DNA of 64,000 nt from Myxococcales bacterium. Lineage in GTDB: Bacteria; Myxococcota_A; Polyangia; Haliangiales; SHYZ01. Shown here piece after piece: positions 1 through 64,000 of this stretch (positions are counted from its first letter, which is position 1; each line of letters starts with the position of its first letter). The notes beneath the pieces were generated by a model, which did no database searches, was not told the DNA's origin, and worked only from the letters and a program-made list of their open reading frames with translations. The stretch lies in the NCBI GenBank assembly GCA_009692535.1, contig SHYZ01000003.1, positions 1,277-65,276 of the forward strand, given 5' to 3'. A program made the position numbers and the translations under genes.

Positions 1-62
1 GAAGCGCGTTGCACCGCTCAGTTTGCGACGCTGGTGTAGGATGCGCCGCACAAGGAGACTCC

Positions 63-1067
63 ATGGTCAACCGACTCTCGCTCGTAGCGCTGCTCGCGCT
101 CACGCTCCCCGCTTCGGCACTCGCACAGGGCGCGCCTACACCCGCACCTGCGCCTGCGCCTGCAACCGAAGTCGTCGAGCCCGCGGTGGCCGTGGAAGTG
201 GAAGAGGTGGACCTCGGCGCGACGTTCGATGAAGACGATCCCAATGCCCCCGATCGGCCGAGCGCGCACGGCGCGATCACGGTGCGCGATCTCGAGGGCG
301 AGCTGGCCGCCACCACGCCTCGCGCCACGCGCGCAACGTTTCCGCTCGAGTTCATCGAGCGCCCGATGACCCTCGTCGCGCGCCAGTACCAAATGTCACT
401 CGAACTGCCGCTGGCCGTCGGGGGAGCGGACGCCGCGATCGAGACCACGCTGGTCCTGCGCGCGGCCTACGGGCTCACCCAGGACGTTCAGGCGGGCATC
501 TCGTACGGCTTCGGGCTCGCACGCATCGCGCCCGAAGGCAGCGGCAAAGGCTTCGAGGCCGGCAAGGCATTCTCGATCGACGCCGCGTACACGCTGATCC
601 CCGACAAGCTCGCGGTCACCGCCAGCCTGCCGTTCTACGCCGACCCGTTCGCGCTCAGCCTGACCGCGGGACTGCCGTTCAGGCTGCGGGTCTACGACAA
701 GCTGGCGCTCTTCGGTCTGAACGACCTCGTCGAGTTGAAGCTCGCGACGATGCCGGTCAGCGTGTCCGAACCGGGCCGCAACATCGCGACCGCAGCGGGG
801 ATCGACGTTAGCAAAGAGCCTCCGGTGGGGCACTTCAACCTCACGTTCGGCGCGCTCTACCAGCACCGCGCCAACCTCGCGCTGACTGCGCAGATGGGGT
901 TCTTCTTCCACAACTTCTCGAGCGGCGATCAGCCGGTCGCGCTGCAAGTCGCCGCGCTGTTCGCCAAGAGCAAGCGGCTCGATCTCTCCGCACGGCTCGG
1001 CGTGGCGCGGCTCGACGACGTCGCAAGTTCGCTCGTGCTCGGGTTCGCGGCGACGTTTCGGATCTGA
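63..1067 (+). CDS. putative outer-membrane beta-barrel protein (hypothetical)
   Basis: ATG at 63 is preceded by AAGGAG (51-56). Signal peptide LSLVALLALTLPASALAQG is followed by an Ala/Pro linker. The body has a beta-strand-like alternating pattern and an OMP-like C-terminus ...FAATFRI. Family not recognised. Confidence 0.5.
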   Translation: MVNRLSLVALLALTLPASALAQGAPTPAPAPAPATEVVEPAVAVEVEEVDLGATFDEDDPNAPDRPSAHGAITVRDLEGELAATTPRATRATFPLEFIERPMTLVARQYQMSLELPLAVGGADAAIETTLVLRAAYGLTQDVQAGISYGFGLARIAPEGSGKGFEAGKAFSIDAAYTLIPDKLAVTASLPFYADPFALSLTAGLPFRLRVYDKLALFGLNDLVELKLATMPVSVSEPGRNIATAAGIDVSKEPPVGHFNLTFGALYQHRANLALTAQMGFFFHNFSSGDQPVALQVAALFAKSKRLDLSARLGVARLDDVASSLVLGFAATFRI

Positions 1068-1082
1068 GCGCGCGGCAAGAAC

Positions 1083-2075
1083 GTGGGCGCGGGCGAGCTA
1101 CTCTGCGGCGACGTCGGCGGCACCAAGTGCCTCCTCGGTCTCGTCGACGCTGCAGGGGTGCCGCACGCGGTCATGAGCTTTCCAAGCGCGCGCTTTGCGC
1201 GGTTCGAGGAGCTCTGTCGCGCCTACCTCGACGGGCTCGACGGCCGACACGAACCACCTGACGCGGCGTGCTTCGCCGTGGCTGGCCCTGTCGACGGCGA
1301 TTTTTGCGCGACGACCAACCTGCCCTGGCAGCTCGACGCGCGCGCGCTTGCGGCGGAGCTGGGCCTCGCCCAAGTGCGGCTCGTAAACGACTTTCACGCG
1401 CAGGCGCTCGCCGTCCTCGCGCTGCCGCCGGCCGACCTGGTCGAGATCGTTCCCGGCCGTGCCGTCGCCGGCGGACCGATCGCGGTGCTCGGCGCGGGCA
1501 CCGGCCTCGGCGAGGCGTTGCTCGTCCAGCACGGTGGCCGCTATGAGGTCATCGCGACCGAGGGGGGGCACAAGGACTTCGCGCCGACGAGCGAGCTTCA
1601 GCTCGAGCTCTACCGTGCGCTGCGTGCGCAGCTCGGCGGGCGCGTGTCGGTCGAGCGGGTGCTCTCGGGTGCGGGGCTCGCGGCGATTTATCGCTTTCTC
1701 GTCGAGCGCGGAACGGCGCCCGAGTCAGACGCCGTGCGCGCCGGGATGGCGGTCGAGGATCCAGCCGCGGTGGTGAGCCGACACGCGCTCGCCGGTGATG
1801 ACGCGCTCTGCGTCGCAGCGTTCGCGCTCTTCGTCGAGGTCTACGCGCAAGAGGCAGGCAACCTCGCGCTGCAGTTGCTCGCGCGCGGCGGCGTCTACCT
1901 CGCTGGCGGCATCGCGGCGAAGAACCTGCCGCGGTTCCAGGACGGTGCGTTCGCGCGCGCGTTCCACGACAAGGGGCGCATGCGGCCACTGGTCGAGCGG
2001 ATCCCGGTCCATGTCGTCACGAATCCCGCGTCCGGGCTTGTCGGCGCGGCGGTGGCGGGCAGGCGCGGGGAATGA
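1083..2075 (+). CDS. glk: glucokinase
   Basis: N-terminal GDVGGTKCLLGLV ATP-binding motif. LVNDFHAQALAV and EGGH motifs are typical of Glk-family glucokinases. Length is about 330 aa. Confidence 0.85.
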   Translation: MGAGELLCGDVGGTKCLLGLVDAAGVPHAVMSFPSARFARFEELCRAYLDGLDGRHEPPDAACFAVAGPVDGDFCATTNLPWQLDARALAAELGLAQVRLVNDFHAQALAVLALPPADLVEIVPGRAVAGGPIAVLGAGTGLGEALLVQHGGRYEVIATEGGHKDFAPTSELQLELYRALRAQLGGRVSVERVLSGAGLAAIYRFLVERGTAPESDAVRAGMAVEDPAAVVSRHALAGDDALCVAAFALFVEVYAQEAGNLALQLLARGGVYLAGGIAAKNLPRFQDGAFARAFHDKGRMRPLVERIPVHVVTNPASGLVGAAVAGRRGE

Positions 2076-2539
2076 CGCTCGGTGCGGCAGAACCGGGCGC
2101 GCTCACGGCGCTGCTCGTCGCCGTCTCGCGCGGCGGCAGTCGGCTCGCGCTGCGCACCCCGGCTGCGGACTAGCCGCCCGCCGAGTACACCGTGCTTCGC
2201 GACGACACCCTCGCACGCGGGCGCGACCTCTTGCGGCTGGTGCTGGCGCGCGAGGCCCCCGCGCTCTTTGCCCGCTGCGACGAGCGCGGTGCCACGCACG
2301 ATGGCGCCGGCACGACGAACGAGGACTTTCACGCATGGGACCAGCCGATCCTCGCGCCTGCCGACGGCGACGTGCTTGCCGTGGTCGATGGCGTGGCTGA
2401 CAACGTGCCGGGACAGATGAACCCCGCCGCGCCCATCGGCAACCACGTCGTGCTGCGCGTGGGCGACGGCGCGTTCGGACGGCGTGAGCCTCTCGCGCGG
2501 CGTGCCGGTGCGCGGACAGTTCGTGCGCACACGGCCGTG
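2072..2539 (+). pseudogene. M23/LytM-like peptidase remnant (in-frame TAG, frameshift, 3' truncation)
   Basis: ATG at 2072 overlaps the glk stop (ATGA). There is an in-frame TAG at 2171-2173. The same frame continues as ...FHAWDQPILAPADGDVLAVVDG...GNHVVLRVGDG. After about 2475 the plausible continuation RSDGVSLSRGVPVRGQFV lies in the +1 frame and stops at 2539, before any HxH motif. Confidence 0.35.
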
Positions 2540-2559
2540 AACTGGCGCAGCTTGCGGTG

Positions 2560-4827
2560 CTACCGCACGCCGCCGTGTGGCGCGTAGCCGGCGAGCGGGT
2601 ACTGCATCGGCCAGTCGAGCACCTGGCCCTGCTCGGCGGCGGCGTGCCGCGTGAAGTAGGGATCGTAGAGGTGCGCGCGCGCCAGCACGACGAGGTCGGC
2701 GCGCCCGGCAGCGAGGATGCTGTTCACGTCGTCCCACGTTGAGACCGCGCCGACGGTCATCGTCGGGACGCCCGCCTCGCGCCGGATGCGATCCGAGAAC
2801 GGCGTCTGGTAGAGGCGCCCGTAGCGCGTCTTGCCGCCAGCGACGGTCTGTCCGCTCGACACGTCGATCACGTCGCACCCCGCGCGCGCGAGCAGCCGCG
2901 CGACCTCGACCGACTCGTCGCCGCCAAGGCCGCCGGGGGCCCAGTCGCAAGCAGAGATGCGCACCGCGATCGGTCGGTCGGCGGGCCACGCCGCGCGCAC
3001 CGCGCCGAGCACCTCGAGCGGAAAGCGCATGCGGTTGGCGAGTGCGCCGCCGTACTCGTCGGTGCGCCGGTTCGTCAGCGGAGAGATGAAGGTCGCGAGC
3101 AGGTAGCCGTGCGCGGCGTGAAGCTCGAGGAGATCGAAGCCGACGTCGGCGGCGCGGTAGGTGGCGCGCACGAAGTCGTCGCGCACGGCAGCCATGTCGG
3201 CGCGGGTCATTTCGCGCGGCACCTGGCCGTCGATGCGGTAGGGAATCGCCGACGGGGCGACCAGCGGCCACGCTCCCTCGGCGAGCGGCTCGTCGATCCC
3301 CGCCCACATCAGGCGCGTGGCGCCCTTGCGGCCCGCGTGGCCGAGCTGCACGCCGAGCTTGGCGCGCGTGTGCCGGTGCACGAAGTCGGCGACGCGCCGC
3401 CACGCGACCACGTGCTCGTCGGTGTAGAGGCCCGCGCAGCCGGGCGTGATGCGCGCGTCGGCCGCGATGTCGGTCATCTCGGTCATGACCAAGCCGGCGC
3501 CTCCCATCGCGCGGCTGCCGAGGTGCACGAGGTGAAAGTCGTCCACCGTCCCCTCGTCGGCGGAGTACATGCACATCGGCGAGACCACGACGCGGTTCTC
3601 GAGCAGCAGCCCGCCGAGGCGGAGTGGCGTGAACATCGGCGGCGGCGCGGGGACAACGGAAGGGATGCGAGCGTGCTCGGCGGCGCGGATGGCGAACGCA
3701 CTGTTCACCAGCGCGACGAACGCGGGGTCGCGCCGCGCGAGGTTTGCGTGGGTGACGCGCAGGCTGCGTGTGAGCAGGTTGAACGCGAACTCGATCGGCG
3801 CGGTGTCACGGTAGCGTTCGGTCTCCTCGAACCATTCGAGGCTGACTTGTGCGGCGCGCTGCGTGCTGTCGACACCGGGACGCCGCGCGGACTCGTAGGC
3901 GGCGAGTGCAGGCGCGACGTCGTCTGCGTGTTCGATCGCCTCGTGCAGCGCGATTGCGTCCTCGAGCGCGAGCTTGGTGCCCGAGCCGATCGAGAAATGC
4001 GCGGTGTGCGCCGCGTCGCCGACGAGTACGACGTTGTCGTGGTGCCAGCGCGCGTTCTTCACCGTCGGGAAGCTGCGCCAGATGGAGCGATTCGCGGTGA
4101 GCCGGTGGCCCGCGAGCTCGGGCGCGAAGAGGCGCTCGAGGTAGGCGATGGTCTCGATCTCGGACGTTGCGTCGAGGCCGGCGGCGCGCCACGTGTGGTC
4201 GGTGCACTCGACGATGAACGTGGAGGCTGCCGCCTCGTAGCGATAGGCGTGGACGCGGAAGAGGCCGTGCTCGTTCTCGCGAAAGTAGAAGGTGAATGCG
4301 CCAAACGGGAACGTCGTGCCGAGCCAGACAAAGCGGTTCGGTCGATGGTCGATCTCGGGGCCGAAGTGGGATGCGAATGCGGTGCGTACGGAGCTGGTGA
4401 GCCCATCGGCGCCGAGGAGTAGGTCGACGCTCGCGGCGAGTGCGGGGACGTCGGTGATTTCGGTGCCGTGGATGAGTTCGACGCCGAGTGCCAAGGCGCG
4501 TTGCTCGAGGATTGTGAGCAGGCGGCGGCGGCCAAGGCCAGCGAAGCCGTGGCCGGTCGAGCGCACGACCGCGCCCTTCCAGTGGACCTCGATGTCGTCC
4601 CAGTGCGAGAAGCTGTTGGTGATCTCGGCGTGGGACTCGGCATCGGCGGCGGCGAGGTTGGTCATCGTGGCGTCCGAGAACACGACACCGAAACCGAACG
4701 TGTCGCCGGGGCCGTTGCGCTCGTGAACCACGACGCGGCGGGATGGATCGGCTTTCTTGGCGAGGATCGCGTAGTAGAGACCGGCGGGGCCGCCACCGAC
4801 GGAGATGATGGTGCGGGGACGAGACAC
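2560..4827 (-). CDS. bifunctional FAD-dependent aromatic hydroxylase / Old-Yellow-Enzyme-type NADH:flavin oxidoreductase (salicylyl-CoA 5-hydroxylase-like)
   Basis: N-terminal half has the [10 protein letters not shown] dinucleotide fold and [21 protein letters not shown], typical of FAD monooxygenases. C-terminal half has VVSPMCMY...HLGSRA...QLGHAGRK...ELHAAHGYL, typical of the OYE family. I chose the GTG start at 4827; the upstream part of the 899-aa ORF is Ser/Pro/Arg low-complexity and probably non-coding. Confidence 0.8.
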
Positions 4828-4924
4828 GACGGCATTCTTGCCGAAGTCGGCGGGGCGGGCAATCCGTGGGCTTGACAGGCCCGGGGGCTTGACAGGCCCG
4901 GGGGAGAACCCAGTTACTGACTTG

Positions 4925-5431
4925 GTGTCCCTGCCGCGCGCCGCGATGGTTCTGCTCGCGGTCGGGCTGCTCGGATGCGGCGGTGCGCCGGCTGCGCGGC
5001 CGTCGGAGCGGCGCGGGGAGGTTGCTGGGCGGGTGTTTGAGTTCGCGACTGGCGGTGCGTATGCCGAGGATGGCGACGGGGAGTGGATGCTCCGGGTGCG
5101 AGGGCGGTCGCTCTGGATTGCGGTCGACCGCGCGGGAGAGATTGTCGAGTTCGGCGCGTTTCGGCTCGCACCGCGTGAGGCGAAGAAATTGTGGCGACTC
5201 GTGGATGCGCTCGAGCTGGGCGATCGCAGCACGGCTGGAAAGGATCGGCCTTCGCCCACGGTGCGGCGTCACCGCTTCGTGATCGGCGAGCGCGACGAGG
5301 AGCCGGTCGTCGTCTGGATGGCGCCCGCGGCCGAGGAGGACGAAGCGACCGGGGAGCTGCTCGCCTACTGCGAGAAGCTCATCCGTCGGCATGCGCGCGC
5401 GAGTGCGCGACTCGGGCTCGACGGCGGCTGA
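4925..5431 (+). CDS. hypothetical lipoprotein
   Basis: Lipobox [13 protein letters not shown]. The start is ambiguous (TTG 4922, GTG 4925 or ATG 4946). No recognised domain. Confidence 0.5.
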
Positions 5432-5434
5432 GCG

Positions 5435-7285
5435 CTAGACCGTCGCGAACGCGGCGTCGGGCAGATCGATCGGGCTGGTGTCCTCGGCGGCGAGGATTTT
5501 TGCCTTGGCCTCGACGCCGGGCAGCACGTTGCGCGCGTAGTAAAGGGCGGCGGCGCGCTTCCCCGTGTAGAAGTCGTGATCGGGGTGGCCGTCGGCGAGG
5601 GAGGCTTTTGCGAGGCCGGCGATGTGCGCGCTCTCGAGCAGCTTCCACGCGACGGCGACCTCCGCCATCATTTCGAGGAAGCGGTTGGCGGCGAGCGGCA
5701 CCATCTGGATGCGCCCGCCGTGGAACCACCCGAGCAGGCGCATCGCGGCACCCGTGAGTGACTCGCTCGCGCGGCCGAGCGCGACGACCTCGGGGCCGAG
5801 CTCGGCATGCTGACCGTGCGCGGCGACGAAGTTGCCGATGTCGGCGAGGAACGCCTTGAGCGGCGCGCCTCCCTCCTGCGCGAGCTTGCGCCCGACGAGG
5901 TCCATCGCCTGGATGTGGTTCGTCCCCTCGTAGATCGCGAGAATCTTCGAGTCGCGGCAGTACTGCTCGACCGGATGATCCTTGAGATACCCGTGGCCGC
6001 CGTAGGTCTGGATCGCGGTCTCGCAGACGCGGAACGACTGGTCGGTCGCATACGCCTTCACGATCGGCGTGAGCAGATCGACCTGCCCGCGGTGGTACGC
6101 GACCTTGGCATCGTCGTTCCCTGCGGCGAGTGCGACGGCCACGCAGTCCATGTGGTGCGCCAGCCCAAAAATCAGCGCGCGGATTCCCTCTACGCGCGCC
6201 TTCATGTCGAGCAGCATCCGCCGCACATCGGGGTGCTGCAGGATCGCGACGCGCGGCGCCGAGGGATCCTTCCACTGCGAAATGTGCGCGCCCTGCTTGC
6301 GCTCGCGCGCGTACTCGAGCGCGGAGAGGTACGCGGCCGACGCCACGCCGAGCCCCTGCAAGGCGACACCGATGCGCGCACCGTTCATCATCTTGAACAT
6401 CTGCGACATGCCGGCGTGCTCGACCGTGCCGACCAGCTCACCGACGCAGGCGTCGTTCTCACCAAAGTTCAGCACGCAGGTGGCCGAGCCGTTGATACCC
6501 ATCTTGTGCTCGATCGAGCCGACGGCGACGTCGTTGGACGCCCCCGAGCTGCCGTCGGCACCGATGCGCCGCTTCGGCACGATGAACAGCGAGAGCCCCT
6601 TGGTGCCCGGCGCCGCGCCCGCGATGCGCGCGAGCACGAGGTGGATCACGTTCTCGGTGAGATCGTGATCGCCGCCCGAAATGAAAATCTTGGTGCCGCG
6701 GATCGCGTAGCTGCCGTCGGGCAACCGCGTCGCGTGCGTCTTCGCCGCGCCCACGTCGGAGCCGGCCTGCGGCTCGGTGAGGCACATCGTCCCGCCCCAC
6801 TCGCCAGCGTGCAGTCGCCGCGGGTAACGCGCCTTCTGCGCGGGCGTGCCGACCGCGTGCAGCAGCTCCGCGACGCCGTACGAGAGCCCCGGGTACATCG
6901 AGAACGATGAATTCGAGCCGGCGAGCGCCTCCTCAACGAGCGCGTGCATCAGGAACGGCGCGCCCTGCCCGCCATGCTCCTCCTGCGCACAGAGCGACTT
7001 CCACCCGTCCTGATACAGCCGCACCCACGCCTCCTTGAAACCCGGCGGCGTGAACACCTGTCCGTTCTCGAGCCGACAGCCGACTCGATCACCGATCGCG
7101 TTGAGTGGACCCGCGACCTCGCGCGCGAACCGGTCGACCTCGGTCACGACCATGTCGACCTCATCCCGCCCCCACGCCGCGAAGGGCGCCTTGCCGAGCA
7201 GCGTGTCCTGCATCCGCAGCAGCTCGAACAGCACGAAGCGAACGTCGCGAAGGTCGGCTTTGTATCGGTTTTGCGCCTGGCTCAC
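5435..7285 (-). CDS. long-chain-type acyl-CoA dehydrogenase
   Basis: YKADLRDVRFVLFE N-terminus, TEPQAGSD, FISGGDHD and QTYGGHGY motifs, plus a C-terminal extension as in roughly 600-aa FadE-like ACADs. I prefer the GTG start at 7285 (GAGG upstream) over ATG 7321, because the ATG lies inside an AT-rich palindrome. Confidence 0.85.
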   Translation of the reverse strand: MSQAQNRYKADLRDVRFVLFELLRMQDTLLGKAPFAAWGRDEVDMVVTEVDRFAREVAGPLNAIGDRVGCRLENGQVFTPPGFKEAWVRLYQDGWKSLCAQEEHGGQGAPFLMHALVEEALAGSNSSFSMYPGLSYGVAELLHAVGTPAQKARYPRRLHAGEWGGTMCLTEPQAGSDVGAAKTHATRLPDGSYAIRGTKIFISGGDHDLTENVIHLVLARIAGAAPGTKGLSLFIVPKRRIGADGSSGASNDVAVGSIEHKMGINGSATCVLNFGENDACVGELVGTVEHAGMSQMFKMMNGARIGVALQGLGVASAAYLSALEYARERKQGAHISQWKDPSAPRVAILQHPDVRRMLLDMKARVEGIRALIFGLAHHMDCVAVALAAGNDDAKVAYHRGQVDLLTPIVKAYATDQSFRVCETAIQTYGGHGYLKDHPVEQYCRDSKILAIYEGTNHIQAMDLVGRKLAQEGGAPLKAFLADIGNFVAAHGQHAELGPEVVALGRASESLTGAAMRLLGWFHGGRIQMVPLAANRFLEMMAEVAVAWKLLESAHIAGLAKASLADGHPDHDFYTGKRAAALYYARNVLPGVEAKAKILAAEDTSPIDLPDAAFATV

Positions 7286-7302
7286 GGGGCACCTCGAGCT
7301 GG

Positions 7303-7320
7303 TGAATGATGGTTCATTCA
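7303..7320. promoter_or_regulatory. perfect 7-4-7 palindrome TGAATGA-TGGT-TCATTCA, candidate operator
   Basis: AT-rich perfect inverted repeat in a GC-rich genome, 18-35 nt upstream of the acyl-CoA dehydrogenase start. It sits in the divergent intergenic region 7286-7516. Confidence 0.35.
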
Positions 7321-7516
7321 TAGGTCTACGATAGCCGGAGCGGTGCGTCAAGCTGAGTCGTCGCCACCCGTCGTGTCCGGTCCACCGGACGCTCCATGGC
7401 AACTCGAGAAGCCGGCCAGCAGGGTCGAAAACCTATGCAACACCTCACAACGACTTGTAACGCAGCGTGGCATCGTCCATGCAAGGAGTGCCACCGAATC
7501 CACCCGGAGAATCCCC

Positions 7517-9412
7517 ATGCGCACGCAGACCACGACCCGCACCTTCCTGATGGCCACGCTCGCCGCGGCCAGTCTCGGCCTCACCGCCTGCAACGGCGGG
7601 GCAGGCGACGACGACGAGTTCGCGATCGAGCCGGAAGACCTCGACCCCACCGCCGGCGAAGACGGCAAGTTCGAGGCGTGGAACTCGGCCAACAACCCGG
7701 CCTTCATCGACGGCACCTTCCTGCTCTACGCACACCAGCTGCCGCTCACGGGGCAGACCGAGCGCGCGCCGATCGTCGGCGACTACTGGGCGACCTCGCG
7801 CGACAACCTGAACCACAAGTGGGATGGGCCGAACAGCCAGTCGCCGGCCGAAAAATGGGGCAAGGCGTTTGGCATCGCCGACATGCCGAAAAAGATCTCC
7901 GAGGCGAGTGGCGTGCTCTCTGCCGACTGGCGGAAGGCGTGCACGACCGACTCAGAGTGCACCGCCGAGATGGACGGTTCGATCTGCGCCAAGCCGAAGA
8001 CGGGGCGCGACTCCGATGCGACCAGCGGACGCTGCATCCCGACGTGGTGGGGCATCTGCCACGGCTGGGCGCCGTACGCGCTGATGGAGCCGACCCCGGT
8101 TCGCCCGGTCACGCGCCAGGCGGCCGACGGCACGCAGGTGACGTTCTACCCGGGAGACATCACCGGCCTGATGTCGCTCATCTACGGCGCGGACCTGCCG
8201 ACGAAGTTCATCTCGCAGCGCTGCAACAAGGACATGCCGCCGACCGACTCGAACGGCCGCCTGATCCTCGGCGACTGCCGCGACATGAACCCGGGCAGCT
8301 GGCACGTGCTGGTCACCAACATGCTCGGCCTGCGCAAGCAGGGCTTCGTGCTCGACCAGACGTACGACGACGAGGTCTGGAATCAGCCGGCGTGGAAGTA
8401 CGACGTGAAGAACGGCGTGGACAGCAAGCTGAAGGAGATCACGAAGGACGAGGCGGCGGTGCTCCTCGGCGCGAACCTGACGCAGACCGCGCTCCTGCCG
8501 GCGACGGTGCTTGCCGCCGCCGCGACGAAGAGCGGCACGCACACCGCGACGGTCGCGGGCAAGCTGGTGATCAAGCTGGCCGGCACCGGCGACGTGGACC
8601 TGTACGTCAAGGTCGGCTCGGTGCCGACGGAGAGCGCGTACGACTGCCGCCCCTACGCCTCGACGTCGGATGAGGAGTGCGAGGTCACGGTCACCAGCGG
8701 CGCGGTCGTGCACTGGATGGTCAAGGGCTACGGCGAGACGGCGAACATCACGCTGAACGCCGGCGCTGCGAGCTCGAGCGCGACCTACAGCTACAACTCG
8801 GCGGCGAAGAAGTTCTTCCACGTGAAGATGGACTTCACGTTCATCGTCGAGGGCGAGCCGAGCCGCGACGCGACCGAGAACGTGTCGCCGTACGCCACGA
8901 AGAAGACCTACGAGTACGTGCTCGAGGCTGACGAGTTCAACAAGATCATCGGCGGCGAGTGGCTCGGCGCCAGCCGGCTCGAGCACCCCGACTTCGCGTG
9001 GTGGGCGACCGGCACGCCGACCGGCACCGCGGCGGGCATGACCTATGCGCAGGTGAAGGCGATCTCCGACGAGGCGGCCGCCATGACCACGACCCCCGAC
9101 GAGGTGAAGCTCTTCGACGCGCTCGTGTTCACGAACGGCCAGTCGAAGTACGCGGCGGTCGTGGTCGCGGCCGGCGTGAAGAAGCTCCAGGTCTCGATGA
9201 CCGGCACCGGCGACGCCGACTTCTACGTCCGCAAGGGGCAGAACCCGACGCTGACGACGTTCAACTGCCGCGGCAAGACGGCCGGCACGGCGACCGAGTC
9301 GTGCACGGTCAACGTCGCGGTGTCGGGTGGCACCTACTACGTGCGCGTGAAGCCGGTCAGCGTCGGCGGCACGTACCCGACGGTCACGGTCACGGCGCTC
9401 AAGGTTCGCTAG
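7517..9412 (+). CDS. secreted lipoprotein: GP42-type transglutaminase-like domain plus two pre-peptidase C-terminal (PPC) domains
   Basis: ATG at 7517 with GGAGA RBS; lipobox LGLTACNG. Contains WWGICHGW (8045-8068) and VWNQPAWKYDVKN (8375-8413), which resembles Phytophthora Pep-13 (VWNQPVRGFKVYE). Two PPC-like modules: GTGDVDLYVK... and GTGDADFYVRKG...YYVRVKP. Confidence 0.65.
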   Translation: MRTQTTTRTFLMATLAAASLGLTACNGGAGDDDEFAIEPEDLDPTAGEDGKFEAWNSANNPAFIDGTFLLYAHQLPLTGQTERAPIVGDYWATSRDNLNHKWDGPNSQSPAEKWGKAFGIADMPKKISEASGVLSADWRKACTTDSECTAEMDGSICAKPKTGRDSDATSGRCIPTWWGICHGWAPYALMEPTPVRPVTRQAADGTQVTFYPGDITGLMSLIYGADLPTKFISQRCNKDMPPTDSNGRLILGDCRDMNPGSWHVLVTNMLGLRKQGFVLDQTYDDEVWNQPAWKYDVKNGVDSKLKEITKDEAAVLLGANLTQTALLPATVLAAAATKSGTHTATVAGKLVIKLAGTGDVDLYVKVGSVPTESAYDCRPYASTSDEECEVTVTSGAVVHWMVKGYGETANITLNAGAASSSATYSYNSAAKKFFHVKMDFTFIVEGEPSRDATENVSPYATKKTYEYVLEADEFNKIIGGEWLGASRLEHPDFAWWATGTPTGTAAGMTYAQVKAISDEAAAMTTTPDEVKLFDALVFTNGQSKYAAVVVAAGVKKLQVSMTGTGDADFYVRKGQNPTLTTFNCRGKTAGTATESCTVNVAVSGGTYYVRVKPVSVGGTYPTVTVTALKVR

Positions 9413-9447
9413 GAACCAACTCCTCGTTCGCCTACTTTTGTCTCACG

Positions 9448-9480
9448 GCGGGTCGCCTTCGGGCGGCCCGTTTCATTTAA
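9448..9480. terminator. bidirectional rho-independent terminator candidate
   Basis: GC-rich 9-bp stem CGGGTCGCC / GGCGGCCCG with a TTCG loop, followed by TTTCATTT. It lies between convergent genes ending at 9412 and 9477. Confidence 0.5.
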
Positions 9481-10118
9481 CCGGCGCGCGCGACGAGCTC
9501 GAGCAGTGAGCGCCCCTCGAGCACCGCGCCGAGCGGGGCCCGCTCGCACGCTACGACGAGCAGCGCGCGGGCGAGATCCTCGACGACGATCGGGCGATAG
9601 CGGTCGAGCCCGAAGAGCGTGGTGAACGCACGCGCGCCGGGAATGCCGCGGTGCCCTGCCCCCTCGAACATCGACGGGCGGAAGATCGTGTACGGCACGC
9701 CAGCGTCGCGCACGATCGCCTCGGCGCGCGCCTTCGCGTGGAGATACGCACCGAGGGGACGGCCCGCGCCAACTGAGCTGAGCAGCACAAAGTGGTCGGC
9801 GCCGACGCGCGCTGCCGACGCTGCGAGGCAAGCGGTGGTCCCGACGTCGCTCGACTCGTAGGTGTCGCCGCGCGCGAACCGCTTTTTCGTCGTGCCTATG
9901 AGTTGCACGACGGTGGTCACACCGGCCATCGCCCGGTCGAGCGCATCTGCGTCGGTGAGGTCACAGACCGCAGCGTCGGGAAACGGCACGCCGCCCGCGG
10001 CCCTTTGAACACGCACATGCGGCGTGACGCTCAGGCCGCGCTCACCGGCGAGGCGCATGAGCACACGCCCGGTCGACCCGGTCGCGCCCGCCACGAAGAG
10101 TCGCCGCTCGCCGACCAC
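9477..10118 (-). CDS. NAD(P)H-binding (NmrA/atypical SDR-like) protein
   Basis: LFVAGATGSTGR Rossmann motif near the N-terminus. Length is about 213 aa from the GTG at 10118. The longer ORF version would overlap the divergent aminotransferase. Confidence 0.7.
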   Translation of the reverse strand: MVGERRLFVAGATGSTGRVLMRLAGERGLSVTPHVRVQRAAGGVPFPDAAVCDLTDADALDRAMAGVTTVVQLIGTTKKRFARGDTYESSDVGTTACLAASAARVGADHFVLLSSVGAGRPLGAYLHAKARAEAIVRDAGVPYTIFRPSMFEGAGHRGIPGARAFTTLFGLDRYRPIVVEDLARALLVVACERAPLGAVLEGRSLLELVARAG

Positions 10119-10188
10119 GCGGCCAGCATATCGTCTGCCGCACGCGCGCCGCGGCAAAGTATCCTCTGCGCACCCGAGCGAGCCCTGC

Positions 10189-11457
10189 GTGAGCCACCCC
10201 GACACCTCCCCCCCCGGCTTCCGCGCAGTCCCGCGCACCGGCGTGATCTATGTGACCGCCGAGGCCGCGCGCCACGGCTTTCGCGCCGGCGATCCCGACT
10301 GGTGCAACCTCGGCCAAGGACAGCCCGAGACCGGTCCGCTCCCCGGCGCGCCACCGCGCATGGAGGCGGTCACGATCTCGGGCGACGATCTTGAGTACGC
10401 GCCGGTCGCTGGCCTCTGGGAGCTGCGCGAGGCGATCGCCTCCTTCTACAATCACCTGTACCGCCGCGGCATGCCGTCGCAGTACTCCGCCGAGAACGTC
10501 GCGATCTCGGGCGGCGGTCGCGCGGCGCTCACGCGAGCAGCGGCGGCACTCGGCCAGGTGAACCTCGGGCACTTCCTCCCGGACTACACGGCGTACGAGG
10601 AGCTGCTCGACGTCTTCCGGCTCTTCTCGCCAATCCCGATCCTGCTCGAAGGAGATTGCGCCTACGAGTTCACGCCGACGGATCTGCGTCGAGAGATCCT
10701 CGGACGTGGACTCTCGGCGATCCTCGTGTCGAACCCCTGCAACCCAACCGGCAAGCTGGTCTCTGGCGACGAGCTGGCCAACTGGGTCGCAGCCGCGCGC
10801 GATCTCGACTGCGCGCTGCTCTTTGATGAGTTCTATTCGCACTACGTCTGGCGCAAGCGCGTGGGCGAGCCCGACTGGATGGTGAGCGCGGCGCGATACG
10901 TCGAGGACGTGGAGCGCGATCCGGTGGTGATCTTCGACGGGCTGACCAAGAACTGGCGCTACCCCGGCTGGCGCGTGACCTGGACCGTCGGGCCGCGCGC
11001 GGTGATCGACGCGGTGGCGAGCGCGGGCTCGTTCCTCGACGGTGGGGGCTCTCGGCCGCTGCAGCGCGCGGCGATCGATCTCGTGACGCCCGAGCACGCG
11101 GCGGCAGAGACGGCGGCGATCCGCGCCGCATTTTTGCCAAAGCGCGAGCTCGTGCTGCGGCGGGCACGAGAGCTCGGCATGACGCTCGACCGCGAGCCCG
11201 ACGCTACGTTCTATGCGTGGGTGAACCTCGGCGCCCTGCCGGCGCCGATCTCCGACGGCATGTCGTTCTTCCGCGCCGCGCTCGAGCGAAAAGTGATCAC
11301 GGTGCCGGGCGAGTTCTTCGACGTGAACCCGGGCAAGCGCCGCGCCGGGCGACCGTCGCGCTTTCGCCGGCACGCGCGCATCTCGTTCGGGCCGAGCCTC
11401 GAGACCGTCGAGCGCGCGCTCGATCGCATCGCCGAGCTGGTGCGCGAGCACACATGA
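10189..11457 (+). CDS. class I/II pyridoxal-phosphate-dependent aminotransferase
   Basis: NPCNPTG, DEFYSHY and the LTKNWRYPGWRVTW (PLP-lysine) motifs. GTG start at 10189 is chosen to avoid overlap with the divergent gene. The stop lies inside the first copy of the 35-bp repeat. Confidence 0.8.
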   Translation: MSHPDTSPPGFRAVPRTGVIYVTAEAARHGFRAGDPDWCNLGQGQPETGPLPGAPPRMEAVTISGDDLEYAPVAGLWELREAIASFYNHLYRRGMPSQYSAENVAISGGGRAALTRAAAALGQVNLGHFLPDYTAYEELLDVFRLFSPIPILLEGDCAYEFTPTDLRREILGRGLSAILVSNPCNPTGKLVSGDELANWVAAARDLDCALLFDEFYSHYVWRKRVGEPDWMVSAARYVEDVERDPVVIFDGLTKNWRYPGWRVTWTVGPRAVIDAVASAGSFLDGGGSRPLQRAAIDLVTPEHAAAETAAIRAAFLPKRELVLRRARELGMTLDREPDATFYAWVNLGALPAPISDGMSFFRAALERKVITVPGEFFDVNPGKRRAGRPSRFRRHARISFGPSLETVERALDRIAELVREHT

Positions 11458-11540
11458 TCCGCATCGCCGAGCTGGTGCGCGAGCACGCATGATCCGCATC
11501 GCCGAGCTGGTGCGCGAGCACGCATGATCCGCATCGCCGA
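11425..11540 (+). repeat. 35-bp tandem repeat, 3.3 copies, spanning the aminotransferase/psuG junction
   Basis: Unit CGCATCGCCGAGCTGGTGCGCGAGCAC(A/G)CATGATC at 11425-11459, 11460-11494 and 11495-11529, plus a partial copy to 11540. There is one A/G difference. Each copy carries the ATGA stop/start overlap. Confidence 0.95.
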
Positions 11541-12417
11541 CGAGGTCGCCGCCGCACTCGCAGCCGGGCGCCCGGTCGTGGCGCTCGAGTCGACCCTCGT
11601 CGCGCACGGCCTCCCCTTTCCGCAGAACCTCGAGACCGCGCGTGCGCTCGAGGCCGCTGTGCGCACCGGCGGCGCGATCCCGGCGACGATTGCCGTGGTC
11701 GACGGCGAGGCGCGCATCGGCCTCGACGACGCCACGCTCGAGCGGCTCGCGCGCGGCGGGCGTGAGTTCGTCAAGGCCGGTGCCGCGGATCTCGCGGTCG
11801 CGATTGCCCGTGGCAGCTCGGCAGCGACGACCGTTTCGGGCACCGCGCTCCTCGCGCACCGCGCCGGCATCGCTGTCTTCGCCACCGGCGGGCTCGGCGG
11901 CGTCCACCGCGGCGACGACGACGATGTGTCCCACGACCTTGTCGCGCTCGCCGAGTTGCCGATCCTCGTGGTCTGCGCTGGGGCCAAGGCGTTCCTCGAT
12001 CTACCGCGGACCGTCGAGCGGCTCGAGTCGCTCGGCGTGCTCCTGCTCGGCTGGCGCACCCGCGAGCTGCCCGCGTTCTACAGCCGCGAGAGCGGCATCG
12101 CACTCGAGCATCGCGTCGACTCTGCTGACGAGGTCGCCCGCATGCTGCGCGCGCGCTTCGGTCTGCTCGGTCAAGGCGGCGTCCTGCTCGCTTGCCCGAT
12201 CCCCGACGCCGCGGCTGTCGCGCCCGACTTTGTGGCCGACTTTGTGGCTGACGCCGAGACTGCCGCGGCCGGCGTGAGCGGCAAGGCGCGCTCGCCCGCG
12301 ATCCTCGCCAAGCTCGCACGCCGCCCCGAGTTGCTCCACGCGAACCGCGCGCTCGCCGTCGAGAACGCGCGCGTCGCCACCGAGGTGGCCGTCGCCTACG
12401 CGGCACTGCCCGCGTAG
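11524..12417 (+). CDS. psuG: pseudouridine-5'-phosphate glycosidase
   Basis: VALESTLVAHGLPFPQNLETA, GGAIPATIAVVDG and VFATGGLGGVHRG motifs are typical of the IndA/PsuG family. Contains a 12-bp duplication (DFVADFVA) at 12226-12249. Confidence 0.85.
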   Translation: MIRIADEVAAALAAGRPVVALESTLVAHGLPFPQNLETARALEAAVRTGGAIPATIAVVDGEARIGLDDATLERLARGGREFVKAGAADLAVAIARGSSAATTVSGTALLAHRAGIAVFATGGLGGVHRGDDDDVSHDLVALAELPILVVCAGAKAFLDLPRTVERLESLGVLLLGWRTRELPAFYSRESGIALEHRVDSADEVARMLRARFGLLGQGGVLLACPIPDAAAVAPDFVADFVADAETAAAGVSGKARSPAILAKLARRPELLHANRALAVENARVATEVAVAYAALPA

Positions 12418-12429
12418 CCGGCGGACGAC

Positions 12430-14781
<2,352 letters not shown>

Positions 14782-14815
14782 CGGCTCACCTTCATCTTCA
14801 TGTTCCATGGGTCGC

Positions 14816-15169
14816 TCACGGCTGCCCCTCGCCCGCCTCGTCGTCCGGGTCGCCGTCCGGTTCCATCGTGCAGAGCAGCGGATACTCCGCCATTTCGGCG
14901 ACACGCTGCACCTCCGCGACCTTGGTCTCGGCGATCTCCTTCGCGTAGACCCCCGCGATCCCGACGCCCGCTTCGTGTACGTGCAGCATGATCTGGTTGG
15001 CCCGCGCTTCGCCGTGCCGAAAAATCGTCTGCAGCACCAGCACGACAAACTCCATCGTCGTGAAGTCGTCGTTGTGCAGCAGGACTTTGAAGCGCCGCGG
15101 CCGCGCGAGGCGGGTCGTCGTGCGCTCGGCCACCGCTGTCTCGATGTCGCTCTGCACGCGTCCGCTCAT
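14816..15169 (-). CDS. clpS: ATP-dependent Clp protease adaptor ClpS
   Basis: FKVLLHNDDFTTMEFVV...IMLHVHEAG core is typical of ClpS. The gene lies immediately upstream of clpA. Confidence 0.9.
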   Translation of the reverse strand: MSGRVQSDIETAVAERTTTRLARPRRFKVLLHNDDFTTMEFVVLVLQTIFRHGEARANQIMLHVHEAGVGIAGVYAKEIAETKVAEVQRVAEMAEYPLLCTMEPDGDPDDEAGEGQP

Positions 15170-15241
15170 GGGTCGTCACCGATGGAGATCAATGATATGG
15201 ATTTTGGCCGCCCGCAACAAAGGGAACGCGGCGAGAGGCCG

Positions 15242-17344
15242 ATGCCGACCGACGCTGAGCTGGAGCTCTCATTCTACGAGCGGTTCTTCTTCGCCCAGGG
15301 GCTCGACGCCTACCCGGTGCAGGAGGAGGCGTTTGCGCACATCTTCGCCGGGCGCAGCGTGCTGGTGACGGTGCCGACCGGGACCGGCAAGACCATGATC
15401 GGCAAGGCCGCCATCTTCCGCGCGCTCGAGCGTGGCCAGACCGCGGTCTACACCTCGCCGCTCCGCGCACTCACCGAGGAGAAGTACCGCGAACTCGCCG
15501 CCGATTTCGGCGAGGAGCGGGTCGGGTTCGCGACGGGTGACTACAAGGTGAACCCCTCGGCGCCGCTGCAGGTGGTGGTCGCCGAGATTCTCTGGAACCG
15601 AATCTACGGCACGCGCGGCGAGCGGCCTCCCGACGTGGTGGTGATGGACGAGACCCACTACTTCAACGATGGCGAGCGCGGCTACGTCTGGGAGCAGTCG
15701 ATCATCGGGCTCGATCCGCGCACGCAGTTGGTGCTGCTCTCGGCCACGATCGGCGCGCCGGAGCAGTTCTGCGCGTGGGCCTACGGCGTGCGCAAGCAGA
15801 CGCTCGAGCTGGTTCGCTCCGACGTCCGGCGCGTGCCGCTCCGCCACGATTACCGTGAGCAGTACCTGCTCGAGGTGGTGAAGGAGCTCCACGCCTCCGG
15901 CGACACGCCCGCGATCATCTTCACCTTCGGGCGTGAGCGTTGCTTCGAGCGAGCACGGCTGCTCAAGAGCTGCTCGCGTTTCACCAGCGAAGAGGAGCGC
16001 GCGCAGATCGTCGCTCTCGCCGAGCCGGTGCTCTTTCAGCGCGGTCTCGGCAAGGAGCTGACCTCGCTGCTGCTGCACGGCATCGGCGTGCACCACGCTG
16101 GCGTGCTGCCGCGCTACAAGCAGCTGGTCGAGCGACTCGCCCTCGACAAGCTCGTCAAGTTCGTGGTGTCGACCGAGACCATCGCCGCGGGCATCAACCT
16201 GCCGGCGCGGACGGTGATCTTCCCCGAGCTAAAGAAGCACATCCAGGGGAAGACGCGCCTGCTCTCGTCGGCGGAGCTGCACCAGATGGCAGGGCGCGCG
16301 GGGCGACCGCAGTTCGACACCGAGGGGCTCGCGATCGTGCTCGCGCCCGAAGAGGTCGTGCAGGAGGCGCGCAAGGAGACGCGCGAGGCGAAGAAGAGCG
16401 GCGGCAAGTCCGACGAGGCGCGTGCGTTCGTGGCCGCCTACTCGCGGGCGCGGCAGGCGGCGCACAAGAACGGTGACGTCACTTGGGATCGCGACGTGCA
16501 CGCCAAGGTGGTCGCGGGCGCACCGGCGCCGCTTATCTCGCGGGCGCGCATCACCGCCGAGCAGGTGCTCGCGATCGGGCTTCCCGACCTCTCGGTGCCG
16601 GCGCCGCCTGAGAACCTGCCGGCCTTCCTCCAGCTCGACATCCGCTCGGTGATCGCCAACCTGCTGCTGCCCGACCGCGAGAGGCAGGAGGCGCGGCAGC
16701 GGCTCGAGCAGACCATCACCAACCTCACGGCGATGGGCGTGGTCGACGAGCACGGTCGCCACATCAAGGGCCAGCTCATCGGCAAGCTGCGCGGCATCGA
16801 CGGCGCGTTCGTCTACCACGCGCTCCTGGCCCGCGCGCACAGCGTCGATGAGGCGCGCGCCCTCGTCGAGTACCTGGTCGACCACGACGTGATCCACAAG
16901 GCGGTCACGCGCGCCGACGATGAGAAGCGGCGCGACTGGATCAAGAACCGCCTGCGCGAGCGCCGCAAGGACGAGCCGCAGGTGTCGTGGGAGGACGTAG
17001 AGGCCGAGTACGAGCGCACGTTCCCGCGCGAGCTGACCGAGCCGGAGAAGCTACACGGCGAGTTCGTCGCGGGGCTGCCGCACCCTGAGCTCCACGGCGG
17101 CAAGCGCGCGAAGGCGATCCTCGCCGAGCTCGAGCGGGATGATCTCAGCTTCTTCGACTACATCGAACGGCATGGGCTGGCGCACGAGGAGGGCAACCTC
17201 TTCACCTACCTCGCGCGCGTGATGAAGGTGGCGCGGCAGATCGCCGAGGCGAGTGAGCTCGGCGAATTCGCCGAGGTGGAGCGGAGCGCGCAGCGGCTGT
17301 TGTCGGTGATCGACGAGCATGTGGCCGCGCCGGAGCGACGGTAG
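15242..17344 (+). CDS. Ski2-like DEAD/DEAH (DExH) box helicase
   Basis: Walker A VPTGTGKT, DExH box VVMDETHYF, SAT motif LSAT, and HHAGVLP...ETIAAGINLPA. ATG at 15242 has a GAGAGG RBS. Earlier in-frame ATGs exist at 15182 and 15197. Confidence 0.8.
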   Translation: MPTDAELELSFYERFFFAQGLDAYPVQEEAFAHIFAGRSVLVTVPTGTGKTMIGKAAIFRALERGQTAVYTSPLRALTEEKYRELAADFGEERVGFATGDYKVNPSAPLQVVVAEILWNRIYGTRGERPPDVVVMDETHYFNDGERGYVWEQSIIGLDPRTQLVLLSATIGAPEQFCAWAYGVRKQTLELVRSDVRRVPLRHDYREQYLLEVVKELHASGDTPAIIFTFGRERCFERARLLKSCSRFTSEEERAQIVALAEPVLFQRGLGKELTSLLLHGIGVHHAGVLPRYKQLVERLALDKLVKFVVSTETIAAGINLPARTVIFPELKKHIQGKTRLLSSAELHQMAGRAGRPQFDTEGLAIVLAPEEVVQEARKETREAKKSGGKSDEARAFVAAYSRARQAAHKNGDVTWDRDVHAKVVAGAPAPLISRARITAEQVLAIGLPDLSVPAPPENLPAFLQLDIRSVIANLLLPDRERQEARQRLEQTITNLTAMGVVDEHGRHIKGQLIGKLRGIDGAFVYHALLARAHSVDEARALVEYLVDHDVIHKAVTRADDEKRRDWIKNRLRERRKDEPQVSWEDVEAEYERTFPRELTEPEKLHGEFVAGLPHPELHGGKRAKAILAELERDDLSFFDYIERHGLAHEEGNLFTYLARVMKVARQIAEASELGEFAEVERSAQRLLSVIDEHVAAPERR

Positions 17345-17396
17345 CGGCGCGCGCCTTTGGCGGTCGCAGTGGAGACGGTTCTGTTATGACCGCCGC

Positions 17397-18893
17397 ATGA
17401 CTCGCGCCCGGCTCGCCGCACTCGCCGCACTCGCCGCACTCGCCGCACTCGCCGCCTGCGCGAGTGCGCCCGCGCCGGTACCCACTGCGCCTGCCATCAC
17501 GGCGCCCGCGCCGACGCCCACGGCGGTGCCTGCCTCTGCTCCTGCTCCTGCGCCCGCACCCGCACCGGTCGCCGAGCTGCCGATCGAAGTCCGCGATGCC
17601 GCGACCCGAATCCTCACGGCCACGCTGGCCGGGAATGCCGCTTGGGCCAAGCTCACCCACCTCACCGACCGCATCGGTCACCGACTCTCCGGCTCGAAGG
17701 CACTCGACGACGCGATCGCGTGGGCCACCGCCGCGCTCACCGCCGACGGCCACGAGCGTGTCGCCGCCGAGCCGGTGCTCGTGCCGCACTGGGTTCGCGG
17801 CGAGGAGTCCGCGACGCTGCTCGGGCCGACCCCGCGCCGGCTCGCGCTGCTCGGACTCGGCGGCTCGATCGGCACGCCGCGCCGTGGCGTCGAGGCCGAG
17901 GTGATCGTCGCGCATTCGTTCGACGAGCTCACCGCGCTCGGCGACCGCGTAAAGGGAAAGATCGTCCTCTTCGACGTGCGCATGCCGGTCTGGACCGAAG
18001 AGCACGGTCCCGGATACGGCGCAGCGGTGGTCTACCGATACCGTGGCGCATCGGCGGCGGCGAAGCAGGGCGCGGTCGCGATGCTGCTCCGCTCGCTCAC
18101 CGCGCGCAGCCTTCGCTCGCCGCACACCGGCAGCATGGGCTACGAGGAGGGCGTCGCGAAGATCCCCGCCGCCGCGCTGTCGATCGAGGACGCCGAGCTC
18201 CTCGCACGCCTCGCCGCAGCGGGCGCCGCGCCGCGCGTACGCCTCGTCATGGGCGCGAAGCAGCTCCCCGACGCGCCGTCGGCCAACGTGGTCGCCGAGC
18301 TGCGTGGCCGCGAGCGCCCCGACGAGATCGTCGTGATCGGCGGCCACCTCGACTCATGGGACGTCGGCCAAGGCGCGCACGACGACGGCGCCGGCTGCGT
18401 GATCGCGATGGAGGCGCTCAGCATGCTGCGCAAGCTCGGCCTCCGTCCGCGTCGGACAATCCGCGTCGTGCTCTACACCAACGAGGAGAACGGCGTGCGC
18501 GGCGCGCGCGGCTACGCGGCGGCGCACAAGGACGAGCTCACACGCCACGTCGCCGCGATCGAGTCCGACTCGGGTGGCTTCGCGCCGTGGGGCTTCTCCG
18601 CCTCCGAGGAGACCTCGGCCGCGCGGCTCGCCCACCTGGCCCGCCTCACGACGCTGCTCGCACCGATCGGCGCGACACGCACCGAGGCGAGCGGCTCCGG
18701 CACCGACGTGGAGATTTCACTCGCGGGCTCAAGCGCCCTGCTGCTCGGGCTCGGCGTCGACGGCTCGCACTACTTTGACTACCACCACTCCGACGGCGAC
18801 ACGCTCGACAAGGTCGACCCCGGGGCGCTGAGCAAGAACGTCGCGGCGATGGCGGTGATGGCCTACGCCCTCGCCGAACTCGACCTGCCGTAG
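17397..18893 (+). CDS. M28 family metallopeptidase lipoprotein with PA domain
   Basis: Lipobox LAACAS, Ala/Pro linker, GGHLDSWDVGQGAHDDGAG and YTNEENG zinc-ligand motifs. The signal peptide is encoded by 5 copies of a 9-bp repeat (17412-17456). Confidence 0.8.
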   Translation: MTRARLAALAALAALAALAACASAPAPVPTAPAITAPAPTPTAVPASAPAPAPAPAPVAELPIEVRDAATRILTATLAGNAAWAKLTHLTDRIGHRLSGSKALDDAIAWATAALTADGHERVAAEPVLVPHWVRGEESATLLGPTPRRLALLGLGGSIGTPRRGVEAEVIVAHSFDELTALGDRVKGKIVLFDVRMPVWTEEHGPGYGAAVVYRYRGASAAAKQGAVAMLLRSLTARSLRSPHTGSMGYEEGVAKIPAAALSIEDAELLARLAAAGAAPRVRLVMGAKQLPDAPSANVVAELRGRERPDEIVVIGGHLDSWDVGQGAHDDGAGCVIAMEALSMLRKLGLRPRRTIRVVLYTNEENGVRGARGYAAAHKDELTRHVAAIESDSGGFAPWGFSASEETSAARLAHLARLTTLLAPIGATRTEASGSGTDVEISLAGSSALLLGLGVDGSHYFDYHHSDGDTLDKVDPGALSKNVAAMAVMAYALAELDLP

Positions 18894-18907
18894 TCACGCA
18901 TCAGCCG

Positions 18908-19930
18908 TCACGCACCGGCCGTGTCGCGCGCGAGCCCAGCGACCGCCGCGACCCACGCCGGCGTCGCGTTGAGCGACGGCACCAGCGTGAGCGACTCGCC
19001 GCCCTGCGCGAGGAAGTCGGCGCGCGCACGGATCGCGATCTCCTCGAGCGTCTCGAGACAGTCAGCGACGAACGCAGGGCAGAAGACCACCACGCGCCGC
19101 TTCCCCGCCGCGAGCAGCCGCGGCAAGTCCTCGTCGGTGAACGGACGGATCCAGGGCGTGCGCCCGAGCCGCGACTGGAACGCGACGCTCCACCCGTCCG
19201 CCGCCAGTCCGAGCCGTGCCGCGATCGCACGCGCGGTGCCGACACACTGCGCGCGGTAACAGCCACGTCCCGCCGCTGCCGCCGAGTCGCAGCAGTCCGG
19301 CGCGGTGAGACAGTGACTCGCTGTTGGATCGGCGCGACGGATCTGCCGCTCGGGCAGACCATGAAAGCTCATCAGCACGTGATCGGGCCGCTCACGCTCG
19401 AGCACCTCGGCACCGACTGCGGCGAACGCGTCGATGAAGCGGGGATCGTCGTGGAACGAGCCGGTGACCGAGATCGCCGGGACGACCTGGAGCCCCGAGG
19501 CCACGCGAAACGCCTCTTCCACCGACGAGCCGGTCGCCGCCGACGAGTACTGCGGGTAGAGCGGCAGCAGCACGATCCGCGACACGCCCGCCGCATGCAG
19601 CGCGACCAGCGCGGCGCCCAGCGACGGCGTGCCGTAGCGCATGCCGAGTTCAACCTTCCAGTCACTGCCGAGCTCCGTCTGCACCGCCGCCGCGAGCGCG
19701 CGTCCATGCACGAGCAGCGGCGAGCCTCCCGGCCCCCACACCTTGCGGTACGCCGCCGCGCTCTTCTTCGGGCGCGTCGGCAAGATCACGCACTCGAGCA
19801 GCAGCAGCCGAAGCGGCGCGGCAATGTCGATCACGCGCGGGTCAGAGAGGAACTCGCGCAGGTAGCGCCGCACCGCCGCGGTCTCGGGGGCGTCGGGGGT
19901 GCCAAGGTTCACCAGCAGCAGGCCGCGCAC
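18908..19930 (-). CDS. hemH: ferrochelatase
   Basis: LLVNLGTPDAP...VRRYLREFLSDPRVI N-terminus, LPLYPQYS and SFHGLP motifs. The GTG start is 2 nt downstream of the preceding gene's stop. Confidence 0.9.
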   Translation of the reverse strand: MRGLLLVNLGTPDAPETAAVRRYLREFLSDPRVIDIAAPLRLLLLECVILPTRPKKSAAAYRKVWGPGGSPLLVHGRALAAAVQTELGSDWKVELGMRYGTPSLGAALVALHAAGVSRIVLLPLYPQYSSAATGSSVEEAFRVASGLQVVPAISVTGSFHDDPRFIDAFAAVGAEVLERERPDHVLMSFHGLPERQIRRADPTASHCLTAPDCCDSAAAAGRGCYRAQCVGTARAIAARLGLAADGWSVAFQSRLGRTPWIRPFTDEDLPRLLAAGKRRVVVFCPAFVADCLETLEEIAIRARADFLAQGGESLTLVPSLNATPAWVAAVAGLARDTAGA

Positions 19931-19932
19931 GC

Positions 19933-22683
19933 CTAGCCTTCGTCGGGCGGCGGCACGAACGCGGGGACCGTGACCTCGATGGTGATCGGAATCTCGCCGG
20001 TCCCCTTCACCTCGTGCGGCGCACAGAAGGCGCGCAGATTGTCCCCCTCACGCTCGATGTACTGAAAGATCTGCTGCATCCCTTGGAGCTCGTTCGGCAT
20101 CGGGACCGCGCAGACCGTGTAACTCCCCGCCGGCAGGTTGCCCATGCGCGCCGCGCCGCCGCCGAAGGAGATCCCGAACGACGAGGTCGCCTCACCGAGC
20201 GCGGCGATCTCGGTCTCGAGCGCACGCGCGGTGGTCGCGGTGAGTAGTCCGCGCGCAGTACGCACCTGCGCCAGCTTCACCTCCCCCTCGGCGGCGTGCG
20301 GCGTCACCACCAGCGTCGCGGTCTCCGTCGGGATCGTGAGCGCGACCTTCGCCGTGCGCCCCTCCTCGAGGATGACGACCTGCGAGTGAAAGGCCATGCC
20401 GCCCATCGGATTTCTGCCGGTCATCGCTGACACGACGTAGGTGTCGGCGGCGAGCCGGTCGAAGCGGAACGCACCGTCGGGACCGGTCTGGATCATGAAG
20501 TTCGTCGTCGTCACCGTCTGCGCCGTCGCGTTGACCATGAGCTCCTCGACCGGCTGTCCGCCGCGCGTGACGGTCCCTTCGAGTGCGCCGAACGGCTTGA
20601 GCACGAGGTCGATCGTCGCCGGCTGCGTGCCACCCGCGACCTGCACCGCCTGCGAGCGACCGAGCGTCTCGTGATCCGCGAGCAGCGCGAGCTCGCGCGG
20701 CCCGACGCCGAACAGCGTGTAGACGCCCTCGTCGTCGGCAGTCGCGCTGCGGACCACGCCGCCACCGCCGGGACCGAAGCCGCGCGTGCTCGGGCGTGCG
20801 CCATCACCAAAGAGTCGTCGCCCCGCGAACACCGTCGCGCCAGCCGCAGGTGCGCCGGCCGCGGTGAGCACGCGCCCGGTGATGATGCGCCCCTTCTTCA
20901 CGGTGAGCGTCCCGACGTTGAGCGCCTTCCCCTCCTCGACGTCGACCTCGACGCGCTTCTGATCGAAGCTCGGCCCGGTGACCGTGAGGCTCCGCTTGCC
21001 GGGCGGCACGTTCTCCAGCTCAAACGTGCCGTCCTTCGCGGAGAACGGCGTGCCCTGCCCCATCCCGGCCGACGCCGTGTAGAGCTCAGGCGCGCTGCCG
21101 TCGGCGAAGAGCACGCGGCCGACCACCGAACCGTCCTCGGGCAGCACGATCTTCACGTTCTGATCGCCGACCTCGGCGTCGACCGGGTCCTGCTGCCAGT
21201 TGCGCCCCGGCGCGCCGGTGCGGCTCGCACGCAGTTGATAGTCCCCCTCGCGCAGGCCGCGCAGCACGAAGCGGCCGCCCGTGTCGGTCAGCTCCTGCGC
21301 GCGCCCACGCAGCCCCCACTCGCCACGCCCGCGCCGACTGAGCGCAGCGAGTCCACGCGCGTTCGGCCGCGCCGAGACCATCGCCTCGGGCACCGGCTCA
21401 CCGCGCGGATCGACGACGACGCCTGAGATCGTGCCGTCGAGATCGAGCTTGAGCTCGAGGTCCCGCCGATCGCCGGCGGTAAGATCCACGTCGACCGTTT
21501 CGCTCGTCGCGGTCTCGTGGATCGCGACCGCTTGCGCCTTCTTGCGCGGCACGCCGGTGAGCGAGAACGTGCCGTCCTCGCCGGCGACCGTCTGCCGGAT
21601 GTCGCCCTGTCCCTGCCCTTCGCCGGTGGGCGCGACCCGCACCGACGCCCACCCGACCGGCTCGCCCGCCTTCGACACCACGCGACCAGCGACGGTCGCG
21701 CCCTCTTCGAGACGAATCTCCACGCCGGTCTTGTCAGTGGTCCCATCGAGCGTCACCTGCGCCGACGAGCCGGGCGCGGAGCCCTCTCGCCGCGCAACGA
21801 ACCGAAACGTCCCGGCCGGCAGCGCCTCGAAGCGCCAAGCCCCGCGCGCGTCGCTAACCGCCGCATCACGACGCGAGTCGGCCTCGTTGCCCCACTCCGA
21901 CACGCCGGCAAAGAGCACCGACGCGCCTTCGATCGCCGTGCCGTCGACGGCGAGCACAGTGCCCGACACCGCTGCGCCGCGACGAAGCGAGATCGTCTCG
22001 CGCTCGAGTACCGGCTCAGCGCCCGACTGGCGCGCCACCGCGACGCCGGTAAACGTCTTGCCGTAGCCCGGCGCCCACGCCACCGCGGTCTGCCACCCTG
22101 ATGGCACCTGGGTGAGCAGCGCCTTGCCGTCCGCGCCGGTGGTCGCCGTGATCGTCTCGAGATCGCGCAGTTCGATCGTCGCGCCGTCGATCGGCGCGCG
22201 CGTGACGGCGTCGATGACCGTGACCTCGACCGACGCGCCGGGCCGCAGCCTGAGCGTGACCGGATCGCTCGTCGCCGTGAGCCGTGCGGTGACCGGACCG
22301 GCGATCCCCTGCGGCGCGCGCGCGACCAGCGTGTACGGCCGGCCGACCAGCTTGTCGACGAAGAAGCTGCCGTCATCGCCGCTCTCGACGGTGCGCGGTG
22401 GATTCGCGCTCACCGTGACGATCGCCCCCGCGACCGGCTGCTCTGCGGCGTCGAGCACGATCCCCTCGAGCCGAAGCGTCCCCTCGCGATCGTCGTCGAC
22501 GAGCACGCGTTGGTCTTCGCCGCCGCTGCGCCGGTCGCCACCCGACTCGGGCGCGCGACGGTCGGGTGCGCGTGGCGCCTCGACGGTGGCGGTCAGCTTG
22601 GGCGAGCTTGTGCGCTTGCGCAGGACGAGCCCGAGGCCCACGAGGGCGACGATTACGATGCCGATGACGACGCGACGCTTCAT
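19933..22683 (-). CDS. membrane-anchored protein with multiple carboxypeptidase-regulatory-like (Ig-fold) repeats
   Basis: N-terminal TM segment VVIGIVIVALVGLGLVL. About 9-10 reiterations of the pattern G.V.d..G.PvagA.V......t.tdadG.f.l..l..G.Y.l.a. Confidence 0.65.
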   Translation of the reverse strand: MKRRVVIGIVIVALVGLGLVLRKRTSSPKLTATVEAPRAPDRRAPESGGDRRSGGEDQRVLVDDDREGTLRLEGIVLDAAEQPVAGAIVTVSANPPRTVESGDDGSFFVDKLVGRPYTLVARAPQGIAGPVTARLTATSDPVTLRLRPGASVEVTVIDAVTRAPIDGATIELRDLETITATTGADGKALLTQVPSGWQTAVAWAPGYGKTFTGVAVARQSGAEPVLERETISLRRGAAVSGTVLAVDGTAIEGASVLFAGVSEWGNEADSRRDAAVSDARGAWRFEALPAGTFRFVARREGSAPGSSAQVTLDGTTDKTGVEIRLEEGATVAGRVVSKAGEPVGWASVRVAPTGEGQGQGDIRQTVAGEDGTFSLTGVPRKKAQAVAIHETATSETVDVDLTAGDRRDLELKLDLDGTISGVVVDPRGEPVPEAMVSARPNARGLAALSRRGRGEWGLRGRAQELTDTGGRFVLRGLREGDYQLRASRTGAPGRNWQQDPVDAEVGDQNVKIVLPEDGSVVGRVLFADGSAPELYTASAGMGQGTPFSAKDGTFELENVPPGKRSLTVTGPSFDQKRVEVDVEEGKALNVGTLTVKKGRIITGRVLTAAGAPAAGATVFAGRRLFGDGARPSTRGFGPGGGGVVRSATADDEGVYTLFGVGPRELALLADHETLGRSQAVQVAGGTQPATIDLVLKPFGALEGTVTRGGQPVEELMVNATAQTVTTTNFMIQTGPDGAFRFDRLAADTYVVSAMTGRNPMGGMAFHSQVVILEEGRTAKVALTIPTETATLVVTPHAAEGEVKLAQVRTARGLLTATTARALETEIAALGEATSSFGISFGGGAARMGNLPAGSYTVCAVPMPNELQGMQQIFQYIEREGDNLRAFCAPHEVKGTGEIPITIEVTVPAFVPPPDEG

Positions 22684-22821
22684 CCGTTAAACCTCCAGGA
22701 CCGGCGGACGATACACTGGCGCGCCAGCGTCCGGCGACCCACCCGCTGGTCGCTGCGCGACAATGGCCCTGTCGCTGAGCCCGCTGACGAACGGCCCCGC
22801 CGCTGCTGCTAGAGTCGCCGC

Positions 22822-24099
22822 GTGCGCCCGCGCCTCCTTCTCGTGCTGCCGAAGACGAGTTACCGCGGCGACGCCTTCCTCGACGCGGCGCGCGCCGCCG
22901 GCGCCGACGTCTGTGTGGCGTCTGATCGCTGCCACCAGCTCGATGGGCACTACGAGTTCCCTGCCGGCTCGTTCGTGATCGACCTTCTCCACCCCGACGA
23001 AGCCGCCGCCGCCATCGCCCGCGACGCCCGCGAGCGCCCGGTCGTCGCTGTGCTCGGTGCCGGCGGCGAGGCCGCAGCGTACGTCGCGGCCCTCGCCTCG
23101 CGTCTGCTCGGGCTGCCGGCCAATCCGCCCGAGGCCGCGCTCGCCGCCGGTGACAAGCTGCTCCTCCGCACCCGCCTCGCCACAGCCAGCGTGTCCCAGC
23201 CACGCTTCGCCGTCGCGACGGAGCACGAGTCCTCCGCCGTCATCGCTGCGCGCGTCACCGCCGGCCCCGGCTTCCCCTGCGTCGTGAAGCCGCGCTTCCT
23301 CTCGGGCAGCCGCGGCGTGATGCGCGCCGACGACGAGGTCGAGCTCGCAGCGCGACTCGCACGGCTCTGGCGGCTGCTCGCAATCCCCGAGCTGCGCGCC
23401 CACGGCGGCGATGCGGCGCAGAGCGTCCTCGTCGAGGAATTCGTGCCGGGCGCCGAGGTCGCCTTCGAAGGGCTGCTCGATCACGGCGCGCTTCGTACCC
23501 TCGCACTGTTCGACAAGCCCGATCCGCTCGACGGGCCGTTCTTTGAGGAGTCGCTCTACATCACGCCGTCACGGCTCGCCGACGACGAACAGGCGCGCAT
23601 CGCGCACGTCGTGGCCGAGGCCGCGCACGCCCTCGGTCTCATCGACGGTCCCATCCACGCCGAGCTCCGCCTCGGCGCCAACGGCCCGGTCGTGCTCGAG
23701 GTCGCCGCACGATCGATCGGCGGCCTCTGCTCACGCGCGCTCCGCTTCGGCACCGGCCTCTCACTAGAAGAGCTCCTCGTCCGCCACGCCCTCGGGCACG
23801 ACATCGCCACCCACACACGCGAGCGCAGCGCCGCCGGCGCGATGATGCTGCCGATCCCCGCCGCTGGCGTGCTCGACGAGGTCACCGGCGTCGCCGCCGC
23901 GCTCGCGCTGCCCGGCATCGAAGACGTCGTGATCACGCTGCCGCTCGGTCACCGTGTCGTCCCGCTCCCCGAGGGCTCGAGCTACCTCGGCTTCGTCTTC
24001 GCGCGCGGCGAGACCCCTGCCGCCGTCGAGGCGAGCCTGCGCGCAGCACACCGCGCCCTCGGCTTCCGCATCACCCCGCGACTCGCGACCACAGACTGA
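22822..24099 (+). CDS. ATP-grasp domain protein (L-amino-acid-ligase-like)
   Basis: Typical ATP-grasp layout: DK..LR, PCVVKPRFLSGSRGV, LVEEFVPGAEVAFEG, GPIHAELRL. Substrate unknown. Confidence 0.7.
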   Translation: MRPRLLLVLPKTSYRGDAFLDAARAAGADVCVASDRCHQLDGHYEFPAGSFVIDLLHPDEAAAAIARDARERPVVAVLGAGGEAAAYVAALASRLLGLPANPPEAALAAGDKLLLRTRLATASVSQPRFAVATEHESSAVIAARVTAGPGFPCVVKPRFLSGSRGVMRADDEVELAARLARLWRLLAIPELRAHGGDAAQSVLVEEFVPGAEVAFEGLLDHGALRTLALFDKPDPLDGPFFEESLYITPSRLADDEQARIAHVVAEAAHALGLIDGPIHAELRLGANGPVVLEVAARSIGGLCSRALRFGTGLSLEELLVRHALGHDIATHTRERSAAGAMMLPIPAAGVLDEVTGVAAALALPGIEDVVITLPLGHRVVPLPEGSSYLGFVFARGETPAAVEASLRAAHRALGFRITPRLATTD

Positions 24100-24179
24100 C
24101 TAGACGCGCCCCGCAGCGGCAAGCGCGAAGTCGCCGGCGAACTCGAGCGCATCGCCACGTCGACGACGTAAGGCGACTG

Positions 24180-25583
24180 CTATCGCTCTACGCTCCCCAA
24201 CTGGGAGCGCGTCGGTTCCGCTCAGCAGAACCACGGCTCGGTGAGGCGCGGCACGCGACGGCGTGGTCGCGGTGCGGCCTCAGCGGGGGCCGGCTCGCCC
24301 GCGAGGGCTGCAGCAAGCGCATGGATGCGCGCGAAGATCACCCCCGGCGCGAGTGCTGCGTCCGCGGTCTCCTCGACGAGCGCCGACACCCGCTGCTGCA
24401 GTACGTCCATGCGCGGATCCGGGTGCACCCACGAGTACGCGAGCGCCGCTTCGTCGAGCGGGCCGAGCAGCGGTGCCGTGTCGGCGTGATCGGCGAGCAG
24501 CGACCCGGGTGGCACCAGCAGCCGGATCGAGAGCTGCACGGGATCGACCTCCTCCTCCAGCTCCTCGTCGCGCACGAAGCGACAGAGCGCGAGAAAATCT
24601 TCGAGCGTCGAGAGCGGCGTGAACGGTACGAAGGTCGGCCGCACCGAGATGCCCGCTCCGCGCAGGAGCGCGATCGCCGTGTGCGCGTCGGCAGCGGTGT
24701 GCCCCTTGTCGAGCAGCGTGAGCACGCGCTCCGAGAGCGACTCAAACGCCGAGACCACGAAGAGACACCCGAGCGCACGAAGCTCAGCCAGGAGCGCGCG
24801 GTGCCGAAGCAGGTGCTCGACCTTGATCGTCGCGTCAAACGTCACCGTCGCGTCGAGCGCGTGCAGCCCGCGTGCGAGCGCGAGCGCGTGGCGCGGGCCG
24901 TTGAGAAAATCGGGGTCGGTAAAGCTGATGTGCCGCGCGCCCGCGTCGAGCTGCCGTTGCGCGTCGGCGAGCGCGACCTCGACCGGCACCGCGAAGAACC
25001 GCCCACCGTAGATCGGTGGCAGCGGACAGTGCCGGCACATGTGCAGGCAGCCGCGCGAGCCTTCGACGGCGCCAGCGACGACCAGTCGCTCGCCGTCGTC
25101 GAGCTTTACGTACGACGCGAGTGCCGCGAGTCCGTCCCGCACCGGCACGACGTAGCTCGGTCGACGTGTCGGTATGGCTGGCGCCGCCACGCTAGACCGC
25201 TCGCCACGCGCGAGCGCGACCAACTCGGCCTCGTACTCCGGCCCAAGCGCCACCGCGCCAAACGCGCGCGCCAGCCAATCGGCGTGGAGCGGCGCGTAGA
25301 GCCCGTAGAAGCAGACCGTCCGCTCGCCCCCGAGCGCGCGCACCCGCTCGGCCACACGTGCGCCGAGCCGGAGCGCGGTGTGCATCGGCGCCGAGATCGC
25401 GACCAGCCGCGCCCGCGTGAGCGCCGCCATGGCGGCCTCGCCGCCGAGCGACTCCTGACCCACGTCGAGCGTCGCCGGGGAAAATCCCGCAGCGGCGAGC
25501 GCCGCAAACGCCGACGCCAGCCCATGCGGCTGGCGCCCGAGTTCGTACGTCGAGACGAGGAGAATCTCCCCCGCGCCGGTCAC
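24180..25583 (-). CDS. B12-binding-domain radical SAM protein, probable selenoprotein with C-terminal C-U-A-E-P tail (UGA at 24224-24222 read as Sec)
   Basis: CxxxCxxC motif (GCLHMCRHC) and an N-terminal B12-binding-like domain (ILLVSTYELGRQPHGLA). The ORF track ends at TGA, but the same frame continues ...EPWFC-TGA-AEPTRSQLGSVER-TAG. A SECIS-like hairpin lies 12 nt after the UGA. GTG start at 25583 is 7 nt after the yggX stop. Confidence 0.7.
24190..24210 (-). promoter_or_regulatory. candidate bacterial SECIS hairpin
   Basis: mRNA sequence CGCUCCC-AGUUG-GGGAGCG forms a 7-bp perfect stem plus a flanking G-U pair. The apical loop contains GU. The stem begins 12-13 nt after the in-frame UGA. 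Confidence 0.5.
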
Positions 25584-25590
25584 CGCGCCG

Positions 25591-25866
25591 TCACTTCGTC
25601 GACGGTGGCCGGAAGTCGGGCGGGAGCTGGGCACCCTCGCCGAAGAAATACTTCTCCGCCTCCTCGAGCAGCAGCGCCTGGCCGCGTGGCGAGAAGAGGT
25701 CGACGCGGTACTCGTTCACGATCATCTTCGAGTGCTCGAGCCAGAGCTTCCACGCCTCCTGCGAGACGCTGTCGAAGATGCGCTGCCCGAGGTCGTTGTC
25801 GAACGGCTTGTACGAGACGCCAGGAAGCTCCTTGCCGATCTTTACGCAGTTCACCATGCGGGCCAT
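25591..25866 (-). CDS. yggX: YggX-family Fe(II)-trafficking / oxidative damage protection protein
   Basis: 91 aa. [16 protein letters not shown]...[36 protein letters not shown] aligns by eye with E. coli YggX (...[31 protein letters not shown]...). Confidence 0.8.
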
Positions 25867-25944
25867 GAAAACCTCCAGACGCGCACTATAGCCACAGTCG
25901 GTGAATTCTTGCCGGTGTCACTCCCGCCTCGTAAGCTCCGATCC

Positions 25945-26325
25945 ATGCAGAGCCGCACCGAGCGCAGGGGACGCAGAAGCACCGACGTCCTCGTCGCGCT
26001 CCGCTACCAGCTTGAGACCTGTCGTGAAGAGGCCGAACTTCTGGCGCTGGTGATCTCCGACGAGCACGGCATCTGTCTCGCGTCAGCGGGCGCTGCCGAC
26101 ACCTGCGAGGAGATGGCAGCCCGCCTGCCGATGCTCGCGCGCCGCGGCGAGCACACCAGCAACATGCCGCTCGGCTTCGAGGGGAGCGAGCTGCCGGTCG
26201 CGCTGCGCCGCTTCGAGCACGAGGGCTCTCCGCTCTACGTCTGCGCGGTAGGCGACGCTGCGGATCAAGCCGGCGTGCAGCTCGAGCGCTCGCTCCGCGG
26301 CGTGACGCGCATCCTCGCGGGCTAG
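25945..26325 (+). CDS. hypothetical protein (possibly Roadblock/LC7-like)
   Basis: ATG at 25945; 126 aa. The pattern LALVISDEHGICLASAG is reminiscent of roadblock/MglB-type folds. Weak call. Confidence 0.4.
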   Translation: MQSRTERRGRRSTDVLVALRYQLETCREEAELLALVISDEHGICLASAGAADTCEEMAARLPMLARRGEHTSNMPLGFEGSELPVALRRFEHEGSPLYVCAVGDAADQAGVQLERSLRGVTRILAG

Positions 26326-26346
26326 CGCCCGTAGGCGCACCTGGCG

Positions 26347-26652
26347 CTAGTGACGCGCGGCACCGCTCGCCAGCTCGGCGAGCCATGCGTCGACACGCGC
26401 GCCGGCGGTGAGCGACGACGAGAACTCGCCGTACGCCAGCTCAGGATGCGCGCGACGCGCCTCGTCGAGCGAGAGCGACGTGAGCTTCGGCTCGCCCTGC
26501 GCGTTCGGCTCTGCCACCAGCCAGTAGCTCCGCCCCTCGTCGAGACAGTTCTCCGGCGAATACGCGCGATGAAACTCATAGCTGCGCGCCCCTTCGATCC
26601 GGCGACACGCTGGCTGGGCGACCCAGCCGTTCGGCAGTTGATGACTCGACAT
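26347..26652 (-). CDS. hypothetical protein
   Basis: ATG at 26652 is preceded by GAGGAGGAA. 101 aa with no recognised domain. The longer 131-aa version starts at an ATG abutting its RBS-like sequence. Confidence 0.4.
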   Translation of the reverse strand: MSSHQLPNGWVAQPACRRIEGARSYEFHRAYSPENCLDEGRSYWLVAEPNAQGEPKLTSLSLDEARRAHPELAYGEFSSSLTAGARVDAWLAELASGAARH

Positions 26653-26754
26653 CGGTTCCTCCTCGGGCGCGCGAGCATACTCGAACATCCTCGGCTCCAC
26701 GCACGGCTCAGCCGCGCAGCACGTGCACGCTAGGGGTACCATCCTTGCCTGGCC

Positions 26755-27755
26755 GTGCCCTCCCTCCCCGACGCAGCAGCGCCGACCGACCCTGCCGCGT
26801 CAAGCCTCGTCGCAACGACTCCCGGCTTGGCCGTGCGCGTGCTGCTCGCGCCGTCGGTGCCCGACTGGATCATCGCCACGTATGTATTCGCGTTCGCCGC
26901 TGCGCTCGCGCTGGCCACGCCCTCCCCCGTGCGGAACCGCGAGCTCCTCTACCTCATCACGGTCGGCGTGGCGTACGTCGGTGCGGTGCTGCTCTTCCGG
27001 CTCCGCCTCGACCGACGCGCCGCCGGACTCCCGATGCCGCGAGCAGCACTCGCCGGGTATCGGCTCCTCGCCTTCGTCGCGATCATGGCGGTGTTCTTTC
27101 GTCTGCGCGCGATCCTCCCGATCGTCGCGCCAGGGAACATGGACGCGGAGCTCTATCAGCTCGACCTCTTGCTCTTCGGCGTCGAGCCGACGCTGACGCT
27201 CGAGCCCTGGTCCACGCCGCTGGTCGTCGGCTGGTTCGCGTTCTACTACGGGCTCTACTTCTTCATCCTTGCGGGCTTCGTGTTCACCTCGCTCCTCGGC
27301 GGGCGCGACGAACGCAGGATGACCGAGCTCATTGCCGGGCTCGGCATGGTGACCGGCATCGGACAGTTGCTTTACATGCTCGTGCCCGGTTTCGGGCCGG
27401 TCGCGCATCTCGCCGCCGACTTCGCGGGTCCGCTCGACGGTGGCATGGCGCACGAGCTGGTCGTGCGCCTCGCGGCGACGGCTGGTCCACAGAAGGATGT
27501 ATTCCCGTCGCTCCACACCGCGGTGCCGACGTTCCTCGCGCTCTTCTGCTTCCGCCACCACCGCCGGCTCGCGCCCTGGATGACCTTCTTCGCGGTGAAC
27601 ATCGCCTGCGCGACGGTGGTGCTGCGCTGGCACTGGACCGTCGACGTCGTCGCGGGGCTCGCGCTCGCGGTGATCGGGCACCGGCTCGCGCCTCAGCTCG
27701 TGCTCACATGGCAGCGGCTGCGCGAGCGCCACCGGGTCCACACCTCGGTGATCTG

Positions 27756-27759
<4 letters not shown>
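26755..27759 (+). CDS. PAP2-superfamily integral membrane protein (sphingolipid/IPC-synthase-like)
   Basis: At least 6 predicted TM segments. PSLHTA and RWHWTVDVVAG motifs resemble the C2/C3 motifs of PAP2/sphingomyelin-synthase-like enzymes. Start uncertain. Confidence 0.6.
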
Positions 27760-28047
<288 letters not shown>

Positions 28048-28069
28048 CAACCGGCATGACGAACCGCGC

Positions 28070-28822
28070 TTAGCGCCCGACGCGGCGCCAGAGCGCGAGC
28101 TGCCCGAGCAGCGCGGCGGCCGCGGCCTCGACGCGCAGGATCGCCGGAGCGATCGCAACCTCGACGAAGCCGAGCTGCGCGAAGCTCGCGCGCTCCTCGG
28201 CGATCCAGCCCCCCTCGGGGCCGATCGCGACACAGCTCGAGCCGAGCGTTCCTGCCGGCACTGCCGACTCGAGCGTCTGCGGCACTCCCGGGTGCGCCAA
28301 CAACAGCACGCCGCGAGCGCCGTCGGCAGCGAGGCGTGGCGCGAGCACCTCGTCGAGGAACGGCACCAGCAGCGGCCGCGTCGCGACCTCGGGCACCCAG
28401 GTGGTTCCGCCCTGCTCGCAGCCGAGTCGCAGCGCAGCGCCGAGCGCGGCTTCATCGAGCCGACTCGAGCCGAGGAAGCTCTTGTCGACGCGCCACGCGT
28501 TCACCAAGTCGATCCGCCGCACGCCGAACGCAGCCAGCGTCACGAGCACACGCGAGAGCACCTTCGGGCGCGGCACCGCGAGGATGACGTCGAGTTCCGG
28601 CGTGACCGGTGCAGACTCATCGAAGCGCGCGGCGAGCACGACCTCCTCTGCGGTCGCACGCGTTACCTCGGCGCGGCCGAGCGATCCGCGCACGACGCCG
28701 ACCTTGAGCACGCGCCCCGGCGCGACGCGCAACACCTCCCACAGATGCCGCGCGCGTCGACCGCGCAGCACGACCGCGCCGCTCGCGTCGACCTCCTCCG
28801 GTTCCAGCAGCACGAGGTTCAC
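28070..28822 (-). CDS. rsmE: 16S rRNA (uracil1498-N3)-methyltransferase
   Basis: RsmE-like PUA N-terminus (RHLWEVLRV..G..L.VG) and C-terminal SPOUT motif IGPEGGW...E. 250 aa. Confidence 0.8.
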   Translation of the reverse strand: MNLVLLEPEEVDASGAVVLRGRRARHLWEVLRVAPGRVLKVGVVRGSLGRAEVTRATAEEVVLAARFDESAPVTPELDVILAVPRPKVLSRVLVTLAAFGVRRIDLVNAWRVDKSFLGSSRLDEAALGAALRLGCEQGGTTWVPEVATRPLLVPFLDEVLAPRLAADGARGVLLLAHPGVPQTLESAVPAGTLGSSCVAIGPEGGWIAEERASFAQLGFVEVAIAPAILRVEAAAAALLGQLALWRRVGR

Positions 28823-28878
28823 GCGCCGAGGATACGCGCGCTTTCACGGCGTGCATCGCTCGCGTATGCTCGCGCACG

Positions 28879-29433
28879 ATGCACGCTGGCGCCTCGGTCC
28901 GTACCGCGCTCGTCGTCGCCGCACTCGGCGCACTCAGCTCGCCCGCCTGCACCGACGGTGACGATGACGTCGTCGTCGCCCCCCTCCCCGACCTCCCCTA
29001 CTGCACGCCGTTCGCCGAGTGGGATCCCGCGTTCGTCGCGCTCGAGGTCGAGGTGCTCGTGCTGATGAACCAGCGCCGTGGCGCACCCGCCGACTGCGGC
29101 GGCCTCGCCTACGCGCCCGCACCCGCGCTCACGATGCACCCGGCGCTCCACTGCGCCGCGCGCGCACACTCGCGGGACATGGCCGACCGCGCCTTCTTCG
29201 ATCACACCAACCCCGACGGCGCCACGCCGTTCGACCGCATGGCCTCGGCCGGGTACCCGCTCGTCACCGGTGGCGAGAACATCGCGATGGGCTACCCCGA
29301 CGCACCATCGGTGATGGAGGGGTGGATGACCAGCCCCGGCCACTGCGCCAACATCATGTCGCAGGATTTCACCGAGGCGGGCGTCGGCTACTTCCTCGGC
29401 GCGTATTTCACGACCACGTTCGGCCGCAGGTAG
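28879..29433 (+). CDS. CAP (SCP/YkwD-like) domain lipoprotein
   Basis: Lipobox LSSPACT. HSRDMADRAFFDHTNPDG...GENIA...MEGWMTSPGHCANIM is typical of CAP-domain proteins. Confidence 0.75.
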   Translation: MHAGASVRTALVVAALGALSSPACTDGDDDVVVAPLPDLPYCTPFAEWDPAFVALEVEVLVLMNQRRGAPADCGGLAYAPAPALTMHPALHCAARAHSRDMADRAFFDHTNPDGATPFDRMASAGYPLVTGGENIAMGYPDAPSVMEGWMTSPGHCANIMSQDFTEAGVGYFLGAYFTTTFGRR

Positions 29434-29437
29434 CGCG

Positions 29438-30127
29438 TCACGGCGCGCCGAGCTGCCACGGCCCGCGCCGCGTCGGCATGAGCAGCGCGGCCGCGAGCGC
29501 ATCGAGGTAGCGCGACCGCCGCCAGAGCGTGGCGCCAAATCGCGCGAGGTGATCGGTGTGGACCTGGCAGTCGACCAGCCCGATCCCCCAGCGCTCGAGC
29601 TCGCCGAGCAGCGTCGCGAACGCGACCTTCGACGCGTCGGGTTCGTGTGCAAACATCGACTCGCCCATGAACATCCCGCCGAGCGACACGCCGTAGAGCC
29701 CGCCGACGAGCTTGTCGTCCTGCCACGCCTCCGCCGAGTGCGCCCAGCCGAGGCGGTGGAGCTCACCGTAGGCGCGCGCCATGTCGCCGGTGATCCAGGT
29801 GCCGCGTTGTCCGGGGCGCCAGGTCTTCGCGCAGGCGCGCACCACCGCGTCGAACGCCGTGTCGAAGCGAACTTCGAAGCGCCCACGCCGCAGCTCGCGC
29901 AGCACGCTACGAGGCACGTGCCGCGCACCGACCTCCAGCACCATGCGCGGGTCTGGCGCGTGCCAGAGGATCGGCAGCCCCTCCTCGTACCAAGGGAAGA
30001 TGCCCGATGCGTACGCGAGCAGCAGGCGCTCCGGCGCAAGATCTCCGCCGACGGCGAGGAGGCCGTCGCGGTCGGCCAGCTCCACGTCGGGAAACGCGAG
30101 CCGCTCGTCGAGGCGAAACCGGGGCAC
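29438..30127 (-). CDS. aat: leucyl/phenylalanyl-tRNA--protein transferase
   Basis: GLLAVGGDL...LLLAYASGIFPW...PILWHAPDPR...GGLYGVSLGGMFMGESMF motifs. GTG at 30127 gives 229 aa. The upstream part of the 511-aa ORF is antisense shadow of the next gene. Confidence 0.85.
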   Translation of the reverse strand: MPRFRLDERLAFPDVELADRDGLLAVGGDLAPERLLLAYASGIFPWYEEGLPILWHAPDPRMVLEVGARHVPRSVLRELRRGRFEVRFDTAFDAVVRACAKTWRPGQRGTWITGDMARAYGELHRLGWAHSAEAWQDDKLVGGLYGVSLGGMFMGESMFAHEPDASKVAFATLLGELERWGIGLVDCQVHTDHLARFGATLWRRSRYLDALAAALLMPTRRGPWQLGAP

Positions 30128-30250
30128 GGCGAGGGACCGTAGCCCGCGTGGCAGCCGGGCGCCAATGCGTGCGGAGTCGCACGCGCCGCGGTCCCGCGGT
30201 GGCGCGGCGACATCGAGTCGTGCGAGGCTCGCCGCAGACTTGGAGGTCGC

Positions 30251-31162
30251 ATGAAAACCGCTGCTCGCTTCGCTCTGCTCCTCGTAGTACTCGGAACTTC
30301 TGCGTGTGGTGGAGGCGACGACGACGGACTGGCGGCCCCCGATGCCGGCACGCTGCCCGACGCTGCCGGCACGCTGCCCGACGCTGCCGGCCGTGCCGAC
30401 GCAGGCGACGGCTGGACCCGCATCATCACCGGCGAGTGGATGCTCGGCGCCGGTGGCGAGAACACCTCCGACCTCCACTTCACCACGCTCGATCGCGATT
30501 TCTACATCTCCGCGATCCGCCCGATCAACCCGATCGGCACGCACCACACCGTGCTCGCGCTCGACAACGGCGTGAACGCCAACATCGTCTACGCCTCGGG
30601 CGTCAACACCAACGCGCTCACCTTCCCGCCAGGCGTCGCGCTCAGGCTCCCCGCCGGCCAGTCGCTGATCCTGCAGCTCCACCTCTTCAACACCTCGGAC
30701 GCGGCGATCGCCGGCACCTCCGGCGTCGAGGTCCTCGAGATGGACCCCGCCGACGTCGAGCACGAGGCCGACCTCTTCCTCCCCGGCCCGGTCGACTTCA
30801 ACATCCCACCGATGCAGGAGTACACACACGGCGGCACCTGCACCTCGACGATCGACCAGACGGTGTTCGCGATCTTTCCGCACATGCACCAGCTCGGCAC
30901 GCACCTCAAGACCACGCTGACCGTCGGCGGCGTCGAGCGCGTGCTCCACGACGAGCCGTACGCGTTCGACCACCAGGCCTTCATCCCGTTCGAGCCGATC
31001 ACGCTCACCCCCGGCGACACGGTCCGCACCGAGTGCACCTGGAACAACCCCACGAGCGGCGCCGTCGGGTGGGGCGAGAGCTCGACCACCGAGATGTGCT
31101 TCTCGATCCTCTACCGCTACACCGAAGCCGCGCTGCCCGGCATCGAAATCTGCAACGAGTAG
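30251..31162 (+). CDS. PHM/DBH-like copper type II monooxygenase-domain lipoprotein
   Basis: Lipobox LGTSACGG. All six candidate copper ligands are present in order: GTHHTV (HH), LQLHLFN (H), PHMHQLG (HxH), STTEMCFSILY (M). Contains a 21-bp perfect duplication (GTLPDAA x2) at 30347-30388. Confidence 0.6.
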   Translation: MKTAARFALLLVVLGTSACGGGDDDGLAAPDAGTLPDAAGTLPDAAGRADAGDGWTRIITGEWMLGAGGENTSDLHFTTLDRDFYISAIRPINPIGTHHTVLALDNGVNANIVYASGVNTNALTFPPGVALRLPAGQSLILQLHLFNTSDAAIAGTSGVEVLEMDPADVEHEADLFLPGPVDFNIPPMQEYTHGGTCTSTIDQTVFAIFPHMHQLGTHLKTTLTVGGVERVLHDEPYAFDHQAFIPFEPITLTPGDTVRTECTWNNPTSGAVGWGESSTTEMCFSILYRYTEAALPGIEICNE

Positions 31163-31170
31163 AGTCGGCC

Positions 31171-32643
31171 GTGGCCTCGAGCGTCCCGCCGTCGGTCGAT
31201 GACGCTCGCGCCGCGGCGGATGTACTCGAGCGGCTGCTCGCCGACCCCGAGGTGTTCGCTCGGCTGCCGATCGAGACCCGCCAACGCCTGCTCGAGGCCG
31301 CTGGGCGCTTCTCCCGCCCTGACGTGACGATGCGCGTCCGGCTGAAGAAGCTGCGCCGTCGTATGGACCGCGCCGACCGGCGCGTCAAAGACGCCATCCT
31401 CGTCGACCGCACCGAGTTGCGCATTGCGCGACGCGCGCCGATCTATTTGCCCCCGCCGCTGCGCACAGCGGAGTGCGAGACCGACCATGCCGACGGTGCC
31501 GACCGTGCCCAGAGCACACTCGGCGAGCTGGCCGATGCGCGCAGCTGCTACGTCTGCAAAGTCCCCTATCGCCGCGTCCACTTCTTCTACGACTCGCTCT
31601 GCCCTGACTGCGGCGAGCTCAACCACAGAAAGCGCACGCAGTCGGTCCCGCTCCACGGTCGCGTCGCGATGGTCACCGGTGGGCGGATCAAGATCGGCTA
31701 CCAGACCGCGCTGCTGCTGCTGCGCGCTGGCGCCCAGGTGATCGTCACGACGCGCTTCCCCAACGACTCGGCGCTCCGCTTCTCGCGCGAGCCCGACTTC
31801 GCCGACTGGCAGGACCGGCTCCAGCTGCACGGACTCGATCTGCGCCACAGCCCCAGCGTCGAGCTATTCGCGCGCTGGCTGGCCGCGTCGATGCCTCGCC
31901 TCGATCTGCTGATCAACAACGCTGCGCAGACTGTCGCGCGTCCGACGGCGTTCTACGCGCACCTCATCGCTGCCGAGGCACGCCTTCCCGCCGAGCTCCC
32001 CGAGGCCGTGCGCCCGCTCCTCGCCGCACACACCGAGCTGCGCAAGGCGACCGGCCTCGCCACCGCCGGCGCGTGGCAACTCAAGGGTGCGTTCGAGGAG
32101 TCGCTACAATTCCCCGAGGGAGAGTTCGACGCCGATCTGCAGCAGATCGACCGACGCGAGGTGAACAGCTGGCGGCTCGAGGCCGGCGAGGTGCCGACTG
32201 CCGAGCTGCTCGAGGTGCACCTCGTCAACAGCGTCGCGCCGTTCCTGCTCACGAGCCGGCTCAAGCCGCTCCTGCGCCGCGCCGGCGGTGACAGCCACAT
32301 CGTCAACGTCTCGGCGATGGAGGCGCAGTTCTCGCGCCGCAAGAAGACCACGCGCCACCCGCACACCAACATGGCCAAGGCCGCACTCAACATGCTGACC
32401 CGCACCTCCGCCGAGGACTACGCGAAGGACGGCATCTTCATGAACAGCGTCGACACCGGCTGGGTCACTGATGAGGACCCGATGCACCACGCGGTGCGCA
32501 AGCGCGTCGAGCATGACTTTCATCCACCGCTCGACAGCGTCGACGGCGCGGCGCGGGTGCTCGATCCGCCGTTCGTCGGCCTGCAGACCGGCGTGCATCC
32601 GTGGGGGCAGTTCTTCAAGGACTACCGCCCGACCGGCTGGTAG
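31171..32643 (+). CDS. atypical SDR-family oxidoreductase with N-terminal CxxC...CxxC zinc-ribbon region
   Basis: VTGGRIKIGY Rossmann motif, INNAAQT, and SAME...HTNMAKAAL, where Thr occupies the YxxxK tyrosine position. CYVC...CPDC lies at 31546-31611. GTG start at 31171. Confidence 0.65.
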   Translation: MASSVPPSVDDARAAADVLERLLADPEVFARLPIETRQRLLEAAGRFSRPDVTMRVRLKKLRRRMDRADRRVKDAILVDRTELRIARRAPIYLPPPLRTAECETDHADGADRAQSTLGELADARSCYVCKVPYRRVHFFYDSLCPDCGELNHRKRTQSVPLHGRVAMVTGGRIKIGYQTALLLLRAGAQVIVTTRFPNDSALRFSREPDFADWQDRLQLHGLDLRHSPSVELFARWLAASMPRLDLLINNAAQTVARPTAFYAHLIAAEARLPAELPEAVRPLLAAHTELRKATGLATAGAWQLKGAFEESLQFPEGEFDADLQQIDRREVNSWRLEAGEVPTAELLEVHLVNSVAPFLLTSRLKPLLRRAGGDSHIVNVSAMEAQFSRRKKTTRHPHTNMAKAALNMLTRTSAEDYAKDGIFMNSVDTGWVTDEDPMHHAVRKRVEHDFHPPLDSVDGAARVLDPPFVGLQTGVHPWGQFFKDYRPTGW

Positions 32644-32653
32644 CCGTGGCTGC

Positions 32654-32697
32654 GGTGGCCGGGTGGCCGGGTGGCCGGGTGGCCGGGTGGCCGGTGG
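32654..32697. repeat. 8-bp microsatellite (GGTGGCCG)x5, G-quadruplex-capable
   Basis: Four GGG runs are separated by TGGCC (32661-32687) on the plus strand. It fills the gap between convergent stops at 32643 and 32698. Confidence 0.9.
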
Positions 32698-33579
32698 TCA
32701 GTCGACGCGAATGCCAGCGAGCAGTAGCTCGGTCCCGTCGGTGCCGCGGATGACCACGTCGATCGGCCGACCGGGCCGCACCAACGCACCGCGGATCACC
32801 AACACGCCTGCGCGGCCGCCGCCTGCCGGTAGGCGAGCGACCGTACGCTCGTCGGGCGCAGCCTCGGCGAACACGAGGTTGACCGGCAGCTCGGCGCCAG
32901 CCTGTCGCACGGTGACGCCCGCGAGCGAAAAGTCCGCGCGCCCCTGATTGGCGAGGGACAGCGCGACGTACAGATCCTCCCCGAGCCACGCGGTGCGCGT
33001 GACCCGCGCCGTGAGCGACTTGTGCTGGCCGTGGCCCCGCCCCTGCATCGATGCGCGCGCGAGCTTCACGTCCATGCGCGAAAGCAGCCGACGCGCGATC
33101 GCAACGTCGGTGCGCGCGCGGATCTCCTCATCGCAGCGGGTCCGCGCCGCGACCACTGCAGCGGGCTCGCCCCCCGTGAAAATCACCTGCGAGACCGCGT
33201 CGGCCTCGGCGCCGACCCGCAAGATCAGCGTGAGGTGCAGATGCTCGGTCTCGAGGTTGACGTTGGCGACGACGCGCCTCGAGGTGAGCGGCCGGATGGT
33301 GACCGTCTGCTTCTTCGCCTTGATGTCGAAGTTCTTCTGGTCTGACGCCACCGCCGAGACGACCGGCTCCGGCAGGTGAATCGTGGTCAGGAACTGCGGC
33401 GTCACGACGAGCTCGAACGCGCCCGACTGGCCCACCACCACCAGCTCGCGCGACAGGCCGGGCGCGGCTGGTCGCGCTCCCTGCTCCTCGGCGCCTGCAC
33501 GCCTGCCGTCGACGAAAAGGACGCAGACGACGCAGGCCGCCCACGCGAACTCGTGCACCGCGCGCTGGCCGCGCATCAC
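32698..33579 (-). CDS. hypothetical secreted/membrane protein, translationally coupled to the upstream Ser/Thr kinase (possibly DUF2381-like)
   Basis: The GTG/ATG start overlaps the kinase stop (G-TGA-TG). N-terminal hydrophobic segment AWAACVVCVLFV. The DUF2381 assignment is from memory of the myxobacterial kinase-adjacent paralogue family and is unverified. Confidence 0.5.
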   Translation of the reverse strand: MMRGQRAVHEFAWAACVVCVLFVDGRRAGAEEQGARPAAPGLSRELVVVGQSGAFELVVTPQFLTTIHLPEPVVSAVASDQKNFDIKAKKQTVTIRPLTSRRVVANVNLETEHLHLTLILRVGAEADAVSQVIFTGGEPAAVVAARTRCDEEIRARTDVAIARRLLSRMDVKLARASMQGRGHGQHKSLTARVTRTAWLGEDLYVALSLANQGRADFSLAGVTVRQAGAELPVNLVFAEAAPDERTVARLPAGGGRAGVLVIRGALVRPGRPIDVVIRGTDGTELLLAGIRVD

Positions 33580-35096
33580 GGCTCGACCTTGAGCTCACCG
33601 GACAGCGCGCCCCCGACCTCGACAGCGTGACCCTCGCGCTCCAAAATACGCGACGGCAGCGTCCCCGTAGGCGCCGTCTGGCTTAACGGCAGTGGCTCCA
33701 GCCGCAGCACGACCGGCCCGGGGTCCCCGGCGCGGACCTCGCGCGTCAGCGCGAAATATCCGTCGAGCTCTGCACGCAGCACGAAGCGACGCTCCGGCTC
33801 GACATCGCGCAGCTCGTACGGCGACACGCCCGGCTGCGCTCGCCCCGCGAGGTAGAGCCGCGCGTGTGTCGGCTCGACGGCAATCACCACCGTCACCGGT
33901 TGCGCCGAAGCGCGCGCGATCGGCAGCGTTGCCGACATTGCCACCGCCGTCGCCGCGACCGACTGCGCGCTCGGCACAGCCGTCGCCCGCGGCGCGTCAT
34001 CAGTCCCGTCCTGCCATCCGGTCCACGCGAAGACCGCGCCGACGATCGCCGTGCCACCGAACAGACTGCCGACCGCAGCCCGCCACCTTGGGCTCCGTGC
34101 CGGCGCGGCCCGAAGCTCGACCTCCCCCGCCATCGTCGGGCCGCTCGCCAGCGCCGGTACCGGAGCGGGGGTCGCGGACCGCTCGAGGCTCTCGACATGG
34201 CGTGCAGCGAGAAACTTCCGCAGGTCGAGCGAGTTCACCGCCCGTGCGCCGGGAATCGCGAGCAACGCTTCGAGCGCGAGCGCGGCGCTCGCAATTCGAG
34301 CGGCAGGCGCCTTCGCGACCAGCCGCCGGAGCAGCGCGTCGACCGCCGGCGGCGCGGTCACGCCCACCGACGCGAGCGCGGGCAGTCGGCAGTCGAGCGT
34401 CCGCTTCATCCGCACGACCTCGCTCTCGCCGTCGAAGAGCTTGGTCCCGACGAGCAGCTCCCACAGCACCAACCCGACCGCGAACAGGTCCGACTGTTGC
34501 GTCGTCGGCTGCCCCTCGAGCGTCTCCGGCGCGATGTACCCGGCCGTCCCCTTGAGGTCACTCACCGTCGGTCCGCGCTGGCCAAGCACCGCCTTCGCGA
34601 TGCCGAAGTCGGAGAGCTTGACGCTCCCCTCCGTCGAGACCAGCACGTTGTGCGGCTTCACGTCGCGGTGCACGAGACCGAGCGGGCGGCCGCTCGCATC
34701 GCGCCGCTCGTGCGCGTAGGAGAGCCCTTTCAACACCTCGGCCGCCACATAGAGCGCGAGCATGACCGGCAGCGGGCCGCCGGTGATGAGCTGGCGCAGA
34801 TCGCCGCCGCGGATCAGCTCCTGCTCGAAGTAGACCAGCCCCTCCTCGCGCCCGTAGGCGAAGACCGGGACGATGTTCGGGTGATCGAGCTGCGCCGCGA
34901 TGCGCGCCTCGGCGAGGAACAGCTCGGTGAAGCGATCCTGATCCGCGATTGTCGGGAGGATCACCTTGAGGGCGATCTCCTTGCTCCAACCGCCGTCGCC
35001 GAGCTTGGTCGCGCGCCAGACCTCGCCCATGCCGCCGCGGCTCACGAGCTCTTCGAGCCGATACGCTCCAAACCCCTGTCCCGCCTTCAGCAACAT
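33576..35096 (-). CDS. serine/threonine protein kinase with TM segment and PEGA-like extracellular domain
   Basis: GGMGEVW...ALKV (ATP site), HRDVKPHNVL (catalytic loop), DFGIAK, GTAGYIAPE. TM segment AAVGSLFGGTAIVGAVFAW. The C-terminal VVIAVEPTHARLYLAGR...GYF region is PEGA-like. Confidence 0.85.
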   Translation of the reverse strand: MLLKAGQGFGAYRLEELVSRGGMGEVWRATKLGDGGWSKEIALKVILPTIADQDRFTELFLAEARIAAQLDHPNIVPVFAYGREEGLVYFEQELIRGGDLRQLITGGPLPVMLALYVAAEVLKGLSYAHERRDASGRPLGLVHRDVKPHNVLVSTEGSVKLSDFGIAKAVLGQRGPTVSDLKGTAGYIAPETLEGQPTTQQSDLFAVGLVLWELLVGTKLFDGESEVVRMKRTLDCRLPALASVGVTAPPAVDALLRRLVAKAPAARIASAALALEALLAIPGARAVNSLDLRKFLAARHVESLERSATPAPVPALASGPTMAGEVELRAAPARSPRWRAAVGSLFGGTAIVGAVFAWTGWQDGTDDAPRATAVPSAQSVAATAVAMSATLPIARASAQPVTVVIAVEPTHARLYLAGRAQPGVSPYELRDVEPERRFVLRAELDGYFALTREVRAGDPGPVVLRLEPLPLSQTAPTGTLPSRILEREGHAVEVGGALSGELKVEP

Positions 35097-35354
35097 CCCA
35101 AGTTCATCTCAACTGGATCGACTCAACCACGCAAGGGGCGGTCGCTAGTCCGGTGCGATTCCGTAGCGTCGGACTCGGGCGGAACGGGCGGAACGGGCGC
35201 AACGGTTCGACGGCTGGACTCACGCACCGCCGCCGCAGGCCAAGGTGAGTCCCGTCGCGCACCCGCGCACCTGGCCTACGCCAATCCCGCTGCCGCTTCG
35301 TCCGTGCCGCCCTGCCGCGCCGACGCTACGGCACCGCACCCTCGCGCGCCGGCA

Positions 35355-37208
35355 TCATTCAATGACGGGGAGACAGATGCCGCCCTCGCAGAATTCCCCG
35401 CTCGGGCAATCGCCGTCGGCGGAGCAAGGCTGGCGCTCGACGTTGGTGACCCACTGCGCGATGTGGTTGCCGCTGCCGAGCTCTTGGAATGGCAGCCGGA
35501 ACGCGGTGAAGCTCGGGTCCTCGCCGGCGGCGGCGCGCTGCGGATCGAACCCGGCCATCCAGAGCTGCGCGGTCATCCCCGACGGGAGCCGCAGCCCGTA
35601 GGCGCGTCGGCTCGAGAAGGTGAACCACATGACCGAGCCGCCGCGGTACGGCTGCACGTCGGGCGCCCACTTGGGCCACGAGTCGCCGCCGGTCGACGCT
35701 ATCGACATCGGGATCGGCGTGCCGCCAGTGGCGCCGACGACCCACACCTGCGCGTCGGGCGCGTCGAACGAGTTGACGTTGGAGGGCGAGCGATTGAACA
35801 TCACCCACGCGGTGTCGGGCGAGAACGCGGGGTAGTAGTTGTTCTGCCCGCTGTACGGGACGATGGTCGCCGCCGGCCCCCAGCTCGCGCCGTCGAAGTC
35901 GATCACCTCGAGGCTCCCCTGGTCGACGCCGGGGGCGCCGCAGAAGCCGCCGAAGCAGGGCACCGCGACGCCGGGCCGCGAGTAGACCAGCTTGGCCCCG
36001 TTCGCCGACCAGTCGGGCATCGTGCCCTGCGCGACGAGGCGCTCGATGATCGCGGCGCCCGAGGTGGAATTGCGCCACGCGATGTTCGCGCCGTTCGACG
36101 ACATGATCTGCGTCGAGTCGGGCGAGAAGGAGAAGAAGTTGGCGCCGCCGCCGAACATCGAACCCTGCGCGTAGATCTGCGCGCGGGTGGCGACGTCGAA
36201 GACTTTGTAGGGCGAGGGCGCGGGGATGTCGAGCCCGACGGCGATGCGCGTGCCGTCGCGCGACATCGCGTGACAGCCGACGCAGGTCATCGCGCCGGCC
36301 CGTGAGGCGTCGAGGAAGTTCTCCGCCTCCTGGCCGCGCCGGCCGAAGTCGTAGCGACGGATCGCGCCGACGGCAGCGTTCCAGTAGTAGAGGCCGCCGA
36401 CGATGTCGACCTCGCCGAACGAGATCGCGCGGGACGCCGAGTGGCCGACGCCGCCGGGCGCGCCACCATCGACGCCGGCGAGGCTGTAGGTGACCGGCGC
36501 GGTGCCGCGCTCAGCGTCGGCGAGCAAGCGCCAGGTGGCCTCGTCGGGCGTGTAGGCGCAGCCCCCGCCGAGCGGCGAGCAGCCGAAGTAGACCTCGAGC
36601 TGCAGCAGGGTCCCCTCGAAGCTCAGCCGGAAGAGCGTGTTGCCGGCGCCCGGGAGAAAGTGGAACTCGAGCTCGTTGAGGTTCGGCGGAACCAGCGTGC
36701 CGTCATCGGGGTAGACGAGCGCGGGCGCGTTCGCCGGCGCGTCGGGGCCGCCAAAGAGCGTGGCCGCGTTGGGGGGCGCGCCGGGGCCGATCACGATCGT
36801 GCGCAGGTGGAGCGTGAGCGCGGCCTGCGCGGTGCGACCGCGGGCCATCGCAAAGACCAGCGTGCGCCCGGCGCGGGAGGTCGAGGAGGTGAAGTGCGCG
36901 CCGGCGAACGTGCCGAACGTTGGGTCGGCGAGCGAGAAGACCGCCTCGGTCGTGACGTCCTCGTCGGTGCCGTCCATGCCGGTGTAGATCGCGCGGTAGT
37001 CGAGCTCGGCCGGCATGTCCAGCTCGATCGCGAACTCGCTGGAACCCGGCTCGAGCCGAAGCGAGCCCAGCGGTGGGGGCGTACCGCCGTCGATGCGCGG
37101 CGGGGGGATGTTGCCGTCGGAGCCGACCGGCGGCGGGTCGGAGAGCGACGGGCCGCAGCCGACTGCGAAGAGCGACAGCAGGAGACCGAGTACGGCAGAA
37201 GTGCGCAT
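35355..37208 (-). CDS. TolB-like (PD40 beta-propeller) lipoprotein with one CxxCH motif and a Cys-rich C-terminus
   Basis: Lipobox LFAVGCGP. PD40-like repeats: FSPDSTQIM, WSANGAKLVY, FSPDTAWVMF. Contains MTCVGCHAM. C-terminal CSADGDCPSGEFCEGGICLP. Confidence 0.6.
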   Translation of the reverse strand: MRTSAVLGLLLSLFAVGCGPSLSDPPPVGSDGNIPPPRIDGGTPPPLGSLRLEPGSSEFAIELDMPAELDYRAIYTGMDGTDEDVTTEAVFSLADPTFGTFAGAHFTSSTSRAGRTLVFAMARGRTAQAALTLHLRTIVIGPGAPPNAATLFGGPDAPANAPALVYPDDGTLVPPNLNELEFHFLPGAGNTLFRLSFEGTLLQLEVYFGCSPLGGGCAYTPDEATWRLLADAERGTAPVTYSLAGVDGGAPGGVGHSASRAISFGEVDIVGGLYYWNAAVGAIRRYDFGRRGQEAENFLDASRAGAMTCVGCHAMSRDGTRIAVGLDIPAPSPYKVFDVATRAQIYAQGSMFGGGANFFSFSPDSTQIMSSNGANIAWRNSTSGAAIIERLVAQGTMPDWSANGAKLVYSRPGVAVPCFGGFCGAPGVDQGSLEVIDFDGASWGPAATIVPYSGQNNYYPAFSPDTAWVMFNRSPSNVNSFDAPDAQVWVVGATGGTPIPMSIASTGGDSWPKWAPDVQPYRGGSVMWFTFSSRRAYGLRLPSGMTAQLWMAGFDPQRAAAGEDPSFTAFRLPFQELGSGNHIAQWVTNVERQPCSADGDCPSGEFCEGGICLPVIE

Positions 37209-37574
37209 GCGGCGAGCAGAGCATCGGGCCGCTGCCGTGACAAGAGCCGGGGCACGGTCGGGGCACGGTCGGGGCACGGTCGTGTCGTAGCTCAGTGAAG
37301 CTGGCACCCCTCACCTGCTCAGTGAATCTGTCCCCCCCTGCGCGGCCGTGCTCATGGCAGTGCAGACTCGAAGTGCGTCGCCGCGGACCTGCGTCGCCGC
37401 GGACCTACGTCGCCGCGGACGGTCGCTGCCAGCGGAGGACAGGACCTGCGTCGCCACGGGGACACGAGACGCGTGTGCCGCCAGACACGGCCCAGCCAAG
37501 TGGTCGGCACGACATGGGTTCCGGCTGGCGCGCCGGTTGCTCCTCCCCTCGCCGAACGCCCCCTGGAGGACCCA

Positions 37575-39860
37575 ATGCGCACCCTGCTCCCGCGACTCGC
37601 CACCCCGCTGCTCCTCACCCTCGCCTGCCTGTGGCCGACCGCCGCCCGCGCGCAGGTCAGCTTCGCGACGCGCACCGAGGAGGGCGCGACGGCGACGCTC
37701 CGACTCGCCGAGGAGACGCTGGTCGTGACGATCGATCAGCAGTTCGCCGCCAGCACGCTCACGCAGGCGTGGGTGAATGAGACGCCGGGGCGCCTCGAAG
37801 GGCGCTACGGCATCGCGCTCGGCGACGGCGTGCGCGTGCACGGCTTCGCCTACTGGAACGGCGAGAAGAAGATCATCGGCGAGGTGTTTGAGAAGGAGGT
37901 CGCGCGGCAGGTCTACGAAGAGGTGACCGGGCTCGGCCGCGACCCGGGGCTGCTCGAGCGCACCGCGGAGGGCGCGTTCGCGTTTCGCGTGTTCCCGATC
38001 GAGCCGGGCGAGCGCAAGCGGATCGAGGTGAGCTTCGGCCGGCGCCTGCCGCGCGCGGGCCGCACGGTGACCTACCGAGCGCCGCTTGGTACGCCGGCGG
38101 CGCGGATCCTCGTCGAGGTCGCCGACGACCGCGCACTGGGCGGCGTGCGCTCCTCCACGCATGAACTCACGGTCGCGACGCGCGGCGGCAAGCTCTTCGT
38201 CGAGGCGAAGGCGCGCACGGCCGACGCGAAGGAACTGGTGCTCGCGTACGACGTGCTCGCGGCCGACTTTACCGTCGCGGCGACGGCGCACCGCGTGCCC
38301 GGCCATGACGGCTGGGTCGCGATCGCGCTGGCGGCACCGGCAGACCTACCGGCCGCGGCGGTGCTGCCCAAGGACCTCACCGTCGTGATCGATCACTCGG
38401 GCAGCATGTCGGGCGAGCCGCTCGCGCAGGCACGGCTCGCGGCCGAGGCGGTGCTCGCTCGAGCGCGCGATGCCGACCGCGTGAACGTGGTGATCTTCGA
38501 CGACGGCGTCGAGTCGCTCTACCCGGTGCCGCGCGCGGTCACCGCCGAGGTGCGCGCCGAGGCGATCGCCTACGTTCGGCGCATCACCGAGGGCGGCGGC
38601 ACCGACATCGCCGGCGCTCTCGATCGCGCGCTCGCGTCGCAGCTGGTCGACGACCGGCCTGACGTGATCCTCTTCCTCACCGACGGGCAGTCCGACACGC
38701 AGGCCGCGCTCGCGGTGGCACGCAAGCAGGGGCAGGCCGCGCGCATCTTCACCGTCGGGATCGGGCCGGGCGTGGAGAAGCCGCTGCTCTCGCGCCTCGC
38801 GGCGATGGCGCGCGGTCGCTTCACGTACATCGAGAACCTAGGCACCATCGAAGAGCGGGTCGCGCGGCTCTACCAGCAGATCGAGTCGCCGGTGCTGATC
38901 GATGTGGCAGTCCACGCCGACGGCGCGCGGCTCGAGCGCGTCTACCCGCGCACGCTGCCCGATCTTGCACGCGGCGAGGAGGTCGTGATCTACGGCCGCC
39001 TCGTCGGCGACGGCGCCGGCAAGATCACGCTGACCGGGCGCGCCGGCGGACGCGAGGTCGCCTACGCGGCGTCGCTGGTGCCGACCGGCAAGCCGCGCCC
39101 GTGGGTCGGGCGGATGTGGGCCGAGTCGCGTGTGGACGATCTGCTCGAGGAGGTCGCGCTCGCGGGCGAGACCGAGGAGCTCAAGAACGAGACCATCGAG
39201 CTCGCCCTCGCCTACAACCTGGTGACGCCCTACACGTCGTTCCTCGCGATTCCCGCCGAGGAGCTGACCGACGGAGCGCGCGAAGTGCTGGCGTCGGCGC
39301 GCGACCGCAAGCGGCAGATCCGCGAGGCGCACAAGGACGCCATCGCCCTCTCACGCGACGAGATGCCCCCCGGCGACCCGGTGCTCGAGCTGCGCGCGCC
39401 GAAGAACGCGCGCCAGGTCACGGCGACCTTCCCGTTCGGGCTGGTCGAGGACCTGACCTGGGACGAGTCGCGAGAGCGGTGGCGCGTGCGCTTCCTCGTG
39501 CCGAAAGACGTGGTCGACGGGGTCTATGAGGCGAAGGTGCTCGTGGTGCATGCCGACGGCGAGGTCGAGCTCGCGACGGCGCGCTACACGATCGACAGCA
39601 TGGCGCCCGACCTCGAGGCGCTGGCGACGACGGTGGCGGGTGGCGTGACGATCCGTGTGACGGCGAGGGACGGGCTCGTGCTCGGCAGCGTGGTGGCCGC
39701 GGTGGTCGGGATGCCGTCGCTGCGGATCGACCTCGTGCGCCAGGACGACGGCTCGTGGATCGGCGTGCTGCTGCTGCCGGTCGGCCGGCATGAGGTCCGC
39801 ATTGTCGGCGCCGACGGCGCGCGCAACGAGGGCGAGCTCATGCTCGCCGTGGAGCGATAA
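37575..39860 (+). CDS. VIT plus von Willebrand factor type A domain protein
   Basis: ATG at 37575 with a GGAGGA RBS, followed by a signal peptide. VIT-like N-terminus (...LEGRYGIALGDGVRVHGFAYWNGEKKIIGEV...). VWA MIDAS motif DHSGSMSG...TDG. Confidence 0.8.
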   Translation: MRTLLPRLATPLLLTLACLWPTAARAQVSFATRTEEGATATLRLAEETLVVTIDQQFAASTLTQAWVNETPGRLEGRYGIALGDGVRVHGFAYWNGEKKIIGEVFEKEVARQVYEEVTGLGRDPGLLERTAEGAFAFRVFPIEPGERKRIEVSFGRRLPRAGRTVTYRAPLGTPAARILVEVADDRALGGVRSSTHELTVATRGGKLFVEAKARTADAKELVLAYDVLAADFTVAATAHRVPGHDGWVAIALAAPADLPAAAVLPKDLTVVIDHSGSMSGEPLAQARLAAEAVLARARDADRVNVVIFDDGVESLYPVPRAVTAEVRAEAIAYVRRITEGGGTDIAGALDRALASQLVDDRPDVILFLTDGQSDTQAALAVARKQGQAARIFTVGIGPGVEKPLLSRLAAMARGRFTYIENLGTIEERVARLYQQIESPVLIDVAVHADGARLERVYPRTLPDLARGEEVVIYGRLVGDGAGKITLTGRAGGREVAYAASLVPTGKPRPWVGRMWAESRVDDLLEEVALAGETEELKNETIELALAYNLVTPYTSFLAIPAEELTDGAREVLASARDRKRQIREAHKDAIALSRDEMPPGDPVLELRAPKNARQVTATFPFGLVEDLTWDESRERWRVRFLVPKDVVDGVYEAKVLVVHADGEVELATARYTIDSMAPDLEALATTVAGGVTIRVTARDGLVLGSVVAAVVGMPSLRIDLVRQDDGSWIGVLLLPVGRHEVRIVGADGARNEGELMLAVER

Positions 39861-39862
39861 CG

Positions 39863-41245
39863 ATGCGCGCCGCTCTCGCGCTGCTCGCCTTCGCGTCGCT
39901 CGCCGCGGCTCACCCCGCGGCTCACCCCGCGGCTCACCCCGCGGCTCACCCCGCGGCTCACCCCGCGGCTCACCCCGCGGCTCACCCAGCGGCTCACCCC
40001 GCGGCTCACACTGCACCGCCCGCCCGCGAGCTTCACACCCGCACCACCGACGTCGAGGCGCTCGCGTGGCACGACGGCACGCTCTACGTAGCGACCCGCG
40101 GCGGCCTCGAGGCGTACGCGGCCGGCGACCGTTCGCAGCGGCGGCTCTTCACCACCGAGGACGGGCTCGCCGCGAATGCGGTGCGCGCGCTCTCGGTCGA
40201 GGACGGCCAGCTCGTCGCCCGCACCGACCGCGCCCGCTGCGTCCCCGACGGTGCGCGGTTCGTCTGCGAGCCGGCAGCCAAGTGGCCGACGCCGGTGCCG
40301 GCGATCTCGGAGTTCGCTCACGGCGCACGCGTGACGGCGCGGCTCGACGTCCCCGGGCTCGGCGGCGCGCGCTTCGTCGGCACCGCCGGCGCGGGCGTGT
40401 TCCTCGACGGCCCCTCGCCCACGCGGCTCACGCCCGACGGGCAGATCTGCTCGAACCACATCATGGCGGTCGAGGCGTGGCGCGGTCGCGTCTACTTCGC
40501 CTCGTTCGCCGAGGGGCTCTGCGTGCGCGACGGCGCGACGTTCGTAACGCTCGCGACGCCGTTCGGCATGGTGAACGACCTCGCCGCGACGCCGGCCGGG
40601 CTCTACGTCGCCGCGACCGAGGGGCTGTTCGTCACGACCGACGGCGTGTCGTTCGCACCCGTGTCGGCCGTGAGCTCGCGCGGCGTGAACGACCTCGCCT
40701 TCGACGGCAAGAACCTCTACGCCACCACGCCCGGCGCGCTCTTTCGCATCAAGCTCCCGGGCGTGAGCGGCAAGCGCGACCGCGCGTATTGGCGCCCCGG
40801 TGGCACGCGCGCCCTCCAGGCGGTCGATGTGCGCGGCGGCAAGGTCTGGCTGGCGTCGGAGGATCGCGGCGCACTCCGCCTCGAGCGCGGCGGCTGGACG
40901 ATCTTCGACCGCGCCGCCGGACTGCCCACGAGCTGGGCGCTCGACGTGACTGTGCTGCCCGACGGCGGCGCGCTGGTGGCGACGCTGCGCGATGGTGTGA
41001 TCCGAATCGCCGCCGACGGCACCACGGCAAGCGTCGCCGCGCCCGACCCGTGGACGCTGCATGTCAGCGCCGACGGCAACGGTGCCTTTATCGGCGCACA
41101 GGGCGGCGCCGCGCGGCTCGGTGACGACCTCGCCCCCGACGCGTTCGCGGCGCTGCCTGATCCGAACGTGCACGCCGTGCGCCGTGCAGCCGGGCGCATC
41201 TGGCTCGCCACCGAGGGCGGACTGCTCGCGCTGCCGGCGCGTTGA
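39863..41245 (+). CDS. secreted beta-propeller (two-component-regulator-propeller-like) protein with (AAHP)n repeat
   Basis: Starts 2 nt after the VIT-VWA stop. Signal peptide, then AAHP x8 plus AAHT, then repeated motifs LYVATRGGL, LYVAATEGLF, LYATTPGALF, VWLASEDRGA, IWLATEGGL. Confidence 0.6.
   Translation: MRAALALLAFASLAAAHPAAHPAAHPAAHPAAHPAAHPAAHPAAHPAAHTAPPARELHTRTTDVEALAWHDGTLYVATRGGLEAYAAGDRSQRRLFTTEDGLAANAVRALSVEDGQLVARTDRARCVPDGARFVCEPAAKWPTPVPAISEFAHGARVTARLDVPGLGGARFVGTAGAGVFLDGPSPTRLTPDGQICSNHIMAVEAWRGRVYFASFAEGLCVRDGATFVTLATPFGMVNDLAATPAGLYVAATEGLFVTTDGVSFAPVSAVSSRGVNDLAFDGKNLYATTPGALFRIKLPGVSGKRDRAYWRPGGTRALQAVDVRGGKVWLASEDRGALRLERGGWTIFDRAAGLPTSWALDVTVLPDGGALVATLRDGVIRIAADGTTASVAAPDPWTLHVSADGNGAFIGAQGGAARLGDDLAPDAFAALPDPNVHAVRRAAGRIWLATEGGLLALPAR
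39905..40012 (+). repeat. 12-bp tandem repeat GCGGCTCACCCC x9 (encodes AAHP)
   Basis: Seven copies are identical; copy 7 and copy 9 are variants (...CCA, ...ACT). In frame within the propeller gene. Confidence 0.95.
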
Positions 41246-41271
41246 CGGCCGCGTGCTAGCGTCCGCGCCCC

Positions 41272-43008
41272 ATGCTCGGCAAACGTGCGCGCCTCGCCTT
41301 CGCCTTCGCCTTCACCTTGCTCGCGTTCGCCGCCTGTGGCGCGCCGCCCGCGCCACAACTCCCCGCTCCTCCCGGCGACCCAATCGTGCTGCTCCACGGC
41401 GGGCGCATCTTCACCGGCGACGCCGCACGCCCGCGGGCCGAGGCGCTCGCTTTCGCCGGTGACGAGATTCTCGCCGTCGGCAGCGACGACGAGGTGCGGC
41501 GCGCACTCGGCGCCCGCGCAGCAGCAGCGCGCAGCATCGACCTTGCCGGACGCTGGGTGCTCCCCGGCTTCATCGACGCGCACGCGCACATCCTGGGCGG
41601 CGGCTTCGCGCTCGCCGGGCTCGACCTATCCGGACTCGAGACGCGCGCGGCGATCCTCGCCGCCGTCGTCGACTGGGCAGCACGGCACCCGGAGCGCGCG
41701 GCGATCACCGGGCGCGGCTGGAGCTACCAAGCGTTCGCGCCGGGGCTGCCGACCCGCGAAGAGCTCGATCGCGCCGTCCCGGATCGCCCGGTCTGGTTGC
41801 GCAGCTACGACGGCCACACCGGCTGGGCCAATGGGCGCGCGCTCGCCCTCGCCGGACTCGGCGACCGTGCGGCACCTGACGAGCCGCCCGGCGTGGTGCG
41901 CGATCCGAAGACCGGCCGACCGACCGGCGCGCTGCTCGAGGACGCGATGGGCCTCGTCGGCGCGGCGTTCCCACCGCCGAGCCTCGCCGAGCGCGAGGCA
42001 GCGCTCGTGCGTGCGTTCGCCCACGCAGCATCGCTCGGCGTGACCACGCTCTGCGAGGTCGGCGATGACCTTGGCGAGCTCGAGGTCTACGAGGCGCTCG
42101 ACGCACGCGGCGCGCACACGCTGCGGGTCGTGTATGGCCCGTCGATCGATGACGGCATCGCCGCGTACGCGCCGCACCACGCGCGCCTCGCCGCCCAACC
42201 GCGCCGGCGCGCGCGGCTGCTGCCCGGTCCGCTCAAGGGCTTCGTCGACGGGGTGATCGAGTCGAACACCGCCTTCCTGCTCGCGCCCTACGCCGACGGC
42301 AGCGGCGCCTCGCCCGCGCCGCACCTCGACTCCGCGCTGCTGCTCGCACAGCTCACCGAGGCCGACGCACTCGGTCTCGACGTCGCCTACCACGCGATCG
42401 GCGACGCCGCGGTGCGGTCGGTGCTCGATGCCGTCGCGGCCGCGCGCGCACAGGGCCTGCTGGTCGATCGCCGGCCGCGCATCGAGCACATCGAAGTGGT
42501 CGACGCGGCCGACCTGGCGCGCTTCGCTGCGCTCGGCGTCGCTGCGGTGATGATGCCGCGCCACGCCGAGCCGGGCGATGAGCCGGACGGCGGCGTCTGG
42601 TCGAACAAGGTCGGCCCGGCGCGTCTGCCGCTCACGTTCGCGTTCCGCTCGCTGCTCGACGCCGGCGCGCCGCTCGCGTTCTCGAGCGACTGGCCGGTCG
42701 TCGGCCTCGCCGCGCTGCCCGGCCTCGCGGTCGCCGCGACGCGGCAGGGCGCCGACGGCAAGCCGGCCGCCGGCTGGGTCCCCGGGCAGCGGATCTCCAT
42801 CGACGAAGCGATCACCGCCTACACCGCCGGCGCGGCGTGGGCGCTCCGGCTCGACGGCGTGACCGGCGTGCTCGGCCCCGGACTCGCAGCCGATCTCGTC
42901 GTGCTCGACGCGAGCGCCAAGCTCGAGCAGCCGGCGACGCTTCACACCGCCGACGTCGACCTCACGATCGCCGCCGGGCGCGTCGTGTACGAGCGCAGCG
43001 CGCCATAA
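41272..43008 (+). CDS. amidohydrolase-family (YtcJ-like) metal-dependent hydrolase lipoprotein
   Basis: Lipobox LLAFAACG. GFIDAHAHILGGG metal-binding HxH motif, plus a late HAIGD and a C-terminal SDWPV motif. Confidence 0.8.
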   Translation: MLGKRARLAFAFAFTLLAFAACGAPPAPQLPAPPGDPIVLLHGGRIFTGDAARPRAEALAFAGDEILAVGSDDEVRRALGARAAAARSIDLAGRWVLPGFIDAHAHILGGGFALAGLDLSGLETRAAILAAVVDWAARHPERAAITGRGWSYQAFAPGLPTREELDRAVPDRPVWLRSYDGHTGWANGRALALAGLGDRAAPDEPPGVVRDPKTGRPTGALLEDAMGLVGAAFPPPSLAEREAALVRAFAHAASLGVTTLCEVGDDLGELEVYEALDARGAHTLRVVYGPSIDDGIAAYAPHHARLAAQPRRRARLLPGPLKGFVDGVIESNTAFLLAPYADGSGASPAPHLDSALLLAQLTEADALGLDVAYHAIGDAAVRSVLDAVAAARAQGLLVDRRPRIEHIEVVDAADLARFAALGVAAVMMPRHAEPGDEPDGGVWSNKVGPARLPLTFAFRSLLDAGAPLAFSSDWPVVGLAALPGLAVAATRQGADGKPAAGWVPGQRISIDEAITAYTAGAAWALRLDGVTGVLGPGLAADLVVLDASAKLEQPATLHTADVDLTIAAGRVVYERSAP

Positions 43009-43017
43009 CAAGCAGGA

Positions 43018-43033
43018 CCGCGAACGGTCGCGG
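43018..43033. terminator. short hairpin between convergent genes (weak terminator candidate)
   Basis: CCGCGA-ACGG-TCGCGG lies between the stops at 43008 (+) and 43035 (-). No clear U-tract. Confidence 0.25.
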
Positions 43034-43034
43034 C

Positions 43035-45062
43035 TCAGGCGAGCCGAGCGGTCAGCCGCGCGACGATGCCGGAGTGACGCACGAGGCGGCGACCGACGCC
43101 GGCCAGCAGCAGCGCCTCGTCGCCGGCGATCACCACCGAGCGGCGCGCACGCGTCACGGCGGTGTAGAGGATTTCCCGCGCGAGCAGCGGACCGTCCTTG
43201 GGCGGGAGCACGAGCAGCGCGGCGTCGAGCTCGGAGCCCTGCGCCTTGTGCACCGTCATCGCCCACGCGGCCTCGAGCGAGGCCGCCAGCGCGCCGAGCG
43301 GAAACGCGACGAAGCCGCCGCCGCGCCGGAACAGCGCGCGCGGCTCGCACGACGCAGCATCCTCGCCGGCCGAGAGGATCACGCCGAGGTCGCCGTTCCA
43401 AAGCCCACGACCGTAGTCGTTCTTCTGCATCAGCACCGGCGTGCCGGGACGGCGAGCCCGCTCTCGGGCGCGCACGCTCGGGTGACAGAGCTCGCCAAGC
43501 TCCTCATTCCACTCCGCGGCCGCGCCGCCGCCGCGCGCATCACGCAGCAGGCAGAGCACGCGCGACGACTCGAGATGGGCGAACAGTGCCGCGACGTCGG
43601 CCTCGTGCTCGGCGGCGAGCTGCCCCGCGCAGAGCCGGTACGGTGCGCGGACGCGACGCTGGTGGTCGTCGTCACCTTTGAGGCGCGCCGCAACCCACCG
43701 CGCAGCGAGCGCGGTCCGCTCCGCCGCACCGCCGAGCGGGAGAAACTCGACACCCTCGAACGCAAGCTCCGCCGCGCCGGCACGGCGCGTGATTTGTTCG
43801 GCGCCGGTGAAGAGCTCGCCAACGCGCCCCTCGTTCATCGCCTGCGCCACCATCAGGATGTTCCGACCGGCGGGGCGCGCAGGGTTCATGCGGTGGCTCT
43901 CGGTGAGCCGCACCGTGAAGCGCGCGCGCAGATCCGTGGGCGACGGGCCCGGCACGAGATCGCGGAACACCGCGCCCGCGTCGACCGACGGCAGTTGGTC
44001 CGCGTCGCCGAGCAGCACGAGGCTCGCGTCGGGGCGCAACGCGCTCACCAACCGGTCCATCAGCGCGAGGTCGATCATCGACGCCTCATCGACAAGCACG
44101 ACCCGGTGCTCGAGCGGGTTCCGCGCGTGGTGGTTGAAGTGGTCCGAGCGCGGCGAGTAGCCGAGCAGGCGATGGAGCGTCTTCGCCTCGGGGCAGGCGC
44201 GCGCAAGCTCGGCATCAACGGGAGCCGGGCTCACAAGCGCGGCCAGCCCGGCACGGACCGCCTCCGACATGCGGTGCGCCGCCTTGCCGGTCGGTGCCGC
44301 GAGCGCACAGTCGGCGGGGGCGACGCCGAGCCGCACGAGCGCGCGCAGGATCGCGGTGATGATCGACGTCTTGCCGGTGCCCGGTCCACCGGTGATCAAG
44401 GTGAATCGCGCCAGCAGCGCGGCGCGGACCGCGTCGGCCTGCGCCGGGCGGAGTGCGTGGGCGCCGCCGGCCCGCACGTCGTCCACGGCGGCGTCGACCT
44501 CGGCGCGTGTAGCTGCCACCGGTCCGCCGGTCGCGGCGGCGAGTCCCGCGAGCCGGGCGACAAACCGCTCCTCGAGCACGCGCTGCCGCTGGATGTAAAC
44601 GCCATCACCGTCGCCATCCCGATCGACCACGAGCGGACGCGCGTCGCCCGACGAGCCAAGCACCTCGGCAGCGCCGCCCGGCGCACGAACCAGCGCGAAC
44701 ACGCGACGAGAGAGTTCCTCGTCCACAGCGAATTCTCCGAGCAGCGCGCGCAGGGTCGGCCCGTCCCCTTCGAGCGGCATGCGGGTCGAACCGCGCCGCC
44801 GGTTCACGACCGCGGCGAGCGCGAGGTGAAAGAGCGCGCGACGGTCCTCCTGCGCGAGCGTCGCGGGCGAGCGCGCGAGCTCCCACGCCGCCTGCAACTG
44901 CGCCTCGTCGACGTCTGGACAGTCGAGCGTCGACGGCGCACAGAGCTCACGCCAGCCGGGCAACTCGCCGTCGCCGTGCGAGGCACTGGCGCGCACCGTG
45001 CCGCCATGCGCGAGCGCCATGCGCGCCGCGCCGCGCGGATCGAGCGGCACGCGCGCCCTCAC
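43035..45062 (-). CDS. recD: exodeoxyribonuclease V subunit alpha
   Basis: Walker A ITGGPGTGKTS, VLVDEASMID, GDADQLPSV, and C-terminal AMTVHKAQGSE. The GTG start overlaps the recB stop (GTGA). Confidence 0.8.
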   Translation of the reverse strand: MRARVPLDPRGAARMALAHGGTVRASASHGDGELPGWRELCAPSTLDCPDVDEAQLQAAWELARSPATLAQEDRRALFHLALAAVVNRRRGSTRMPLEGDGPTLRALLGEFAVDEELSRRVFALVRAPGGAAEVLGSSGDARPLVVDRDGDGDGVYIQRQRVLEERFVARLAGLAAATGGPVAATRAEVDAAVDDVRAGGAHALRPAQADAVRAALLARFTLITGGPGTGKTSIITAILRALVRLGVAPADCALAAPTGKAAHRMSEAVRAGLAALVSPAPVDAELARACPEAKTLHRLLGYSPRSDHFNHHARNPLEHRVVLVDEASMIDLALMDRLVSALRPDASLVLLGDADQLPSVDAGAVFRDLVPGPSPTDLRARFTVRLTESHRMNPARPAGRNILMVAQAMNEGRVGELFTGAEQITRRAGAAELAFEGVEFLPLGGAAERTALAARWVAARLKGDDDHQRRVRAPYRLCAGQLAAEHEADVAALFAHLESSRVLCLLRDARGGGAAAEWNEELGELCHPSVRARERARRPGTPVLMQKNDYGRGLWNGDLGVILSAGEDAASCEPRALFRRGGGFVAFPLGALAASLEAAWAMTVHKAQGSELDAALLVLPPKDGPLLAREILYTAVTRARRSVVIAGDEALLLAGVGRRLVRHSGIVARLTARLA

Positions 45063-48000
45063 GCGGCACCGCCGTAGTCGAGCCCGACGAGTTCCTGCTC
45101 CCAGTCGCGGACCTCGTCCCACGACGGGCGCGCAAAGTGAAGCCCGCGTTCGCCCGACAGCCCGCGAAGGTAGAGGAACAGCGTGCCGCCGAACCGGTCG
45201 GCGTAGTCGCGCGCGCCGCCGACCCGCAGCAGCCGCACCAGCGCGACCGTGTAGATCCTCGCCTGCAGCCCGTAGACGCGCTCGGAGTACGCGCGCACTT
45301 TGTCGGGCTCGTACGAATCGAGGCTGTTGGTCTTCCAGTCGCCGACGTAGGCGCGCCCCTCGTGCTCGAACATCACGTCGATGAAGCCGCGCAGGAACCC
45401 GCGCTCGAGCTCGAGTCGCACGCCCGGCACCTTCGCGTCACCGAGCCGCGGGTGGCTGCGCTCGGGGATCGGATAGAGGAACTCGAGCTCGCGGTGCAGG
45501 CGCCGCGCCCAGCCGATGCCGTGGATCTCGCGGCCCGCACCGAGCGGCACACGCGCCGCGAGCGCGGCATGCACCAGTCGCGCAGCGTCGGGCAGGTACC
45601 GCTCGGCGATGCCATGCCGACGCGCCTCGTCGACAAGAATCCGCGCGGCGTCGGGGCGCGCACGAAATGCGGCGAGATCACGGTCGAGCGCGGCGACCGG
45701 CATCCGCTCGATCACCGCATGCACAAACGTGCCGGGCACGCGCCCCTTGGGCAGCTCGTCGGGCCCCGGCTCAGGAGCCGCGCGCTCGTCGCCGACCTCG
45801 CCAAGCTCCTCTCCCGCCTCGGGATGGAGCGCGACCACGGCCCGCCGCCCGAGCCGCGAGAACGAGGTGACCAGCTCGCCGCCGCGCTCGCGACCGAGGC
45901 GGAGCAGCAGCGGATCGGCCTGCGCGTCGACGAGCAGCGACGCCGGCAGGGTCACCACGGGAACCGGAGGCGTGCCCGCGCTCGTGACGCTCGCGTCGAC
46001 CGCGGCGCGCACTTCAAAGTTTGGCAGCGCCGCTGGGTTCTCTCCGTCGAGCAGCGCCTGCAGCCGCTGGTTCACCGCACGATACGGGCCGGTGAACTTG
46101 CCCGGGAGCTTCCCCTTCTCGTCGGGCAGCACCAGCGGCAGGTAGAGCAGCACCTTCGCGCGCGTCAGCGCGACATAGAGCAGCCGCCGCCCCTCGGCCT
46201 CGGCCTCGGCCTCGACGCTCGCGCTCACGTCGTCGGGCATCGCGCCCCCAATCCATGCGCGCCGCCGCGACCCCGCGTGGTGGAGGTACGGCCCGCCCCG
46301 GTCCACGCCCGTCAGCCCGCCGACGACGAACACGACCGCCGCCTCGAGCCCCTTCGCCGCGTGCATCGTCATGAGCTGCACACAGTCGCGATCGGTCTCC
46401 AGCCGATGGAGCTGCGCATTGCCCTCGTCCCCCTCGCCCGCCTGGCGCGCATTGGCGAGCGCCCGCACGAGGCCGCGCGGATCGGTCGGGGCCCGCGCCG
46501 CCTGCTCGCCGAGCCACTCAAAGAGGTGGAGCACGTTGGTGAGCTCACGCTCCTGCCCGAGCAGGATCGCGCGCCGCGCAAAGCCGCTCTCCTCGAGGAT
46601 GCTGGAAAAGAGCCGCGGGTAGCGCTGGTGTGCCGCCTCCTCGTGCCAGGCGTGCAGGCGCTGAATCAGCGGGTGGTCCGGCTCGAGGTCGCGCGCGTAG
46701 AGCGCCTCCTCGAGTGAGAACGCGAAGAAATCGGTGAGCAGCGCCCGAATCCGCTGTGCAGGATCGCCGGGGTCGGCGATCGCGCCGAGCAGCTCCGCGA
46801 CGGCGTACGCCGCTTCACTCTCGAACAGCCCGCCGAGCTTGTAGAACGCGCAGGGCACCGCGGCCGCGCGCAGCGCACTGGCGACCACCGTGAGCTCGCC
46901 GCGGGTGCGGCCGATGACGTAGACGTCCTTGTGCGTGAGCGGTCGCGTCGTGCCGCGCTCGGTGAAGAGGTACGGCGCGGCGTGCGCAGTGAGTGCGCGG
47001 ATTTCCTGGGCGATGCACCGACCGAGCCCGCCCACCGCGATCACCTTTCCGACACTCCCCGACGCCAACGGCAGCACCTGCACCGGCCGAGGCTCGACAC
47101 CGTCGGGACCGACGAGCTGCGGCGGCGTGGAGCACGCACGCACCGGCCGGTCGTAGCGGATCTGCGAGCCGGCAAAATAATCCGCGCGGTCGTGAAAAAT
47201 CTCGTTCAGCGCCGAGAGCAGCGGCGCGCTCGAGCGGAAGTTCTCCTCCAGCGTCTCGCGCACGCCGATGCGCTCGAGCAGGTGGCGCGCGTCGAGGTAG
47301 GTAGCCACGTCGGCGCCGCGGAACGAGTAGATCGCCTGCTTCGGATCGCCGATGACGTAGAGCCCGCCCGGCGCCGTGGGATCGGCGAACAGGCGGCGGA
47401 AGCTCTGCCACTGCAGCTCGTCGGTGTCCTGAAACTCGTCCACCAGCGCGAACCGGTAGCGCGCCTGCAGCGATGCGCAGAGCGTCGGGCCACGATCGGG
47501 GTCGGCGAGCGCGCGGTCGAACTCGGTGATCATGGCGTCGAAGTCGAGCAGCCCCTCGGCGCGCTTGTGGGCATCGAGGCGCGTGCGACACAGGGGCGTG
47601 AAGCGCTGCACAATCCGCGGCGCGAGCAGGACGGCGGTGACCCGCAACTCCTCGAGCGCAAGCTTCAGCCTGGCGAAGCTCGGGTCGGCAGGCAGGACGA
47701 CCGCGTCGAGCACGGCGCAGAGCTGCGCGAGGTGCGAGGGATACTCGACCTTCAGGTAGTTGCGTGAGCTGCGCCGCCCGACGAATTCGGCGACGGCGAT
47801 CCGGTCGGTGAGCGTGGCGGCCGGACGTGTCGCGCCCGCGAGCCGCTCCGCAAGCTCGTCGAGCCAGGTCGTGAGGCCATCGACGGTGGTCTTGAGCACC
47901 TTCGCCGCCGCCAGCGCTGCCGCGAGCAGACCGCGCCGCGCAGGGGTGACTTCAGGCGCGGCTGCCGCGTGCGCGAGCTGCTCGCGAACATCGTCGACCA

Positions 48001-48619
48001 GCGGAACCAGTTCGCCCCGCTCGGACGCGCACTGCCCGAGCAGCTTCGCCAGGGCGTCGAGATCGCGTCCCCCGCCCAGCCACGCGGCAAGGAGCTCGCG
48101 CGACACGCCGCCACGCGCGAACTCCTCACGCAAGAGGTCGAGGAAGATGCGGCGAAACATCGTCGCGCGATCGGCGACCGCGAGATCGAATTGCGCGCCG
48201 GCCGCGAACGCGTTCTCGACGAGCACGCCGTGGCAAAAGGCGTGAATCGTCGAGATCGTCGCAAGGTCGAGCTCGCGCAGCGCGCGCGCGAGCCGAGCGC
48301 GTGCCGGCTCGTCGAGCACCCACGCCTCCGCATCGGGCAGCTTCGAGTTCGCGCCGACGGGGAGCTCGAGCAGCGTGACCAGCAGCTTGCGGATGCGAGC
48401 GCGGAGCTCGCTGGTCGCCTTCTCGGTGAAGGTGACGATCAGCAGCTCGCTGATGGTGAGCGCCGGAGTTCCAAGCACCTGATTGCCGAGCAGCAGCTCG
48501 ACGACCACGTGCTCGAGCGTATAGGTCTTGCCGGTGCCGGCCGATGCCTCGATGACCGCGTGCCGCTGGCCGGCGAGTCGGCGGAGCAGCTCCGGTCGCG
48601 GATACCGCGGCGTGGTCAC
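45059..48619 (-). CDS. recB: exodeoxyribonuclease V subunit beta (UvrD-type helicase plus PD-(D/E)XK nuclease)
   Basis: Walker A EASAGTGKTYT, VDEFQDTD, and C-terminal nuclease motif GFIDVMFEHEGRAYVGDWKTN. GTG start with AAGGAG RBS, overlapping the recC stop (GTGA). Confidence 0.85.
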   Translation of the reverse strand: MTTPRYPRPELLRRLAGQRHAVIEASAGTGKTYTLEHVVVELLLGNQVLGTPALTISELLIVTFTEKATSELRARIRKLLVTLLELPVGANSKLPDAEAWVLDEPARARLARALRELDLATISTIHAFCHGVLVENAFAAGAQFDLAVADRATMFRRIFLDLLREEFARGGVSRELLAAWLGGGRDLDALAKLLGQCASERGELVPLVDDVREQLAHAAAAPEVTPARRGLLAAALAAAKVLKTTVDGLTTWLDELAERLAGATRPAATLTDRIAVAEFVGRRSSRNYLKVEYPSHLAQLCAVLDAVVLPADPSFARLKLALEELRVTAVLLAPRIVQRFTPLCRTRLDAHKRAEGLLDFDAMITEFDRALADPDRGPTLCASLQARYRFALVDEFQDTDELQWQSFRRLFADPTAPGGLYVIGDPKQAIYSFRGADVATYLDARHLLERIGVRETLEENFRSSAPLLSALNEIFHDRADYFAGSQIRYDRPVRACSTPPQLVGPDGVEPRPVQVLPLASGSVGKVIAVGGLGRCIAQEIRALTAHAAPYLFTERGTTRPLTHKDVYVIGRTRGELTVVASALRAAAVPCAFYKLGGLFESEAAYAVAELLGAIADPGDPAQRIRALLTDFFAFSLEEALYARDLEPDHPLIQRLHAWHEEAAHQRYPRLFSSILEESGFARRAILLGQERELTNVLHLFEWLGEQAARAPTDPRGLVRALANARQAGEGDEGNAQLHRLETDRDCVQLMTMHAAKGLEAAVVFVVGGLTGVDRGGPYLHHAGSRRRAWIGGAMPDDVSASVEAEAEAEGRRLLYVALTRAKVLLYLPLVLPDEKGKLPGKFTGPYRAVNQRLQALLDGENPAALPNFEVRAAVDASVTSAGTPPVPVVTLPASLLVDAQADPLLLRLGRERGGELVTSFSRLGRRAVVALHPEAGEELGEVGDERAAPEPGPDELPKGRVPGTFVHAVIERMPVAALDRDLAAFRARPDAARILVDEARRHGIAERYLPDAARLVHAALAARVPLGAGREIHGIGWARRLHRELEFLYPIPERSHPRLGDAKVPGVRLELERGFLRGFIDVMFEHEGRAYVGDWKTNSLDSYEPDKVRAYSERVYGLQARIYTVALVRLLRVGGARDYADRFGGTLFLYLRGLSGERGLHFARPSWDEVRDWEQELVGLDYGGAA

Positions 48620-51600
48620 GGCCGCTCCTTCGCGCCGCGCGTGCCGCGCTTGGCCTTGGCAGTAGGTGCCGGCGCCGCCTTTGTGGCCGGTGCAGCCGTG
48701 GCTGCTGGCTTGGCCGGCGGCGGCACCGGTGTCGTGGCCTCGGGCGGGACGAGGCTGTCGAAGAACAGCCCGAGCCGGACCCGCGCACTCCGCGCTGCGT
48801 CCGCCTCGTCGAGGAGGCGGTAGCGGGCGTAGTTACGAAGCGGCCCGTACGTCGACGCATGCGACGCGCTGGCGTCGAGGATCTGCTGGAGCACGGAGCC
48901 GAGCCCTTCGAACCCCGAACCAGGACCACCCCACGACCGGAAGATCGCTTCGCACGGCAGGACGTAGTCGTGCACCGTCGACTGCAGCTCACGCACAAGG
49001 TCGGAGAGCCACGCCCGCGCCACGTCGCGCGCGATCGGGCGAAAGCGGACCACCAGCGCAACGTGATCGTCGTGGAGCAGCTGCACCGTGTGTTCGTCAC
49101 CCGACGCGAGGCCGAGCGCCGAGAGCGCGACGTGATCGAAGAAACCGGGCAGCGACTTCTGCCACGCGTAGCTATCCTGGTCCTTGCCCTTCGGCGCCGG
49201 TTTCGCTACCGCGATCACCGACACCCGTCGCTCGCAGACGAGCAGCTGCGTCGGCCCCACCAACTCAACCGGCACGGGTGCGCCAACAGCACCGACCGGA
49301 AGGAGGATGGCGGGCGCGAGCACCTCGATGTCGTCACCATCGACGGCAGCGCCGAAGCGAACCACCTCGCCCCCCGGTGCAGCGACGAGCAGCGTGGCGA
49401 GCTGCTCACGCCAGCGCCCGAGCGTGCGGTCATGCGCGACCCGCTCGACCTCGCCGAACACGCCGATCGGTGCGTGCCCCGCGAGCGTGGCCTGCGCCAC
49501 CCGCCGCCGGTACTCGTCGGTGAGCGGCGCCTGCTCGGTCTCCCCGGCGCGCACCCACGTCGACAGCGAGCCGCGCAACAGGGCGAGTTTGTCGAACAGC
49601 CCGGTCTCAAATGGCTCGTCGTCGCGCAGGCGCTCGTTGTCGTCCTCGTCGTCCTGGTTCAGCCCGAGCCGGAGCCTCGCGCCCCCTTGCAGCGGACACT
49701 CGACGAATTTGCGGAGCGCGGCGAGTGAGATGCGCTGCGTGCCCGACGGTGGCGCGAGTGCGCGAGCGGGCGCGAGCGACGATGTGAGCTTCAGCTTGGC
49801 CGCGAGCGCCGGGTGCGACGCCGGGTCGGTCGCCGCGAACAGCGTCTCAAGCTCGCGTGGTGCGGCATCACCGCCGAGGAGATCGCGCGCCGCCGCGAGG
49901 TCGTGCTCGTCCCGTGCGGCGGTCGGCAGCACGGCGGCCGCGGCGTGCCAGCGCCTCAGCGGCACTTGGGTGACGAGCCGGCGCGCACCCACCGGCTCAG
50001 GCAGATAGCTGCGCGCCACCACGCGCTCGAGCTCCCCGATGATCGACGAAGGCGCCAGCGCATCGCCAGTGACCTCGTCGCGCGCGACATAGGAGAGCAC
50101 CAGTCGCTCGCGTGCGGAGAGCAGCGTCTCGAGGAAAGCGTACTCGTCGCGCTCGCGCGGGCTCACATCGCCAGCGCGACGACGTGCGGCGATGAGATCG
50201 AGTCGGTCGCGCCGGTCGGTCGCGGGGAAGCGCCCCTCGCCGAGCCCGGCCACGAACACCGCGCGAAACGGCAGCGCGCGGAGCGGCTGCAGCGTCGATA
50301 CGACGACGCCACCGGCGGCGAGCGGCGAGCCACCGGCGCCCGCGTCGAGTCGTGCGGCGACGAGCTCCGACGCCACGCGGTAGCCGACCTCGCGACCGTC
50401 GAGGTCGATGCGCGAAAGCTCGCGAACCGCACGCAGACAGCGGTCGAACTCTCGTTCGTCGTCCTCGCCGCGCGGCACGACGTACGCCACGACCATCGCC
50501 TCGAGCAGCTCGGCCCACGCCGCCGCGCCAAGCCGAGTCGAGCGCGCGTAGCGAGCGTCGGCGATCACCGACCGAGCGAGCAGCGCGAACGCCATCTGCC
50601 CATCGCGCCCCGACGAGGCCTGCTCCTCGGGGAGGTAGTCGAACTCGCCGAGCGTGAGCGGCGCCGCCGTGTCGCTCCGCTCCGCTGCCAGAAAGTGTCC
50701 AAGCGCGAGGCGACGCAGCCCCTGATCCCAATTGTGCCGGTCGTACCCCTCGAGGTAGGTGCCGGCATGGTCGTCGCGATCCGCGCCGTGCACGATGCCG
50801 GTCGCCTCACACCACGCCGCCCACTCGTCCGCAGCGGCGTCATCCCATCGGCCGCGCACCGAGTCGTGTCCGAGGAGGGCGAGCAGCTCACTCCGCTCGA
50901 AGCGGCCACGCGGCAGCGCGAACAGCCGCCCAACCGCCTCGGCGATGCGGCTGCCACCGGCGGGCGCGACCGTCAGCCGATACGGGAGGCGGTGGTGCTC
51001 ATCGAACACCGCCGGGAGCTGCGCGAGGTACGCCTCCCGCTCGTCGCCGGCGATGAGCAGCGCGATCTCCTGAAAGCGGAGCGGCGCGCCGGCGGGCGCT
51101 TGCTTTACCAGGGACCAGATCTCCGACGCAATCGCCTCGAGCTCACGACGGATTCCCGGGCACGCGAAAATGCGCACGCTGCCGTCGGGCACCGCGCCCG
51201 TGGGTGGCGCGCTCGCCGGCGCGCGCAGCAAGATGTCGCGCTGCAGCCGCGCGAGCAGCGTGTCGCCAGCCGGCTCGACGAACGCCTCATGAAACGTGCA
51301 GTCGGTGAGCTCGTTCAGCAGCCGCACGTTCTCGCGGCCCGGGCGACCCCAGAGCGCGAGCAGCGGCGGCTCATCGGCAGGCGGCGCGGCGAGCGCGTAG
51401 GGATCCAGCGCGTCGAGCGCTTCGGGCCCGACACGCTGCGGTTGACGCGCAGCCTCGCGCACGGTGACGAGGTCGTCCCAGTACTCGCGGCACGGGTTCA
51501 GCGTGTAGACCTGCACCGTGGTCGCCTCGCCGAGGCGCGCGAGCAGCATCTGAAACGCGCGCGCGACGTGCGACACGCCGAAGCAGCGGATCGGCGTGTC

Positions 51601-52245
51601 GAGCCGCAACGGCGCGCGCTCCACGCGCACGAGCAGCTCGGCGAGGTGCGTGTAGCTCACGCCGTCGCGTGCACCGCGCGCAGCGACCGCGCCCCCCGGT
51701 GCGAAGAGCTCGTTCCAGAGCCGACGCTGCCACGCCTCGGTCTCGGCATGCGCGGTCGCGCCGAGCGCGGCACGCGTAGGCCAGTCACACACCAGCTCCG
51801 GGCGCGCGAAGACGTACTCCTCATAGAGCGTGGCCAGCCGGCTGGCGAGCTGCACGCAACGCAGCTCGCGCGCCTCGGGCTCGCCCTTGGCTGCGCCGAG
51901 CCAAGCGCAGAGCGGCGCAAACTCCGGCTCGTCGAGCGCGTCGCCACCGAGCAGGCGACCGAGCAGCAACTCTTCGAGCAGCGCGCGGTCCACCAGCACG
52001 GTGCCGGGGAACGCAGCGCCGAGCGTCTCGGCCGCGAAGCGACGCAGCTGGCTGATCTCGAGACAGGCTGCGATACCGTCGCGACGCGCGAGCTCAAGGC
52101 GCAGCCAGCCCTCGACATGGCGGTTGCCGACGACCACCCGCACCGGCTCGAGCGCGCTCCGACCGGCGGCACGGTCACGATCGATATCGGCCGCGAACGC
52201 CTCGAAGAGCGCCTCGGTGCGGTTCGAATAGCAGACTTGGATCAA
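48616..52245 (-). CDS. recC: exodeoxyribonuclease V subunit gamma
   Basis: The N-terminus (L)IQVCYSNRTEALFEAF matches the canonical RecC start. Length is about 1209 aa from TTG at 52245. Upstream ORF sequence is antisense shadow of the preceding gene's repeats. The C-terminal tail is Ala/Pro/Lys-rich. Confidence 0.75.
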   Translation of the reverse strand: MIQVCYSNRTEALFEAFAADIDRDRAAGRSALEPVRVVVGNRHVEGWLRLELARRDGIAACLEISQLRRFAAETLGAAFPGTVLVDRALLEELLLGRLLGGDALDEPEFAPLCAWLGAAKGEPEARELRCVQLASRLATLYEEYVFARPELVCDWPTRAALGATAHAETEAWQRRLWNELFAPGGAVAARGARDGVSYTHLAELLVRVERAPLRLDTPIRCFGVSHVARAFQMLLARLGEATTVQVYTLNPCREYWDDLVTVREAARQPQRVGPEALDALDPYALAAPPADEPPLLALWGRPGRENVRLLNELTDCTFHEAFVEPAGDTLLARLQRDILLRAPASAPPTGAVPDGSVRIFACPGIRRELEAIASEIWSLVKQAPAGAPLRFQEIALLIAGDEREAYLAQLPAVFDEHHRLPYRLTVAPAGGSRIAEAVGRLFALPRGRFERSELLALLGHDSVRGRWDDAAADEWAAWCEATGIVHGADRDDHAGTYLEGYDRHNWDQGLRRLALGHFLAAERSDTAAPLTLGEFDYLPEEQASSGRDGQMAFALLARSVIADARYARSTRLGAAAWAELLEAMVVAYVVPRGEDDEREFDRCLRAVRELSRIDLDGREVGYRVASELVAARLDAGAGGSPLAAGGVVVSTLQPLRALPFRAVFVAGLGEGRFPATDRRDRLDLIAARRRAGDVSPRERDEYAFLETLLSARERLVLSYVARDEVTGDALAPSSIIGELERVVARSYLPEPVGARRLVTQVPLRRWHAAAAVLPTAARDEHDLAAARDLLGGDAAPRELETLFAATDPASHPALAAKLKLTSSLAPARALAPPSGTQRISLAALRKFVECPLQGGARLRLGLNQDDEDDNERLRDDEPFETGLFDKLALLRGSLSTWVRAGETEQAPLTDEYRRRVAQATLAGHAPIGVFGEVERVAHDRTLGRWREQLATLLVAAPGGEVVRFGAAVDGDDIEVLAPAILLPVGAVGAPVPVELVGPTQLLVCERRVSVIAVAKPAPKGKDQDSYAWQKSLPGFFDHVALSALGLASGDEHTVQLLHDDHVALVVRFRPIARDVARAWLSDLVRELQSTVHDYVLPCEAIFRSWGGPGSGFEGLGSVLQQILDASASHASTYGPLRNYARYRLLDEADAARSARVRLGLFFDSLVPPEATTPVPPPAKPAATAAPATKAAPAPTAKAKRGTRGAKERP

Positions 52246-52369
52246 GCGCCCGAGGCCCCCACCTGTCGCGACCGCACAACGGTCACGGGTCGTGCCCACG
52301 ACGGGCACAGGTCGTGCCCACGACACGGGCACGGGATGGTAGCCCGGGGGAGTGACAACTTGAGGCTGA

Positions 52370-54265
52370 TTAGCCTTGGCCGCCCTTGGGCGGGAGCTGT
52401 CCCTCGCGCATCTTGGCGAGCAGCATCTCGCCGAGGCTGGCGATCTTGCCGTCGAGCATCTTCTGCGCCTTCGGGTCGACGAAGCTGGCCTGTGGCGGCG
52501 CAGAGGGCCGTCGATCGGTTGCGTCGCGCGCGTCACGCGCATCACGAGAGCCGCCGCGTGCATCACGCGCACCGCCGCGTGCATCACGCGCACCGCCACG
52601 CTCGCCGCCGCCAGGCTGACCGCCGCGCTCGCCGCCACGCTCGCCGCCGCCGCGCTCGCCGCCGGCACGCTGAGCGCCGCGCTCGCCGCCACGCTCGCCG
52701 CCACGCTCGCCGCCACCGCGCTGACCGCCGCGCTCGCCGGCGCCACGCTCGGGACCGCGCGGTCCGCGGTCACCCGCCGGTCGCGCTTGCGTCGCAGCTA
52801 CGCCCTCGGGCGCGGGCGAAAGCGCCTTCTTCGACAGTCCGATGCGGAGCCGTCCCCCGCCCTCGGCCCGAGTGACCTCAAGCACCTTCACCTCGAGCTC
52901 CGCGCCCACCGCCACGAGCTCCGACAGCTCGCCGACCGGCCCGTGCGCAAACTCCGACTTGTGCAGCAGGCCCACGTGCCCGCCCTCGAGCGCGAGGAAC
53001 AGTCCGAACGCCGTGTGCGACTGCACCTTTCCCTTCACCACGTCGCCAACCGACGGCGGCGCCACGCGCGGCACCGGCGGCGCCTGCGGTCGTGGCGTCA
53101 CGCGCGGCGGAGCTTCCGCACGCGCTGCACCACCGCCCCGCTCGCCCCGCTCGCCCCGCTCACGTCGCTCACCAGGCGCCGCGACCCGCTCGGTCCGCGG
53201 CGGCAGCGACCCACGCAGCTCCTCGAGTCGATCGCGCGTCGTGTGCACATGCCGCCGAAGGCCCTTGGGCCCCTCTTCGCGCAGCGCCGCGCGCAGGTGC
53301 TCGTCGGCCTGGCGACAGAGCTTCCACGCGAGATCGACGCTCACCTCGGCGCGCGCCGCCCGCTCGACGAGCATCTGCCCAAGGTTGTGGTGCAGGAGCG
53401 GACTCCGCGGCGCGCCGGTGAGCCCCTGCCGATAGGCCTGCTCCGCCTTGTCGGCGTCGCCCTCGGCCTCCTTGTACCAAGTGCCGCGCGCGTTCCAGGT
53501 GAGCTCCGGCTCGCCGAGCTCGGCCGCGCGCTCCCACGCACGCTCACTCGCCGCGCGATCCTGCGCCCAGAGCGCCTGCGCGAGCATCGCGTAGAAGAAC
53601 GGATCCTGCGCCATACGCGACTCGAGCGCCGGCAGCAGCTCGGCCAGCTCGTGCGCATACCAAGGGTGCGCATTCGCGTCCTTGAGATCGAACAGCAGCG
53701 TCGAGAATCCACTCCGCACGAGATGCAGCACGCGAGCGAGATCGTCAGCCGTGGTCGCCTCGGCGCCGACGACCGCACGCACGGCATCGACCGCAGCGCG
53801 GAGTGCGTCCTCGAGCCGCGACTCACGCCGCGCGACCTGTGCTGCCACGAAGTAGTACTCCACGCCCGGCGTGCCCGTGGCGGTGCCCATCCGCATGAGC
53901 CGGTCGCCGACCTCGCGCTGCCCGATGCGGTAGCAGAGTTCGGCGAGCGGCGGGCCGACCTCGGCGTACTTTGCTGCAAGGTCGACGAGCCTGAGCAGCT
54001 CAGGGAAGAACTCGCCTTCATGCACGGCGGTCGCGGCGGTCGCGTCGGGCGCGTCGGGCGCAGCGGGCGCAGCGGGCGCAGCGGGCGCAGCGGGCGCAGC
54101 GGGCGCAGCGTCGACCATGATCGCTGGCGCGTCGGGCGCGGCGTCGGGCGCGGCGTCGGGCGCGGCGTCGGGCACAGCGTCGGGCGCGGCGTCAGGCGCA
54201 GCTTCCGCCGCAGCTTCAGTCACAGAAGACTCCGAAGGCACGGGTGAGTCGGGGTACTCGTCCAC
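52370..54265 (-). CDS. S1 RNA-binding-domain protein with TPR-like region and low-complexity termini
   Basis: S1 domain VGDVVKGKVQSHTAFGLFLALEGGHVGLLHKSE...LEVKVLEV. N-terminal (APDA)n and (AAP)n repeats. C-terminal (GGERG)n and (RDA)n repeats. GTG start at 54265. Confidence 0.65.
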   Translation of the reverse strand: MDEYPDSPVPSESSVTEAAAEAAPDAAPDAVPDAAPDAAPDAAPDAPAIMVDAAPAAPAAPAAPAAPAAPDAPDATAATAVHEGEFFPELLRLVDLAAKYAEVGPPLAELCYRIGQREVGDRLMRMGTATGTPGVEYYFVAAQVARRESRLEDALRAAVDAVRAVVGAEATTADDLARVLHLVRSGFSTLLFDLKDANAHPWYAHELAELLPALESRMAQDPFFYAMLAQALWAQDRAASERAWERAAELGEPELTWNARGTWYKEAEGDADKAEQAYRQGLTGAPRSPLLHHNLGQMLVERAARAEVSVDLAWKLCRQADEHLRAALREEGPKGLRRHVHTTRDRLEELRGSLPPRTERVAAPGERRERGERGERGGGAARAEAPPRVTPRPQAPPVPRVAPPSVGDVVKGKVQSHTAFGLFLALEGGHVGLLHKSEFAHGPVGELSELVAVGAELEVKVLEVTRAEGGGRLRIGLSKKALSPAPEGVAATQARPAGDRGPRGPERGAGERGGQRGGGERGGERGGERGAQRAGGERGGGERGGERGGQPGGGERGGARDARGGARDARGGSRDARDARDATDRRPSAPPQASFVDPKAQKMLDGKIASLGEMLLAKMREGQLPPKGGQG

Positions 54266-54368
54266 GATGTAATCCTGTGTGCTGGGCCGAGGCGGCCGGG
54301 TGGCGATGCGCCGCGTTTCTAGCGCAAGACTCCGTCGCTGACCATCCCCTGTCGCAGCTCGCGCCGGT

Positions 54369-56735
54369 TCACCACGTGTAGCCGTAGTCGGTCCAGCCCG
54401 CCGCGGTGCAGGTGGCGCGGACCGCGCAGTAGTTCAGACAGACGCCGGTCGTCCCGCCCGACACTGTGCCGAAGTACGGCGTGTCGCCGCAGCCCGACGC
54501 GATGAGACAGCCCGAGCCGCGGCAGCGATCGCCCCAGCTGCGCGGCGACCAGGTCATCACACCCGCGGTTCCGCTGTAGGCCGGCAGCCTGTCGGTGCAG
54601 ATCGAGCCGCCGTACGAACCGGTCGCGACCGAGATCGTCTGCGATGGGCAGGTGACGCACGGACCGTCGGTGCAGGCGGCCGCGTAGGACGGGTCCCCGC
54701 CGGAGCAGGAGCTCTGCACGCAGCCCTGCGTCGAGTCCGGCCGCACGCCCGCGCAGCTCGCATCGGCCACGGTCGCGCCGTCGCTGCGGCGGCAGGTCAC
54801 CGCGCGCGACTGCGAGTTGGTCGTGGTCGGGCACCTGTAGCCGATCGTCTGGGTGCCCGGGCCACACGGCGCCGAGCAGCCACCAATGCCGACGAAGTCC
54901 CAGTCGTTGAGCGGGCAGCTCGACCACGCGCCCGACTCCCACGCATAAGTGAAGTCCGCCTCGGTCGCGGCCGTCGCCGACGCGCAGCCCGGATCGGCGG
55001 GGAAGTCGATCGCGCCGTCCCTGTCGTTGTCGAGACCGTCGTTGCACTCCGTGAGCGCGGTGCAGGTCGCCCCGGCACAGAGCAGCCCTGGTCCACAGGC
55101 CAGCCCGCACGCGCCACAGTGCGCGCTCGACGCCAGGTCGGCCTCACAGCCGTTCGCGAGGTCGCCATCACAGTTACCCCAACCGGACTCGCAGCGTGCG
55201 ATCTCGCAGCCAGCGACGCCCGCGCACCTCGTGCTCGCCACGTGCGCCGCCACCGTGCAGAGCCCATCGCCGCCGTCGTCGGTCACGCCGTCGCAATCGT
55301 CGTCCGCGCCGTTGCAGCTCTCGGCGAGCGTGGCGGTGTAGTCCGAGCAGAGCAGCCCGCCGCCGGTGCAGACGCGCTCACCCTCGGTGCAAAGATCGCC
55401 GTCAGCGCCGTCGCAGAGCTCGCCGACCAGCGGGTCGTCCGCGCCGTCGACCGTCGCAGGATCGCAGTCGTCATCGACGCCGTTGCACAGGTCGAACTCA
55501 GGCCGCGGCGCATTGCAGCCGGTCCAGGTGCCGACCACGCAGAACTCCACGCCGGTGGCACAGCCGAAGGAGCAGGTCCGCACCAGTCCGCCGTCGACCA
55601 CGCCGTCACAGTTGGTGTCGACGCCGTCGCACAGCTCGGCCGTCGGTGCGGCCAAAGCGACGCACTCGAGCGCGCCGTCCACGCACGCCGTCACTCCCGC
55701 CGCGCAGGTGCCGAGCAGCCCGCTGTCGCAGGTGGCGCCACCGCCGGGATCGCCCTCATCCACGAAGAGGTCGCAGTCGTTGTCGGTGTCGTCGCAGGTC
55801 TCGGCGGTCGGCGCCCGGCAGCCGAGCACCGACGCAGAGAGCGGCACGCGGCGCTCCGCGTCGGCCGGCGCCGAGCGATCGGTCGCGATGACCAGCGCAT
55901 GCGCGCCAACCGGACCCGCCCCGAGCGGTCCGGTGTCGAGCTCGATGTGGGCGCGCAGGAAGAGCCTCCCGGGCGCGAGCAGGTACGGCGTCATCGCTGG
56001 CGACGCCGCGCCGCTGTCCTCGTCGATCACCGTCAGCGTCACGGCATACGCAGCGGCGGTCCCGTCGGCGGCGAGCGCGGCCACGTCGAAGATCTCGATC
56101 GGCGCGTTGCCGGTCCCGCTGTTCCGCACGTCGACATCTTCGGACGCGACGACGCCCCACACGAGCACGCCAAAGTCGATGGCAGCCGGCGCGACGTTGA
56201 GCACCGGGGAGCCCTTGTTCTCCGAGGTGAGCATGACGTCACGGATCGGCGTGGCCGGATCGGTCGACACGATGCGGAGCACCGCCACGTCGGCCTCGGC
56301 GTCGGCGGGGGAGAGCGTGACGCGAACGCGCGACTCGGCCCCGGGTGCGAGCTCGAGTGCGACCGCGCCCGTCGGGTCCGCGGTGTACTCGGGCAGCGCG
56401 TCAGTCTCGATCACCTCGACGCTGGTCACGCTGAGTGACGACCCGCCGACGTTCTTGAGCGTCACTAGCAGCTCGACCGCCACGCCGATCGCCGGGCTGC
56501 CAAAGTCGAGCGCGGCGGGCGTCACGACCAACTCAGCGGGCACCGGCGGTTCGCCGCCCGCATCCACCGGCACGACGCACGCACCGCCGAGGCAGACCCG
56601 CCCCGCGGCGCACTCCTCGTCGGCCACACAGACCGACGACGCATCGTCGGGGGCGGCCGAGCCGTCGCTGCAGGCAGCGAGGGAGACGGTGCTGAGAAGC
56701 GCGATCCAGACGGTGCCGGCGAGCGTGCGTGACAT
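54369..56735 (-). CDS. large Cys-rich secreted lipoprotein: Ig-like (choice-of-anchor-D-like) domains, C-x-D-x-D-C-D metal-binding-motif repeats and a thrombospondin type-1-like repeat
   Basis: ATG at 56735 with AAGGAG RBS; lipobox SLAACSDG. LVVTPAALDFG...SLSVTSVEV modules. CDDTDNDCDLFVDEG, CDGVDTNCDGVVDGG, CNGVDDDCD, CNGADDDCDGVTDDG repeats. WESGAWSSC...CSAPCGPGTQTIGYRC. Confidence 0.65.
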   Translation of the reverse strand: MSRTLAGTVWIALLSTVSLAACSDGSAAPDDASSVCVADEECAAGRVCLGGACVVPVDAGGEPPVPAELVVTPAALDFGSPAIGVAVELLVTLKNVGGSSLSVTSVEVIETDALPEYTADPTGAVALELAPGAESRVRVTLSPADAEADVAVLRIVSTDPATPIRDVMLTSENKGSPVLNVAPAAIDFGVLVWGVVASEDVDVRNSGTGNAPIEIFDVAALAADGTAAAYAVTLTVIDEDSGAASPAMTPYLLAPGRLFLRAHIELDTGPLGAGPVGAHALVIATDRSAPADAERRVPLSASVLGCRAPTAETCDDTDNDCDLFVDEGDPGGGATCDSGLLGTCAAGVTACVDGALECVALAAPTAELCDGVDTNCDGVVDGGLVRTCSFGCATGVEFCVVGTWTGCNAPRPEFDLCNGVDDDCDPATVDGADDPLVGELCDGADGDLCTEGERVCTGGGLLCSDYTATLAESCNGADDDCDGVTDDGGDGLCTVAAHVASTRCAGVAGCEIARCESGWGNCDGDLANGCEADLASSAHCGACGLACGPGLLCAGATCTALTECNDGLDNDRDGAIDFPADPGCASATAATEADFTYAWESGAWSSCPLNDWDFVGIGGCSAPCGPGTQTIGYRCPTTTNSQSRAVTCRRSDGATVADASCAGVRPDSTQGCVQSSCSGGDPSYAAACTDGPCVTCPSQTISVATGSYGGSICTDRLPAYSGTAGVMTWSPRSWGDRCRGSGCLIASGCGDTPYFGTVSGGTTGVCLNYCAVRATCTAAGWTDYGYTW

Positions 56736-56841
56736 GGGACTCCTTGGCGGCGAAGGGTACACGAAGGAGCCGCCATCGTAGCCGCCCCGGCCCCCCACAC
56801 GCCACCCGCCCGGCACGCCCTCCTTCGAGTAGCATCGCGCC

Positions 56842-57921
56842 ATGCGCACCGTCACGCATGCCGTGCTCGCACGCCTCACGTTGCTCCTCACACTCCTCCC
56901 CGCCTGCGACGGCGGCGCCCCTGACGGTCCGTGCGACCCGGCCACCAGCGCCTGCGTGCTCGCGCACGACTTCGGCCTGCAGACGCTCGAGTCCGGGCAG
57001 GAGGCCGACGATCTCTGCCAGAGCTGGACGCTCGGCAACGAGACCGAGCTCTGGGTCTCGAGTGTCCGCTTCGAAAACGACGGCGGCTACCACCACTCCA
57101 ACTGGTTCTTCGTGCCCGACGACACCTTCGAGCTCCCCGACGGTGGCTGGCAGTGTGGCGACCACGACTTCGCCGAGCTGACCGCCGCGATCCTCGGCGG
57201 CGTGCTCTACGCACAGTCGACGCAGACCGAGCTCGAGACCCAGCAGTTCGGTCCCGCCGTCGCAGTCCGCATCCCACCGCGCTCACGCGTGATCGGCTCG
57301 ACGCACCTGCTCAACGTCGGCGACGCAACGCTCACCACCGGGCTCCGCATGACGCTCGAGACCCTCCCGCCCGGCGAGCTCGCCGTGAAGCTCGCGCCGT
57401 TCCGCCTCACCTACTACGACCTGCACCTGCCGCCCGGCGCGCGCAGCGAGTTCTCCGCCGACTGCGACATCGACCCGGCCCACCGCGACGTCACCGGGCT
57501 CCCGCTCGACCTCACGCTCCACTACTTGCTGCCGCACTTTCACTACGACGCGACCGGTTTCCAGGTCTCGCTACTCGGCGGCGCGCGCGACGGTGAGGTG
57601 CTGCATCGCACCAGCGGCTACGCCGATCCGGTCTGGGGCAAGGCGTTCCTCGAGCCGGTCGACCTCGCAGCGGCGGGCGCGACCGGCTTCTCCTTCTCCT
57701 GCACCTACGACAACCCCCGGGAGCAAGTCGTCGGCTGGGGCAACCGCGACGGCGAGATGTGCATGCTCCTCGGCTTCGCCGACACGGCGATCGCGTTCGA
57801 CGCGTCGGTCAACCACGGCGCCGGCGCCGTCACCGACGTCACCGACGGCGTCACGCACGCGAGCGGCCCATGCACGGTGCTCGGGCTGCCGTTCGATCAG
57901 ACCAAAGAAGGGGGACGCTAG
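56842..57921 (+). CDS. PHM/DBH-like copper type II monooxygenase-domain lipoprotein (paralogue of 30251..31162)
   Basis: Lipobox LLPACDGG. Candidate ligands: GGYHHSNW (HH), GSTHLLN (H), LPHFHYDATG (HxH), DGEMCMLLGF (M). Confidence 0.6.
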   Translation: MRTVTHAVLARLTLLLTLLPACDGGAPDGPCDPATSACVLAHDFGLQTLESGQEADDLCQSWTLGNETELWVSSVRFENDGGYHHSNWFFVPDDTFELPDGGWQCGDHDFAELTAAILGGVLYAQSTQTELETQQFGPAVAVRIPPRSRVIGSTHLLNVGDATLTTGLRMTLETLPPGELAVKLAPFRLTYYDLHLPPGARSEFSADCDIDPAHRDVTGLPLDLTLHYLLPHFHYDATGFQVSLLGGARDGEVLHRTSGYADPVWGKAFLEPVDLAAAGATGFSFSCTYDNPREQVVGWGNRDGEMCMLLGFADTAIAFDASVNHGAGAVTDVTDGVTHASGPCTVLGLPFDQTKEGGR

Positions 57922-57923
57922 CG

Positions 57924-59975
57924 ATGGCGATCAAGCAACTCACCGCGGAGCAGGTCGCGACCATGAGCCGGGTCGAGAAGGACCGCTACTGGCTCGAGAA
58001 CGTCTACCGCAAGGGCATGCCGCAGCTCACGCTGCGCGCCGCCGTGACCGGCTTCTTCCTCGGCGGCATCCTCTCGCTGACCAACCTCTACGTCGGCGCA
58101 AAGACCGGCTGGACGCTCGGCGTCGGCATCACCTCGGTGATCCTCGCCTTCGCCATGTTCAAGGCGCTGACCCAGGTCGGCTTCCGCGACATGACGATCC
58201 TCGAGAGCAACTGCATGCAGTCAGTGGCGACCGCCGCCGGCTACATGACCGGCCCCCTGGTCTCGGGCATCGCGGCGTACATGATGATCGAGAACCGCCT
58301 ACTCCCCTTCTGGCAGGTCTTCTTTCTCCAGGTGGTGCTCTCGGTGCTCGGCGTGTTGGTCGCGTTCCCGATGAAGCGTCGCTTCATCAACGACGAGCAG
58401 CAGCCGTTCCCCGAGGGGCAGGCGTGCGGCGTCGTGCTCGACACGCTCTACACCGCCGAAGCAAACGTGGGCCTGTTCAAGGCCAAGGCGCTCGCGATCA
58501 CCGCCGGCAGCGCGGGGTTGCTCAAGTTCATCACCGGCGAGTCGCTGATGCGGCTGGTGCAGGTGAAGGCGCTCGGGCTCAAGAAGTTCTGGTACCTGCC
58601 CGAGAGCATCGACGAGATCGCGTACCGCTGGCTGGTGACGCCGCGCATCACGGGCGTGCCGATCGACCAGCTCGGGCTCTCGCTGTCGCTCGACATGGCG
58701 ATGTTCGGCGCCGGCGGCCTCATGGGCATCCGCGCCGCCACCAGCATGTTCCTCGGCATGCTGCTCAACTACGTGCTGATCGCGCCCATCATGATCGCCG
58801 CCGGCGAAATCCCGCCGGTGCCGACGAAAGTCGACTTTTTCTACTGCGTGTCGCACCCCGAGGCGCTGCAGGGCGTCGACTTTTTCTACTGCGTGTCGCA
58901 CCCCGAGGCGCTGCAGGGCGTGATCTACAGTGCGCGGCAAATCCTCACGCGCTGGTCGCTCTGGTGGGGCGTCACGATCATGGTGGTGGCGTCGCTCGTC
59001 GCGCTCTTCGCCAAGCCGAAGATGATCCTCTCGGCGTTCGACGGCCTCAGACGCAAAAAGCCCGGCGCCGTAGTCGAAGACGATCCGGTCGCGCACATTG
59101 AGTTGCCGCTCTCCTGGTCGCTCATCGGCGTGCCGATCGTCGGCCTCATCGGCGTCTGGATGATCCACGACTGGTTCGGCGTGGCCTGGGGCTACGGGCT
59201 GCTCGCGATCCCGCTCATCATCGCGCTGACCATGATCGCCGCGAACTCCACCGCGCTCACCGGCATCACGCCGACCGGCTCGCTCTCCAAGATTCCGCAG
59301 TTCCTCTTCGGCTCGATGAACCCGCAGCATCCGGCGACCAACCTCATGCCGGCCCTCATGTGCACCGAGGTCGCGTCGAACGCGTCGAACCTGCTCATGG
59401 ACATCAAGCCGGGCTACATGCTCGGCGCCAACCCGCGGCAGCAAGCGGCCGGCCACCTGATCGGCATCGTCGCCGGCACGCTCGCGTCGACGCCGCTCTT
59501 CTACCTGCTCTTCTTGTCGGGCTACACCGACGGCGGCAACGTCCAGGAGGTGATGGTCACCAAGGAGTTCGGGTTCCCGTCAGCGCTGCAGTGGAAGGGC
59601 GTGTCGGAGCTCGTGCAGGCGGTCTTTGCCGGCGGCGGCTCGGCGATCCCGAGCTCGGCGGTCTATGCGGTGATGATCGCCGCGGTCGCGGGGCTCGCGT
59701 TCGAGGGGCTGCGCATCGGCACCAAGAACCGCTTCCCGATCTCGGCGATCGGCCTCGGCCTCGGTGTGGTGCTGCCGCCCGACTCGACGCTCGCGATGTT
59801 CGCGGGCGCGGCGTTCTTCTGGTGGATGCGGCGCCGACACGCGCAGCGCACCGGGACCCTCGCGCACCGCCTGTTCATCGAGACGCACGAGCCGATCTGC
59901 GCTGGCCTTATCGCCGGTGCCGCGCTCATCGGCATCGCTGACGTACTGGTGAAGGTGTTCGTGTTCGGGAAATGA
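57924..59975 (+). CDS. OPT-family oligopeptide transporter
   Basis: Starts 2 nt after the preceding stop, with a GAAGGGGGA RBS. N-terminus ...LTLRAAVTGFFLGGILSLTNLYVGAKTGWTLGVGITS is typical of bacterial OPT transporters. Many TM segments. Confidence 0.85.
   Translation: MAIKQLTAEQVATMSRVEKDRYWLENVYRKGMPQLTLRAAVTGFFLGGILSLTNLYVGAKTGWTLGVGITSVILAFAMFKALTQVGFRDMTILESNCMQSVATAAGYMTGPLVSGIAAYMMIENRLLPFWQVFFLQVVLSVLGVLVAFPMKRRFINDEQQPFPEGQACGVVLDTLYTAEANVGLFKAKALAITAGSAGLLKFITGESLMRLVQVKALGLKKFWYLPESIDEIAYRWLVTPRITGVPIDQLGLSLSLDMAMFGAGGLMGIRAATSMFLGMLLNYVLIAPIMIAAGEIPPVPTKVDFFYCVSHPEALQGVDFFYCVSHPEALQGVIYSARQILTRWSLWWGVTIMVVASLVALFAKPKMILSAFDGLRRKKPGAVVEDDPVAHIELPLSWSLIGVPIVGLIGVWMIHDWFGVAWGYGLLAIPLIIALTMIAANSTALTGITPTGSLSKIPQFLFGSMNPQHPATNLMPALMCTEVASNASNLLMDIKPGYMLGANPRQQAAGHLIGIVAGTLASTPLFYLLFLSGYTDGGNVQEVMVTKEFGFPSALQWKGVSELVQAVFAGGGSAIPSSAVYAVMIAAVAGLAFEGLRIGTKNRFPISAIGLGLGVVLPPDSTLAMFAGAAFFWWMRRRHAQRTGTLAHRLFIETHEPICAGLIAGAALIGIADVLVKVFVFGK
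58830..58919 (+). repeat. perfect 45-bp tandem duplication inside the OPT gene (VDFFYCVSHPEALQG x2)
   Basis: 58830-58874 is identical to 58875-58919. In frame. Confidence 0.95.
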
Positions 59976-60197
59976 CCTCGATCGTCATCGTCGATGACGA
60001 TGACGATGCCGAGGCCGAGGCCGACCTCCGCGCCGTGCTCGAGTACAACCTTACGAAGGACGGCCACGCGGTGGGCTCGGCCGCGACCGGCGCCGCTGGC
60101 CTCGCGCTCTGCCCGTGAGCGACGCCCCGACCTCCTGCTGCTCGACGTCCTGCTCCCCGACCATTCGGGCACCGAGGTCTGTCGTGAACGAGACTAG
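59972..60197 (+). pseudogene. response-regulator receiver-domain remnant (frameshifted and truncated)
   Basis: The ATG overlaps the OPT stop (ATGA). MTSIVIVDDDDD...GHAVGSAATGAAGLALCP then stops at 60116. The +1 frame continues ARERRPDLLLLDVLLPDHSGTEVCRE, then TAG at 60195-60197. No output domain follows. Confidence 0.55.
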
Positions 60198-60388
60198 ACA
60201 GAGAGCGGATGAGGAGAGGATTAAGCGCACGAGACGGAAGAACCGGAGCGAACCTGGCTACGGGAGTGGATCAGGCCCGTAGCTCCCCGAGCTCCCCCAT
60301 CGCACGAAGACTTCTCCCCCGCGCCAGACAATCGCCACACGAGGGCTATATGCCACTCGCCATGAACCGACACGACCGGAGCCCCCCC

Positions 60389-61612
60389 ATGATCCGCACC
60401 GCACTCACCGCGCTGTTCCTCACCGCCCTCGCACCCACGACCGCGCTCGCCCAGTCGCCGGCCGACCCGACGCCACCCGTGCTGCTCACTGCGCCAACCC
60501 CACTGCTCACTGACCCCGCGCCGGGCCCGTCTCCCGAAGTGCCCGAGCCGCCCGCCCCGCCGGTCGCCACTGGCACGACGCTGCTCCTCGAGACCGAACA
60601 GTTCTCACTCAAGATCGCCGGCCGGCTGCAGTCGCGCTGGGAGCTCTTCCACGACAGCGACGGTGACGACGCCACCGACGAGGAGCTAACCAACCGCTTC
60701 TCGGTCGCACGAGCCCGCCTCACCGTCGAGGGCCAGGTCTTCGGCAGCACCAACTACAAAATGCAGACCGAGTTCGGCAAGGGCTTCACCTACCTGCGCG
60801 ACTACTACCTCGACCGCCCGCTCGGCGGCATTCGCCTGCGCACCGGTCAGTTCAAAAAGCCGTTCTCGCGCCAGCAGATCACCTCGTCCGGCAGCCAGCA
60901 ACTCGTCGATCGCTCGCTCACCGACGCTGTCTTCGACGCCGGTCGCGACCTCGGCGTGATGCTGCACAACGGCTACGAGAAGTCCCCCGACGGCCTCGAG
61001 TGGGCGGTCGGCCTCGTGAACGGCACCGGCGATCGCCCGATCACCTCGTGCAGCACCGCCGTCGATCCCACCACGATGGCGGCGACCACCACCTGCAAGA
61101 CGCCGTCGAACGTGCCGACCGACATCGGCCCGACGCTGGTTGCGCGTGCCGGCTGGAACCTCGGCGGCATCAAGGGCTACAGCGAGTCCGACCTCGAGGG
61201 CGGCCCGCTCCGCGTCGCGGCCGGCGTGAGCTACATGGGCAACCTCGCCGAGGGTGACCCCGAGCAGATGGTCCACCGCGCGCAGGCGGACGTGCTCGTC
61301 AAGGTGAAGGGCGCGTCGCTCACCGCCGCCGCCTACGTCAAGAACCACCGCGTCGCCGGCGAGCGCGTCACCGACCTCGGCTTCCACCTGCAGGGCGGCA
61401 TGTTCCTCTCGCCGAAGAAGAGCGAGATCGCCGTGCGCCTGTCCGAGGTCCCGAGCGACGTCAACAAGCGCCACGAGGCGATCATCGGCTTCAACTTCTT
61501 CCTGCACGGTCACGCGCTCAAGTGGCAGACCGACGCTGGCGTGATTCACACCACCGGCGCCGAAGTGCAGACCGACCTCCAGGTCCGCACGCAGGCGCAG
61601 CTCACCTTCTAG
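60389..61612 (+). CDS. outer-membrane porin (phosphate-selective porin O/P-like)
   Basis: Signal peptide MIRTALTALFLTALAPTTALAQ. RLQSRWE...FSVARARLTVEG...TGQFKKPFSRQQ pattern. C-terminal ...QAQLTF. Alternative upstream ATGs at 60350 and 60362. Confidence 0.6.
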   Translation: MIRTALTALFLTALAPTTALAQSPADPTPPVLLTAPTPLLTDPAPGPSPEVPEPPAPPVATGTTLLLETEQFSLKIAGRLQSRWELFHDSDGDDATDEELTNRFSVARARLTVEGQVFGSTNYKMQTEFGKGFTYLRDYYLDRPLGGIRLRTGQFKKPFSRQQITSSGSQQLVDRSLTDAVFDAGRDLGVMLHNGYEKSPDGLEWAVGLVNGTGDRPITSCSTAVDPTTMAATTTCKTPSNVPTDIGPTLVARAGWNLGGIKGYSESDLEGGPLRVAAGVSYMGNLAEGDPEQMVHRAQADVLVKVKGASLTAAAYVKNHRVAGERVTDLGFHLQGGMFLSPKKSEIAVRLSEVPSDVNKRHEAIIGFNFFLHGHALKWQTDAGVIHTTGAEVQTDLQVRTQAQLTF

Positions 61613-61641
61613 CCCGCTGGGCGACCGGGCTTCGGCTTCCC

Positions 61642-62289
61642 CTAGCGCCGCCCCGCGCGTGACTCACGTGCGAGGGCGGCCACTGTGCGATCGAGCTCGT
61701 CCACCAGCGCCACCGGCGCGCCCGCCGCGCGAAACGCGCCGACGAGCGAGCGGTAGTACCAGACGATCTCCGTCGGCGGCGCGCTGAACCGCTGCCACAC
61801 CGACGGCCCCTCCGCGCGCAGGTCCGCGAGGATCGAGCGCGCGTTGTGCAGCTTGTCCGAGGCCGACACCAGCAGCACCCCCGACGGCGCTGTCCGCAGA
61901 TGAGCGATGTACGCCTCCTTCCGCGCGCGCCACGGTGGCTTCGGTTCCGCCGTCGAGTCCGAGCAGCCCAGCACGATCTCCGCGACCCCCGCGCCGAACG
62001 CGCGCCGAATCCGCGCCAGCGTCAGCATTCCGCCCTGATCCTCCACCGCGTCGTGCAAGAGCGCCGCGATCGCCTCGTCCTCCGTCGCGGCATGCTCGAG
62101 CGCAATCGACGCCACCGCCAGCAGGTGCGCGACGTACGGCGTCCGCGTCCCCTTGCGAAGCTGCGTCGCGTGCAGCCGATTCGCCAGCCGCACCGCCCGC
62201 TCGAACCGCGCACCGAGCCGCACACCGAGCCGCGCACCGAGCCGCCGTCCAGCAGAAGCACGCGTCGAGCGCGAGGAAGCGCGAGGCAT
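61642..62289 (-). CDS. HD-domain (SpoT-hydrolase-like) protein
   Basis: A..HATQLRKGTRTPYVAHLLAVA...LLHDAVED is a typical HD metal-dependent phosphohydrolase signature. Start uncertain. The 5' end contains a 12-bp x3 repeat (62209-62244). Confidence 0.65.
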   Translation of the reverse strand: MPRASSRSTRASAGRRLGARLGVRLGARFERAVRLANRLHATQLRKGTRTPYVAHLLAVASIALEHAATEDEAIAALLHDAVEDQGGMLTLARIRRAFGAGVAEIVLGCSDSTAEPKPPWRARKEAYIAHLRTAPSGVLLVSASDKLHNARSILADLRAEGPSVWQRFSAPPTEIVWYYRSLVGAFRAAGAPVALVDELDRTVAALARESRAGRR

Positions 62290-62380
62290 CGACGCGCAGC
62301 TTACTCCTGACGTCACGCTGCGTCGTCGTGCGATCCCCGTCGCTCGACGCTCACGGCGGACACGGGTACGCTCGTCGTCG

Positions 62381-63625
62381 ATGGTCGCCGTTCCCCGTCA
62401 CTTCGTCGCTGCGCTCGCTCTCCTGCTCGCGGCCTGCGGCCCGCCCGACTCGCTGCCGCGCGACGCTGCGAACGACCCGGCCGACGCCGGGCTGCCCGAT
62501 GGCGCCACGCCGCCGTCGTTCGACGCTGGCCCGATGATCGCCTGTCGCGAGGCGGCCGATGCGGGCGTGCTGGTGGACTTCGATGAGTGGACCGACCGCT
62601 ATTGCGATCACGTCTGCAGCGAGCTGTTCGCAAAGTGCCACACCGATGCTTGGCACCTCGCCAACCGCGGGCCGTTCGAGATCGGCGCGTGCCTCTCGAT
62701 GTGCAGGAACGACGTACTCACCGAGCCGCTGATGATCGGCAACTACCACTGCCACGCGCCCACCTGCGAGCAGAGCTTCGAGTGCATCGACGCCGCGCCC
62801 TACCCGATCGACCCGGCGTGCGTGGACTTCTGTCGCGAGGGCGATCGCTGTGACGCGCTCGGCCTGTTCGAGTATCGCGGCGAGACGCTCGCGTGCCAGG
62901 CGCTCTGCACCGGCAGCACGATCTACGGCAACTTCGCGTTCGAGGCGACCTGCATCGCGAACGCGCTCGCCGACGGCTGCAATATCCCCCGCGCGATTAA
63001 CTGTTACCGCTTCGTGGAGGCGCAGTGCCAGCACGTCTGCGCGCACACCAACGGACACTCGGGCGCCGGCTGCCCGCCGGGGACGGCGTATGGCGACCTC
63101 TTTCCCACCGAGGCGATCTGCGCCGAGCTCTGTAGCGATCTCTCCCCCGCCGAGGCGCTCGCGGTCGGAAGCTGCATCTCCGCCACCGACTGCGACGGTG
63201 CCGCCGCCTGCTGGCCAGCGGCCGCGCCGTCCGCGGTCCCCGAGTGCGCGCCGCTCTGCACCGATCTGCTCGCGAACTGTCCCGGGTTCGAGATCCCCAA
63301 TCAGCTGCTCTGCGAGACTTGGTGCGCGCAGCTCCACCAACTCCGCCCCGCGTTCCCCGCCTGCCTCGGCGAGCTCAACTTCTGTCCCGGCGTCCCGAAC
63401 GACCTTACCGCCTGCCCCGACACGACGATCGAGGGGCCGTGCGCCATCGTCTGTGAGCTGCTCGATTGCTGCATGCCCGGCGCCGGCGTCGGTTGTGAGC
63501 CTGAGTGCGTGCGACTGCATACCGACACGCCGCCGATCATCGAAGACCTCGCTGCGTGCCTCGCTGCCTCGCCCGATTGCGACGCTGCCGACAGCTGCAT
63601 CGCGGCGGCGGGGATCAACCCGTGA
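62381..63625 (+). CDS. hypothetical Cys-rich lipoprotein
   Basis: ATG at 62381; lipobox LLLAACGP. About 40 Cys spread over 414 aa. No recognised domain. Confidence 0.5.
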   Translation: MVAVPRHFVAALALLLAACGPPDSLPRDAANDPADAGLPDGATPPSFDAGPMIACREAADAGVLVDFDEWTDRYCDHVCSELFAKCHTDAWHLANRGPFEIGACLSMCRNDVLTEPLMIGNYHCHAPTCEQSFECIDAAPYPIDPACVDFCREGDRCDALGLFEYRGETLACQALCTGSTIYGNFAFEATCIANALADGCNIPRAINCYRFVEAQCQHVCAHTNGHSGAGCPPGTAYGDLFPTEAICAELCSDLSPAEALAVGSCISATDCDGAAACWPAAAPSAVPECAPLCTDLLANCPGFEIPNQLLCETWCAQLHQLRPAFPACLGELNFCPGVPNDLTACPDTTIEGPCAIVCELLDCCMPGAGVGCEPECVRLHTDTPPIIEDLAACLAASPDCDAADSCIAAAGINP

Positions 63626-63669
63626 CGCACGTAGCCGCACCGTCGCGCCGTCGCGCCGTCGCGTAGACG

Positions 63670-64000
63670 CTACGGCAGCAGCAGCGTCGAGCCCACGGTG
63701 GCGCGCGCCTCGAGTGCACGGTGGGCGGCCTCGACCTCGGCGAGCGGAAACGTCTGGCCGACGGTGACCTTCACCGCCCCCTGGCGCACGACGGCGAACA
63801 GCGCGGCGGCCGCCCCGAGCAGCGCCTCACGCCGCCCGACGTGCGTGGCGAGACTCGGGCGCGTGACGAAGAGCGAGCCGCGCCGCGTGAGCTCGAGCAG
63901 CTCGAGCGGCGGTACTGGGCCCGAGGCCTGCCCGAAGCTGACCAGCAGCCCGAGCGGTGCGATGCAGTCGAGCGAACGAACGATCGTGTCGCGCCCGACG
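63670..64000 (-). CDS. NADPH:quinone oxidoreductase / zinc-type alcohol dehydrogenase-like protein, 3' part only (5' end lies beyond the window)
   Basis: Reverse translation gives ...LGLLVSFGQASGPVPPLELLELTRRGSLFVTRPSL...GAVKVTVGQTFPLAEVEAAHRALEARATVGSTLLLP-TAG, a typical Qor C-terminus. Confidence 0.65.
   Translation of the reverse strand, partial: VGRDTIVRSLDCIAPLGLLVSFGQASGPVPPLELLELTRRGSLFVTRPSLATHVGRREALLGAAAALFAVVRQGAVKVTVGQTFPLAEVEAAHRALEARATVGSTLLLP

What the first reader, a model, noticed from the sequence alone, without database searches (positions are those of the whole stretch)
24180..25866. Radical SAM enzyme with in-frame UGA giving a Cys-Sec-Ala-Glu-Pro tail and a SECIS-like hairpin, coupled to yggX
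The ORF track ends the 470-aa minus-strand ORF at TGA (24224-24222). The same frame continues ...LTEPWF-C-[UGA]-A-E-P-TRSQLGSVER and only then reaches TAG (24182-24180). Twelve nt after the UGA the mRNA can form a perfect GC-rich hairpin, CGCUCCC-AGUUG-GGGAGCG (24209-24191). It has GU in the apical loop and sits where bacterial SECIS elements are found. The protein has a B12-binding-like N-domain and a CLHMCRHC (Cx3Cx2C) radical SAM cluster motif. From memory, NCBI annotation has a curated family named 'CUAEP/CCAEP-tail radical SAM (seleno)protein'; I cannot verify this here and know of no assigned function. A YggX-type Fe(II)-trafficking gene ends 7 nt upstream of the radical SAM start. This suggests a two-gene unit that links iron/Fe-S protection to a redox-active Cys-Sec tail. 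Standard ORF callers would truncate this protein and miss the Sec.
Basis: partly seen in the sequence, partly recalled or inferred. Interest (0 to 1): 0.8.

Follow-up and report, generated by a model that had tools for sequence, protein, structure and literature searches.

The report
Selenocysteine-tailed radical SAM enzyme gene
This gene encodes a radical SAM enzyme whose apparent stop codon is read as selenocysteine. It belongs to a protein family that is already catalogued but has no known function, and it sits in a conserved gene group that suggests what to test.

Summary
The minus-strand gene reads ...LTEPWFC-UGA-AEPTRSQLGSVER-UAG, and a perfect 7-bp hairpin with a GU loop starts 12 nt after the UGA.

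The protein scores 585.6 bits (cut-off 500) against NCBIfam NF040546, 'CUAEP/CCAEP-tail radical SAM (seleno)protein'.

- **UGA column.** In 80 species-level loci, 57 have UGA and 23 have UGC/UGU. The downstream peptide [AST]EP(T/S)..Q is conserved after the UGA.
- **Hairpin.** It is present in 54/57 Sec forms and 5/23 Cys forms, and it shows compensatory changes.
- **Codon choice.** GU is in the loop in 57/57 Sec forms against 8/23 Cys forms. Leu after Gln is always UUR in Sec forms and always CUN in Cys forms.

Together these show a real SECIS.

yggX lies directly upstream in 31/80 loci. A NifU-type gene takes its place in 20/80, and the two never occur together.

The closest characterised relative is ArsL, whose Cys-rich tail holds arsenite while SAM's aminocarboxypropyl group is attached. 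An analogous 'tail holds the acceptor atom' mechanism is my best guess and is unproven.

This is a new member of a known, uncharacterised selenoprotein family.

The parts
24180..25583 (-). Full-length radical SAM selenoprotein gene: GTG start, in-frame UGA, TAG stop. 467 codons including Sec454.
   Evidence: sequence and translation. NF040546 at 585.6 bits against a cut-off of 500, with the profile (positions 1-467 of 468) aligned across the UGA. PF04055.
25026..25049 (-). CLHMCRHC, the CX3CX2C motif (Cys179/183/186) that ligates the radical SAM [4Fe-4S] cluster.
   Evidence: sequence. These columns are invariant in 31- and 86-sequence alignments.
24222..24227 (-). UGC-UGA, the Cys453-Sec454 dipeptide of the tail.
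   Evidence: The UGA column is TGA in 57 of 80 orthologous loci and TGC/TGT in 23.
24183..24221 (-). Coding sequence after the UGA: AEPTRSQLGSVER.
   Evidence: Cys-form homologues continue with CCA[EQA]PT[RK]xQLxx. Sec-form loci continue with [AST]EP(T/S)..Q in the same frame.
24191..24209 (-). SECIS hairpin CGCUCCC-AGUUG-GGGAGCG, 12 nt after the UGA, with GU in the apical loop.
   Evidence: minimum-free-energy fold from the UGA; 84% of cells paired, 70 double changes against 23 in shuffles, 0/500 shuffles as high; 54/57 Sec against 5/23 Cys forms have at least 5 bp; GU in the loop in 57/57 against 8/23; background 3/1158.
24214..24232 (-). Possible second helix, GGUUCUGC-UGA-GCGGAACC, with the UGA as its triloop. 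Role unknown.
   Evidence: part of the minimum-free-energy fold; fully pairable in 49/58 Sec forms against 11/23 Cys forms. This is confounded with conservation of the WFC-U-AEP peptide.
25591..25866 (-). yggX (Fe(II)-trafficking / oxidative-damage protection protein). Its stop codon lies 7 nt before the radical SAM start.
   Evidence: NF003817 at 112.8 bits against a cut-off of 74. PF04362; directly upstream on the same strand in 31/80 loci.
22822..24099 (+). L-amino-acid-ligase-type ATP-grasp gene, convergent with the radical SAM gene. The two stop codons are 80 nt apart.
   Evidence: PF13535, PF18603 (LAL_C2) and PF18130; weak matches to DdaF and BacD; no equivalog cut-off reached; present within 6 kb in 37/80 loci, at 47-60% identity across phyla.

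Best explanation
**Shown.** The gene is a selenocysteine-containing member of the curated but functionally uncharacterised family NF040546 (CUAEP/CCAEP-tail radical SAM (seleno)protein). UGA 24224-24222 is recoded as Sec. The signal is a SECIS hairpin 12 nt downstream that lies inside the conserved tail codons (T-R-S-Q-L-G-S-V). The product is a 467-residue protein that ends ...WF-C-U-AEPTRSQLGSVER. It has an N-terminal Rossmann (B12-binding-like) domain, a CX3CX2C radical SAM core, and a roughly 65-residue linker and helix that carries the Cys-Sec pair.

The gene is part of a module that recurs across at least seven phyla. The module holds an iron or Fe-S helper (YggX here; a NifU-type protein elsewhere; never both), the radical SAM enzyme, an L-amino-acid-ligase ATP-grasp enzyme, and in some lineages DUF169.

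**Inferred, about 35-40% likely.** The family is the sister of ArsL. ArsL is the only CX3CX2C radical SAM enzyme known to cleave the Cgamma-S bond of SAM. Its C-terminal Cys motif holds As(III) while the 3-amino-3-carboxypropyl group is attached. I propose the Cys-Sec pair works the same way, as a swinging arm. It would hold a soft acceptor atom (a chalcogen or metalloid carried as an S-X-Se adduct) at the SAM/[4Fe-4S] site. A SAM-derived carbon fragment would be joined to that atom. The resulting amino acid would then be a substrate of the neighbouring ligase. YggX or Nfu would keep the oxygen-labile cluster loaded in these largely aerobic hosts.
For: **Family and reading frame**
- NF040546 scores 585.6 bits against a cut-off of 500, and the alignment runs across the UGA.
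- The UGA column is UGA in 57/80 loci and UGY in 23/80. The peptide after it is conserved.

**SECIS**
- Covariation: 84% of cells paired, 70 double-change cells against 23 in shuffles (0/500 as high), and much lower values when the partners are slid.
- Sec against Cys contrast: hairpin in 54/57 against 5/23; GU loop in 57/57 against 8/23; Leu codon UUR 37/37 against CUN 12/12.
- T. roseum keeps a GU-loop hairpin although its peptide differs.

**Module**
- yggX in 31/80 loci, Nfu in 20/80 and mutually exclusive with yggX, ligase in 37/80, DUF169 in 15/80.
- Co-directional operons rSAM-nfu-(DUF169)-ligase occur in Rokubacteria, Acidobacteriota and Planctomycetota.

**Link to ArsL**
- NF040542 gives 235 bits (E 1.6e-69). 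The next radical SAM families give 33 bits or less.
- Identity to RCCLKC-tail proteins is 33-34% over 84-86% of the length.
- ArsL chemistry and the role of its tail are described.

**Structure**
- The AlphaFold model of a Cys-form homologue has pLDDT 93.7. The tail is placed with confidence (pLDDT 82-91) after a lower-confidence linker.
- The architecture resembles AprD4, OxsB and TsrM.
Against: - Sec insertion is inferred from comparative genomics only. No tRNA-Sec, selA, selB or selD lies in the window, and the rest of the genome is not available.
- On the chemistry, the protein fails the ArsL cut-off (235 bits against 450). Its tail has two chalcogen ligands, not the three that bind As(III) in ArsL.
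- No ars genes are among the conserved neighbours.
- The ArsL HMM alignment stops at residue 405, so the two tails are not demonstrably homologous.
- The ligase is absent within 6 kb in about half of the loci that have full flanks. In the window it is convergent, not co-transcribed.
- Sec in 71% of species suits a catalytic redox or nucleophile role at least as well as simple ligand binding.
Confidence: 0.6

Rival explanations
1. Redox-shuttle tail. The Cys-Sec pair cycles between selenolate/thiolate and a selenenylsulfide, like the GCUG tail of thioredoxin reductase or the C-terminal Cys pair of class I ribonucleotide reductase. It would carry reducing equivalents into the active site of an otherwise canonical (5'-deoxyadenosyl radical) enzyme that acts on an unknown substrate.
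For: - Sec is preferred over Cys in 57/80 species. This is typical of catalytic redox residues (established knowledge of selenoproteins).
- A vicinal Cys-Sec on a C-terminal arm after a lower-confidence linker matches the architecture of thioredoxin reductase (for the model; established knowledge for the enzyme).
- Only two chalcogen residues are present, against three in ArsL.
- There are no metalloid genes in the neighbourhood.
Against: - No thioredoxin, glutaredoxin or reductase gene is a conserved neighbour.
- The closest characterised relative uses its Cys tail to bind substrate, not for redox, and does not make the 5'-deoxyadenosyl radical.
- This reading gives no role to the conserved amino-acid ligase.
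Confidence: 0.3
2. The tail binds a heavy metal. The Cys-Sec pair would capture a soft metal ion such as Hg(II) and hand it to the active site, as the C-terminal Cys-Cys of MerA does. The enzyme would then form or break a metal-carbon bond. This is the organometallic theme that Haft proposed for CU motifs.
For: - Haft's preprint lists this family among the rare CU-motif selenoproteins, together with HgcA and MerT, and argues that such motifs contact heavy-metal atoms.
- DUF169, a neighbour in 15/80 loci, is drawn next to hgcA-like and merR genes in Nitrospina.
- ArsL is a precedent for metalloid-carbon bond formation in the sister family.
Against: - No mer, ars or metal-efflux genes are conserved nearby.
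- The family is highly conserved (47-58% identity) across soil and aquatic phyla. That looks like core metabolism rather than an accessory resistance trait.
- The DUF169 link rests on a single figure legend.
Confidence: 0.12
3. The UGA is a true stop. The protein ends at Cys453 (Cys470 of the longest ORF), and the downstream frame and hairpin are coincidental or act as a terminator.
For: - Gene callers and RefSeq stop there.
- No Sec machinery is visible in the window.
- A hairpin-only covariance model does not single the site out.
Against: - Fifty-seven independent species keep UGA at exactly the Cys column, followed by a conserved in-frame [AST]EP(T/S)..Q.
- The hairpin covaries and is specific to UGA forms.
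- Codon choice (CAG-UUR) is biased only in UGA forms, even at 71% G+C.
- No run of U follows the hairpin.
Confidence: 0.03

Closest known systems
NCBIfam NF040546, CUAEP/CCAEP-tail radical SAM (seleno)protein. Mentioned once in Haft's 2022 preprint (bioRxiv 10.1101/2022.07.06.499078) as uncharacterised.
   Same: - Full-length match above the curated cut-off.
- CX3CX2C core.
- WFC-U-AEP tail.
- Sec and Cys alternate at the same column.
   Different: Nothing distinguishes it from the family; it is a member.

Not found in the papers I could search:
- the SECIS analysis;
- the alternation of YggX and Nfu;
- the ligase and DUF169 neighbours.
ArsL (NF040542, RCCLKC-tail radical SAM protein), the arsinothricin C-As bond-forming enzyme.
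   Same: - Sister family: 235 bits, E 1.6e-69; 33-34% identity over about 85% of the length.
- Same N-terminal Rossmann domain plus radical SAM core.
- A vicinal Cys-Cys/Sec near the C-terminus.
- In ArsL the tail binds the acceptor atom.
   Different: - Below the ArsL cut-off of 450 bits.
- C-U-AEP instead of RCCLKC, so two ligands rather than three.
- A linker about 45 residues longer, and a further 13 residues after the pair.
- Uses selenocysteine.
- No arsM, arsQ, arsR or ACR3 gene context.
- The chemistry is untested.
Bacterial SECIS elements (fdhF type).
   Same: - A hairpin inside the coding sequence that starts 12 nt after the UGA.
- G-U in the apical loop.
- Stem conserved by covariation. 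The spacing and loop rule are from my knowledge of the E. coli fdhF element and the bSECISearch criteria.
   Different: - No bulged U is evident.
- The stem is short (5-7 bp).
- No Rfam family matches.
- The loop is built from the invariant Gln-Leu/Phe/Val codons of the tail.
Thioredoxin reductase GCUG tail and MerA C-terminal Cys-Cys.
   Same: A vicinal Cys-Sec (or Cys-Cys) pair on a C-terminal arm that visits the active site. This is an analogy from established knowledge.
   Different: - Unrelated folds and cofactors.
- No homology.
- Here the pair lies 13 residues from the end, in a segment that AlphaFold places with confidence.
Class B radical SAM enzymes with an N-terminal Rossmann domain (AprD4, OxsB, TsrM).
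   Same: - Best structural matches: Foldseek E 1e-15 to 1e-17, TM-score about 0.6.
- PF02310 is recorded on many homologues.
   Different: - Sequence identity is only 13-19%.
- Cobalamin binding is untested. AprD4 itself carries no cobalamin (my knowledge).
- PF02310 is not detected on the window protein at E <= 0.01.

Membership tests
NF040546 CUAEP/CCAEP-tail radical SAM (seleno)protein | Whole-protein HMM score at or above the curated cut-off (500 bits). | tested here: met
   585.6 bits, E 6.6e-176, profile positions 1-467 of 468. U was entered as C.
NF040546 CUAEP/CCAEP-tail radical SAM (seleno)protein | C-terminal C-[U/C]-A-E-P motif. | tested here: met
   WFC-UGA-AEP at 24233-24213. The same column is U or C in 80 loci.
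Radical SAM superfamily (PF04055) | CX3CX2C cluster motif and a Pfam match. | tested here: met
   CLHMCRHC at 25049-25026. PF04055 at E 1.4e-11, 45.3 bits against a cut-off of 29.5. These Cys are invariant in the alignments.
Bacterial selenoprotein | In-frame UGA aligned with Cys in homologues, with conserved coding sequence downstream. | tested here: met
   23/80 loci have UGC/UGU and 57/80 have UGA. [AST]EP follows in 58/58 UGA forms, the window included.
Bacterial selenoprotein | SECIS hairpin at the right distance, with G/U in the apical loop. | tested here: met
   The stem starts 12 nt after the UGA and the loop is AGUUG. Covariation is shown. The hairpin is specific to Sec forms, Fisher p about 1e-10.
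Bacterial selenoprotein | selA, selB, selC (tRNA-Sec) and selD in the same genome. | not testable with these tools
   Only 64 kb is available. There is no tRNA-Sec and no SelA/SelB/SelD domain in the window ORFs.
Bacterial selenoprotein | Selenium physically present in the protein. | not testable with these tools
   Needs 75Se labelling or mass spectrometry.
ArsL (NF040542) | HMM score at or above 450 bits. | tested here: not met
   235.1 bits.
ArsL (NF040542) | RCCLKC tail with three As-binding cysteines. | tested here: not met
   The tail is FC-U-AEPT, with no third Cys. The ArsL tail is seen in B. cereus and described.
ArsL (NF040542) | Arsenic-resistance or arsM gene context. | tested here: not met
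   No ars genes are among the conserved neighbours of 80 loci or in the window. Compare the B. cereus island.
ArsL (NF040542) | Reductive Cgamma-S cleavage of SAM, giving methylthioadenosine and an aminocarboxypropyl radical. | not testable with these tools
   Needs a biochemical assay.
YggX (NF003817 / PF04362) | HMM score above the cut-off. | tested here: met
   112.8 bits against 74; PF04362 at 112.3 bits against 27.
L-amino acid ligase (ATP-grasp) | ATP-grasp_4 core plus the LAL_C2 domain. | tested here: met
   PF13535 at 98 bits, PF18603 at 64.3 bits, PF18130 at 27.6 bits. No NCBIfam equivalog cut-off is reached, so the substrate is unknown.
Cobalamin-dependent (class B) radical SAM | N-terminal B12-binding Rossmann domain that binds cobalamin. 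| tested here: inconclusive
   The fold is present and PF02310 is recorded on homologues. It is not detected on the window protein. Cofactor binding cannot be tested here.

The most novel reading that the evidence does not exclude
The NF040546 family would be a second clade of ArsL-type 'non-canonical' CX3CX2C radical SAM enzymes. It would use a Cys-Sec arm to present a chalcogen or metalloid atom and would build a carbon-heteroatom bond with SAM's 3-amino-3-carboxypropyl group. The product would be an undescribed amino acid, which the co-conserved L-amino-acid ligase would convert into a dipeptide. The pathway is widespread in soil and aquatic phyla and depends on a dedicated Fe/Fe-S helper (YggX or Nfu).
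Probability: 0.25. Interest if true: 0.8.

Novelty: new member of a known kind. Interest (0 to 1): 0.45.

Why it matters
The gene is a clean example of a selenoprotein that gene callers cut short. Even the RefSeq entry of a cultured organism stops at the UGA.

The family is large: at least 580 loci among species-representative genomes. It is well conserved across at least seven phyla and prefers Sec in about 70% of species, yet it has no assigned function.

Three links make the function testable:
- the sister relationship to ArsL;
- the mutually exclusive Fe-S helpers (YggX or Nfu);
- the co-conserved amino-acid ligase.

The first experiment is simple: does the enzyme make methylthioadenosine or 5'-deoxyadenosine, and what sits on the Cys-Sec arm?

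If the ArsL-like reading holds, aminocarboxypropyl-radical chemistry would extend well beyond arsenic, and selenocysteine would gain a new role in radical SAM enzymology.

Tried and rejected
- **Rfam.** No family matched the window at gathering thresholds. Only chance-level matches appeared around the UGA.
- **Hairpin-only covariance model.** The model was built from 56 other loci. It gave the window hairpin 9.3 bits, E 5.6, and the best hit in the window was an unrelated site. I dropped it as a detector; it shows that the stem sequence is not conserved, only the pairing.
- **Fold of the isolated 81-nt stretch.** I judged this not relevant to decoding, because the upstream arm lies inside the ribosome when the UGA is in the A site.
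- **Sec machinery.** No tRNA-Sec and no SelA/SelB/SelD domains in the window. The nearest copy is a 7.4-kb metagenome contig.
- **Literature on T. roseum.** The search for its Sec trait gave nothing useful.
- **Solved structures.** No close relative and no ArsL structure in the PDB.
- **ORF 25732-26325 (+).** Its 'conservation' in 10 loci is the antisense shadow of yggX. It has no Pfam match.
- **ATP-grasp gene near ArsL.** The B. cereus gene is only generically similar to the window ligase (26% identity, E 1e-17). I do not count it as a shared partner.
- **Lineage-specific neighbours.** AtuA-like, enoyl-CoA hydratase-like, HAD and PLP decarboxylase genes each occur in 5 loci or fewer. I set them aside.
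- **Auxiliary-cluster reading of the tail.** Besides the CX3CX2C triad, only Cys453 is invariant. The window lacks the nearly invariant Cys12. ArsL without its tail keeps its Fe/S content.
Full report
**1. The observation**

On the minus strand, the ORF listing ends a 470-aa ORF at TGA 24224-24222. The raw sequence and its translation show that the same frame continues ...LTEPWF-C-[UGA]-A-E-P-T-R-S-Q-L-G-S-V-E-R and stops at TAG 24182-24180.

The stretch CGCUCCC-AGUUG-GGGAGCG occupies 24209-24191 and begins 12 nt after the UGA. The cluster motif CLHMCRHC is at 25049-25026.

The upstream gene (25591-25866) matches YggX: NF003817 at 112.8 bits against a cut-off of 74, and PF04362. Its TGA stop lies 7 nt before the GTG at 25583-25581. 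The radical SAM family profile begins just after that GTG, so I take this GTG as the start rather than the GTG at 25634 that overlaps yggX.

**2. Is the hairpin more than chance?**

Taken alone, only moderately.
- Three of 1158 TGA triplets in the window are followed at 9-16 nt by a perfect 7-bp hairpin with GU in the loop.
- The minimum-free-energy fold of the isolated 81 nt prefers a different pairing.
- No Rfam family matches.
- A covariance model of the hairpin alone, built from 56 other loci, gives the window site only 9.3 bits, E 5.6.

The weight of the evidence comes from comparison with other loci.

**3. Family**

With U entered as C, the protein scores 585.6 bits (cut-off 500) against NCBIfam NF040546, 'CUAEP/CCAEP-tail radical SAM (seleno)protein'. 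The alignment runs through the UGA to profile position 467 of 468.

The only text on the family that I could find is one sentence in Haft's 2022 preprint. It calls the family uncharacterised and lists it among the rare CU-motif selenoproteins.

**4. Comparative test of recoding**

A protein search returned thousands of relatives. Among the best 120, about 20 end at ...WFC. The rest continue WFCCA[EQA]PT[RK]xQLxx.

A scan of one genome per species found at least 580 encoding loci. I fetched the best 80. They come from Myxococcota, Chloroflexota, Methylomirabilota/Rokubacteria, Gemmatimonadota, Acidobacteriota, Planctomycetota, Nitrospirota, Poribacteria and others.

At the second Cys column, 57 loci have TGA and 23 have TGC/TGT. 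After every TGA the frame continues [AST]EP(T/S)..Q.

Folding from the UGA gives the same hairpin in nearly all UGA forms, with different stem sequences. Examples are GAGGGUC/GACCCUC, GCGGACC/GGUCCGC, AAGAACC/GGUUCU and, in the window, CGCUCCC/GGGAGCG.

On the ungapped 57-sequence alignment:
- 84% of cells pair.
- 70 cells carry changes on both sides, against 23 expected.
- 0 of 500 shuffles reach this.
- All slid registers are far lower.

The Cys forms act as a natural control:

| Feature | Sec forms | Cys forms |
|---|---|---|
| At least 5 contiguous pairs | 54/57 | 5/23 (Fisher p about 1e-10) |
| GU in the loop | 57/57 | 8/23 |
| Leu codon after Gln | UUG/UUA 37/37 | CUN 12/12 |

The Gln codon is CAG in every Sec form that has a Gln at that position. 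The Leu bias holds even in genomes, like this one, with 71% G+C.

Thermomicrobium roseum keeps a GU-loop hairpin (GGACCC-GUC-GGGUCC) although its peptide there is different.

I conclude that this is a real SECIS and that UGA 24224-24222 encodes Sec. What remains untested is the Sec machinery. No tRNA-Sec or SelA/SelB/SelD domain lies in the window, and the rest of the genome is out of reach. The only near-identical sequence on record is a 7.4-kb metagenome contig with the same gene order.

**5. Surroundings**

tblastn and an unbiased clustering of all ORFs in the 80 loci show a larger module.

| Partner gene | Loci (of 80) | Position |
|---|---|---|
| yggX | 31 | Directly upstream, same strand |
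| NifU C-terminal-domain gene (PF01106, 93 aa) | 20 | Never together with yggX |
| ATP-grasp ligase | 37, plus the window (22822-24099, +) | Within 6 kb |
| DUF169 gene (PF02596) | 15 | Within 6 kb |

The ligase has the domain set of L-amino-acid ligases (PF13535, PF18603 LAL_C2, PF18130). It is 47-60% identical across phyla, about as conserved as the radical SAM enzyme itself.

Two arrangements recur:
- yggX>rSAM> <ligase, in Myxococcota and Chloroflexota. This is the window's arrangement.
- rSAM>nfu>(DUF169>)ligase> as one co-directional block, in Rokubacteria, Acidobacteriota and Planctomycetota.

Sixty of the 80 loci have at least one partner. No ars, mer, thioredoxin or transporter gene is conserved nearby.

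**6. What it most likely does**

The second-best family match is ArsL (NF040542, RCCLKC-tail) at 235 bits, E 1.6e-69. Every other radical SAM family scores 33 bits or less. RCCLKC-tail proteins on plasmids are 33-34% identical over about 85% of the length. The two tail-bearing families are therefore sisters.

ArsL is characterised.
- It cleaves the Cgamma-S bond of SAM and releases methylthioadenosine.
- It forms an Fe-bound 3-amino-3-carboxypropyl species.
- It joins that group to As(III) held by the three C-terminal cysteines.
- Removing the tail abolishes product formation but not SAM cleavage.

By analogy, I propose the Cys-Sec pair is a swinging arm. It would hold the acceptor atom at the SAM/cluster site. 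The product would be an amino acid, and the neighbouring ligase would then use it. YggX or Nfu would keep the oxygen-labile cluster loaded in these mostly aerobic lineages.

An AlphaFold model of a Cys-form homologue is confident (pLDDT 93.7, pTM 0.92). It places the tail with pLDDT 82-91 after a lower-confidence linker. The overall architecture resembles AprD4, OxsB and TsrM. No ArsL structure is available.

*Shown:* family membership, recoding signals, the gene module, and the sister relationship to ArsL.

*Inferred:* the chemistry, the nature of the acceptor atom, and the roles of the ligase and the Fe-S helpers.

I rate the ArsL-like mechanism at about 35-40% and a thioredoxin-reductase-like redox tail at about 30%. 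A heavy-metal hand-off gets about 12%; it is Haft's theme, and DUF169 is drawn near hgcA-like genes in Nitrospina. A true stop at the UGA gets about 3%.

Points against the ArsL analogy:
- The tail has two chalcogen ligands, not three.
- There is no arsenic gene context.
- The tails themselves are not aligned by the HMM.
- Sec predominates, which suits a catalytic redox or nucleophile role.

**7. Novelty and score**

The family, its Sec/Cys alternation and its name are already curated, so the finding is a new member of a known kind. A specialist would not be surprised by the UGA.

I did not find the following in the searchable literature:
- the SECIS analysis with its Cys-form control;
- the mutually exclusive YggX and Nfu partners;
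- the co-conserved amino-acid ligase and DUF169;
- the explicit link to ArsL chemistry.

Together these turn an orphan selenoprotein family into a testable problem. Interest 0.45.

Noticed in passing
L066 5972-5977 (Planctomycetota MAG contig JADFKK010000402.1): There is a tandem TGA TGA where every other locus has TGY-TGA, giving WF-U-U-AEPTEGQ with the usual hairpin downstream. It is either a Sec-Sec dipeptide or an error in a single MAG contig.
   Followed up: partly
window 24214-24232 (-): The codons WFC-U-AEP form an 8-bp helix, GGUUCUGC/GCGGAACC, with the UGA as its 3-nt loop. It is fully pairable in 49/58 Sec forms against 11/23 Cys forms. Glu after Ala is invariant in Sec forms (58/58) but present in only 16/23 Cys forms. 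Whether this is an RNA constraint or a protein constraint is unresolved.
   Followed up: partly
L081 6941-8377 (Thermomicrobium roseum DSM 5159 megaplasmid NC_011961.1): The RefSeq CDS WP_012643191.1 carries the selenoprotein family name but ends at the in-frame TGA. The frame continues AEPLEDPSGPV..., and a GU-loop hairpin follows. This is a cultured organism in which Sec insertion could be tested.
   Followed up: partly
window 42247-42328 (-): ARAGORN calls an 82-nt tRNA-Gly(gcc) here. The site lies inside an Amidohydro_3 ORF on the other strand (41260-43008; Pfam E 2e-88) and has no Rfam tRNA match. It is probably a false positive.
   Followed up: partly
L082 441-1664 and 4998-6272 (Bacillus cereus pAH820_272): The ArsL-type RCCLKC-tail gene sits in an arsenic island (ArsR, MIP channel, GNAT, ACR3, ArsC) that also holds an ATP-grasp gene three genes away. 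That gene is only generically similar to the window ligase (26% identity, E 1e-17).
   Followed up: partly
L070 5290-6654 and three other Planctomycetota loci: A PLP-dependent Orn/DAP/Arg-type decarboxylase lies about 1.7 kb downstream on the same strand as the radical SAM and DUF169 genes. It is lineage-specific, but it fits the idea of an amino-acid product.
   Followed up: no
L034 5423-5944 (Thermosporothrix hazakensis ATCC BAA-1881): Two tandem yggX copies precede the Sec-form radical SAM gene.
   Followed up: no
window 18908-20047 (-): A ferrochelatase gene (hemH) lies about 4 kb from the module. A homologue is also near the module in the Haliangiales locus L054, but not elsewhere.
   Followed up: no
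window 25886-26742: The stretch between yggX and the PAP2 gene holds only ORFs without any Pfam match. The apparent conservation of ORF 25732-26325 (+) in other loci is the antisense shadow of yggX. No sigma-70-like promoter was found upstream of yggX.
   Followed up: partly
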